Assembly (NCBI GenBank): GCA_964035545.1
Contig: OZ037765.1
Coordinates: forward strand, 24,861,504 to 24,925,503
DNA: 64,000 nt
Reading direction: 5' to 3'
DNA from: Bugula neritina
Lineage: Eukaryota > Animalia > Bryozoa
Shown here: positions 1-64,000 of the stretch, piece after piece
Layout of the letters: the number at the start of each line of letters is the position of its first letter
Numbering within the stretch: position 1 is the stretch's first letter
Made by a program: the position numbers and the translations under genes
The notes under the pieces: model-generated
What the model was told of the DNA's origin: nothing
The model's database searches: none
What the model saw: the letters and a program-made list of their open reading frames with translations, nothing else

Positions 1-720
1 GCTATGTTAAACTCAATTGTATAAATACAAATCATAACATTATAACTATGAACTAAAACTTATAAATACTTTTGTGACATCAAGAACACAGGAATGTTGA
101 CGCTATAGACTATAGTTATAAAAGTGCCTTTTTTGGCATTTTTTATATAATAATTATAAATATGATAACCTTTAGTTATAGCCATGAGGCTAACAATAAG
201 TGAATAACATTAATAGCAATAGTTAGAGACAGCCAGTCATACTAATACTTCTACTTAATCTTATTTGTGCTTTGTGCCCTTCAACACTTTAGTGAAGAAA
301 TTCAATTACTATATCACCATTTACCAGTATTGGCTAAAGTAATGGCAAAGACGGATTATTAGTTATTGATAATATTATTTAAATAGAGCTGAATATCATA
401 ATCAACATTGTTAGACATATACAATAACACTAATGTTAACAAACATGAATTTTAAAATAAAAATATTTAAACTTATAATCACTTAAACTTGAGGCTACAA
501 CTACTACTAATAGCAGTAATACTAGTAACAGTACTACTAATATAAGTAAAGAGTGAACTTATACTCAACCTCAATCTGTAGCACTATAAGTACTAGTAGT
601 AGCAGTAGACGTAGCACTAGTGCTACGAGTTGAGGTTAAGTATAAATATTGAATTCACCTTGTGAAAAGTGGAACACTCTGCTAACACCTACAGGCACAA
701 AATTATGAGTGCCTCTTATG

Positions 721-1722
721 TTTTTTTTTTTGAGTTTATCATATGTTGAAATAAATCTATTCTAGTATGTAGCTAAGTTTGAATATTTTAATTGTAATGT
801 ACAGGGTTTTAGCACATAGCTAAGCTAAGTTTGTGTTATGAGGTGGTATCCTCAAATATCTAATGCTTCGAGTGAGAAAACTGTTGCGAAAGGTCTGTGA
901 AGATGCAGAAATAGATGTTGGTTCTCCTCTCTTAGCAGATCAAATTTTTATTGACCAGTTTAATTTAATAGTTCATCATAAGCAAATGAAAGCGTTTTAT
1001 GGCACTCTTCATCCAAAAGTATTCTCATCAACTAAGTTAACCTGTGGTCGCTTCATCGGCTCGCAAGTTTTAATCTGTAATTCAGTGCGAGCCTCACTTA
1101 TGCCACATTTTCCTTTGAGGTTAGCAATAAACCTGGTGGCTTGATTTTGAACAGGTTTAATTTCCTCACAGGCATTTTTGATAGTTGGATCCCACAATGT
1201 GCCTGCATACTCAAGGATAGGTCTACATAGACTTAGGTAGGCAATTAATTTTGCCTTCATGGGTGCATTGTAGATCGTATGTTTGGTACAGCCAAGTATT
1301 CTGCTCGCATTGTTGACTTTAGATGTAATTTATTTGTCAAACTTCAGATCAGACTGCATGATTACACCAAGATATTTGGCCTCTCCAACTGTTTTGAGAG
1401 TGGTGTCACCAAGTGTATATAGATGGGAGGTATCATTAGTTTTTTACCAAATTAATAACCTCGCACTTATCAGTATTAAATGACATTTTTTATTCAAGTG
1501 ACCAGCTATAAAGTGAGTCTAGGTCTCTCTGAAAGGCTTGCTGTTGCATTTCATTGTTAACTTTAGCATATAGTTATATAAGTGCGTCGGCGGATATAGA
1601 CTAACTCTGCATCAAACAGATTGAAGGAGATCATTAATGTAGATTAGAAAAAGTGCTGGCCCAAGAACTGACCCTTGACTCCAGATGTTACACCTAGTTC
1701 AGATGATTCCGTCCCTTCATTC
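721..1722 (-). mobile_element. 5'-truncated, degenerate non-LTR retrotransposon (CR1/L2-like LINE) reverse transcriptase C-terminal fragment
   Basis: Minus-strand translation gives QGSVLGPALFLIYINDL (~1628-1678), a decayed YADD region, KYLGVIMQSDLKFDK, AYLSLCRPILEYAGTLWDP, VQNQATRFI and FRNSFLTRSIR, all typical CR1-clade ORF2 motifs, broken by stops and frameshifts. The T11 run at 721-731 is a likely A-tail on the element strand. Confidence 0.85.
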
Positions 1723-2556
1723 TTCAAGTTGACATTTTCCCTTTTTAACTTTTTTTCATTTTAAGATGCCTAACTTAAAAACAAAACTAAAAGTGAATCA
1801 CTGCCAATGTGTGAGTGCTACTAAATCAGCATTAGAATATGCAAAACTTCAATTAAATCAAGAGTAAAACAAAACTACTACCAGTACCTAAAGTACTAGA
1901 AGAGTACTAGAACTACTACTACTAGTACTAGCACTACTAGAAAACAAGCTAAAAGTTGGCACAATCACATGACACATGTAATAGTAATTCAGTAATTGCA
2001 TGATGTATTATTAGTATTAGTATTACTATTTCTATCAGTATTGCATTTACAGTTACAGCATTACTATTAGTTCATCATAATCGTCATGATCATGCAATTG
2101 GCATTCGCATTGCATGCGTGTAAACAGTAAAATGCAACATCAACTAACTTAAACTATCAGTATCAGCTTACATTGATTGTTGATAATTTCATAAATTTAA
2201 TGTAATTGTAAGCTTTTAAAATTTAATAAATATTATATTCATATTGATATTAACATAATGAATAAAATTTTACAACCGTGACATGAGCATTTCAAACACT
2301 GAACTAGAAATAATTATTTTCCAGTTCATTTATCTCCAAGGTAAAATTTAGCACGTGCGCCTCAATAATATTCGATTCGTCATAATAATAATATAGTATT
2401 GTCTCTATTATATCATGATCGTCCACTGGATATCGCACGGAAATGTGCAGCGATCAGAGTGGGTAAAGAGTTATGCTCCCTGTAATTTGTGCATTAATAA
2501 ATACATTATGTAGCCTTTGAGATTATTTTTATTATAATATACAAGTATTTGTGACT

Positions 2557-2581
2557 TGTGCGTGCGTGCGTGCGCGCGTGT
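2557..2581. repeat. (GTGC)n/(GC)n microsatellite
   Basis: tgtgcgtgcgtgcgtgcgcgcgtgt. Confidence 0.7.
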
Positions 2582-2992
2582 GAAATTGGTAGCAAAAGTA
2601 GCTCTCTAACACACTGTCTGAAAAAGCAAGTTCTCTCAAATATGGCACCATAATTTAAAAGGTCAAGCTATGCTAAAGTCGGCATTGTTCTTATACCTAT
2701 TCTAGATGCAGCTTTAGCAGAGCAACACCATTTGCTCATTTTCTGTAACTGAAAAAAAAACAAAGTTTGTGAATAGGAAAACTTCCATATATTATACAAC
2801 CAGGCAATCTTTACATGAAGTATAACAAGCTGGATAATTTAAAATAGAAACAGTTCGTAATTTTGCCAAATTAAATAAAAATGTTTTAAAATAAACTGAG
2901 CAATACATGTCTAAATTATAAAGCAATCGTCAAGGTCATACATATGCAATAAAAACAATCACCCCATATAATATGAAATAAACATATGGGAG

Positions 2993-5900
2993 TTATCCCA
3001 TTCTGGAATAAGGAACTGCCTTCACCAGCCATGTAAGCAGTTTACTATGAGTCAGGGTGTGTCCATACAATGGGTTGAATATTCTTTCAAGCGATTTTAT
3101 ATTTCCATGGGTAATGTCAAATGGTATCTGAAATTATATCATAGACATTAAACTAGAAGAATTTCAACAGCGAAACTCAACCAACATAGAAATATATAAA
3201 AAGATAATAGAAAAACTGACATAATTTTAATACAAAGTACTGTAGGAGAAAGTTTTTATGCTTATTTTTTGTAAGTTTAATAAATGTTTCAAGAAATATG
3301 TAGTTTAAACACTACATGCAGCCCTTAGCAGTGACTAGTGCCTGATTATCTCCAATTATTAGCTAATTTACAAAATAGCTTGAATGGAAGTTTAATATCA
3401 GGTGTTAATTTTAATTGGATAAACAGAAGTGCATAGACCTTTTGAAATATAGCATTAATTTACAACATTGCATTTATTTAATTATGTATTAATAATTAAT
3501 GTTTGTTAACATTGTATTCATTATGAGAATACATGCTTACGTATGTGCACGAATAATGACTAGTTCATTTCTAACTTATTTATTTGTTACAAAATCATGC
3601 AGTAGTATTATGTACTACACACAAATTGTTCTAGAGGGTAGTGTTGACCCTCCCTACCTTCACGAGTTCTGTTGTAAGATCAGATGGTGTTTTATCAAGT
3701 TTATCTTTTTCAGTTCGAGCTTGCTCTAACTTAGGAGTAGAAGGTTTGTTTTCCACAACAGTCCCTGTATTAGCAGATGCAAATGTCTCCACTTCCCCAG
3801 CTTCAACTTCTGGTTGCAAAGATGGCCATTCCAGACCAAAGAGCTTATAAATCTCATTCATACACTGACGCACCATTCCCTAAAAAAAATGATTGAGCAT
3901 GTAACTTATATGCATCACAACACATCAAGTTTCAAAATCTGTCAAGTTGAGCTACAGATTTTTATAGCAAATCAAATTACAAGAATTATATGTGAAATAT
4001 TGATTATAAAAACATCGAATTTTCACCTGAAACTATTGTATAACCTTCAAAATGTCACCAGACTGTGAAACAGTATATTAAAGTGATCGAAAAATTATAA
4101 CCACTTTGGATATCATTCAGATTAAAAAACACTCCACTATAATAAAATTTTGAGATTTTGTGTATGCATTGAAGTTAGATTTCCGAGAGCTATGAAAAAG
4201 TTACCCATTGTTGTATTGGGATTTTCAATTTAGTTATAGTTATTTTCTCTTGCTATTAAAGGGCGCAAAACTCTGCTCGGGTACTGTAGTGGCCTGTATG
4301 AATGTAACAAGTATAAAAGAGAGTATGTATGAGAGAGAACCGTGATTGAAGATTGGGGATTGAGGATTGAGGACAGAGAATTAAGGAGGGACAATAGAGA
4401 CAGAACTTGTGTGTATGAACGCAATAGAATGTGTTAGGGTGTGTTAGTGAGTGCTTGCCCAGGATCCTAGACTGTGTAACACCACTGGAGCTAGAGTTGC
4501 CTCAAAAGCCAAACCAAGTAACCGGAAGGCTACAACCTAATGTATTAATTGGTGAGCTCACATTAACTCCAAGGTTACAACACCTTAACCCTCAGGCTTT
4601 AGATTATCGTTTTATTAAGCTGTTGTGTCTACCAGGATCCTTTCAATCTATCATAACATTATTAGAAACTGATAGTTGGCTTACCTCAATAGCTTCATCT
4701 TTTTTCAACTTTGGTGAGACAGGTTTCAATTTAGCTGCTGACTTAGACTTAGGACCTTTACCACCAACAGAAGTGCCGGCAGATGCAGTGACAACTGAAG
4801 GTGCTCGCCGCATCACATGTGGAGCTCCCGCCCCAGAGTCTACTAATGCCATCTCCGCCTTCTGCAGTACATCTATGAGGCTGCAAAACATTTAAAGTTT
4901 CATGAGTGTTAATTTTACTTGAAGTGAGCATATAATTTCAACAAAACTTTTAGCCTATATATTTGAAATTTTTGCAAGTAGGTGGTAGGTGCATTAAAAA
5001 CCTGTCATGGAGTTCGAACAGCTGATGTTTTGGTATTTTACACAGCCCAGCATAAGACCTCATCACTCTTTTATCTGAAGAATCCTTCTTCACCAAAGCA
5101 AATAGTAAGTACACCAATCTAAAACAAATATACATAAGAGTAATAGGCAGCTGCATTAATTACTAAATTTAAGATTTTAAGGCAATGGACTGAATTAATT
5201 ACAGTCAAAGCTTTAAATATTTAAATTTGCATTTGGTTGTCATTTAATGCGGTTAATAAAATATTACCCATCAGCATGAGCTGTATCATTGCCATTGAAG
5301 ATGGGGGAATACCACTGTAATGTGACCTCATTCTCACTTGGCAGAACAGCAACAGTCTCTGTCCCTGTGTTAATTAGACTCTCAGAGGTAGCTCTTCCAA
5401 AGTCTACAACACAAAACAACAAGTACTTCACCAAAGCAAGCTGATACTTCAATAAGCCAAGTAAAATACAACATGTCTAAGTAGAATTTGGTAACAAAAA
5501 TTACAAATAGCAAAATTTACAAAATATTTGCATAAAAAAGAGTTGAGGGGTTGTGAAGAATATAAGCAGCTAAGACTAATGTCATACTAATGGAAACAAA
5601 GATGTCTACTTTATTATTGTATGGTGAAAATAAATGCAAGCTTAGAAAATTGTACATTATTTAAGCGGAGACAACTTAACACAATGCTTATCTATTACAC
5701 CATGTTTAATTAACTGTAATATGGAAGAATACCTGGAACAGGTGCTAGCTGCTGGGTGTCGGAAGTCAGCTCTGCACTGGACGTAGCTGCAAAAGTTGCT
5801 GAGTTGGCAGCATAGTCAGTACTGATAACTCTAACTAGAGGTGGCCTGAATTGTTGAGAATCACTCAACCTTGTTAGATTAGGAGCTAAGGCTTTGGGTG

Positions 5901-8900
5901 GTGCTGGTGCCACACAGTTGGATTTGTAGAACTAAAAAGCCACACATAGAACATAATTAGTATAAATAAATATGATAACATTACTATTATATGATGAACC
6001 AATTTATGCAACCTATTAGAAATACGCCTACTTTATACAAAGTTATATAAACAAGGCTAGCCAACACACTTAGATCAAGCAAAGCTTAAAATTTTAAAAA
6101 AACACATATATAGCAATGTAACCACAACTAATTTGAACTTTTTAGCTGGTACCAAATACACTTAATTCTAAAATTGCACATAAGTAAAGCACAAGATATA
6201 TGTAGTAACAGCATATATTATGTTATCACTATTAAATAAAAATAAGAGAATTGATTTACTGGTAAGTATTCATGAAAGAACATGTGATTTGCTGCTGTCC
6301 TTTGAGTGTAGAACCCGGAGAATAGCGTGTATCTGACACTTTGATCAGCACTCTGATCAGTGCTCATCGAATTGTTTGTGTGTAACACCGTCAGGCTAGA
6401 ATGGCTGGAAGCTCTCCTCAATATATTCTGATAGCCTAAAACGTAATATTAACACCACCATTATAGCAGCCTTACAGATTCTTAGAATATCTCAAGTTCA
6501 GGTAGAATTGAGCAGCATTACAAGTTGCTGGACTATGAGATGAACTAATTCAATTCTAAACCCAAATCACAGCTGAGCAGTCATCTAAATACCTCTACAG
6601 TTTTATTATTTGTAAACCACACAATTGCTGAAGACTCTCTTTGCAATTTGTATATTAAATCATTGTATTATATTTTAATGCAACAGCTAAACCGACAAGC
6701 AACGCTACCATATATATCTTCTCACTTGGTAGCATATAATCAAAGCAAGCTGCAAGCATTAATATACGAGGGCTCAGTGCTGGTTAACAATCGACCAGGA
6801 AGCCGATTGTATTACGGTGTTACTGCAATATGTAATCAACCAACACCAACCATTGTTATAGAAAATTGGCGGTAAATCATTCACGAGACATTGTATTTTA
6901 TCTAATATCTTAAGACATGTTGCCTATTTTAAAAGCAAGAAATTTTCATTTAATCAGTTATTGCATTTTGAAAATAATAAAACTCTTACCAAGGTAATGA
7001 ATCCAGTTAAGGTCAACAGTTTCTTCTTGCGCATCACACAGAATATCGTCATAAGTTCTAACTTTCTTAGGCTCCATGCTTTCAACCAGTGGGGCCATTT
7101 GTTCCTCTACCCAATCTACAATTTCCATAACATGTATAATATGGCAAGAGAGTCTACAGAATGCTTATTGTGTAGATTCGTGTTCAACATGAGATGCTTT
7201 GAGAAACCTGGAAGACCTTGATCAATCTACAATTGGACAAAATAAAACACAGTAATAATATAATAACTATACATGGCTAAATAATAAATTTATACATAAG
7301 AAAGGCATTGCGATATTTCAAACCTTTATAGACATGTCTTTGCTCTCCAATGACATAGTCGCCTAACAAGTCTAATGCCATGAACTGAGGCACATCAATC
7401 CAAGAGTCTTGAGCAGGACTTGACTTGGTAGCCGAAAGGTCTCCATTTATCTTCGCCAACGAAAGCTGACAGGAAGCAGTCTGTGCTGCACACTTTATTG
7501 CAACAAAAGCGGCAAACTTCTCTCTTTCTGGTTCACTGACAATGACTTCCTTTTGCTTTCTTCTAGAACGTTCTTTGTTTGGAGACAGTTTCTCCTTAAT
7601 TTTAAAATATAAACACATATTCAAAGCCCTATATAAATACAGCCAGAAAAATCGAACAACATGTGAACACAAATAATTCTTAAAACCTTTCAAAACAAAA
7701 CCACCAAATAAAAGTAATCAAATGTCATCAAATAAACATTTAATTACTCAATAAACAGAAACTTACTGAATATGCTGCATACAGATAAGTAGCAGCAACT
7801 AACTTATGCATATAGCGAGAGTTTTTACTAACTCTGAACCCTGAAGCCAACTAAAATATGATAGAAGCATTGAAGCACAAGCATCTTTCTTGATTAACTT
7901 TTCCTGTGATGTTTATTAATTTATATCACAGTACAGATAGTATAAATGCAGTTACAAAAACTTTGAATCAGGACTGATAAACTTGTTGTAATATATACAG
8001 TATACACAAATACATTCAAATCCTAGAGTTGCACACTAACTGTATAACAGATTATTTTAGACTTTTATAAAGCAGTAATGTATTAAATGCCTTAATAGAG
8101 TTATGCTGCCAAATGCTGAGCTAGAGCCTCAAAGTTAATTTTATAGGAGACTGGAGCAATTTTTAAAAACTGTGTAACTTTGAATCTTATTATTCTAAAG
8201 ACATGCATCTAGTATAATCTTACTTCAACTTTATGCACAGAAGAAACTACCAATGTGCAAGTAGCAGAGGGATGGTTGGTTGACAGGGAATATAACAAAG
8301 TAAACAAATCACTCAACTCCTAACATAGTAAAAATGGAAGGCATGGGAATTCAGTGTTGTTATTGTGCAGATGTTAAAGATTCACCCTGGGTAATAAGGT
8401 GTGATATATATTGTATGGTACCTCAGTAGTGATCTCAAGAATACATTCTAATACTTGGAGTTCTCCCTGTATCAAAGTTGCCAAATAGATTGTAGGAATT
8501 ATTTTTTCCTAGTAAAAAAAGAGTTCTAAAAGTTGATTTTTACAAATATTGACAACATACTGTAGTAGTGCTCACCTTTTTCTTCGGTTTAACAACTGCA
8601 GACCTCGTTGAACTCTGTGCAGTAAATCCACTAGCCAAGGAAGATGTGTCATCAAATGCTGATATGGTGTCATCTCTGTCATATGTTGCAGTCTCACTAG
8701 TGAGCTGATCCATAGACTGTGATGGTGGCACTACACCATGGGCATTCTCACTGCTGTGTAGGTAGATTAGTGCTATTTCCATATAAGCTTGCCTTATCAG
8801 ACTACAAAAAGTATCATGTCATTGCAAATAGCCAATAATTACTGCAAATAATTTTAGCATGCAGTGCCCAACAAGTGCATACTGAATAAAGTCATAAGAC

Positions 8901-11900
8901 TCACCCCAAGTCGTGATCGTGTGAGTGAGAAGACTTGATAGCACTTAATAGAGTATCGGCAGCATCTTTATAGTCAAACTTTCCAAGCAGATAGAGCTGA
9001 CGCTGGATACGTCCCAATGCCAAGTAAATCTCAGACTCAATGTGCTGCTGCTTGTTGATACATATGCTGTTCATGTGAAGGGCTGTAGTCAGCACACCCA
9101 ATGCATTGGTGAAAGTTGAAACCTTAGCATCGCCAGACATGCTAAAATGGGAAAATGTCAAAGGAACTTTTAAAAGAGCTAGCGCTTTACCATTGGAGAA
9201 ACTTTAAAGCAGGCATCAACCTTGCCCACACAATAAATTTACTATATATATATGTAAGATATTGAAAAGAATCCTTACCTGGCATCTTTAGCTGCTCGCT
9301 GAGATAGAACATGCCCTAGCCTGAGCTTCACCTGAGCAAGGAATGAAACTTGGGGAAGATATAGGTTAACCATCGGACTGACAGGTGCACTCAGTATTTC
9401 TGAGAATTTATCTGAAGCTGGGTGGTAATGCTGAATCTGATCTCCCAACAACTCCAGCTAAACAAAGAGGTTATAAAAAGTTCTAATCATTGCAAATTTT
9501 GTGTACAAGAATTTGTTTATCAGTCATTCGTGGAAATCTATACACTGCAGTAAAATGCTTGACACAGATTTAAAGCACTTTATAACTCAGAGAATTGTTT
9601 GCTCATGATTATTATTGCGAAATCCTTCCACTTTCCATCAAATATTAGTTGAGTGTACAATATAAATCACCTGTTTGAGAACACTCTTGTGAGCCAATAG
9701 ATAATGTGCTGGATTTTCCAGCATCTCAAGCTGTTGATTAGCATCTTGACTGTTTACAGCAATGAGGTCTGATAGCAGTACCAAGGCTTGTGAGTGGAGA
9801 AACAGATCATTTATAGACATCAAAGGAATTCCCTCTAACGTGTCCAACAGCTCCTGTGAGTAGAAAACCCAAAAGAAATGCACAACATTCCAAAACCACA
9901 GAATGTCAACTGAAAGCATTTTATACTTTAAACATGTAATGTAATCAGCTGTATAACATGCATAGCAATAATAATCCATCAAATCTATAAGCTCTGTAAG
10001 TGCAAATGTAATACCTGTAGCAGTGGGATAGTTTCAATCAAGCTCACACCTTCCAGAAGATTCAGCAGAATGTTTTGCATCTGAAACTCTGCCATCATGG
10101 CGGAGTCACCGCATATCTTTGACTCATACAGCCCTTCCCGGATGTACTCCCTGCAGTCCTTAATTTCAACTACAACTTTAGTTATTTTGCCTGCAAAACA
10201 AAAGTATTTACATACTACAGTGCATGTGTTCCATATTTCATGTTATTTCAGGTAACCAAAGCAACTTATTGGATACTCAGATACTATAAACTAACCCCTA
10301 AGCTGCACGAAAAGCCACAATAAACTCTGTGAGTTGATACAATTACAAGTTATACTAAATCACAATATAACACAACCATGTTCAAATCAAAGACGCCAAA
10401 TTTTAATTAAAATTTCAGCAACATGAATTTTTAATACACGATTTCAACAAACAAATTTTTACCTTTGATCAGCCCCATTCCAGAAACTTTCCTCATCAAA
10501 TTTTTTACCAAAGCAATTCTGCATTCCAGCCACAGTCTTGCATCAAGACGAGCTCGACTTTGGAAGTTTTGGTAAGCAAACTGGTTGTTCTGCTCATCAG
10601 TGACTTTAACTTCTTGCTTTATAGAGTGTCTTGTGCCTTTCATTGACGAATGTCTGTGAATAACAGTTACAAGTTACAATCAAGCAGTAAGACAGACATA
10701 AGCTTACAACTTGAGAAATTGTTGCCAATGCTCAAATAATTTAATCCTATGAAGCAGAAACACATCTAATCAAAGATTGTCTAAAGGCATGCATGGTTAT
10801 TGAAACTAATATGTAAGCAATGGTGAAATAAAGAAAGGATTAGGAGAAGACAAGATGAATAATCACATGCACATGATACAATAATTCAACAACACGTTAA
10901 ATTTGGCAAAGGAAAAATCTAGTAGGCTATAACATTCTTTTAAGAATTTCACAGAACTGTTATAGGAATTTATTATGTGTGACAAAAAAAATTGATCAAA
11001 ACCACCCACATGAATAGTTCAAGTTATCACATATATATGTACAAATCATTTGACCCATAAGAACTACTACCAATATTCATTATCCTGATGTATACAAACT
11101 TTACACCTGCAGCGGTGTTTACTTATTACCAGCTGTTTGAACGTCCAATTATTAGCAACAGTTTGAAAATGCATTATTACTTTTTAAATAAAGTTTTGAT
11201 AAAGGTGCAGCATAAAAACTATAGTTTCTACTTCTGAGTCATTTATGTTTGAAATAGTTTACGCACATAATTTTGAAAGATAAAGTTACATATTGAAATG
11301 AGATTTGGCTGTATAAATTTCATTCATAGACAAAATCATATAGGATAAGCTGCATTTGTGCTCTTTTTGCTAACTATAACATCTAAAATCTAATATAAAA
11401 GGATTGTAGACTGGATAACTCTATCTACATGTGGTACAGCATGGTGTTTCTGCTATACTTACGCAGATACATCTCTCCACTGGTGTATACTGCAACATTA
11501 TATCCATGCATTGTACATAAATGCTTAATCCTAAAGCAGCAAAACAACTAACAGTATAACTGAGTGAGTGGCCAACCACATCGCTAATCTTATACAGGGA
11601 GAATAAATTATCATTAGTAAGCCAGACTTGAACATCTTTTTCGTTTTATGAAGGAGAACTGTATCACACTTGTTTAAATAGTTTAACAAAATATTAACTA
11701 ACTTTTTCATTTCATCAGCAGAAATTGCTACAAAGTTAAATGTTATATAACATGTTAATACATTTAAAAGAAAAATATTGTATTATTGCGCAATACTAGA
11801 TCCACCTGCATTGAATGATAGCGTAGCAATACATAATGAATACGTGAAGTGTGATTCGATGCAAACAAGTAGAATGTTACATGTTCCTAACCTAGTCTGC

Positions 11901-14900
11901 TCCAGCCTACTTTTCTTTTTATCAGCAAATATTTCAACTGATTTGAGAATCTTCATTGCAGTGAATATTCCTTCAATGGCTATTCCAGCATGGTGCCTTT
12001 GTCTTGCTACGTCTCCGAGCAATAGCTTACATTGAGTAACCATCTCAAGCTCTGCAGGCTTTAGTTTATGCAGTCCTAAAAACAGCAATTTTGGTGTAAA
12101 TTAGATTATGTTTATTATTATATCTATAATGTCAACTCAAACATCTCGCTTTTCATTTTGAATTTGTATTAAAGTACTTGAACATGATGATAAATGTATT
12201 TGAATTAATAATCAATAGCTAAACTTTCACGGAAAGATTATGCAGGCAAAGGTTAGTTGGTTGCCAATTTAGTTTTAAATACATTTTGTATGAATGCAAA
12301 TTATTTAACCTTTAGAGCTACATATAGAATAGAGGGAGAAGCTGTGGTCTAGGGGTTGGAACGTTTGCCTAGTAAGCCGAAGTCATGGGTTCGAGCCTGG
12401 ACAAAGGCCTTTGGTGATGTTAGAAAGAGCATCCAGGCATAATTGTTCCTGTGCCCCATTTGAATAAGTCCTTAGCCTGATTTAAAAAACCCTTTCATCA
12501 GGGGTTTCTCATAAGGATGGTGACTGTAAACTTGCGTGAGTCAGTTTTTAACTACATATAGAACAGAATAGAAACTTAAAACTTCAACTTACCACCTTCT
12601 TGTTCAGCAGACTCAGCCAGGATATCATGCAGAGCCGAGACTATCTTTTCCCCTGTGTTTAGCAACACGGCTTTAGTGTTTTCTTTAGAAAAGGTGCCTG
12701 TCTCATCAGTGAACTTAGTAACTCTCATCTGCCTGCCTTCTCCACCCTGTTCTACTTCAGCGTCTGAGGCAAGTGCCACACTGCCAACAGCTGACCGCTG
12801 TCTTGGACCTAAATGTTTTAAGATAAAAACCACAGTATTATTTTTAGTCACAATGTATTTTGAAACCTGACATTTTAAAGTGTTTTAATAATAAGTAAAA
12901 TGTTGTGAGTTGTGTTCTCCTGAAAATGTGTTGTTAGTTTACAAAAGCGGCATTTGAATCAATATTGGTCAAAAGCATGATAATTTTGTTCTAGAATCTT
13001 AACAAAAATTTCTTACAATAAAGAAGCATTATTTAGCCAGAATCAGAGTGAGTGCAGGTTTGGCTATTTCAGAAAATAATCACTAATTAACACTTTTTGT
13101 GGTTTATACATGTTAAAATTCTCCAAAAGCAAATTTTAAAAGATAAAACACGCACCAAATATAGTAAATTAGTACAATAATATAAACAATTATGAGGAAG
13201 CATGGAATTATTGGTAAAATTAAAACAGAAAGTGAAAAAGTAACTGAAAATATGAAAAGCTTATCAACGTACTTTCACCAGTCTGAGATCCTCCTTGGGA
13301 TTTACTGTTGGGGGCGGGTTTCGTAGGTGACCCACTCAGTCGAGGTATCATGGTCAGATCTGGACCATTGGCTCCTTCTTGAACAATAGTCGTTATAGTC
13401 TTTTGCCTTACTAAATCATTTGAGTTCAAATTTTGGCTTCTGTTTGTAAATAAAAAAAACATCCTTTAATTCCAGATAACCATGATAACATGAAGAACAA
13501 AATTGTAAATCATAACAATAGTAATGGCATTAAAATAGATTTCAATAAATTATTGATACAGTTAATAAGACAAGGCTTAAATATAAGGCACTAGGTTAAA
13601 ATATATATGTATGTGCTCAGCAAAAGCTATAAGATGAAAATAATGAGTAGCTTGAGCAAGAGGTATGATAAGGCCATGGAGACCTAAGATTATATACACA
13701 GCTTTTTCTATCGGCATACAACCTAAGGACATGACTACATAAAAGCAAAGTTAGCAAATCATATAGCTTTTACCGTAAAAAATCAGCCAATACAAGTTCA
13801 AAGATCTTTTTATTTATGGCTGGCTGGTCTGCAGGCTTACTCAAGCGTTTACTAAACTTAGAACGTCGTTGTTTTGCCCCAGCTAGCATTCTAGCAAATT
13901 GCTTTCGAATTTTTTTGTCACTAAATTAGTCAAAAGGGATAAATGACAATTATTTGTTGCTACATGAAAAAAATTTGAACATAATATTTAATTGAAAATT
14001 TTTGTTTTTCTCAACAACCAGTACTTACTTGACCCGAATTGTTATATACAGCAATTAAAAAATATTTACAGGAAAGAAATCGAAAACTATATTAATACAC
14101 ATTCAACAAAATGAGGAACAAAGATTAAAAATTAGCAATTATAAGTTGTTTTTATGTAGCATAATGTGTATCAGAAGAGAAGGTTAATAAAAATAATATA
14201 CTGAGAGACTGGTAGAAACCCAAATATTCTTACTTGATGTTGTAAAATGGTATGGCAGAGATTGTATCAGCTAAGGCTATAAGAAGTTTAGCCTGAGCAA
14301 TGGACAGCTGGCAGGTGAGGTGCGGCCCGTACAGACTAGAGAGGTTTGTGGAAAGTCGTTTGTTAATAACCAAATCAACAATCTGCATAGTAATTTGAAA
14401 GATGGTTATTTATATTAAGCATGTACAGACAATTTTATAATATGATTGCTGCTAAAATACAGGTTCTAATTAATTATATAATTTGTGAGCATGAATAAAA
14501 AAATTAAGCAATAGTAAGATTGTGCAACTGAGCAATTAACCTTTAGTAATTGTTTTATCCTCAAACTCTATATTACACGATATATAATTATAACATATAA
14601 TATAATATAAATACAGTATAATATAATACAAAATAAATATAATTAAATATTATATACTCTATTTTGTATATAACAACTGATGGAAAATTAACCATTAGTG
14701 ATAGTTTTATCATCAAACTACAAGTACTATTTTGTATTTACACAAAAATGTTTAAAATGTTATAGCAAAACACAAACAAAAACCACCATAACGTAGTTGA
14801 TGTACCTTCAAATTGCTGGGTTCATACAAGGGTTTTGAGTTTTCAAACTGTATTGTTGGCATCTTGCTTTCAACTTGTCTAAAGTTGCTGTCACCAATGT

Positions 14901-17900
14901 GAGGCAATCGGTCTCCGTGGAGCAACCGAAGTAAAGTAGTGAGTGCCTCGGCAAACAGACCCAGGTCTGTGAGAACACGCACTTTGAGTATGCGGCCATC
15001 TACAGCTCTTTGCAAATCTCTACACACGTAGGTCGTGAAATACTGATACAGAGTCAGTAAAGGCAATACCTGCAGATAAGAAAACTCTATAATTGAAAAA
15101 TTAATTAATATGTAACTACGTTTCAAAATAAATGTATCATTACATGATTACACTTACAATAAATAATTGTCACATTCTACATGCTAAACAATACAGTTTA
15201 CATACAAAGAGATTGTATTTGCCACGAGCAAGTTCTTCTGTAACCCAGCGCAGTGCAGCCACCACAGATCTACCATCTGCTCTGAAATGATCAGATAGCA
15301 ACTCTATTCCAGGTACAAGTGAGGTAACCTCAAACCCTTCTCCAATGTCATATGAGGCGTAGTCTCTGTCAGCTTTAGGATGTGGCAAGGAAGCTCTGAA
15401 TAGTGACTAAAATTTGTCAACAAAACATGGTTGTTATACAGTAGCCTTGATCATGTAGCAAATGAGTATCGATAGTGCGATTCAAGTATGTACTTTTATG
15501 TAATTCAATATTCCGTCAAAGCCTAATTAATAACATCCTTTACCAGATAGATGGTTCAATTCCATTTAGACATCAATGAAGGTTTCTAACTACTATTGAC
15601 TTCTTGCCACTGGAAGAATGTCTTTATTTGATGGCTCTTTTTAAAGTTCAGGTTTACTTTACAACTATTACTGTCGCTATCACTAGATTGGCGGAAAAGC
15701 CTTATTCATGTTAAATTGATATTTTTATGTAATCAAACAAGATCATAAAATAGCTAAATATATTTGAATGTTAAAATTTAGTTCCATTAAATTTTGTACG
15801 AAACACATTACGAGTTTCTACATGCCGTTCATATAAACTGCTATTTTTAAAGCTTGTTTAAAAAGTCAGGTTGCCAGTACCTTGAAGAAATAAGCTGATA
15901 GAAAACAGCAGGTGGATCTCATAGCCAGATCAGAGGTGAGAATGTACTGGGAGATGTTGGATGTGATGACACTCCCGAGGAGACAACCCCACAAGCCGCA
16001 TCTCTTGAGCAGTTCAGCTGAGATGTCCTCAACTCCTTCAAACAATCTTCTCCAGTTGCTAACAGCGTCAGCCATATTGACTATCAAATCAACTGCTTCA
16101 CACCACCATTTGTAAGCTGCCCGCAGGTTACTGTTGTGATACTGAAGATTGCCCAGCTCATGCATAGCCTGTGCAGCTAAGCTCCTCTGGTTGTGGGCAA
16201 GTAATATTTCTAAAACAATGCAATAAAATAATCATTGACCACAGGCTTTTATTTATTGACATTTTACCAAGCATCTATTTTAATTTCGACAACTTAAACT
16301 TCTTTTTAAATGCTTTTATTATAAACAATTTACTACTTGGCCAAATAAACAAAAAATGAAGAAAATAAATAAATTGGCAAATCTAATGATTTTAAATTTA
16401 TACATAGATATCAAGGAGTTACTATACTGTATATGAAAGTTGTTGGTACAAGTATTCAAAATAAAAATAGGTACTAAATTTAGCACAGGCCTTACAGGAA
16501 AATCAAGAAAAAGATAATAACAGATCTGGGATAACTATCAAGAAGAACTCCTTATAAACAGCTAAGATTACAAAGCTGCACAAATATCGACCAACTTGGT
16601 GTACAATCCTGTCCAAGTTACTTGACTGCAAAGCATAAGCTTATCTGGAGTGCGGTAAAAGAGCTATAGCCAATTTGCTATGGGCTAATTCTTATATATT
16701 ACCAATAGTTTTTTCATAAGAAGAGATGACAGCATTTAGTTGAGGTTTTGGTAGAACCACAGTTTGAGCATCTTCAATGGAAGCAAATAAGGCTGTCCGT
16801 AAGTCCTCGGGAACAGCAGGCTGTGGCTTAGCTGTGTGTGGAGCAAAGTCCAGCAAGTGACCAAGATCTCCAGACTCCAAAGTACTCTCCAGAGAAGCTG
16901 ATAGTGTAAAGTATATGCCATAGTATATATATAAACATAGTATTGACTATTAATAGAACCTTGATGATGAAAAATAATGAGAAGCATCACATAATAACAT
17001 ATTGCAAAATTAATATATAAATTAATATTGCATAATTAGGTAAACCATTTGCACATAAATAATTTATGAAACAGAATATTTAGCTATACGTAGTGGTGAG
17101 ACTGTTTATTGCCCAAAACTAAAAGAATAGAATTGGTCAACTAGTTAGTCATCATTAACTTTTCAACCACTTACTAATTAGTACTAATGGATGTGAACAT
17201 GAAAAGTAGTAGCTTGATTGTAGAAAAGATGCTCAAAGCACAAAAAGCACTTCTACAAGATAATAGAATAGCATAAATTAACTAACCGCCTAATAAAAAA
17301 AAAATCATGTGAGTTTAAACTCACCACCCGTGAAAACCCATGATGAGAAGCATTTTTTAGGACAATAAAGGTCTTTTTCACTATCATGGCAAAAGAACAA
17401 TTATGACTGAATATCCTTCCTTACATCATCAATAGCCTTTACCGGAAATCGAACCACTGACTCAGTGTTAGCTAAGCTAGAGCTCTAACCTTAGACCATG
17501 GCTGCTCCCTAATATAGAAACTATCAATAAAATTGTAAATGAAACCTACAGCTCTCTTGTCCACCGAGGTAGAGCACCAGAAGCCGTCTGCTGTGACGAA
17601 GTGCCTTGGCATTGTAGCTGCACTTGTCTAGTATGGTTCTATAGTATGCCAAACTGGCATCAAAATCTATGGGCACACTCGATAGCTTCTTAGCCAAGGA
17701 ATTGTCTATGATGAAAAGAAGATTTCCAAAATGACATTTAAAATAAAAAAAAGAAGATTAAAATAAGTAAATAATAAAGAATAACCAGTTTAAGTATACA
17801 GCAATATAAATTAATAGCATATGTATGGATGATAATACAGTGCAGTATAAAATTACCAACAAAATAAATGCATGGTGGGAAGTGCTGTAATTGACAACGC

Positions 17901-20900
17901 ATCCATACACAGAAGACACCTATACATAGATGTTAGTTTTGATGCCACTGTACAATGTAAGCATGCAAAACAGGGATTAAACTACACACAGTAAGCAAAG
18001 CAGACAAATAATATACCATAATATTAACATAGCACCTGAGGTGTGGTATAGACCTATCAACCTGGGTTTTAGTGCTAATGCCTTTGATCTATCTATCAAT
18101 TATAAATGACGCATTACATAAATTGTATCATGGTTATAATATGCGAGTTATATTGAGAAAAATGTCAAAAACAGCTTAACTAGTAAGTCCTAATTCTACA
18201 TTATTAAAGAAATGAAATCTCACTACAGAAAAGCTATTTTCAACACATAACAATTATGGGCATTACTAATTCTCAAAGTCTAGTTATGTTCAGTCTGTAC
18301 GTCTACATGAAAAGTATTGTTTAAATACATTCTGGCCAACCATGATATTATATAAATTTGTCAATTCAATATGATAATAGTATATGACATTAATTAGTAA
18401 ATAATGATTTCTTACAAGTTGAGATTATGAGCCAGTTAAATAGTCCCAACTATATAGTAAAATAACCATGACTATAGTATAATAACTATGACTATAGTAT
18501 AATAACTATGACTATAGTATAATAACCATGACTATAGTATAATAACCATGACTATAGTATAATAACTATGACTATAGTAAAATAACCATGACTATAGTAT
18601 AACAACTATGACTATAGTATAATAACTATGACTATAGTTAATAACTATGACTATAGTATAATAACTATGACTATAGTATAATAACTATGACTATAGTAAA
18701 ATAACTATGACTATAGTAGAATAACTATGACTATAGTAGAATAACTATGACTATAGTAGAATAACCGTGATTACCTTTTAGTAAAGCTGTGGCCATAGGA
18801 TCCTTCTCGGACCTATAATCTGCAGAATGTACCACAAACTTAGTCTGGCCATCCACAATCTCTTCTGGCATATACAGCTGTAACTGGGTGGCGTATACAT
18901 CAGGAGTTATCTTCCCGTAATCCTGCTCTGCTTTGATGAAATGAAGCTGTGGCACCACTTCACCTGCGCTGATTATTCTGTCAGCCAGTTGACGCTGAGC
19001 AAGAATCACTATAGGGAAAACTTGCTCCACATACCGACTCCTAGGAAGGGGCAGAAGAAATATTCTGTCAGCTGATAGACATCAATGCTTTTAAAACATG
19101 AAATCAGCACATAAAAACATCCCAAGTTTTTTATGAACACTGAATCAATTTCAATTTTTAGCCCCAGCTTGCAAGTATAACGTATTACTATATAGAGTAA
19201 AATAACATAAATACAAACTAGGTAAACTTCAAAGTGCTACAAAAAATTTAGAAAAACCTATTAATTATAGTTTTAGTTTTTCTGTTATTTTAAAACAAAA
19301 TATAATAAAGTTTAGTCATGGTTCATGCAATTCAATGTTTGCTCTTTTGAAATGTTTTCATGACTAAAGAACTGCGAGTTTCAAGCCAAGCTAATACAAA
19401 TACAGAGTATAGATGAACATACTCCGTAAGAGCAGTAAACTTGAGAGCTAAATCCACCAGCTTCTCCCATTTTCTTTCATAGAAAAGCAGCTCTAAGGTT
19501 CTCAGTGTCAGCTGGCGAGTAAACTGAAGATCGACTACAGTGTGGTCATCTAGCTTAGGTTCAAACTTTACACTGCTGCCACCTTTGTCATCTTCCACAT
19601 CTCCAACAAAGCTAAACTTTGGTTCACCAAGGCGCTATAATAATTAATCTTACTTTGATAAGATAGATAGTGTATTATTTGAACCAAATAGATTCTTTTA
19701 GTAGAAATATTTGAGTTTTGCAAAGATAATAAAAATGTAATGTAACTTTTATATGAATTTCTGCTAAAATATTTTATACATCTATTATTAGAATGTACAA
19801 AAAACTACATGCTTAGATTAAATTGACCCTTACTACAGCTGGCATTTGATATCTGAATTAACTTTATTTCGGAGTTGTGCTGCCATCGTCCTAATCACAA
19901 TGTGCTAATTTGCATAGCAGTTAAAATATTTTTATGTGTATTGCAGAATGATTCATTACTAATAGGTATATTTAAAAACCATTCTAAAAAATTAATTATA
20001 TATTTTGTATAAAATTCAAATATAGAAATGCACTTACTGCTGCTTTAGCTTTCATTTGTAACTTGATGTGGAACATCATGTCTAGCCAGTGATCACATGC
20101 CATTGTTAGGGGAAACCAGAGCACTTCCCTCAAAGCATTGTTGGTGAGAAGGCCAGTTTTAGATGCAGGATCATTAGTGAATGCCCGTATCAATGCAGTG
20201 TGAGCACAATTCCACAATGACCTGACAGCGTTCTGCAGCAAGTTCCAGTGTTCCCCTCTATGAGCAAGCACCTGTCGGAAAAATGATTAACTAAAATATG
20301 CAGTACAATTCATATGTAGATCATCCGGATATAATTTATTTTGCTCTTACCAGAATAAGTAGTTTAACTTTAAACCTACGAAACCAGTTGCTACTCACAA
20401 TTGCTCGCTTGAGGTAATTGAACGTGTTCTCCAGATACTCTTGAGTGATTTGAGTTGAGAGAATGTTGTTATCTGCACTACCCTTTCTCTCTTCTACAGT
20501 GATTGGCTCTGGAGTTCTGGGAGTGCGAGGAGAATCCGGTTTTTCAGGCGGAACTGGAAACATTTCCGGTGGAGCAGCACCTATAAGTTTAATGATGAAA
20601 TGTTACAAAAAAAAAACAATGCCATGTCGATTATATGGGTGATTTTCAGCATAATAAAAATGGTATACATTCAATAGAGACTTGGTAATTTAAACTTTCT
20701 AGCATGCATAATAAACACAGGATAGTTAAGGGCAACCTTTTAGCTGCAACTGCCTTGCTGAGGTTTGCATTGTAATCATATAAGAATTCAGTACCAGTAA
20801 AATAAAATCTCACCTAATTGTGCTAGAGTCAAAATTTAAAAACTATGTTGTAGATCTTCTTTTTCCCCAGTGCAAGTTTTTTGGAAAATTCAATTTTCAT

Positions 20901-23900
20901 TTTTTTTGCAAAGTTATAGACAAAAAACTGCCCAATTTTGGCCAATTTTGCCTGAAAAGCTGACTTTTCAGTACCAGTAAAATATCTCTGCAGCAAAACA
21001 TGATATCTGAATAAAAATTGCACTGTTGGAATCCTGAGATATTTCTCCAGTGCAACTTTTTTTCTTTTTCCAATAACTCTGCTAGATTGCTCATAAAGTG
21101 GTGATTTATACACTGAAAATGCCGTATTTTTTCATAAGAAACTAGCAGCGCGCAGCAATTCACGCTTCAATGAGCACTTAGGGATGAGAAGATATTGGCG
21201 CGTACATGCTAATTACAGGCTTGCTCGCTGGCAGGCTAATATGAATAGCTTGCTTTGTACTTTGTTTATGTAGCACCCATAATGGAAGTTGATAGATAAC
21301 ACAGCCCTAATGAAGGTTGCTGCTTATTGGTTGTAGTTTAATCTTAGGCTAAACAATTACAAGTAGGCAACACGCATGCCACCCGCAAAGCAATATTATT
21401 CAAGAACCTGAGCTACATTTTGAGAGAAATTTATGATATTCTTAGTGAGGATGCCCTTAACTATCCTGTGAAAGTTTGTAGAAACATAGAAGCAACTATA
21501 TTTATATCATACCAGTAGCAGCTGCTGCTGCTTTTTCAATTCCACTAGCTTTCGAAACATCTTTTTCAGATTTTCGAGCACCACGAGTTGCGGGTGTATT
21601 TAAATGAAATACAGTCTTAGATGGATGAGTGCCTCTTGTTTTATTAACACGTGGTGACCCACCATCCATTCCAACCACCATGGTACCGGCTGTCTCAAAC
21701 GTAAACCACTCAGGATCCAGAAAAGCAGTGCTAAAACATTAAACAATGTCAGCTGATACAAACTAAAAGTCATAAATATTTTTTTCTCAATTACACCAAT
21801 ATGTATGTCTGCAAATGTAACACATGACTTAAACAATAAGAAATTAGCCTATTAGTATCGCTAAATTACCTGTAAGCAAGGATTTGCTTATTGCCAATGA
21901 GTTTTTCCTTCATTTCAAGTTTGTTGAGAAAAACTCCAAAATGGCTCAATCCTAGCACAATGTTTAGCTGCAAAAATTATTACCACAAATATCACAGTGA
22001 AGAATACATCAATTGTTACAACACAAAGAAAAAGTAACAAAATATAAAAAGCTACTCAATATATAATATATTGCACATAGGATAGAGTTATAGTAAATTT
22101 ATTATGAATTATCAATAAGATATATTCAAATATATAAGCAGAATAAGTTCAAGCTAATTACAGTCTAAATACTCATATAATGTTAACAAACCTGGGCTCT
22201 CCATGGCATGTCTTCATTGCAGATTCTTCTAAACTTCTTCTTTCTGATGTTGGCTTTAAAGAGGTCTGGTAAGAATAACGCTAGACGTTCTATAGCAGCC
22301 ATTTGTCTCTCTTCTTCTGCAGCACGCTGCTCAGCAGTATAGTGCGCTGGAATAGCTACCAGCTAAAATGTCACAACAAATAAAATTTACCTACATGTGG
22401 GAGTAGAAATACACCTTTCTCAATGACTAATATCTAAATTTATAGTATGGTGGTTAAAGGTGTTGGTGAAAATTTGCTAATGTTTTCTTTTGACATGTGT
22501 TCAGTAAATTAATGTGCTTGAAAACATTACTCTTGGCAACTATTAAATTATTATATTTCACATAGCCTAAGCTAAAATTATTTGATCTCTACAAGTTTAG
22601 TATTGGTGTATCAAGCTTGGTGCAGTCTTTATATTACTTTATTTAGTGTATAATTAGACAAAGATCTCAATTATTAGTGCTCAGCACTTTGAGATCTTAA
22701 GGCCTATTATATGCACGCCGAATACTACAGAAGTTTTCTCAAACAGAATAGAGCAGGAAGAGTGACAGTCAGTTAAAATGTGCATTTTTCACCAGATTTT
22801 ACTCAAATTAATTGACAAATCCAACTAAAATCTGAAAAATTTGATAAAAAATTATATGATATCCACTTACTTTTATTTTTCCAAAGTATTAAAAAGATGT
22901 CAATTTGTTTATTTGGTTAATTTTGTAATAATGTTGATTTGGCCAACTCGACCCAAATTCATGCATAAATTTTCACAATAAATAATTTAGATGAATTAAA
23001 GTAATTAGGCAGAAAATGTGTGTAGACCTCCAAACAAAAACTTGATTAGTAAGTGGTCTATATTTTGTAGAGTCAAACTGATAGGTAGTCTACGCAACGA
23101 ATGCTAGAAGTCAAGGCACTGCTATACTTACTCTATACTTATAACGGTTCTAAAACAGTGTCAAAGGATGCAACATGTGAGATGTGAAAGCAGAGCAGCA
23201 GTAAATTATACAGTATAAAAATCATAGTATAATATTGTATTGTGCACCAGGTACGCAAGAGAGCTATGTGAAATTTGCCTGCATTGTTAGTTGTAATACA
23301 ACAGACCTAGAACATTGCCATCGCATTACATAATACATTATTGTAAAACATACAGTATTATGTAAAAAATAACAAACCTTCATTTTATTCCTTTTCCTGG
23401 CGTTATTCTTGGGAAGCTGAGCTTTACCAGCATGAGCTGAACCTAGCTCTTTCTGTCTGTTATATTCTACCATGGCAGCTGCAAACTTCTTTGGGTCATC
23501 ACCTTGCACAGCTATAGCTCCAACTTGTTTGTTGATGATAGCTTTATTACCAATTACCATTTCATTGCGTCTATAAAATCACACAATAAATTTACAGTGT
23601 AACTTCTACCAAAACAACAATGGGTCTACAATAAAAAAAAAAAAATTATTTTATGTAACTATTGCTACATCTTCAAATAAAGAAAACTATATATTATAAT
23701 ATGCTAAGTAACTGCATATGCAGCTAACATCAGTAGACTTATATAATGTTTTGGGCTATTAAACTGTTCAATAACTTGTGCTTAACACTCACTTAGAAAT
23801 CCATTGAATAGCATCTTCACACCAGTCAATGGCAAGTTCAGAAAATCCCTCAGTGATAGCTTTCTGTACGACTTGAACAAGGAACTCGAGGTAACGGTTT

Positions 23901-26900
23901 CGTCTTTTGAACTTTTGCACTGGCAGCAACAACAAAGATTAGTCATTTAAATTATGGCTGAGATAAATGTCCAACAGTAATGTGTTTATATATTATATCT
24001 CTACACCATTCAAATAACATATGAGTAGCATAAAATTACTTCTTTTTTACAACATTATGATAACCAGCACTGAACACATTAAATGCATTTCTAGTTGAAG
24101 ATGTCGCCTATAATTAGAAAAGTCTTACAAAATATGCTTAACTTTACACATACCTTCTTTAAAAGCTAATCTACTAGGCAGATATGCTATGTATGCATTA
24201 AGCACGCTCGGATCTTCATTTCCTGTCAGTTCATGCTCTCCTTGAGCTAAGCGTAAATAGCGAGTGTTAGCAATAACAAGGAACTAGCAAAATTATATTA
24301 TACAGCAAATGTCCAAATTAAAAGAAAAATTATAACCTAAACAGAATTCCAAAATTTACATTATTTTCAGAAGCAAAGTTTTGTTACCTGCTTTATAGGC
24401 AAATTTTAAAGGGTAAGTGGAAATAACTCCACTAAGCATTTCAATATCTTCCACATCATTGACAGATGGAAAATCTACATATATGCTAAGCAGTTTAGCT
24501 CTGCTTCTAGTTTAGTATAGTAGTGTTTAAATGTAATCTATTGCTCATTGTCTTTTTTATTATTTAACTAAATGATTTGAACTAGTATGAAGCTAACTTA
24601 CATTAACAATAACTATGCACTCAGTTATATTGAAAATACAGTTCTTAGTATCCACATTTCAACACATTTGAATGACATTTTCAAAATTACACCAAAACTA
24701 GCAAAAAAATGTAAAAAAGTTTAGTAAATTTACCTTGACGTGACAACTTAAGCATATGAGCTTCTAAGGCTCGAAGCTGGCAGTTGCCGGTTGGCTCATC
24801 ATCTTTGTCCTTGCTAACCTTAGCTTGCTTTTTACTACTACGCTTTTTGAGAGCAGCCAATGACATTAGTCCTAAAAAAGAATATGCATATCTTTAACGA
24901 TAAGGTAACAGCCAGTTTCTATTCTACCAATATACACATTTGGTATATGCTATATGGAAAAATTAATGAGTGACTTTGACAAATTTTACTAAATATTTTG
25001 AATGAAAAAATATAATTGTCAGCAGCACTTGGTCATAAATATTAACTAAGAATGTTTCCAGAATTTCTTTGGCTCTCATATTCATATTTTATTTGTATAT
25101 AAAATAATTTTTCTTAAATTTGCTAAACCTGATGCCTTCCCACACCCACTTTAACAGTTTTAAACATGACACGGACACACACGGTATACAAATCTAAAGT
25201 TCTTTTTTTATCATAACTTATGCAAAAACAGTTGAACCGAATTTAAGATTAATTCAATGCTGACACAATACTGGCCAATACTTAAAGAACATATATACTT
25301 ATATACTTATATATTATAACAATGCCTACCTTCATCTTCATTATGGTTATTGGAGTCATCCCCAAATCCATCAGGAATCTCACTAGACCCAGAGCCATGC
25401 GTTCCACTTTCTATACTCAACAGCTTTCTTCCTGCGTCATTAAGCTTGGAAGCAAGAGATCTCTGCCCCCATGTGCGGAGTGTTTTAGCCAAATGGTATG
25501 TAATGCATGCAGTCATGTGATGTAAGCTTTCATTAACTCGTTCAGATCTCCGAGTCAGTAAGCTGCTTGGAATCTCTTGGAGGACAACATGACATCTTTC
25601 TAGAATCTTCAAGAACAAAATTTTAAGTTTTCGAACAGGGACATATTATAAACATCTGCAGACAACACAGAGCTAAACTTTTGACTAATTAGCCGCATGT
25701 GCTTGAACATAAGAAAAAAGTGTGCCATTACGCTTTATGACAAAAACCTCAGCAAAACTGACACTGATAAAATAAAATTGAAAGTCTATCAACATGCATA
25801 CAGCTGTTGAAATCTTACAAGTCTTTGTTGTAGAACATGTAACTAAAATGCTAGTAAAAACAATGTTACCACATTAGAAAATTGAAATAAATCAATCCTA
25901 GCATAGCATAATGTTATTCAAACTAGTTTTTATATATGCATAGCATTTCGTAAAAAGTAAATATATTAAAATTTATTAACAATACATACCTGTATGACTG
26001 GTATAGATGGCACTTTCCAGTAGAGCAGTGGAGCCAGCAGTCCATAGCATTGTATGGCAGCTTGCAGAGCCATGTTGGACTCATTCAGCCAACCAGCGAG
26101 TTCCAAAGCAACTATTAGCTTCTGACACTCCTTTAGTCTCATTATCTGCAGATATAATAATTTTCAGAAAATGTAGACACAACCTACACCATTACAAATA
26201 TACTCTTCTTAACTTTTAGTATTCTGTTTGAAACTTGAATAGTTCTGCCAAGAAGACATACCTGGCCATTGTAGAGAGACCCCTGATCACAGAGTCTGTC
26301 ACAGTATAGTTGCTTCTCCCTGATAGCAATGTCACCAGCAATGAATATGCTGGACAGGAACATTCTCAGTAACACAGGTGAGCCAGTGTCTAGAACTTTC
26401 TTATTCAACCTAATAAAAACATACATTTCATCACATACATTGTTACAGACGCAAGCAGCCAATCATGAGCAAATCTCAGCAAATTAATTTATGGTTAATA
26501 ATGGAGATCACTTTACTTATAAATTACTGTAATAACAGTAGCTAAGCTTTTCCAAAAATGTTATTGTATGCTTACTACCTTTTATCTCTTCAACATTATC
26601 ATAAACTTGTTGTACAAATCAACACACTCTCTCACACGTGTGATGTGCTGCACACATTGTAACAACTTTTTTTTATATAATGCTTATTTTTATATTGAAA
26701 TTGACTGATTTATAAAAATATATGACTATACCAGTAAATAAGTATACTTTTGAAATAATACAAAGCAGACTTCTCACCTGTACAGAGTGAGTTTGAAATC
26801 ATTTTGTGCTGAAGTGACGTATGTCTCCTGGCGCGGTTGGGGAATTGCAGACACAAAATATTCCCAAAGTATCTGGCAAGCTGTTGTAGCTACATTGTAC

Positions 26901-29900
26901 TGGCCAACCTGGTAGGCAACCTGCAGGACATTCAACATCAGCAATGATAACTCACACAAACTTAGTACAAAATGTAGTGCAGCATTAAAAATTACTTTAT
27001 ATATAAAGCAGAGTGGTGAAATAGTGAGATCAAACTTACTTGAGCTAGATAAGCCCATGCCATTTGCACTGGCAGTGGATGAGAAGCAAGCACTGGCTTG
27101 CTTATGTCACCAATGCTGTCACCAATCAGCTTTCCTTCTGCCGTATAAGCAGCAACAGCAAAGACATAGCGTTTGTGAGGCACAATGTTCTGCACACGGA
27201 ATAAGCAGAACGAGGTGGCGGGAATCTCATCCCCGCACCCTTGGATGTGATAGTCGTTAAGTCTCACTCTAATGTTACTGCCAGAAGCATCTCTTCCAAA
27301 CAGCCGATACCAAGCAACCTGCCACCATAATACAATAGTATTGTAATCATAGACATCATATCTTCTGCATTAGAATATTATAACCAGCCATACATCAGTC
27401 TATGTTGGTGATTCTATTACATTTTCTTACTGCTGCTGTTGCTGCTAGCTTTAATATATAGTACCAGTTGGTTTACAATAAAATTTATATTTATAAAATT
27501 GGCTTTTAGCATTAAATATTACCTTTTCACCAGATAGAGGCAAGAAAGGAGATGGCTTAAACACCATCGTTGTGTCTGTTCTGCTTAGCAAAATGGGAGG
27601 ACCAGGTATGTTCTTTGGGCTGACAGTTTCTTTAACTTGCACCGAGTTTTCCAAATACAGACGTTTATCTTCTTCCTGTGTTCTGATAATCAGCTCTTGT
27701 GCTTCCTGTAGTATGAATCACTAACAGATAACTTCAACTCCAGCATTTAATTATTTTAAATGAAATGCAAATATAATTTACAAATGTTTACATCACAATA
27801 AAAATAAAAGAAAATGGCTATCTTACTTACAGAAAAAGGGATAATAAAAATATACTAGAAATAGAATGCATAGTTTCAGCATTTCATTGAAATGATCAAA
27901 CTTTACCAACAGAAAGAAAGAACAAATTAGACTTCTACTTACTGCTAGCAGAGATTGCTGCTCCACAGAGTTAGTCAAGTTGTTTAGTGAAAGCGCTTTC
28001 TGCATGAGAAGCAGAGCTTTCACCAGACTATTCTTCTGGCAATCATTCAGGAGCTCCTCGTAGTCGGCGGTAAAGTTGAAGTTACGGGCGGCTGGCGCTT
28101 CCTAAGAACATTACATTATAATCTAGAGTAAATAAACAACTTACACAGTATATAGTTAAAGTGAGAGCAACATGCAATTGATACAATGTTGATGTTATAC
28201 AGTAACTTTACTCACCCCTCCGACTGATTTTGAGCATGTAGATCTTTTGAAGGTTTTTTGAGAAACAGGTTTAAATTCTATAAGAATTAAAGCAAACTAT
28301 ATGCATAGTATTAACACAACTATATATTAGTTGTTGCAAAAAAGTAAAAAACTATAAGATGCAACAAGTAGCATAATATTATTTAAATAAGCTTTTTTGT
28401 TCAATTTTAGATGCAATAGATGATAAAATGATAAATTACTTGACAAAAATAGAGTGCAGCAAGTTCAGTCTAAAAGAGAAGTTAATAAAATGGTAGGAGC
28501 TGCAGAATTAAATTATTCTGGCAGTAAGTTACCTGGTGGAAGTGTTAAAAGCTTTAGGCAGACTCTGTGGTACATGTAGAACAGTTCCATGTGAAGATCC
28601 TTTACTGTATTCCAAACAGTAGAAGCAGAAGAGGCTGTCTGAGATGTTCCTCCACTATTGGCATCACTGGATGGTGCACTGTCTGTAGTGAACAGTTTCT
28701 GGTTTAACTCCTGTGAAAAATGTTGAAAGCAATAAGGAAATATAATATTATGTTACAGATATATAGGTAAAAACACTAATGGCATTGCTTCTTTGACATT
28801 GTAGAGCACAGATGAAGTATAAGAAAATAAAATGGAGCTAGCAAGCATAACCACCGTGTATAAAACACCAAACAATATCTTTTTAAATATTTTACAGCCG
28901 TAACTGACATGAAAACCGTATATTTGAGTACGAAATACTCATTACGGTGGCATCAGAGACTTTGTTGCTGAAACTAAAAACTGTATATTCTACATTAAAA
29001 AAATTATCAATTATATATTAATAATAAATTAGCCAGCCTACCTTACTCCAAGATATATCGGCAATAGAACGTCCGTCATTCAAAGCAACAACTCTTCGAG
29101 CTGCAGAAACATTTTTCAAACCAAGTTCAAGAATATTCCGAGCAGTAACCAACAGATCTCTGATAGGCTGGTCGAGAATGCTGCTTAAACCAGCTTGACT
29201 GAATTCTCCTTTACTTGCTGGTCGACTGTAGCCCTTAGATGGTGGATAGCTGCCATCAAAATCTTCTTTATCAGAATCTGAGGTGTTAAGCCTCTCTGTT
29301 GATAAACAATGAAAATTGGTAATTCTTACTAGTGAACGTAAACCAGTGCATCAAATTTCTGTGATAAAAATTAATTTTCATCAAAAATATTTTTGCTGCA
29401 CCAGGTATTGAAAAAATGTTGAATAAGGCTCTCCGCAGGTTTTTTTCATTTTGATTTAGTTGAGTTATCATAATTCAAATTTTAGCTTTATAATTACAAG
29501 CATCATAATGATATATTGCAAACAGTTTTGACTCATTGCTCATCAGTGTGGCTATCTGACTAATATTAATACGTCTACATCAAGTATTGGTGTTGACTCT
29601 GACAATTGTACATGACTTTAAAATATAAATAAACACACTAGTATATTCTATATAAAATATCAGTAAAAAAACCTTTAACACTACCTGCAGTGGCTTGCTT
29701 ACAGGCAGCCGCAGCCTCTAAAACCAAAGATAGTCTCAGTGCAATCTCTGCACTCAACCCAGGATCCACAGTGTTTAGTCCACACCAACCAAGAACCACT
29801 TGAACATTTTCAAGCATGTAAACCCACTATCATAAAAGGAAACATGGTCATGTATATAAGAGTAAATGAAATATTGTTCAAGTAACCAACTTTAAAAGTG

Positions 29901-32900
29901 ATTAGTTGAGACAGCTGTTGATTATGTCAGATAACTATAATTTTATTGCTGCTTCAGTATATTTTTAAAAAACATTTATAAGCTAGCAACACAAAACTCA
30001 AATCAAACAGATTGAAAAGTCATTTATAAAACAACTACCGAACACGTATAAACAGTTTTTTTGGATAAGTGAAACCAGCGTATTCATTACCATTGAGCTT
30101 GAACCTGTGAGCTCTTTGGTTTGAGAGTTCAACACAACTGTTGGTTTGGTATACAGCTGAACATCATATAATTAATCATTGAAAACACAACAAAAAACTT
30201 GTAAATAACACGGGATAGAGCATTCTCTTAATAAGTCAATTGAGTGAAACATAAATAATACATATATTCAACTTGGCAAAGAACAATAACATTTCCTAAA
30301 AAGATGAAAGAGGGAAAGAAAAAAAACAATATTATATTATCAAGATACCTTGCCAGCTTGATCCATTTTCTGGATGTACTTCCAGTTCTCCAGGGATCCA
30401 GTCTGATATTTCTGAAACACAGCCTTGCATTTGTTCCACAGAAAGAGAGTTGCGTCCACCACCATGTCCAGATCCACATTGTCAGCCTTAACACAGTGTT
30501 GAAATATTAGCAACTTTCGGCTAAATTAATATGTTAAACAAAAGAGCATGACAATTGTTTCTATAGATCGATCTTTACATGCCAGTGAGTAAACAATTCA
30601 TAAATTATAAAATTCCAATCATACAAATATATGAGGCTAAGCAAAATTTTTTTCAGTTTTACACTAATTTTTTATACCACCCATGCATGTTAACGTGGCA
30701 ATATCTACCTGCTACTCTACCACACCAATAGACTGCTGATAAATTGCTATGCATACTACATTGAACTACATCATGTGATTATTTACACACAACTTTATAA
30801 AAAGATGTGTAAACAATGCACTTACTGTAACCATAGGAGTGCTTGTGAAAGAGTGAAGGACCTTGGCCAAATCCATCAAATCATCAACACTATCAGCTGA
30901 CTTGGTTTTAGCTGCAAAACATTATTTATAAGTACAACACACTTGCACAGATCTGTTAGTAATATATAATAAGATATTAAACATAATTTACTATACACAT
31001 ATATGTTAACTGTTACTTACAATTGAGAACACTAACAATATTAACAATACTAACTTAGTGCTCTACCAAAACAACATAGTATAGAAAATGTACTGCGGAA
31101 CGTAAGTTTATACTTCAGAGCATACTCGATATAACTCAATAATAAGTAGCTAGTAAATATTAAAAAATAAGGATAGAACATCTATGTAATCTATTCTTAT
31201 TATTCAAACCTACCAGGTGCATACTGCTATATATTTTACTAGCAAATATTAAAACAAATGAACAAAATATTTAAACCTCTTTTAAAATGTTACCAACTTA
31301 TTTCCTACTCTCTACATGCCTCATTCTGTGTGATTGCAAAATATTCAACTATCTGCTAGTAGATTTATTGTCGGAACATAAATAATTAGTAAGTTTGCAA
31401 ATTTTAGTCAGCTGAGCCCAACTTTCTTGCATATTGTAAGTCTCTATGGAAATACTAGATTAATGTAAAGGCACATTACACCCAAATGCAACTACAACTT
31501 ATTGAATTGCTAAATGTTTATCTTCCACATGCATGATTTGCTACATTTACCACTATTCGAAGTTTACTAAGCTAAAGTTTTTGCTAGAGCCAATATTTTT
31601 AAGCATTGTGTTCTAGCTTTTAAAAATTTTAAATGTCAGCATTTTTTAATACTTAGAGCTGCTGACCTAATGCAATGACTGAGGTGTCAGCAGCTGTAGC
31701 AGGAACAGTAGTCTTTCTCTTCACGGAAACTGAATGCTCAGATGATTCTTGCTGATTACGCCTTTCCTGCTTTTCCCGCTCTTTTTCCTTTTCCTTTTCT
31801 TTTTCTAACGCTTCCAACTCCAACTTCCGTCGATGACTTGGATTCAACTTTTGCATTGCAACAAGCAAAGCTATTTCTCTTTCCACACTTCTCAATGCTG
31901 GATGGTCGTTTTTCTAAACAAACCACAGGAGCTAATTTAATCAATAAAACATAAAAAAATTATTTTAGCTCTTTCAGTCTAATAGCAATCTTAACTTTAT
32001 TAAATATGTATCAAACAAAAGAAATTCTACAAGTAACATATTCTGCTAACCTTAATAAACTGTTTTATTGGATCAACCAGAGTATCAAACACATCCCAGT
32101 GTTCAAAACAGTATGCCAGTTTGATCAGTTTTACTACAGCCGACAATGGTACCCCATCCATACCAGCTGCAGCCATCTCCATTAGGCTTTGGTCTCTACA
32201 CACTCCTGGCATCTCTATCAACCCTGTTGTCCTGTTTGGTATTGTAACAGAACCACTGTTCGGAAGTGAGCCAGCACCACCTAAAGAATAAAAAGTATTT
32301 ACACTCTAACAATAAGCCAGTACATGAGATATTACTGTTCATGTGTGCTAGTATGTAGAATCTACAATCTGGTTAAAGCCTTGTTTGTAATTAAAAAATA
32401 TATTTTTTGTAAGGAAATGCTACAGTTTTTTTAAAACTAAACTTTGCATTTTCAGTTACTTATACATAAAATTGCTTTCAATATAATAATCAAAAACGAG
32501 CACAGGACAAAGTTAAGCACTGATCACTAACCGCATATGACCTCTTGAGCTGCCATAAAGAGTTCGGCATAGACATCGAGAGTTTCTACCTCCGAGTCAG
32601 GAGCAGGCGGCTGTGTAATCAGAGTCCTCTTGTTAGTGTCAGTGAGAGTCTCAATAATACAGAGGAACTGAGCAGCGCTTCCTTCAAACATGTCCACTAG
32701 GAGCTTCTCTGTTGGCGTACGAGGCCACGGTAGCTGTAAGTTGAAATCGCTTTTTAACAAACTGATGTATGCAATAACATTAAATGGTTTTATTGGATGA
32801 TTATTGCAATTCAATAACTTTAGGAAAATTGTCTTTACTTCATATCAGTACCTTACCATAAATATTGCAGCTTAGTAAAAGTAAAGTTGCAAGCAAATTT

Positions 32901-35900
32901 GTTTAATGATTTTTCTAAAATACGCAATTCTGACAAGCGCATGCTTGAAGTTAGTCACCTTATATCTGAACAGTTATGAAAAAATATGAAGTAAAATATG
33001 AATTTATAGACAATAAATTTAGAATTTTTATATACAAAAGACAACAGGCTACATTGTAGTCAGTGACACTATAAAATGTCTATATTCAACCTCAGTAAAT
33101 AAAAAGGAAAATAACAAGACATTAGCCTGGATCATACTCCTTATAACGAAGCACAGGCAATTTTGTTTGTTAACTTATATTTTCAGTGCACACTATGAAA
33201 ATTTATGTCATCTAAATAAAATATTATTTTAGCAAATATAACTAAAATATGTGCAAGAAAAAATTTACATTGCAAAACCATCGTCACTAAAATTTTCACA
33301 ATTTCATCACAAAGTCTTGTGAAAATGAAATTAGAAATCTTATGACATCTTAGTATTTTTACGCATTATATACTAACATACATAAACTGGTCTGTAATAT
33401 TGTCTAAAAACTCTGTAACCTCAATCAGCTATTACTAAAATTAGGTTACAAAATATGCACAGAATCAACAGTTTATCTTATAATACCTACGTAAGTATTA
33501 ACCCAGTATACTCTATCAAACCAGTATAAAATATTGATGGCCTTAAAATGATAATAAACCTCTAGATTCAAAGTCTACTACAATAATGTGAAAGCTATTA
33601 TGAACCTGTATTCAAGGCTTTTTTTAAAGCTGGTTTGAGTAAAAACCTATATTCAGTAGCTTGTTGAAAAACTGTATTGTTTTCTTTATTTTGTTAAATA
33701 AATTTGTTAAATTTCATTGATGTTCATTTATGCTGTATTATGTAAGTTTATAATTCCTGTTTTAGTAGATGTCATATACTGAAGATGTGCTACATGCTAC
33801 ACAGTGCACTGATACATCTCAGCTAATCAAATAATACGTGAGAAACAGGTGAAAACCATATTAATGTAGTATTATTACAGTGCACAAACTAAATAATAGT
33901 AGTGTGGAGTTACTACCTCTTTGACCCGTTTAGCTGCAGTAGAATATCTTATCTGTGATGAAAATAAAATCATCAATTTACAGCATTACTTTATATGCAG
34001 GCTATCTTTAGCAAAATAAAAATATTTTTATCCATTCTATTCAAACAAACACAGACTCATAATAGAGCCATCTGAGTAGTTAGCAGACTATGTCAAATAC
34101 TTACAGCATGAGCATCTTTTAGATTAGCTCGAGTCTTTGGCCTTAAAAATCCTTTGGGCTTCTTTCTAGACTCAAAAGCTGCTCGTTTAAACACCATAAT
34201 TGCCATCTAAACACATAAAACATAAGCATAAATAACCAAACATCTATTGTAAGTAAAACTTAGTTAGCTGAAGTATGTTTCGAAACCTCCTTACCTTGAT
34301 TGTTGCATGTCTAAAGATTTTTTCAGTTTGGCTGTTTGGTTTGGATTCACTTAAGTTTTCCAACTGGCTCAGTTCATTAATCTTCAGCAAGGCTCTTCTA
34401 GCAAATGCCTCTGCTTTGTCGCTGGCCATACAATCGTAGTAGCACTGGCAGATTGCGGTATACAAAGTAGTTCGCCATACCAGGTACTTCTTGCCAAGTA
34501 GCACTACAGATGTCTCCATGCACATGCTAGCCCAAAGTAAATACTCCACTACTTTTGCAGTGTGCCCATAAGCCATTAAATAACGACACACACTGTAGAT
34601 GTGCACAGTGCCTAAAACAATAAAACAATAAAAGATATGTTACATTTAGTATTTTAATTTTACAATGCAAAAGAATATAAAATACATGCTTTGGCTAACT
34701 TCAAACAATTTTAAAAGTTATTTTTATTTCAAAAACTTTTAAAAGGTAGTCAAATTAAATTCTAACAATAAAATCTTTTCGTAGCATTCCAGATCTGGAC
34801 AAAGCCGTTGCACCTTAACGCATAGGAAAAAGCTAATACTAAGAGCAGGCGGTAACAAAATATGAATACGTAAAACATTCAAAGTTTTAAAGGCTATAAT
34901 ATATAAGTAACATAAAATATTTTTGCATCATATTGTAATGTACATCAATTCAATAGTGTTTTACTACTACTATAACTTGCCATTGTATACAAGCCAGCAT
35001 AGATCATCTTTTGGCAAAATAACTTGGGTTACCAATCGCAAGAAGTTCATTATCCTTATACAAGCATCCACCGTCTCAGTGTTTTGTAACTTAGGATCAC
35101 CGTTCTTCACCACTTGAAACATGCAAATGGATTTTCCCATTAATGCTCGAAACTAAAATATTAAGTTAATAATAAGGTGCAAACATTAAAATAGTTAAAA
35201 TGGTAGAGTAGAATGCAATCTTACAGCAACCCAATTTAGTTAAAGTTGAAGTTTCTTAGCATTACCTGCATAACTAAAATGCATCAACAGCAGTGCAATC
35301 ATGAGCAATCTTGGGCTGACCAAGCATTTTCAACTGGTATAAAAAACTGGTTGCAATATCATTTGTATAACTTCTTGTAGCCAGTTCTTTCATAGTTCTC
35401 AACCTTTTCGTGCTTTGTTTTGCAAAATTTAATGGTAGTTTCTAATTTTTCAGTTTTTACAGTTTTAGCTAACAATAATAAAAATGCAAAACTTACAGTG
35501 TACCCTGCATTTTCAGCACCAAACCCTTTCGGAAAGTAAGTTGATTTGAAAAGATCAACATCAGTTATTTCATCAACTTTAACATCTCCAAACATATCAA
35601 GATATCTCGAGAAGCATTGGAAATCAGCCAGATTGAACTCCTAGTAAGAATAAAATTTTAATGTATTTAGTACCTATTTATCAAAAAAAGTTTACAATTT
35701 GTTTCTTAATGGGTATATATAACAAATGAAAAATATTTAAAACCTATATTGGTTGTTTGAGTAATCCACTATGTATCTCAATCTTATAAAACAGATTCAA
35801 AATGTCCAACAGCATAAAACTTTAAGTTATTCTTACCTTGAGTGTTACTAAAAAATCTGCCATCTCTATCACTTTTTTCTGATAATACAAGGTTGGCACC

Positions 35901-36614
35901 AAAGGTTCATATTTGTTCCACAAGTCAAATAGAACATCAGATCTAGCAGGATAAAATAAAGAGTGAAAATATAATTACAGCAGTCCTAAACTGAATTTAA
36001 AGTAGTAAGTGTTGAATGAAGTGTAAAATATCAGCAAGCTGTAAGATCAGTGAAAATATTTAACGCACATGCCAAGTTCAGGATGTAAAACATACTTTTC
36101 ACAGAACTTCATGTGTCCTTATCAGTCTAACTACCAAGCTGTCATATGAAACAACCAAGTGAAGACAAACCACATTACTGATTTGCAAGATTTCATTTTT
36201 AAATAACACACAAAAAGAGTTTACAGAAAAAATAACTACTGTAACCAAAAGCATGCATGTAATCATTTAATTTTATTCTTACTCGATTCAAAAATCACCC
36301 AAACACATTTTGTTTTAGTAAAAGTGATTTACATGATGGTGATGATGGCAAACAAAATAGAAAAAGAACGATGAAAATTGATTACTTTTAAGTTTAACTT
36401 ACGATCTTGAAAAAGATTCTTCAGCCGGCTTCTGATAGTTGGGCTGAGCCCTGGATTTCATATAATTAACATAACGACTAATTTCCTGTTCTAGTTTTTG
36501 AAAAACTGGATTTTGTTTCTCTCTTCCACTTCTAGTTGCTACTCCTAATCCATCATAATACGCACTAGGTAGTGGTTTGTTTGATGCTAAGGCTGCAGCT
36601 TTTGAAGACGACAT
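2993..36614 (-). CDS. CFAP54: Cilia- and flagella-associated protein 54 (central-pair apparatus protein), multi-exon; span includes introns
   Basis: ATG at 36614 (MSSSKAAALASNKPLPSAYY...). Exons recognisable as CFAP54 include WLVYNGTVHIYSVCRYLMAYGHTAKVVEYLLWASMCMETSV...WRTTLYTAICQCYYDC, LPWPRTPTEKLLVDMF, IPGPPILLSRTDTTMVFKPSPF and HELGNLQYHNSNLRAAYKWWCEAVD. Last exon reads IPFDITHGNIKSLERIFNPLYG...LLTWLVKAVPYSRMG* (TAA 2993-2995). Dozens of GT-AG introns; phases were consistent at the junctions checked. Confidence 0.93.
12334..12551 (+). mobile_element. tRNA-derived SINE, copy 1 (intron of CFAP54)
   Basis: A-box-like TGGTCTAGGGG and B-box GGTTCGAGCC. Flanked by 16-bp direct repeat CTACATATAGAA(T/C)AGA at 12318-12333 and 12552-12567. 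Homologous to copy 2. Confidence 0.85.
17296..17509 (-). mobile_element. tRNA-derived SINE, copy 2 (intron of CFAP54)
   Basis: Reverse complement starts GGGAGCAGCCATGGTCTAAGG...GGTTCGATTTCC...AAAGGCTATTGATGATGTAAGGAAGGATATTCAGTCATAATTGTTC, collinear with copy 1. Possible TAATA TSD at 17291-17295 and 17510-17514. Confidence 0.8.
18461..18769. repeat. 20-bp minisatellite (AATAAC[T/C]ATGACTATAGTA[T/A/G]), ~15.5 copies
   Basis: Directly visible tandem array with one 19-bp unit; each unit contains the palindrome ACTATAGT. Confidence 0.95.
20716..21470. mobile_element. Non-autonomous DNA transposon (MITE), 755 bp, CAC...GTG termini
   Basis: 23-bp TIR CACAGGATAGTTAAGGGCA(A/T)CCT with 1 mismatch; AAA on both flanks; internal direct repeat TTCAGTACCAGTAAAATA; no credible ORF. 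Confidence 0.8.
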
Positions 36615-36696
36615 TTTAAATACCAATAGCAAAATATAAGACCTAGTCTTGGTCGCCAAATATTGCGAACTTACAACAGATCATCTGTATCTGTAA

Positions 36697-36733
36697 GCCG
36701 CCATTTTGTCTTTGACTTGCGTTGCTATGCGAT
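36697..36733 (-). promoter_or_regulatory. Putative CFAP54 proximal promoter motifs: YY1-like AAAATGGCGGC and partial RFX X-box (GTTGCTATG)
   Basis: GCCGCCATTTT at 36697-36707 and GTTGCTATGCGAT at 36721-36733, ~85-120 bp upstream of the ATG. RFX is the established regulator of ciliary genes, but only one half-site matches well. Confidence 0.45.
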
Positions 36734-36747
36734 GTGCTATATAATTA

Positions 36748-36768
36748 TGATGATGATGATGATGATGA
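36748..36768. repeat. (TGA)7 microsatellite
   Basis: tgatgatgatgatgatgatga. Confidence 0.8.
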
Positions 36769-38071
36769 ACTCTTTATCGTAAAAAGAAAATAACTCTATA
36801 AAAACAGTAGATTGCATTGAAAAATGCAGCAATAATTTTTTTTATTGAATTAAACCTAAATCAAGAATATTTTACAGTAATTAAAGTGTCTTGAGTTTAA
36901 CAATTATAACGAGACAACTCCAGTGCGCACAGAGTACCATAGTTCAAAAGTTCAAAAAGTTAGCAAGCATACCACGCTGCCGAGAGCTAAAAAAATTTTT
37001 TTAGTAATAGTATTAGAACATTAAAAAATTATAAAAGACTATATAAACAAATCTTTTGTGCACGCTTCACAATCAAATATTTATAGAACACACATGGGTT
37101 TTCAAAAAAAGAGACAATAACTCCTTAAGCCGTTAGAATTTAAACTCGTGGAAGCACCAGTGATAACGAGCCCATGTACAAACGTTTCTCTTCCTAATTT
37201 AGCGTGAGATTGTGAATGCCACTAAATCAGTGACACTGGCTGATTCTGATAGTGATTATCCTTATAAAATTAAATATTTGTCATCATTTTGTTGGTAGAT
37301 TTGAGTTAGCCAGTCAATTCAAAATAATTACTAACCAATTTGAGTCTGTGTTGCCCCTAAACCGTTCTAATCAATCAATGAATTGACGTGCGAGTACTTG
37401 AATTTCAAGCTGATTAACTTGAAGTTCAAGTTCAATAGGCATAGCATTAGCTGCCAGTCATAGCCCATAACTCATAAGTATGACATTTATTTTTAAAGTT
37501 TAGCTTCAACTTGAATTTGAACTTCAAGTCAATCAGTCTCACTCAAAGTCAATAGTCAATACGGATATCTAATTTTATGTTATCATTATGATTATGATTA
37601 AACAGATTAATTATATATTAATCACTATAATAGTGACTATCAGTATCACCATGATTATTGATTATCATTATGATTATAATTTGAATTTATAATATTCATA
37701 TTAAATTTAATAATAAATATTATACTATACATATTAAATTTAATATAAATCATAAAAGATGTTTATATAATCTTATAATTATATGAACAATAAATTAGTA
37801 ATATTAACGATACTTCATTTTCATTTTGAAATAAAACTTTAGAATAATATTAATTGTTACTTATAATTATTTTTATATCATATTTATCATTATGATTATC
37901 AATATCATCATAAGCATTAAGTTAATAACTTATTATAGTTGATCAGGATTGGATTTGGTGATTATCATTAGGATCACATTGATCTTCACGGTTGCATTGT
38001 TACTATTATGCACTTGCAGGCAGTAAGTTTGATGACCTGAAAAGTAAAAAGGTATCATTGGCGTTATCAAG

Positions 38072-40149
38072 ATGAGTATTGCTGGGTCTAGTGATGCTGA
38101 TACGAAATCAACAGTTTGTGAGATCTGTACTAAGGAACTAAAGAAGTATAAATGTCCAAAATGTGGCATACTTTAGTAAGTGTTAATTTGTTAAATATAA
38201 AACTCAAAGTCAATTTTGTAACAATTGTATAGTATTGAAATGACAACAAAAGTTTATTAGATGGAATGTGAAATCTTTGAAAAACAGATTACTACATCTG
38301 TGGCCAGGTGAAAGCATTTGCATGATGCAGTAATTCATAGAATTGATAGTTTGAAACTTTGATTCAAGATGTAACTACTTATATTTGGAGGCTGACAGAT
38401 TTTCTTTTTCAAACTGACAATCATAGTTTGAAATTTACAAATAAGTGAGTGATCATATTTTATTTATCTACATGTCTCACCAAAACTACTGTAAATAATT
38501 AGCATAACTGAGCCACCTTTGTACTGAAAATTTATACCAAATTATTTCAATAATTGGTCTCATTAGAATTAACTTGTTTTAGAGTTTATTACTTTCCACG
38601 AATACCATGCCCCCATCTTTTTGATTAAATAGTGAAATTAGCAGGCTACCATTTATTTTTTCAGTTTACAAATCACAGAGGTATTTTTTTATAGTTGTGT
38701 CTCTGTAGGTAATACAGTTGTAACGTATTTTTTGGTATGTTTCTAGTTGTTCAGTCATATGTTATAAACAACATCAAAACACTGACTGTGGAAATCGCGA
38801 AGAGAATGCATCTATTTTTCAAGTTATTCAGAATCAAAGTCAATCCATAAATGAGGAACAGGATTCGCTATCCCCATCATCTGCTGGTGAGATTAAATTT
38901 GTAGTCTAGTAAGGTATTTTTGTTCGATTTGAGAGTTTCAGTTTTGCCATTTCTAATCAACAGGATATTTTTTACTCTGTACTATGTATTCAGCAATATA
39001 ATGTAGGAAGACAAACGCATTCAAAAAAGATTATTGAATACTTCTTGAGCATTCATGTGACACTTTTTCTCTGCTGTATTACGCGGTATTTATTTTTAGT
39101 GCATATTTCGTTATACTACATAGTTATATGTTCTGTAAGCCTCGAGTTTTCTAATGAAGTAGTAGAAGTTCTTGGTGATGAGGATCTCTAACTACACAAG
39201 CTAGCATAACTCGCTATGCCAAGAAAGATTCTTGTTAAAATGATTCAACATGGTTTAATTTAAGATTAAAGTGTTTGAGCCAGTACAATGTTATTCCTCA
39301 ACATGAAAATGTTAGTAATTTCAATCTATACCAGCAAGTTAGTACTGCAACTGTTTAAACTTGCTCAGCTGCAAGGGTTCAAACCATACTAATTTGGCAT
39401 GCAATTTTCTGTATTTTATGTAAGTATTTCATCTCAAGTTTTTGTCATCTATTTTGGCACTAATGTTTCACTTTGTTTTTTGGGAGTTACAGTTGAAGCA
39501 AGTATTATGATTCCCAATTGGAAAATATGCTAGGTCTCAATCCCACTGCCTTATATGCATTCTCCACGAACACTTGCCTACCTTTGATAATATATTTTTG
39601 TTTTGAGGAAATTTCCTAAGTAGTGCCCTAAACAATTTTGGTAGCATATCGAAAATTTATTTATTCTACCTAGCTTATAATCATATGACTACAAAACACT
39701 TCAATATTTACCTTCTCTCTTGTATAAATAAAAAACCTGTTGGGAATAGAGTTGCCTCAACTTAATAACTAATAAGTATATTTTTCAGGAAGCATTTCCC
39801 ACTATTAAAAAGTTTTTGTTAAGCCTCAGCTCTACTAAATTTGGGAAATCAATTATACCATTGCAGGTACTGGTTGGTTGAAAGTATTTGTGTGAGATAA
39901 TGTATGTTTAATTTAGAAGCTGAGCTGATAGAGGCTGGTGATCGAGTAGCTGTAGAACAGCTTGAAAAACTCTGTGAAAATGACAAACTCATGGAGTTAT
40001 TATGCAACAAACATCTTAGAGACTACTTGGTAAAAGTGAATAGCAATCCAACTAAAGAAATTGACAAAGCAATGAAAGAGCCTATCTTTCTAGAATTTGC
40101 TAACGAGTGTTTAAAGATGGTAGAACCTGATAGATTTCAAGTTGATTGA
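38072..40149 (+). CDS. ZNHIT3: Zinc finger HIT domain-containing protein 3 (box C/D snoRNP assembly factor), 3 coding exons: 38072-38175, 38747-38886, 39917-40149
   Basis: Spliced product MSIAGSSDADTKSTVCEICTKELKKYKCPKCGILYCSVICYKQHQNTDC (zf-HIT) ... DRVAVEQLEKLCENDKLMELLCNKHLRDYL...AMKEPIFLEFANECLKMVEP (ZNHIT3-type C-terminal domain). GT-AG junctions are in frame. Confidence 0.9.
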
Positions 40150-40590
40150 AATCCTTGTTTTAATGAGTGAATTCAAAATTTGGTACCTGTATAATTTATT
40201 TTTGAGACATGGAAATATTTTATTAATATTGTAAAACAATGAACATGCTATTATAATTTTAATGTTGCCATTACACAAATATATAGTCAAAATACAGCAC
40301 TAGCTCAATCACTGAATACATAGAGTTAACTAATGAAAAAAGAAAATTAGGCTATAAAATATATGTACAAATAAACATGAATATCTTTCCAACAGCAGGT
40401 TTGTTTGAGAGAAGTAGTAAAATAATAAATAACTTCATCACTGAACCTTGGTATGAATTAAATGAGCAAATATTTCACACCAAGTAGCTGGTATACAAAT
40501 AGAGAAGATTGTTAACACTAAGTTCAGAATGTTGAAATAATTGAAATGTATGGAAAAAAGACAGTCTTCGTCCCTCATTTCAAACATAAA

Positions 40591-43500
40591 CTATAAGGCT
40601 ACTTCATAAGAGTCTACAACAGCTTGTGATTCCTGGTGAGAAGAATTAGCAGTATCTGGTGGTACTCTAGCAGACTTGACCGCAGAAGACTGTCTAAATT
40701 TATTGTCCTCTACAGCCTTGCCACTGCAGTAACCTTCACAATTGGAGCGTCTATTGTAATTACTGCTCACCTGCTCTACATGTTCAGTCTGTATACACAT
40801 GCCTGTCATTGACTCCATTGTTGATAATTCGTCTTCTGGTAGCAAGTTGTTGAGTGAAGAAGCATGACCATTATCTCTCAACTTATTTGGTAATCTCATT
40901 TCAGAAATAATACTACTGGCAACACTTTTGGTTTCATCACCACCCTCACAGTTCGAGCTTTCCAACTACAAAACAAGACTTTCCTTACAAAATAAACTTG
41001 CAACTAACAATAAGTTTGCAGCACAAAAGCTGCTAAGCACTGAAACCCACTGTTTCGTTTATTGTATGAAACATTCTAAGCATCTGTAACATATCCATAA
41101 CGTAGTGAAACTCGTTTTATACAAGTATAGATAAAAATACTAAATATGTTTTCTGAATCACTTGAAAACAATTAAAGTAATTTATTTTAAATATCGAACA
41201 CACTACTTTAAAGTTTGGACTATAATATTATTGTCTGTAGTCAAAACAGGGCTGCCTAATCACATTGATCAGCATTAAAACTGTCAGAAGCATCTTGGCG
41301 ACAACACAAATACAGCTTTGCAATGGTTTACCCAATGAAATTGATTTTATAGTGCATTTCAACTAGTATACCTTCATCAGCTTGAGTAACATGGCATGGT
41401 GCCTGGTAGAAAAAAGAGTTAGTGAAATCTATTTTTGGTGAAACAGTAATTTAAAGCTTCCAGCAAATATATTTGTGTTTCTCATTGCCATCAGAAGTCA
41501 AACAAAAAGTTTACGTGTATAAGATTTATATTATACAACCAAATTGCTTTAGCACTTGTACTTGTATCAATTGTATTTATACAATAACCAAAATACTTCT
41601 GGATGAACGAAAGTAGACGGCCCCGTTTTAATGATGCAGTTAAACATGTTGGAATGCTTCAGCAACCTATACGCCATGGTATGAGGGGTGGGTGGAATGG
41701 GATGAGTCTCAATGCACTAAGTCAATTCTTGAAAGAACCATGCATTCAAAGCTGGTAATACAAAGCAGGCATAGCAAACTTACCATTTCTTTATTGATGA
41801 CCTAATAATTAGTCACCAACTGTTAAGTTAAGTCACTTAAACAGCAATTCAAATAATAGATGCCTAGCTATTTTTACATAACTTGCAAAAGCAACAAAAA
41901 AACTAAATCCTAATACACCTTGATTTGATTTGCATTGATTTTCAAAGTTCAAATTTTGATAAGCAGCTCAATGTGTTCAGCAGTGGCACTTGCTTTCAGT
42001 AAAAATATAAAATTTACCCTTTAGAACAGTCTAATTTTTAAGGTTGACTATTTTATTTCTTAACTCAACAACCCACAAGAACATGGCTATAGATCTACTA
42101 CTAATTGATTAGTCTGTTACAGAGCAAGCTTAGTATGGTGAATTATAAGGTCAAATATTATAATGCAGACAAAATAGGCTAAGGGTAAAATTCAACATAA
42201 AAAACCTAAAAACTTAACATAACTTATACCTTTGTATAAAGATGTGCTCGGCCAGAAGTATTTCCATTCGTAGAAGAATTGTCTACATATACATGAACCT
42301 TGTCCGGTGACGCCTTTACCATTTTAACTTTTTTCAGTAAATCTTTCTTAGGTTTCCTTCCAACCAATCTGCAAATCGTTATACATTGTGAGAAAAGAAA
42401 TAAATAGCTACCAACATTTGATTATATAATTCTTTTTTTCTGGTAAGAGAAGTGCTATTTGGATAAGGATACATACTTTGGCAGCCTGGAGCCAAAACAC
42501 AAGTGAGCCCAGTTGCGGATACAACCCTTTGTAAAAGGATTATGCCCTCCTTTGAATTTTCCAGTTACCTGCAAATAAAATTTTAAAAAATAGTTAAGGG
42601 ATATTAATTAAAGGAAATTAGTTATGGCTAACAACTTGAGTCCTTTTTTTAGATAGAATTGAAGTTCATTTTTAAGAACATTCTGCTAAATCAAAAACCA
42701 TTGGTTTACTTATAAAGATATTTTGTTTAATGCAGACACCAAATGTGAATTCAGGCTAGTGAGGACTTGAAAAGTTATAACACAATAATTTAAATTGTCA
42801 TACTAATATTTTGGCAAAGTCTTATTTCATTATTAGAGAACCTAAATTGTAAAATTTGCAACACAATATGATTGGCAATAAAAGCTATAACTTTATAAGA
42901 CAAGCTGAAATGGATAGTCTAAAGAAAGTCTGTCATTGTCAGTATGTTTATGAGAACACTTTATAATCTAAAAGCTTGTGAGGTAACAGAATTCTTTCGA
43001 ATTTGGTTCCCAATACAGATGGAGATAGAAAGAGTATTTCACAGATGATTCTTGGTTAAACAAAATTAAGATATGAATGAAGCTAAGTTACCTGTTCATT
43101 GGTAGTCCGACCTTTAGATATCAAAAATATGTGAAAACCAAGAAGAGCTGTCACCGGTACCATTAAAAGTGAATCCAAAACAGCAACACAAATACTGTCA
43201 GAGGGAGTTAAGAATATTAGTATATTCAGAGACAATGCTTCATTCTGAGCAAAAGATATACAGCCAAATTGCTTTTGGCTCCAGTGTCAATCTCATTACC
43301 TAACATGAAGTATACTTCATAACATGGTCACGCTAATCTAATTGGATATGAATCAATGCAAAATATTGACATCAAAACTTAATAACAATAAAGAAAAAAC
43401 ATTTCCAAAGGATACGTAATTATAGGAGTGTATTCAAGAAAGTTTGTGCCTTCCTTCTTCATTAAGTGCAGGGAGAATATGCAGAATGCTAGAACACTCA

Positions 43501-44742
43501 ACATGTGTGCAGTGAGAGATACAAGGTATGTAAAGAAATACTTGTAGTTTCTGCTTCCAATGCAATTGTTGACCCATGGGCAATGATGGTCAAACGTCTA
43601 CAATATAAAAAAAACTCTGAGATATTCTGAAAAAATGCAAAATTTTATTCAATTCTAAAATATTGCAAAAGGCGATTTCAATACAAAACCTAACTTAGAA
43701 TTTGTCATCCTGGGCTATTTAAAACACTATGACAATTACATAACTGTATTTCCAACAGTAAATAGCTCACATCAACACAGTAATTGCAGATACTGCAGTG
43801 AGAACACCTTGGCGGTCGATAGAACATGCATGTTGTGCACCATTTCATTCTAACCGTTACACCATTAATATTGATGTTTTGATGAAGTGGTGATCTTTGA
43901 TCGTCAACTGCTTCATCATCTGAAGCTACAGCAGAAACAAAATTAGACAAATGCAAATTCAAGCCTTAAATTGCGCCAAAAACCAACTGAATTTTTTTTT
44001 CAAATCGCTATCTAAAACTCATAATACGCACCACGTGGGTATCTCCCAGGATCTATTACAGTTGCCACAGTAAAGTTGGCAATAACAAAGAAAAATAATA
44101 TCCCATCATATATTATATGAGCAGACCACGAGTGGTTCTGTGCAAGATAAAGACATCTACAATTATATAAATTAAAATTATAACATCAGTTTTCCTGTAT
44201 TGAAGAGATGCAACATGACCTGAATAAAGATGAGTAAAACGTATTACAAGCACAACTAACATTACAAGTATTTACTGCATGGCAGCAACTATTGAGCTGT
44301 TGGTATTAAAAAAGTATGGATGAATATGTCAAAGGCACATGCTCAGTCAATACTTTTCTGCTACTAACATAGATTCAAAAATCTTCTATATTTTATAAAT
44401 AATTAAAATAGTAATATCGCTATAACATTATGTATAATTATATGCATTTAAGAAGCATAATCAAAAGAATTTCAACTAAAATTTTCCAAGACCTTTCAAC
44501 AATGCTTAATCTATACAACATTATAGAACAGTTACTGGCTGTTGATATTTTTCAAATTGCAACAATTTATAGTTGAAATTGCTGTGTACAAAATATTATA
44601 TACAAGTTCAATTGCTAAAAACGCATAAAAATTGAAAAAGAGTAGATAGCAATACATACGGAAATCCATAAAAGAGACCAGTAAGAACTAAAGTAAGGGT
44701 CCAAGAACTGCAAGCAGGAGCATATCGTGAACACAGCCCCAT
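40591..44742 (-). CDS. ZDHHC5/8: Palmitoyltransferase of the ZDHHC5/ZDHHC8 subfamily, multi-exon
   Basis: [11 protein letters not shown]...; [50 protein letters not shown] (DHHC-CRD); [19 protein letters not shown]; C-terminal YEVAL* resembling the YEISV PDZ ligand of ZDHHC5/8. Confidence 0.9.
43195..43415 (-). other. U12-type (minor spliceosome) GT-AG intron in the ZDHHC5/8 gene
   Basis: 5' splice site GTATCCTTT; branch site TTCTTAAC at 43214-43207, ~12 nt from the terminal AG; no polypyrimidine tract of U2 length; splice keeps frame (PIIT|ICVAV). Confidence 0.9.
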
Positions 44743-45929
44743 GTCTTCCAATATCTTCCAATTGTGTTTAGTCCAGACTCACATCAAATCAAAGTGAATA
44801 CACCAAGCTTAGCATAATAACATGGTATTCATTTGTCTTCTCTGTTATTACATCTATACTTGTAGACAATAGACTACAAGCATACACAAAGTGTCTATTC
44901 TAATAGACTGCCAACAGAATTGTACTGCAATTACTTTCAGTTGCTAACATCTAGATTCTAGTACAACACTTACCGTTAGTAACTGTAACAATATTGACTG
45001 TAATAAATGTATGAAATACCAAAATTTGGTATAATTTTTGTACTTTTGTCAGTGTTATTAAATTATCAAAATAATGCCTTAATGCAACAAGCAAATACTT
45101 CTGCTATCAATGAAAATTACAATTATTAAATAGACTATAAATATCAGCTTCAAGTAACCAGCATTAGCGCTCTCCAATATCAAGTATTCAATCAGTGTTA
45201 GTAGGAGATCAATAGATCAATGATCAAGAATGACTATGATAATCAATTTATTTTCATAATCATTTACACAATAAGCTTTACAAATTCAATGTGAATACCA
45301 TTATTATTTTAATTAAAGCTAACAATATTTATATTATCAACATCAATATGATGTTGATAATATATGATCATAACTTTCAATGAACAGGTTTATGACAATT
45401 ATATTATTATCAGAATGAATAATGTAAACTAATAGTAATACTAATAGTAATAGTAATATAACTGAGGGTAATATTATTACTATGAGCATCATGATCAGCA
45501 AGTATTAGTATTACTATTAGTATTAGTATAACTATTAGTAATTACTAATTACTAATTAAATTTGCCTTCAGTTATATTTATAGTTATAGATATAGCCTAC
45601 TCATAGTGATAGTACTAGTAGTACTGATTGAGTGATAGTGAATGTGATAGTGTCACATTTACTTTTACTTTTAAAATCACTGTAGTAAGTACTAGTACTC
45701 AGTAGTAGTAGTAACACAATTATTACTATAAAATTAAAATTTAATATAATTAATATTAGCATTGTGATTACAGTAATACTAATACTAATAGTAATACAGT
45801 AAGAGTAATACTAATACTTATAGTTATACTAATAGTAATTAATTTCAGTTAAAGAATGGCTACTAAAACTAAGGAAATTATTATTATTAATATTATTATA
45901 TGATTAATTATTATATTATTGTGATTATC

Positions 45930-46330
45930 TACTTTTCGTTGCTCAAACCTAAAATGAGTCAAATGCCTACCAAGTATGACAGGCCGTTAGGATACTATGC
46001 TAGGCTTTTGGCCTTAATTAGACTCTGTTAACATTATCAATCAATTACGTCCTGGCTCGAAAATGGCTCGGCGGTTAGCTTAGAATCACTGAACCTTATT
46101 TAATTTCTAGCCAACCATATTATTCAAAGCAACCTTGCCGCAAGGATGGGTAAGTAGAGTTATCCTTTCTTTGCTAATTACTCAAACGTCATTTAGCGGG
46201 AAAATTAGACTCAAAACCTATAGCTTAAAGGCTCTCTTTTTTTATATCTTGACTTTTAATATATAAGTACGCGTATTCAATTGCAACTTGTAGAACAGAA
46301 GCGATAATTGAATTCTTACGCAAAGTTTTA
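45930..46330. promoter_or_regulatory. Putative bidirectional promoter / first non-coding exons of ZDHHC5/8 (-) and the TLDc gene (+)
   Basis: Relatively GC/CpG-richer island between two divergent genes, flanked on both sides by AT-rich low-complexity tracts. Strong + strand donor ATGG|GTAAGT at 46149/46150. Confidence 0.45.
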
Positions 46331-47328
46331 ACCATTGAACTATAACCCAAGAGTAATATAAATAATTTATGGTACTAAAGTTTTATTTCAGTGCTCAGTG
46401 GGAATTAACAGACTTTAACTTTCACTTTGTGAATGTGTGCAGTTGTTTTTGAAGGTTCAGTAATAGTCTTCAGCACCTGTAAATCTTGTCGTATAACTTT
46501 AATTTATCGCAAGTACTAATACTAATAGTAATACTAATACTAATAGTAATACTAATAGCAATACTAATTAGTAATACTAATACTAATAGTAATAGTATGA
46601 CTAAGTATTACTATTAGTATTAGTATTAGCCATTAGGCGTTACTACTACTATTAGACTTAGACTTAGAGTATAAATATTGCATTTACATTTATTTAGTTA
46701 TAGTATTATTCATTTATAATTATTGTTACTATAACTATAAGTATAACTATAACTAATTACTATTAGTATTGTAACTATATTAATAAATTTGTTATTACTC
46801 ATTACTTATACTAGTTATAGTTATTAGTATGAAATTTACTATTAGTATTATTATTAATCTTATTGATATTGTCAGTGAGAATATTGGTGATATAAATTTA
46901 TTACAACCAATGCCATTAGTTTTAAAACACAAGACTAAGTATCACATTAACCTTAACTGATATTCATCTTGGTATTGATGGCCATAGTTGATGTTATAAC
47001 GATAATTAAATTTGCTGAGCTTTAGGGCTTAAGTTATAACTTTCATAATTATCATTTAACTTCAGCTTTATCAGTTAGTGAGTCTCAGTTTTAGTTTATT
47101 GCTGATTTATAATTATTCATAATCAATTTCATATTCATATTGTAAATTTTAATTGACTAAACTAGTCTTATTAATATAATTAAGGTAATAATAATATTTG
47201 TTGGTAAATCAATCAAATATTATCTATAGCAATTTCTTGATGTACAGGTCCATTGATGAAATAAAACCAATTTTTTGCACTAAAACCTGGTATTCTCATA
47301 ATTACAGCTATTGCATATTTGTTCAATA

Positions 47329-50300
47329 ATGGGAAATGGGCACAGCGGTGATGAAGGTAGTAAACCTCCTGACACTCGGAGACCCAGGCAGCAACGCCAA
47401 ACAATCACCAACACCCCCTACCTTAAATCTCTCTTTCAGGTACAGCTTCCTTTTTAGTTCAGACTAATAGTAGGTGTTGTGACAATCTAAAATATCTTAC
47501 TTCAAACAATATATAGTAAATTATACATAAATACATACACACACAAAATATAAGGTACAGATTATTTCTGTTAGGTACGTTTCACTTTGTTCACAATGTT
47601 TTTTCTATTTGAAATCATTTAAAATAATTGCATTGCTCATCTGTAAGAATGTTTATATTGTAGAAACTTGCCCGAAAATCAGATGATACTTCCAGTGAAG
47701 GCACTCATGTCACACAACAGATCTTTGAGGTTTGTTCAGTATATTTTTCTTTTTTGCTTTAGATTCAACTTTTTGTCCTGCCTTTTGCATGTGCTTCGTT
47801 TTCAGTTTATCTTAACAGCAACATATCATGTAATACATACCTTAGACCAGTAAAACCAGCCTTTTTCAGGATTCTCAGTTTATCGAGAATGGAAGCATGT
47901 AGGCTTGGTAACTGTCTAAACCTGCTAACTCTGGAGGAAATAGTTTCGCTGACTTTACAAATTAAGTCAATGCCAGTTTTAATAGAAGGTTTTATCAAGG
48001 AGCAGCTTGAAAGGCCTGTTGGTTGTTACATATTAAATGTATTTGTATAAGTTGATGTAAATATCACTTTTCACCACCACTTTACCAGGATGCTTTCAAT
48101 GGGCCTCTCAGAGTTCTGGGGAAGTTGTTGTTCACTCATATAAAGGCACACGGAAAGAATGCCAGGAGAGCGAGTATCCACCTGGAGGAGTTTCTTAGAG
48201 TGTCCAGTGATGTCATGAGTGTGCTCACTAACACCCAGCAGCTAAATTACTACTACGACGTCTTCTCTCAGGGTAAAGACTTATCTCTAGAAGGTAATTA
48301 TTATTATATGTCAGTTATTACAACGTTTCCTAATAGAAAAATATCATAGAGTAGTGTGTTACTAAGTTTATATTGCACTTGGGTCATATTTATATCTAGT
48401 TTAAGTTTCAGTTTTAAAGTGACCAGTTCACTTTGCTGATTCTGTTTTCAGATGTCTCCATTCATGATTTTGTAAATTCAGCTCTGTGGATCAAGCTGTA
48501 TTTTGAAAAATGGGAAAGTATTTATAAGTTTATTTAACTTGATTGGAGCTATAGTGGATTTTGTAAAATTTTGCGATAGTTTTTTAAAGGATAGCGTTAT
48601 AAGGTTTTTTGTTGAAAAACTTCTCTCTAAATAAAGTGTACCAACTAACTACTTGTTGAGGATTATAGTTCAGGTTTTTTAATGCAGCTGCACAGCTTAA
48701 TGTCTTCACTTGGTAAAGCTAAGTACTGTCATGTTCCATCATAGACTGGTTAAGTAAGCTATAGTAATACAATATCTACTTGTAGTAGTTGTAATAGTAG
48801 TTGTAGTAGTAGTAGTTGTAGTAGTAGTAGTTGTAATAGTGTTGGCTAGTCTCCACTGTCTTAGTACCATTTGATGGGAGGTACTACACAGGAAGTAAGT
48901 AATGTAGCTGTAAAAGGTCTATTATTATCTCATTGGGTAAATATTGTTATAGTGAATATGTAGCTCAACAGTGTGGCACTATTCTGACCTTACATAGTTG
49001 AATAGCAGACGGTTGCTTAACTAGAAAATGATGACATTTGATTGCTATTAATCCACTGAGCTGGAATATACCTGGAGAGGCCAAGGACGTTTTAGCGTGG
49101 CCAAATAGTTTAGCTCCGCCTTAACATGGAAAACTTAACCACGCCTACTTGTTTTGCACACAGCAGTAGTAGTAAAATCCATTATAAATGCAAGCTATTA
49201 GAGCTAATAAATTAAGGAAAACACTAAAAAATAATGAAAATTCAGCACTGTGAAGCAGGAATCAATTATTTTGTTTATTTTACTTTTGGTATTTGTAATT
49301 TCATGACTAATTATCATTTTATGAAACATGTACCTCAAGTATATATGATGATAACTTTAATAACCTAACAAATGCATTACATATTTATTGATTAGATCAA
49401 CACATTAGTCAAAATGAAATGAAAAGCAACAGCAAAGCAAATTTCAGCCTTAGTACATGAAAACTGACAGTAAAGATAACAAGTATAAAAGTTTATAAAT
49501 AATATAAAAAACAGATGGTAAAACACAGCTTTACAAAACAGGCAAGTAACAGATTTCCTTAAACCTTTCAAAGTTTTAAATTCTGTTTTGAAAGCAATAA
49601 GAGATTAAAATAAAATTACAGAATAAACAAAAATTAATATTATATTGCAATAACAATATTTGTGATTATCTAATGTTATAATATAAATACAATAAATATG
49701 ATTAATTAACCACATCCTTATTACTGGCCTCTAAACAGTACATTTTTGTTGCTACATTGCCTGAAATTTAGTTTGTGCATAGCAATATTTGTTAGTTTAG
49801 CAATGTGGTGCTGGAATAAGTCATAATAAACTTCAATAAGCAAATTTAAAAGGGAGAAATGATGATTTTCAATGCCTAATGATGTTTCCATGGAATGTTG
49901 AGCAATTCCAAATATGTCATATTTACCAATTTCTTGCTTCACATCTATTTGTAGCTGAAGTAATTTCACGAACTTTTGGCCTTTTAGGTGTTTGTGAGTG
50001 CATAAACAAGTGGTAATAACTCCATCTGAAGGTATAGTAAGCCCACCATTGTTTTTAACATGCAATAGTTTTTTGAGCTTACCATACTTGAGACTGCAGC
50101 ACTCCTTGTTCACTAGAGCTTGCCTGCACTCTAGACATGTTACTTTTCTTAGTGCCTTTCGGACAACCCACCCAGAGATGTAGACAACAACATTACCCAA
50201 AACAGGGCCAGCTAAAACCCTTACTTTTTCAGCAGGTTTTAACTCATCATGAATGAAGATATCCGCATTATCTTCCTGAGAAAATGGTGGAATATAGCTA

Positions 50301-53300
50301 GTTGAAGCGAGAATAGCAGTTGTGTTATCTAATGGCTTAGAATTTCCTGAGTTGCCTGGATGTACACCACATCGGGTCACCAATTTTCTAAAGATAGACT
50401 GAAAGCCAGTTACAGATGGGTTATTATTCCATCCACCTAAAACAGATATTAGGTTGACGACTTTAAAAAAATGCTTGGACATCAATTGCCTGTTCACAAT
50501 TAATGATTGGATTACGTTTACCCAGAAAAAATGATGTTTTTTAGAACACAAGCAAAACCTTGCATGCAATTAAGCCAAAAAAGTCATTTAATTTAAAAAA
50601 TGCACAATTGCTTTGACACCACAGTTTTGGAAATTTTTGAAAATTCATTATTCTTGTTTCTTGATATTCAAAAGTTGATAAAATATACTTCATATTGCAT
50701 GCATTTTAACCACTAAGCTCATGCAAAAAAATTCACTTTTCAACACAGTTGGTCCAGCCGACCATCTTAGTTGCACCTATCAAAGCAAAGTGAAAAACCG
50801 AACACCTGAAGGAAAGAGATAAGAGAGTAAGAGAACAAATGAACATGTTAACATAAGTGCATGCAGACTGGGCTTCATGCATAGCTGTTCAGAGCTATAG
50901 CATACCACAACGGCGAACTGCATTGAAGAAAAGCTCTAAATGGTCTTGCGAAAATTTATACATTAGCAGATAGTCGAGTGTTTTAGGCACCAACAGTTTC
51001 TCCACCAACCCAAATACTGTGTCAATGGCACATACAAGTCCAGTAATACAAACATGTCTGTAAATAACATAAATAGGGACAGGCACATATTAGATCTGAA
51101 ATATAAGCAATTAACACTTTCTTTGTTAATAGGAAATTTACCTTTTGGTCTTGTACAGAGGTATCCCTTCATTATTCTTTAGGCCTAGCAAATATTGCCG
51201 TGTATCTTTCAGAAAAGGAGTGATGACACTGATACCATTGAGATGTAAAGGCTGCTTGTAGCCTTTAGCTATTGCTGATCGACTATTCAGGATGTCAAAC
51301 AACCGATCAACTCGCTACAGAAAAAGTAACATCAACAGAACATGGGACGATTGCAGTTACAGTATTTTAAAGAAATAAAGCCAAAAGCTGTAACAAACCC
51401 TATTTATACCAGGCTTACAGTCAACATTTTCCATCCATCTATAAAACATTAATTGTTGTCACATGATGTAGTCAATATCTAAGGATTATTTTATTTCAAA
51501 TGCTGATTAAAGAACATCTTACCGCCTCAGGGATCGTGGGGATGGGAGTGTCATGTAACTTCTGAGAAACTCATAAGCCTTTGGTGAGTAGAGATGTAGC
51601 GTTAGTGCAAATTTTTGCTGACTTTCTGAGTATTTGCCACGGAGTGGAGTGAATAGGCCATCAGGAACATCTGTATGGTAATATCAACTTTAGACAGAGT
51701 TTCAACTGAAAATGTCAAGGCGTTATTAAATTGTAAAATCATACCAGCAAAACCTTTCAACTTTTCCTCCAATTCACCATTGATCAAACTTTTTTCTCTG
51801 ACCAACTTGATGCATTCTGCAAGCTTCATTTTTGATCTTTTGGCACGTCTAGTTGAATTGCTAACTTGCTTCTGTAATTGGCTAACCTTTTCTTCTAAAA
51901 ACCTAACTCTTTGCTTCAAAGCATCGGGAGTGGTACTATAGCAATGATCCTGTATCATATGAAATTATTCAACTTTAATACAAAAATAACCAAATGTAGA
52001 AAAAATATATTATTATAGTATACAGCACAGCTATTTACCATAAAGTGGCAAGTAAATACATCAATATTAAGTCATAGTTAAATAAGCTATCTAATAACCT
52101 TAAGAACTACAGCTGCTGAAGTGTTCAAGCTCATTTTAGTGGTTTCAATTGAAATCTCATCTTTTTCTTCAGCACGGCGACTAGTATGAGTAGTTCGGGG
52201 AGTTCTTTTTCTCTAAAAATTGAAATATACAGATGTGCAAGCACAATAATTAATTTTATCATTCCAATGACTGTTGCATGAATATCAACTTACTATAAGT
52301 CTCTCTGGAACAGCAACCAATTCCTCTGCTGGAACAGCTCCACTTCGCAAACGCCGAGGTTGGCTTGTGCTTTCGAAAGAATCGCTATAAAAATGATCGC
52401 TACACAGTAGAGATCTTTCACTAGGTTCTTCTTGGCGGCGAGAAACTTTCCACCAAACATTCCAACGACTGAAGTCCTTCTGCTTGTTGGGAAATCTAAA
52501 TAAAAAAATACTGCACTAGCCAAAATTATTTACAAACTGATATGTTATGCTTTATCAATAGTGCAACCTATTTAAACCATAAAAACATTAAAACTTTAGG
52601 TAACCGTAAAATCCAATATCAATCAACAGAAGATTTTCAATATTTATTAAAGAGAGTAAATTAATCCAGTAATGCTTTAAAAATAATAAACTTGCTGTAA
52701 ATAACATCAACATAATAAAGTTGTTAGCAATAATAATAGTGACATCAATATGAGTAGATATTCAGAGTGAGTCACTCACACTTCGACTTTCACATTTTCA
52801 CATTGTGTAGTTACTGTTATTGTTGATCATAATAATACTATTAGTAATAGTACTATTCATACTCATACTGATACTCGAATTATAATAACAATTTATGAGT
52901 AAGTTACTACTACTACTGAGTACCTGTACTGGTAGTAGTAGTAGTAGTAGTACTAGCAGTTGTAGTACTAGTGCTCTACTAATAACAATAACACTAGCAG
53001 TAGGCTAGTAGTACTAGCAGTTGTAGTACTAGTGCTCTAGTTTCAATAACACTAGCAGCAGGCTAGTAGTAGTAGTAGCAGTAGTAGTAGCAGCAGCAGT
53101 AGTAGTAGTAGTAGTAGCAGCAGCAGCAGTAGCAACAGCAGCAGCAGTAGTACTTTTATACTGGTACCGTAAGTATAGCATTAGGCTTAGCTATTAGTAT
53201 TACTATTAGTATTAGTGTATTACTATAGTACTACTATTACTAGTAGTAGACGTAGTAGAGTACTACTACTACTAGTACTAGTACTACTAGTAGGCAGCAG

Positions 53301-56300
53301 CACCGCTACCACAACTATTAAGCCTACTGTTACGCTAGTTAATGTATTACTTTTACTGATTTTTGTAACTAAAGCCATATACTTACTTGTGAAAAGAGAT
53401 TTTTTTGTCTTTACTGTAACTGCTGTACTGGTAGTTGCGGCAATTGTATGCATAACACTGAGACCCAGTGGTCTTGCTTCTTTGACCCTTAGTTTGCTTA
53501 GGATACGGAGAATTCGACATGTTCAACGAAGTAGAGGTGATAGAGAACACAATTAAATAAAAATATAGTTGCTTGAGATATAAAGCAGGACAAAAAACAA
53601 AGTTTAAAAGTGAGATTCACTCAATCGAAATGATGGACGACCGGCTCTATTTTCTCCCGCTAGAAAAAGAGCATGCTCGGGCTCACAAAGCCAATCGGCA
53701 ACGAGGTTACATTACAAAGTACACCCGTACCCATTCCAGATATTATTGAGTTCATTGTATTAATCAATCTTATAATTTGCCGTATAATTTATGTGCATCA
53801 CCATATATATATATTGTTGCTTTCAGGTATATATCACATGGTGCAGGTTGCTTATGCTGTGTCCCTAGTTGTGGCATATCTTCCATTTGAACAAACTTCC
53901 AACACTGATCATTTACTCAGGGCATTAGCTGTGGGAATGGTAAGCAGCAACTTCAGCTGTGCCATCTCTTTAAGTAGTTAAAGTTTTCCATGTTAAGTTC
54001 AGATTTAACTTGTAATCATAGTTATTTACAATACAAAATACAATTTTTGTCAACTACATATATAAGTTATAAAAAGTTTTATTGCGTCCTTGCAAACAGT
54101 TTTGTAAAATTTGGCCTTTTTATTTGTAAAATAATCTAATGTATTAGATATAGGCTGTAAAATTTTGACAGATGGGTGCAAATGAAAGTATAGACAAAGC
54201 GGAGTTTGTGTCTTGGTGCAGCAAACACATTCCCCACATATTCAATGGTGTGCACAGCTTTCTTCTTATCAAACTCTCTGGTGCAGAGTTTGATGACATG
54301 AGTTGGCATCAGCGTATGTCCCAGGTATGGTCCTTGACATTGCTGCTGATTTAGAAAAATTAACCAATGCTTATTACTGAATTGTGTAAGTTCTACCAGG
54401 TAAATGCTATATTAAATTTACATGCGGCTTCATATTTTTTATAAAAAAAATCAACATTTACATAAATATTAGGAATATGCACATGAGAAAATTGGTCTTG
54501 GGAAATAATTTATCATAATTTTATCATAATATTATTTTTCATGAGATGAACCATATTTAGATACAAAAACTACAAAGTGGTTTGGCAACTGCACCTTGTT
54601 TATCACACATGGGTTATGGTCAGTGTTTTTGGTGTAACTTGTTTATTTTTATTCTAATGTTTGCTTATTGCTGTTCACTTTGTTAGGCTAAAGGCAAGGT
54701 AGGTAGATTTCTCAGGTGGAATTGTCGTAGCTTACATAATAGTCAGATCCTAAGCTGGGGGGTTGGGCGAGGCAGCTTGCTTACTAACTTATCTATGAAT
54801 TAATTAACCATTGAAGGAGAGAAACAGCTTTCCGACAGTCTGAGTTAGTGCTTATTGGTTGGAATTATGTCTGAATCTGGGGTTAATAACCTGCATGGTT
54901 GCTTGGTTACATAATGTAGGGACTTTTTGGCCAAATAAGGGTTTCTCATACATAGATCTCAGTTCAACTGCAGCCAGGTCAAAGGTCAATTTCTATCTAC
55001 GCGAGCCAGCCTATCTGCTCAGCTGGAAACTTGGTTAGATCTAGGGCCAAATACTTCCTTAACAACACCAAATTGATTTAGGTTCAGAAGCTCATAACTA
55101 ATGAGGTAGAAAAAGTATGCTTCGTTGTGACAGAATACAGGGTTACTACTTAGTGGTGAAATTATTAGTACTATAGGTATTAGCTTTTAATAATTGAACT
55201 GTTAGCAGAACTAAGCAGTGCATGTAGATTACAATAAGCTGTGGAAACATAAGGAAATTCATTGTTGTACAGTTTAATAAAAAAGGATGAATTTATTTCC
55301 ACCAACAGCTTGTGTATTTTATTAGCTGTTAAACTTCAGCCAAATATAAAACACATAGAAATAATACTGGCTAAGTGGGGTTTAAACCCTATTCAACTGC
55401 TTTTCACATTCTCAGTTATAAGTAATATTTTTTGGTTGTTGAATTTCAATTAGTCTATAATAAGTCTTATGTCAAAACACTATTCTGAGCGCTTTTCATT
55501 TCACCTCTTGGCATCATCATTATACTTTCTATATTCCAGCTCCACCCACTGTTCTGTAACTCCCTCTATTCCATTATGGTTTATAATTAGTCTAACACAC
55601 TGTTATCAAGTATGTAATGGCAGTATAATATGCAGTATGCCACGCAAGTGATCATCTGCATTACTCCATGCTCTAATCTAATATTAAAGGGTTTCTAAAT
55701 TTGGAGCATTTCTTGGGTTGAAGGCTCGAGTATTTTTGTGTGTGGTGCACCTGGAATATTTGAGTTGTAAACTTGTATTTGCATTTTTGTTCAACAACTA
55801 ATGGGATAAGAATTTCTGGTGTTTCTTTTTAGTTAAATTAACATAAAAACAAAATATGTTTTAAGTCATTTTTTATGAAAAGTAATTTATTATGCCCATG
55901 AGATTTTACTATTTTTAGTCAATTCAACATGTATTCCATAAAACTTTGTTAGATTAACATGAATTTACAGTGCCTATATAAGAAAAGTTGAAAGTAGTGT
56001 GTCTTATTTATTTTGGTCTAGTCTTCAATTATTAGCACTAAAACTGTTCAATGATTTTCGCACCTCAATGCTACACTACCTTTCTCAGTTGCTGAAAGCT
56101 GAAGTGTCGCTAAAGCTTCATGTGTCAAGTATATTCACTTCAACTTTAGCTTAAAACTTGACACAAAATACAAATGTAGCCTCAAATGTGGAAAAATTCA
56201 ATTAATAAAGTGTAGTTTTAGAAATCAGAATGAGATTATAGGCGGCAAGCTGGTGACCTGCAAATATATAGTGAATTCTCAAGAAAAATGGAAGATTTAT

Positions 56301-59300
56301 GGCCTATATACAGCTAATGCATAATATTCTTTTGCTGCAGTGTATATGTTGCATTAATAACTAATTATATTATGTTTATGAATTATGAGTCTGGCACTTG
56401 ATGATGGATAAGTAAATAATGAGTATTTTATATGAGAAACTGTAAATGCATCAGTTGGAAGTGATTTAAAAAGTATTTTCATGCTAAATAGCATAAATTA
56501 AGAACGTAGGTAAAAATAGCAAGCCTTACCTATTTATTAGATTTTCATTGCAATTTATTGTAGTAGATTAATCCAGCTATGAATTTGAATTAGTAAAGTA
56601 TTTAATACATTTTGTTTCAACAGTAAAAATTGCTCTTGAAAAATTCTTTACTTGCGTTTTGCAGGAAAACATAAAGACTATTTCACAAATTGCTTTCATG
56701 TCCCAAGTGCATTATGTGGGTTATGTGTATTGCTCTTCTTGTATATAATAAAGGATTTCACCTTTACAGGGTAATTTATCAGAATTATCTCTAGCCATGA
56801 TAGCGTGTCTGGAAGATGGATCAGGGGCTTCCCTCACCCCATGTGTTACCTGGTTGTTAGCCTCCTCATTACCAAACCTATATGTTATTGAGCAGCAAAA
56901 GTCTAATGCAACTAGAACCTCCATTGTTCCAAACTTCCTCATGAGTAGAATGGTGAGTAATCGCTTTACTGATGGTATGTCCTGTTGGCCAACATCAAAC
57001 AGATTTATTTAATCATCAACCATCATTTATTGTTGAAATTTAACGGATCCCTTTGAGATATTTGTATTATTTTGTAGCAATCACTGACTGAGAAGAATCC
57101 CTGGTGCCAATTATACTGCAGCAATAGAGATGGGCTGAGTGTAAACAGGTAGGTTTTATTGGGCTGTTATCTATGGGTTGCTAGTTATAGCTGTTCTAGT
57201 TACTGTCTTTACCTTAAAGTACCAGTGTAAAACTTTCTTATAATATTACCAAAAGAAAGAGATGGCAGTTGAAGTGTGTTTCAAATCAGAATTGTGATGT
57301 AACAGGTCTCACAAGCATAAGCAGTAGCTGCAGCAAAAGTTTTAAACACTATCATAGTTAATTTTGAAACTGTAACTTCCAGTTGTCAAATTTCAAGCTT
57401 TGCTTCAAGTCAATTTATAATTAAATTCAAGTTGGTTGCCTGAAAAATCTATCAGGGCTGGCTCAGTGTGTAGGCAAGGCATTATAATTTAACTTTTATA
57501 TGGTAATAATTTAGATTTTTTATAATAATTGATTAAATTTCTAATTGTGCAATTTTTTGTCTGTAAAATGGCAGGCAGACTTACTTTCCATCAGCCACGA
57601 TTATGTAGGTTCTGCAAATAGATACACATCCATCAGTCTCCTGCTAAAACTATTGGCTACTTTCCAAATTGTTTGTTCTTGTAATGCAGTCTCTGTATAG
57701 TCTTCTTGAAAATATATTATTAGAAAACCATTATGGGATATTAGCTGCGAACTTATATACAGTTGCTACATCATCTAGTAGATTTGATTAATGCATGCAA
57801 TTCACATTAAGTCATCTAACAAAAAATAGAAGCAGTGAAAGTTCAGCTCAGTTTAAGATGAAATAATTACTGGCATGACATTAACTGTGCCACGAGACAA
57901 ATTTAATGTTATTTCTGAAAATTCTTCGGCAAACCCTAGTTACTCGGTCTTTCAGTGCCCGTGTTTGACGTGTTTGGTGTTACTTAATGTATATGTGGAC
58001 TACTGTATCAGTTACATGTGATAGCCACTAAAGTAGAACCCTGTGACATTTTATAACCCTTGCTGAAGGAAAAATAAGTATGACGTATTGCAGCAGGCCA
58101 GTGTTTATAGATGTTGAAATACTGATTTATGTTTGCTTGACAGGTTTGAACATCATGTTTATGCTTACAAAGGACCAACTGTGGCACTTTTTAGCTTTGA
58201 AAATAACCTTTATGCTTTGGCTACAGATTGTGAGTGGCGGTAAGACAAACCTGTTAGTTTGATTGTTGCAATACTGTGTGATAATCGTATTAGTTTCACT
58301 GTTAGACTGCTGTATTGGAACGAGTTGTGTGTTTGCAATCTCTGTTTTACATCACAATGCCTCACTGTGTCATTGTTTATGTTACACTTGTTTATGTTTT
58401 TCCAATACAGGGAGAGCATATCAATGTGGGGAAGTGAAGGAACAGTGCTGATGCAATTACTACCCAGGTTCAGCTTCATTGACAGTAAGCTTCTATATCT
58501 TCTGCTATCTTATCTTCTGTTAACTGAAGCCATTTAATCAATATCCAATTGCACAGCAATTACGGCCAAGGCACGTGACTGTGTAAACAGGCATGTTCCT
58601 TCAGCCTAGGGCCACACGGTGCGTATTTTCGCATGCGAAAATTGAAATCACAAGTAGCAAAGGTGTCCACTGTGCGCGTTGAGAAAACGTTCGCACTTGC
58701 GTTGAAAATGCTGAGCTACAAGTGCGAATCGTCTCTGTCATCGTCACCTAATTGGCTGGTAGCTATTCAGCGAGCCCAATTTCTTTAATTTAGTGCTACA
58801 TTCCAGCAAATTGCGTTCTATTGAAAGCGATTTAAAAATGAAAGCTTTATTTATCACGCATCACTGACGCTACTTGTGATTTCAATTTTCGCATGCGAAA
58901 ATACGCACCGTGTGGCCCTAGGCTTAGTATTGTACTGTCAATATATAAAGTTGTTAAGACTGAGTAATTAATCGAGCAGTTGTAAACTGAAGAAGCTGTT
59001 TCATATTTTCTAACATTAATATGCATGACTACTAATCAGTAATCTTTCTGATTCAATTACTTTGTTACTCACAAACTACTATCTGATTATACTCCAGCCA
59101 CATTTGGCCACCTGCAATAGGAACTAGCATTCATTCATCAACAACCTGTGAGGCAAAACATGTTGTCATATTCCATCATTGCATTTACTCACATTAGTAA
59201 ACAAACAACATGTGACACCAGTCCTGCTCAATAATGCACATTTCCTGTTACTTCAAATCCAAATCCCTATCTAAAGATTAGTTAGATCATATCTTATAAC

Positions 59301-60480
59301 CCACTATATGGAATGTTTATCTTACATGCTCATGTATTTAGTTCATGTAATTTTTCCTAATATTGAATAAATGTTAAGTGTAATACAAGTAATTTGCTAT
59401 ACTTTTGTTTTCCCCATCACACAAGAACAGTTGGATTTGCATTTTAACGCTTAACTTCTCATGAGCTTTTTATATTTTGTGAGATGAATGAGGCAATTTG
59501 ATACATGCACTTATGTAGCAAAGGAGATATCATATTCATTTTTGGTCAGACATTTCTGCTTGGTGAATTGGTGTGCTAGCTACTAGGTTGGCTGACCCCA
59601 ATCAATGTTTTCTATGCAAATTATCTTCCTGCTTACTCAACTATTACTATATTTACTCAACTCATCTCATGGTAATAACCTTGAGAATAAACGCTCATTT
59701 GCTATGCTAATATTTTAGGTGGCCGCATTGTGTATACCAATCACCACACACGAGGAGTCTTTAAAGGCATACAGATAGGCTCTGATTATAAGTCTCCTGT
59801 AATAAAAATTGCTGACATGGCAACAGTTGAACATTATGATGTTGATTTAACTTTGGAGCAAGTGGAGGTAACTCTCTGAACCCACTCAGGCTTTTAAATT
59901 GCATTATGTCATAAACTAGGTCAGGCTTGGTTTCACTTGAGTTAATTTTCACTTTTTATAAAGGAACTGAAACAGAAATTGTGTCACACAACACTCAATT
60001 ATTGGTGAAATAAGTATCATTGTTATGATGAAAATATAATTTGATGAATAAGCGATTGTAAACACAGTTTGAATGCACTGCACATGGTTAACATCTCTGT
60101 TTTATGCATCTAACACAGTAAAAAACATGACTATCAATATTTTCTAAGGTTTGGGGTTGTGCAAACAACTCTGTACGAGAGACACAGCTAAAACAAAGAG
60201 CCTGGGAAAGAAAAGAAGTAGAAAAAATTCATAACCGAAAGGTAAGCTTGGTTCATATTAAGCAACTTAGACTTTAGTGAAATTATTTTTGCTTTATTGT
60301 TGGAGTTATCTGCTTTTAATATATATCTTGTACTCAAAAATTATGCGTTGTTTGTTCTTGGAGCCTAATATAAACTTACATTTTGTATTGCAGTTAAAGC
60401 TAGAAAACTGGGAAGAAAATCCTGACCGAATGCTTCTGGACTGGGTAGGTATAAACACAAACCACAACCAAAGAGTGTGA
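47329..60480 (+). CDS. TLDc-domain protein with predicted N-myristoylation site (MEAK7/Rtc5-like architecture). Exons 47329-47439, 47664-47729, 48089-48293, 53827-53939, 54172-54324, 56770-56952, 57078-57148, 58144-58239, 58411-58484, 59719-59867, 60149-60241, 60394-60480
   Basis: Starts MGNGHS (MGxxxS). EF-hand-like segments IHLEEFLR and IDKAEFVSWC. TLDc motifs WCQLYCSNRDGLSVNRFEHHVYAYKGPTV ... VEVWGC. Ends WEENPDRMLLDWVG...*. All junction phases are consistent. Confidence 0.85.
49721..53520 (-). CDS. THAP9/P-transposase-derived protein, ~627 aa, 9 exons (53520-53387, 52495-52294, 52212-52099, 51949-51745, 51670-51523, 51438-51399, 51314-51142, 51057-50906, 50436-49721), lacking the central catalytic region
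   Basis: THAP C2CH finger CYAYNC...SFHKFP...W...LCSDHF...LRSGAVP; DHCY motif plus coiled coil; FALTLHLYSPKAYEFLR..LPSPRSLRRW; DRLFDILNSR..KGYKQPL; YKFSQDHLELFFNAVRRCGGWNNNP; YISGWVVRK...CLEC...NNGGLTIPS. No stops or frameshifts in the spliced model. Confidence 0.85.
52830..53300. repeat. (TAG/CAG)n-rich low-complexity tract with ~60-bp internal duplication, in intron 1 of the transposase-derived gene
   Basis: Runs of agtagtagt and agcagcagc; GTACTAGCAGTTGTAGTACTAGTGCTCTA occurs at ~52950 and ~53011. Confidence 0.8.
58604..58923. mobile_element. MITE, 320 bp, perfect 55-bp TIRs, probably PIF/Harbinger
   Basis: GCCTAGGGCCACACGGTGCGTATTTTCGCATGCGAAAATTGAAATCACAAGTAGC at 58604-58658 and its exact reverse complement at 58869-58923. 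Flanks TCA / TTA resemble a 3-bp TWA-type TSD. Confidence 0.9.
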
Positions 60481-61113
60481 CCTGATCACTACTACAACTC
60501 TACACTGCTGATTCTTGATTTATTTCTCAACTGCTGTTTTATTGATAATTTTCATTTTTGAAAGCTGGACCACATCTCAAATAATATAATTTTTATTTTT
60601 TACTTGTTGTTTTGATGTCGGACAAACCTATTTTGTATATTTTTATCTACAATTAAACTCTAGCTAGAGGAGGGGGTAGCATGTGCTTTAATAGGCTAAG
60701 GTTGTGTTGGATCTCAGTGAGGTCTTTTTACTTGTTTAAAAGTTGCTAATATATTGGTATAAGAAATGTTGCAAATGTTGAGTAATTGTTGGAAGTTGAA
60801 AAAGTTAGTTTAAATTATGAGATTTGATTTTACATTTATGTTCATTATTATACCAGGCTTTAAAACTACTTTCTCTTTGTTAGGATATTCAACTAGTATA
60901 ATTTATTTTAAATAAATTACATTTTTAAGAAAATAATTTGAAAATCTAGGAAAAGAAATCTAAATGAGATAAATTATATCATATTACATTGCAATAAACA
61001 TAATTTTCTTGTGGTTGTTGCTAATCAATATGGATACATAGTAATATTCTGTCGCATTTCATATAGATTAGTGAAACATTAAAAATTCTCAAATCTTTGC
61101 AACCAATTAGTGG

Positions 61114-63577
61114 CTATGAACCTTTCTGTGCCTGTCTATGAAGTTTAAGACATTGTGGAGAACAGAATGTATAGTTCAAGTATTCGAAGGGTGTTTTACC
61201 AGTGATATCTTTAGCACAGTGATGGCATCGGCTACAATAAAAAATAAAGGAAGAGATCAACTGGTTTGAGCAATCTTATTACAGCATGCTTGCTGTTATT
61301 TGGTAAAAATATCATGCATACATACTTGAGTACTTGGGGAACTTTAGACTGAGCTCCTGCAGCCTGTAACAGCCTTCTTTCTGCAGCTAAAGCCCTCTAT
61401 AAAAATTAAGTCAATGACACCGATATAGTAATTATTTAGTCTTAAATATTGTGTAAGTTCATACACTGGATGTTATTTGTAAGTAAATTTAATCTTATTG
61501 AAAATATTTCAAATGACCAAGAAATGTGTGACATAAATAAAGTAGAGAGTAGTGGTATGTCTGTTGAAATAGTAATAGCAGTCTGATTAGTAAAACAATC
61601 TATTCAAACAACAATAACATAATAATGTTGAAACTTTCTAAAATTTAAGAGTTATGCTACCTTCTCCCGATCACTAAGGGCCAGGAATCTGACTTTCTCT
61701 TCGTTTTCAGCTCGCTGTGCAGCTGCCTCTGCCTTCTTTACCTGTTATTGGAACCAAATGCTGTCAATATTCATAATAAATCAAAGAATTTAAGACAGTG
61801 GGCTGTTTTGACATACATCAGATATATCTAGCTTAAACGTATACCCAATCATTTGGTTCAGAAAAAATTTATTGTCGGATAATATTCTTGTACATTCAAT
61901 TTCAAGTTGGCAGACAAAATCTTAGTTTATAATTATAAAACTTAATATCTTACATATAACTTTAATAAATGTTAGCAAGTATTTTTAAAGCTTATAAATA
62001 TACCTTTAATCTATCTTTTTTCTTTTTGTTGAGTTCTTTTCTCCTCTCAGAGTCCTTGGAATCTTTAAGAGCTACCATTTCTCTAGTCAGTGGACCAGGA
62101 ACCTATACATGGTGTATAATGAATTGCTACCGTATTTCAACATGCCCTAGCATCTAAGTCAAAATTGTGATACGTCAATATACACTCATATATTACTTTA
62201 AGAGAGTAAACAAATTTTCAAAATTCACTTATGCTTCATTATATTGAATTGTACTTGCTCTTATTCTGGACATACCTGAGCTTTGATATAGTCGTATTTT
62301 TCAGGAAAACTTTCCATAAATATTCTAAATTCATTTCTAACAGCTTTATTCTGTGTAGATAGATATGGTACTACATTTTTCTCATCACTGAAAGCAAATA
62401 ATTTGATACATACATTGAAGGCACACAACAAAACACTGAAATCACCACCCTTGTTCATATTTGAATTAAAACTATACATGTTCAGATTTTTACTAGCAGA
62501 ATTTAAACTGTTTAATCAGGTTTTGCTTTTGCTAGTGCAAGTGGAGTAGTTAGTATAAAATAGGAAAATCCAAACTTGTGCGTCATTAAAAACATTCTTT
62601 TGTAAAGAGCAGCCTCTTATGGCTGGTATTTGGTACATTATTTGACATATGTTGAATATGAAACAAATTATATGATATTTACGATCTTGCTGGATCACAT
62701 CCTATGCCAAGAAGATAGGGTATAAGATGAGAGTGGCATTTCTGACAGGCTATGTGTAAAAGGGTATGACCTTGACTGTTCAAAGGAAGACTAATGGCAG
62801 CTGAGAAGTTGTCTAGCCCTTGCAATATCTCATTAGAGTACCCAGTGACTAGTCTTTCCAACTCAACCTCATCGCCGACAGTGCAGGCTGTATAGAATTC
62901 ACTTTGGAAGGCTAGCACTGCAAACAGGTTCAGATTAAAGGACTAATTAAAATATAAAATAAATGATATATTATTTTGATGTATTTTTCGGTGTAAATTG
63001 AGGTGAATTTATATTTGCACTAGTTGAAAGGAGCACTCCTAAAAATTAGATTTCTTAATTTCAAACCCCAACTTCAAAGTATTTTTTCAAATTGCAGGTA
63101 TTAAAATCAAAACCACGCCTTCAAGATTAATTGGGTGCCTATTAATCAAAGAGTTATCCTCTCAGTACAAAAGTATTGGGTCATGCAAAATATGAATACC
63201 AAGAGTTTTGGAGTTGGCTATTCAACAATTAGGAAGTTGGAAAGTTGCATAAAAAATAAATGCAATAGGTCAAGGAAATGGAATCTTTACAACTGAAGGT
63301 AGCATACATTTCAGTATATATAGCAACGTGTGTACCCTTTAGCCGACAATGAAGCTTATTTGCAGGCTACGTTAAAATATTACAACCAATTGAAGTTAGA
63401 ATTGTCGGAATTAAAATATAGCTCACTTTTATTTTGTGCTGGCACATTTAGATCTTTCTCCTTAACAGACTTTTTATGCTTAATTTTTTCTCCTTTCAAA
63501 TCATCAGCATGAGCAGTATTTACTAGTACCACTGAATCTTCAACTTCTTCTTCACTGGGCAGTTTACATTCAGCATC
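61114..63577 (-). CDS. ANKZF1: Ankyrin repeat and zinc finger peptidyl-tRNA release factor ANKZF1/Vms1, 3' portion (gene continues beyond window)
   Basis: Ankyrin repeat GHTLLHIACQKCHSHLIPYLLGIGCDPA; VRNEFRIFMESFPEKYDYIKAQVPGPLT; RFLALSDREKRALAAERRL (VIM-like); C-terminal RCHHCAKDITGKTPFEYLNYTFCSPQCLKLHR...*. Confidence 0.9.
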
Positions 63578-64000
63578 TAAAACAGCAGTTCTTTTATAAA
63601 ATTACTAAAAACTGTTTTTGCTAAAAAAAATAAAATACATGAAGCATTGAAACACCTGTTTGTCACAAATCAGGATATCAAACATAATGTACAATAGATA
63701 ATCCTACAAACAACATAAAATAGTTTCTATTATTTAGCCATATAATAAAGGGCATTTAGGTTAAGGCCTACAGTCTACACCATACATTTATTTGACAAAC
63801 TGTTTTATTTCTCAACCATCAAAATCTATTTGATGACTAAAAAAACTAGTTAGATTTTCAACAAGTGCTTATAAGCTAACTGCAAAAAATGTATAAGAAA
63901 AAAGAGTCATCAACAGGCGAAATTTATACTATAGTAATTGGTAAACACCATTCACGGATATGTACATTACACTATTTCATGACCAATTAACAATGACAAG

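Follow-up and report, generated by a model that had tools for sequence, protein, structure and literature searches.

The 4704 bp at 49054-53757 of the window (the whole 64,000-nt stretch of DNA that was analysed) are very probably, with a probability of about 0.88, a non-autonomous, internally deleted copy of a cut-and-paste DNA transposon of the P superfamily (P element/THAP9-like). The 8-bp target-site duplication (TSD), the TIRs, and the N-terminal THAP domain and P-type HTH of this superfamily were all found, but the RNase H D, D, E domain with its GTP-binding insertion is incomplete, and the copy is therefore a defective family member which encodes no transposase. The family was assigned using Pfam, and the verdict rests on the copies present in the genome.

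Element boundaries and insertion site

The same 8 bp, TATTAATC, abut both ends of the element, with the left copy of the TSD at 49046-49053 and a perfectly matching right copy at 53758-53765. The TIR at the 3' end of the gene (CACTGAGCTGGAATATACCTGGAGAGG..., 49054-49080, plus strand) is unchanged in all seven copies of the element, and that at the 5' end of the gene (CAATGAACTCAATAATATCTGGAATGG when read inward, 53731-53757, minus strand) matches the other tip at 18 of 27 positions, which is the figure given in the original prediction and one that was equalled by none of 20000 shuffles. The imperfect match had been taken as a sign of decay, but is not read as such here because the freshly inserted copies all bear identical ends. 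In the Drosophila P element, by comparison, the TIR is a perfect 31-bp repeat. In a comparison restricted to exact words, none of at least 9 nt, either inverted or direct, was common to the two 400-bp ends of the element. An empty-site allele or haplotig was also looked for, and the left flank was found to be unique in the assembly. The suggestion that the host gene is a TLDc gene was not confirmed, as a genome-wide Pfam search for TLD gave no match within the window, and the open stretches on the plus strand of the flanks matched no Pfam family.

Gene model and domain content

The gene lies on the minus strand and has nine exons totalling 1884 nt, which run from an ATG through 627 codons to a single terminal TAA (checked by script), and all eight of its introns are GT...AG. 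The reading and script thus reproduce the predicted nine-exon open frame of about 627 aa with canonical splice sites. Domain searches were run on single exons, and the exons were joined only for the frame check and for the counts of codon changes.

Exon 1 (53387-53520; this and all following gene features are on the minus strand) carries the start codon (ATG) and the first pair of THAP cysteines (CYAYNC) and, as for the basic linker of exon 3 (52099-52212), was determined by minus-strand reading and script. Intron 1 (52496-53386) contains a TAG/CAG microsatellite and tandem-repeat block at about 52830-53300. Most of the THAP zinc finger (...CSDH..., SGAVP) is encoded in exon 2 (52294-52495; PF05485, E 9.6e-8), and the THAP signature reads C-X4-C-X48-C-X2-H in the minus-strand translation. 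The same reading of exon 4 (51745-51949) gives a leucine-zipper-like stretch, ALKQRVRFLEEKVSQLQKQV, of three heptads with L at the d positions and V at the a positions, for which the Pfam matches to coiled-coil families were sub-threshold only. Exon 5 (51523-51670) encodes the P-element-type HTH (Tnp_P_element, PF12017, E 8.3e-16).

Exon 6 (51399-51438; RWMENVDCKPGINR) is truncated; its counterpart in the full-length relative described below has a further 56 nt. Intron 6 (51315-51398) is exactly as first described, an 84-bp phase-0 intron joining ...KPGINR to RVDRLFDILNSR, and in the full-length relative it follows a small exon ending ...ATINFIR. The splicing of 51399 to 51314 and the transcription of the 627-codon gene are predicted only. 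Exon 7 (51142-51314) starts with RVDRLFDILNSR and matches TNP-like_GBD (PF21788) at positions 99-119 of 119 only. The match to the TNP-like_RNaseH_C profile is split over two exons; positions 1-17 are in exon 8 (50906-51057; E 8.5e-9), together with SQDHLE of the catalytic-Glu helix, and the second half (GGWNNNP) is in exon 9 (49721-50436), which also contains the TAA and a C-terminal region weakly similar to THAP9_C. A PDB sequence search with exon 9 gave no match at E up to 1, and TNP-like_RNaseH_N was matched by none of the nine exons when these were searched against Pfam exon by exon.

The deletion junction and a full-length relative

A search of the genome for a full-length sister, proposed with the original prediction, found the locus L031 on another contig (G000:C8), which in alignment has 986 extra bp at the junction. 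This segment encodes RNaseH_N (PF21787, E 6e-35) with both aspartates, the DxxHxxKxxRN motif and positions 1-97 of the GBD (PF21788), and its alignment to Drosophila P transposase (chain 6P5A) covers the second Asp and DxxHxxKxxRN. The 252 codons missing from the core-deleted copy are open in L031, which is flanked by its own perfect 8-bp TSD, GTGGGTAC. The comparison confirms that a P/THAP9 gene has lost, in frame, its two catalytic aspartates, DxxHxxKxxRN and most of the GTP-binding insertion.

The deletion junction, at which the 986 bp are absent relative to L031, bears a TAGGG microhomology (51398-51402, minus strand). TAGGG occurs at 4456-4460 and 5442-5446 of L031, and positions 2345-2349 of the query match both sides. 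Whole exons were not removed by an intron-to-intron event, as had been proposed; the 5' breakpoint lies within exon 6 and the 3' breakpoint within the final bases of an exon further downstream. One of the pentamers is inside exon 6 and the other covers the final codon of the downstream exon and its splice donor, and because their codon phase is identical, neither the donor site nor the reading frame was lost. The 986-bp deletion probably arose through microhomology-mediated repair at TAGGG, the route to which internal deletions in P elements are ascribed. More than chance could lie behind the in-frame outcome and the survival of the complete C-terminal third.

Between L031 and the copy at 49054-53757 divergence is 1.17% in the exons and 2.94% in non-coding sequence, and pN/pS is 0.12 without one double-change codon and about 0.15 with it. 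The low exon divergence and pN/pS validate the exon model and indicate past constraint in the transposase lineage. As it is 1-3% diverged, L031 is not the direct parent of the deleted form.

Seven recent copies and the source of transposase

Seven copies of the element are present in the genome, 99.89-100% identical across all 4704 bp and each with unique flanks. Each has its own perfect 8-bp TSD (GCTGCTTA, CCTACTCT, TATTAATC, GCAGAGCG, GTCTTATG, TTTAAAGC and TGCTTACA). The 72-bp junction sequence occurs at exactly seven places in the genome, on five contigs, so that the search for the same deletion suggested at the outset recovered it in all seven copies. Three copies are fully identical and every variant is private to one copy, with 0-3 private changes per copy and about 10 changes overall. 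These include a 2-bp frameshift in exon 9 of one copy (L006), a missense change in one other, and a difference of one 3-bp unit in the intron 1 repeat block of a third (L007); the 627-codon frame is open in six of the seven.

Near-identity combined with different flanks and individual TSDs shows that the insertions are very recent and that the element belongs to a mobile family rather than being a domesticated gene. Segmental duplication of the seven loci is contradicted by the same unique flanks and TSDs. The data match the alternative that had been held in reserve, a young deletion derivative, and they mean that the genome of a non-insect invertebrate has had a P-type cut-and-paste transposon moving in it until practically the present day, with three of its copies identical over 4.7 kb.

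A core-deleted copy would be unable to cut DNA, and presumably owed its movement to transposase that a full-length element provided in trans. We infer this enzyme and do not see it, as there is no intact P transposase gene in the assembly, in which only four loci bear RNaseH_N. Exon 1 of L031 is interrupted by a 1069-bp insert that bears a reverse transcriptase and whose closest relatives are about 99% identical. The other three loci were rejected as transposase sources; L060 (G000:C3:21.49 Mb) has 7-9 stops per large exon homologue, L061 (G000:C8:6.13 Mb) has frameshifts and stops, and L033 (G000:C8:5.17 Mb) consists of fragments. An older, non-coding derivative has been amplified to at least 22 copies, showing that spread does not need an ORF. 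The genome now has only defective forms, namely the seven in-frame core-deleted copies, the older non-coding derivative (at least 22) and one full-length element broken by a retroelement, which is the end state that experimental work in Drosophila predicts for a non-autonomous takeover (PMC12393704).

Comparison with KP and other P-like elements

The closest parallel is with KP, an internally deleted P element that retains the THAP domain and zipper, has lost the catalytic residues, is mobilised in trans and outnumbers the full-length element (PMC7776569; PMC12393704). As in KP (and in D50 and other deletions that encode type II repressors), the element described here has intact ends, 8-bp TSDs, a THAP domain with an adjacent zipper and no catalytic residues; its 986-bp internal deletion leaves both ends intact, seven copies have transposed, and the THAP domain and heptads are in an open frame from which both Asp residues are absent. 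The KP protein, however, is 207 aa long and essentially THAP plus zipper (PMC7776569), whereas the copy at 49054-53757 is in frame for 627 aa and has in addition the HTH and a complete C-terminal third, made up of the GBD tail, RNaseH_C (including the Glu motif) and the THAP9_C-like region. The gene here also differs from KP in having eight introns and in residing in a non-insect invertebrate. The 66-kDa P repressor of Drosophila is a product of IVS3 retention in a full-length element and is without the C-terminal third. In the present element it is instead the middle (RNaseH_N and most of the GBD) that is gone, at the DNA level, and the C-terminus that is retained.

Among non-insect elements, the zebrafish Pdre/THAP9-type P-like elements likewise have TIRs and 8-bp TSDs, and the presence of multiple internally deleted copies among them is taken to indicate recent mobility (PMC7776569). 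They have 13-bp TIRs and 12-bp subterminal repeats, whereas the TIR here is an imperfect 27-mer and the 400 bp next to either tip showed no inverted subterminal word of at least 9 nt; the copies here are much younger, since they are essentially identical. Human THAP9 resembles the family of L031 in its architecture of THAP, HTH, RNase H/GBD and C-terminal region, but it is a single-copy gene, has an active core and lacks TIRs, TSDs and deleted copies (PMC7776569), and the locus at 49054-53757 is the opposite on each of these points.

A possible repressor role

By analogy with KP, a repressor role for the 627-codon product is plausible. If expressed, a protein consisting of THAP, zipper, HTH and C-terminal region would be catalytically dead and DNA-binding, and could inhibit transposition; its THAP and HTH domains would occupy the transposase-binding sites, and the zipper and C-terminal region would form mixed oligomers. 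That the core-less 627-aa protein is in fact expressed and works as a poison subunit or a repressor of the KP type (type II), and helped the subfamily to replace the autonomous element, is a tentative proposal which we consider rather unlikely. It is consistent with the intact THAP C2CH signature, heptad zipper and HTH, with the unchanged 5' region and ATG, and with the frame being kept in six of seven copies. There is also no intact autonomous copy to set against seven of the deletion form, which parallels the takeovers by KP and other deleted elements in Drosophila (PMC7776569; PMC12393704). Against it, chance could preserve a frame in about one case in three, no constraint is visible when the roughly 10 changes include one frameshifted and one missense copy, and the non-coding derivative reached three times as many copies. 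Furthermore, the C-terminal third may fail to fold once the RNase H beta-sheet is gone.

Somewhat more doubtful again is the stronger form of this proposal, that in this non-insect invertebrate the protein acts naturally as a dominant-negative against a P-type transposase, and that its spread helped to rid the genome of all intact autonomous copies. Were it true, a wild transposon family outside Drosophila would have been shut down by its own deletion derivative. The family is in any case a natural non-insect system in which to ask whether deletion derivatives only compete for transposase or also repress.

Selection and domestication

The intact ORF and imperfect TIRs had been advanced as evidence for selection on the protein, and for a domesticated, host-selected THAP9-like DNA-binding gene within a host intron; a pN/pS of 0.12 against L031 would point the same way. 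However, this constraint belongs to the transposase lineage and accrued between transposon lineages, not since the deletion. With 0-3 changes between them, the copies are too young for dN/dS since the deletion to be informative, and nothing points to selection on the protein, as one of the seven copies is already frameshifted (L006) and another carries a missense change. A domesticated gene would be a single fixed locus with no TIRs, TSDs or sister copies, whereas seven dispersed copies with 99.9-100% identity were found, each with TIRs and a perfect 8-bp TSD that differs from the others. Domestication is thus ruled out by copy number and TSDs, to the extent that we give it hardly any weight. 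The open 627-codon frame is probably due to the youth of the copies and a roughly one-in-three chance of keeping the frame, and not to selection by the host. For annotation, this means that seven seemingly intact 627-aa 'THAP9-like' gene models should be recorded as copies of a transposon and not as host genes.

Least probable of all, to the point of being negligible, is that the missing core is an assembly artefact in which exons were collapsed or dropped, as the identical junction is found at seven independent loci on five contigs, the undeleted form is correctly assembled at L031, and the junction bears a clean 5-bp microhomology.

Structure of the gene and its insertion

The P/THAP9-type unit at 49054-53757 is a transposon insertion. 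A perfect 8-bp direct repeat, TATTAATC, flanks it on both sides (49046-49053 and 53758-53765), and an 8-bp duplication is the hallmark of P-type integration (PMC7776569). Between the two tips of the element 18 of 27 positions match, a figure equalled in 0 of 20000 shuffles. A search for subterminal repeats (exact words of at least 9 nt, 400 bp at each tip) found none. No empty allele is present in the assembly, as the left flank of the insertion is unique there.

The gene lies on the minus strand and has nine exons within 49721-53520, with GT...AG borders at all eight introns. The exons were joined by local scripts for the frame check and codon-change counts, giving a frame of 1884 nt (ATG, 627 codons and one terminal TAA), and Pfam was run per exon. 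Exon 2 matches THAP, exon 5 the P-element HTH domain, and exon 7 only positions 99-119 of the 119-position profile of the GTP-binding insertion domain. TNP-like_RNaseH_C is divided between exons 8 and 9 (SQDHLE / GGWNNNP region), exon 9 has a THAP9_C match below threshold, and TNP-like_RNaseH_N was not matched by any of the nine exons. Direct reading shows the THAP signature C-X4-C-X48-C-X2-H entire over exons 1 and 2, and three leucine/valine heptads in exon 4. Intron 6 (51398-51315, 84 bp, phase 0) connects ...RWMENVDCKPGINR with RVDRLFDILNSR...; this junction, the open nine-exon frame, the GT-AG introns and the missing core domain are all as given in the original prediction, and were confirmed by reading, script and per-exon Pfam.

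The full 4704 bp is present seven times in the window's own 216-Mb assembly at 99.89-100% identity (two copies each on contigs C1 and C5, one each on C2, C3 and C8). All seven have different flanking DNA and their own perfect 8-bp duplication, and are therefore separate integrations; segmental duplication is ruled out on the same grounds. Three copies, including that in the window, are identical, and the other four differ by private changes only. One sister copy (L006) has a 2-bp deletion in exon 9 causing a frameshift at codon 462, and another (L005) carries Ala433Thr.

Intron 1 consists mostly of tandem repeats and microsatellite of the TAG/CAG type (block at about 52830-53300). Among the seven copies this block differs by one 3-bp unit, and in the longer relative L031 it is far shorter. 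Similar TAG repeats occur just beyond the element at 48780-48840.

Origin of the deletion

L031 (G000:C8:1830468-1837089), which has its own target-site duplication, GTGGGTAC, shows two large insertions when aligned with the element. The first, of 986 bp, sits at the exon 6/intron 6 junction and comprises the remainder of exon 6 (56 nt), an intron (144 bp), an exon (586 nt), a second intron (86 bp) and an exon of 114 nt ending ...ATINFIR. Its coding parts, 252 codons, are open in L031 and match TNP-like_RNaseH_N (E 6e-35) and positions 1-97 of the GTP-binding domain. The alignment of this segment with the P transposase of Drosophila (PDB 6P5A) covers the second catalytic Asp (vtmDghasn / ivsDlgtgn), with an LDAMS motif upstream, and extends across DpcHmiKlvRN / DtpHliKlvRN. 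The catalytic triad of P transposase is D230, D303 and E531 (PMC7776569); the window element keeps only the Glu motif, and both Asp motifs fall within the deleted segment. The deletion thus took the half of the RNase H fold that forms its beta-sheet, together with the larger part of the GTP-binding insertion.

The deletion was originally predicted to run from intron to intron. The alignment instead places the breakpoints in mid-exon 6 and at an exon end, joined at a 5-bp microhomology. The first TAGGG (L031 4456-4460) is within exon 6 (...AAT AGG G/CT...), the second (L031 5442-5446) consists of the small exon's last codon and the first base of the donor (...ATT AGG/GTTTGT), and the deletion brought these pentamers together as one. 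At either breakpoint the AGG codon is in phase 0, and GTTTGT was retained as donor, so truncated exon 6 acquired a working (predicted) donor and the frame continued. The prior chance that the frame would survive was roughly one in three.

The second insertion, 1069 bp in exon 1 at about codon 9 (L031 1432-2500; G000:C8:1830731-1831799), carries a reverse-transcriptase fragment (PF00078) and has relatives of ~99% identity elsewhere in the genome. Apart from it L031 is open, and no other full-length relative has its catalytic core open.

The family in this genome

Divergence between L031 and the element is 1.17% in exons and 2.94% in non-coding sequence, with 14 synonymous and 6 non-synonymous single changes (pN/pS 0.12, or about 0.15 if one double-change codon is counted); these contrasts support the exon model. 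The low ratio indicates past constraint in the transposase lineage and is uninformative on selection since the deletion.

RNaseH_N matches occur at only four loci in the assembly: the interrupted L031, a fragmented copy at C8:5.17 Mb, and two diverged relatives (50-60% amino-acid identity) with many stops and frameshifts. As none of these is an intact P-type transposase gene, the seven copies were probably mobilised by an enzyme from a polymorphic, lost or unassembled copy. A different, older derivative is present in at least 22 copies, ~98.5% identical among themselves, and lacks intron 1 through the intron preceding the ...NFIR exon, together with part of exon 9. It has no usable ORF, so amplification in this family is independent of coding capacity.

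At locus L028 (3373-3396; G000:C1:617777-624253) two ~3.4-kb older non-coding derivatives lie tail-to-tail, their 3' tips 7 bp apart (AACTACT), an inverted pair of the kind produced by local or aberrant transposition. Nested or fragmented P-family pieces also cluster within ~13 kb at L033 (G000:C8:5166500-5176499) and C8:5178930-5179278, among them an exon 6 without the deletion and part of a catalytic exon at 90% identity.

Interpretation of the open frame

The window element is a defective, trans-mobilised P-type element, internally deleted in a manner already known from Drosophila and zebrafish. Its open frame is best read as a side effect, without selection, of the copies' youth and of a deletion that happened to stay in frame (probability about 0.6): the seven copies are too young for decay, and nothing among them suggests that the frame is protected by selection.

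A real inhibitory role like that of KP is possible, though on our analysis unlikely. Drosophila has internally deleted elements, KP (207 aa) and others like it, that repress transposition, and autonomous copies can be displaced by non-autonomous ones (PMC7776569; PMC12393704). The product of the window element, if made, would bind DNA by its THAP and HTH domains and pair by its zipper, without cutting. Unlike KP, it derives from an in-frame middle deletion in which the HTH and the C-terminal third are kept, and it is also unlike the 66-kDa repressor, a product of intron retention that lacks the C-terminus. Domestication as a host gene, the other option originally offered, is effectively excluded now that seven near-identical copies have been found; human THAP9, in contrast, is single-copy, without terminal inverted repeats or target-site duplications, and catalytically active. 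Misassembly as the source of the missing core is more improbable still and can be dismissed, a 72-bp probe over the exon 6/intron 6 junction having full-length matches at exactly the seven copies.

Host neighbourhood

The TLDc host gene originally proposed was not recovered, a genome-wide Pfam TLD search giving no match in the window, and the plus-strand open stretches flanking the insertion (47763-48346, 53827-53941 and 54169-54351) gave no Pfam match. Neighbouring host exons encode a ZNHIT3 C-terminal domain (39901-40146, plus strand), a DHHC palmitoyltransferase (43382-44185, minus) and ankyrin repeats (62682-62942, minus). TLD-domain matches were found on many small contigs of the assembly, e.g. 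C45:7993-75408, C180:22444-22878 and C272:9514-10035. These run through several in-frame TAA/TAG codons and never TGA, suggesting a ciliate-type genetic code and hence that the unplaced contigs may include DNA of such an organism, possibly a contaminant or associate.
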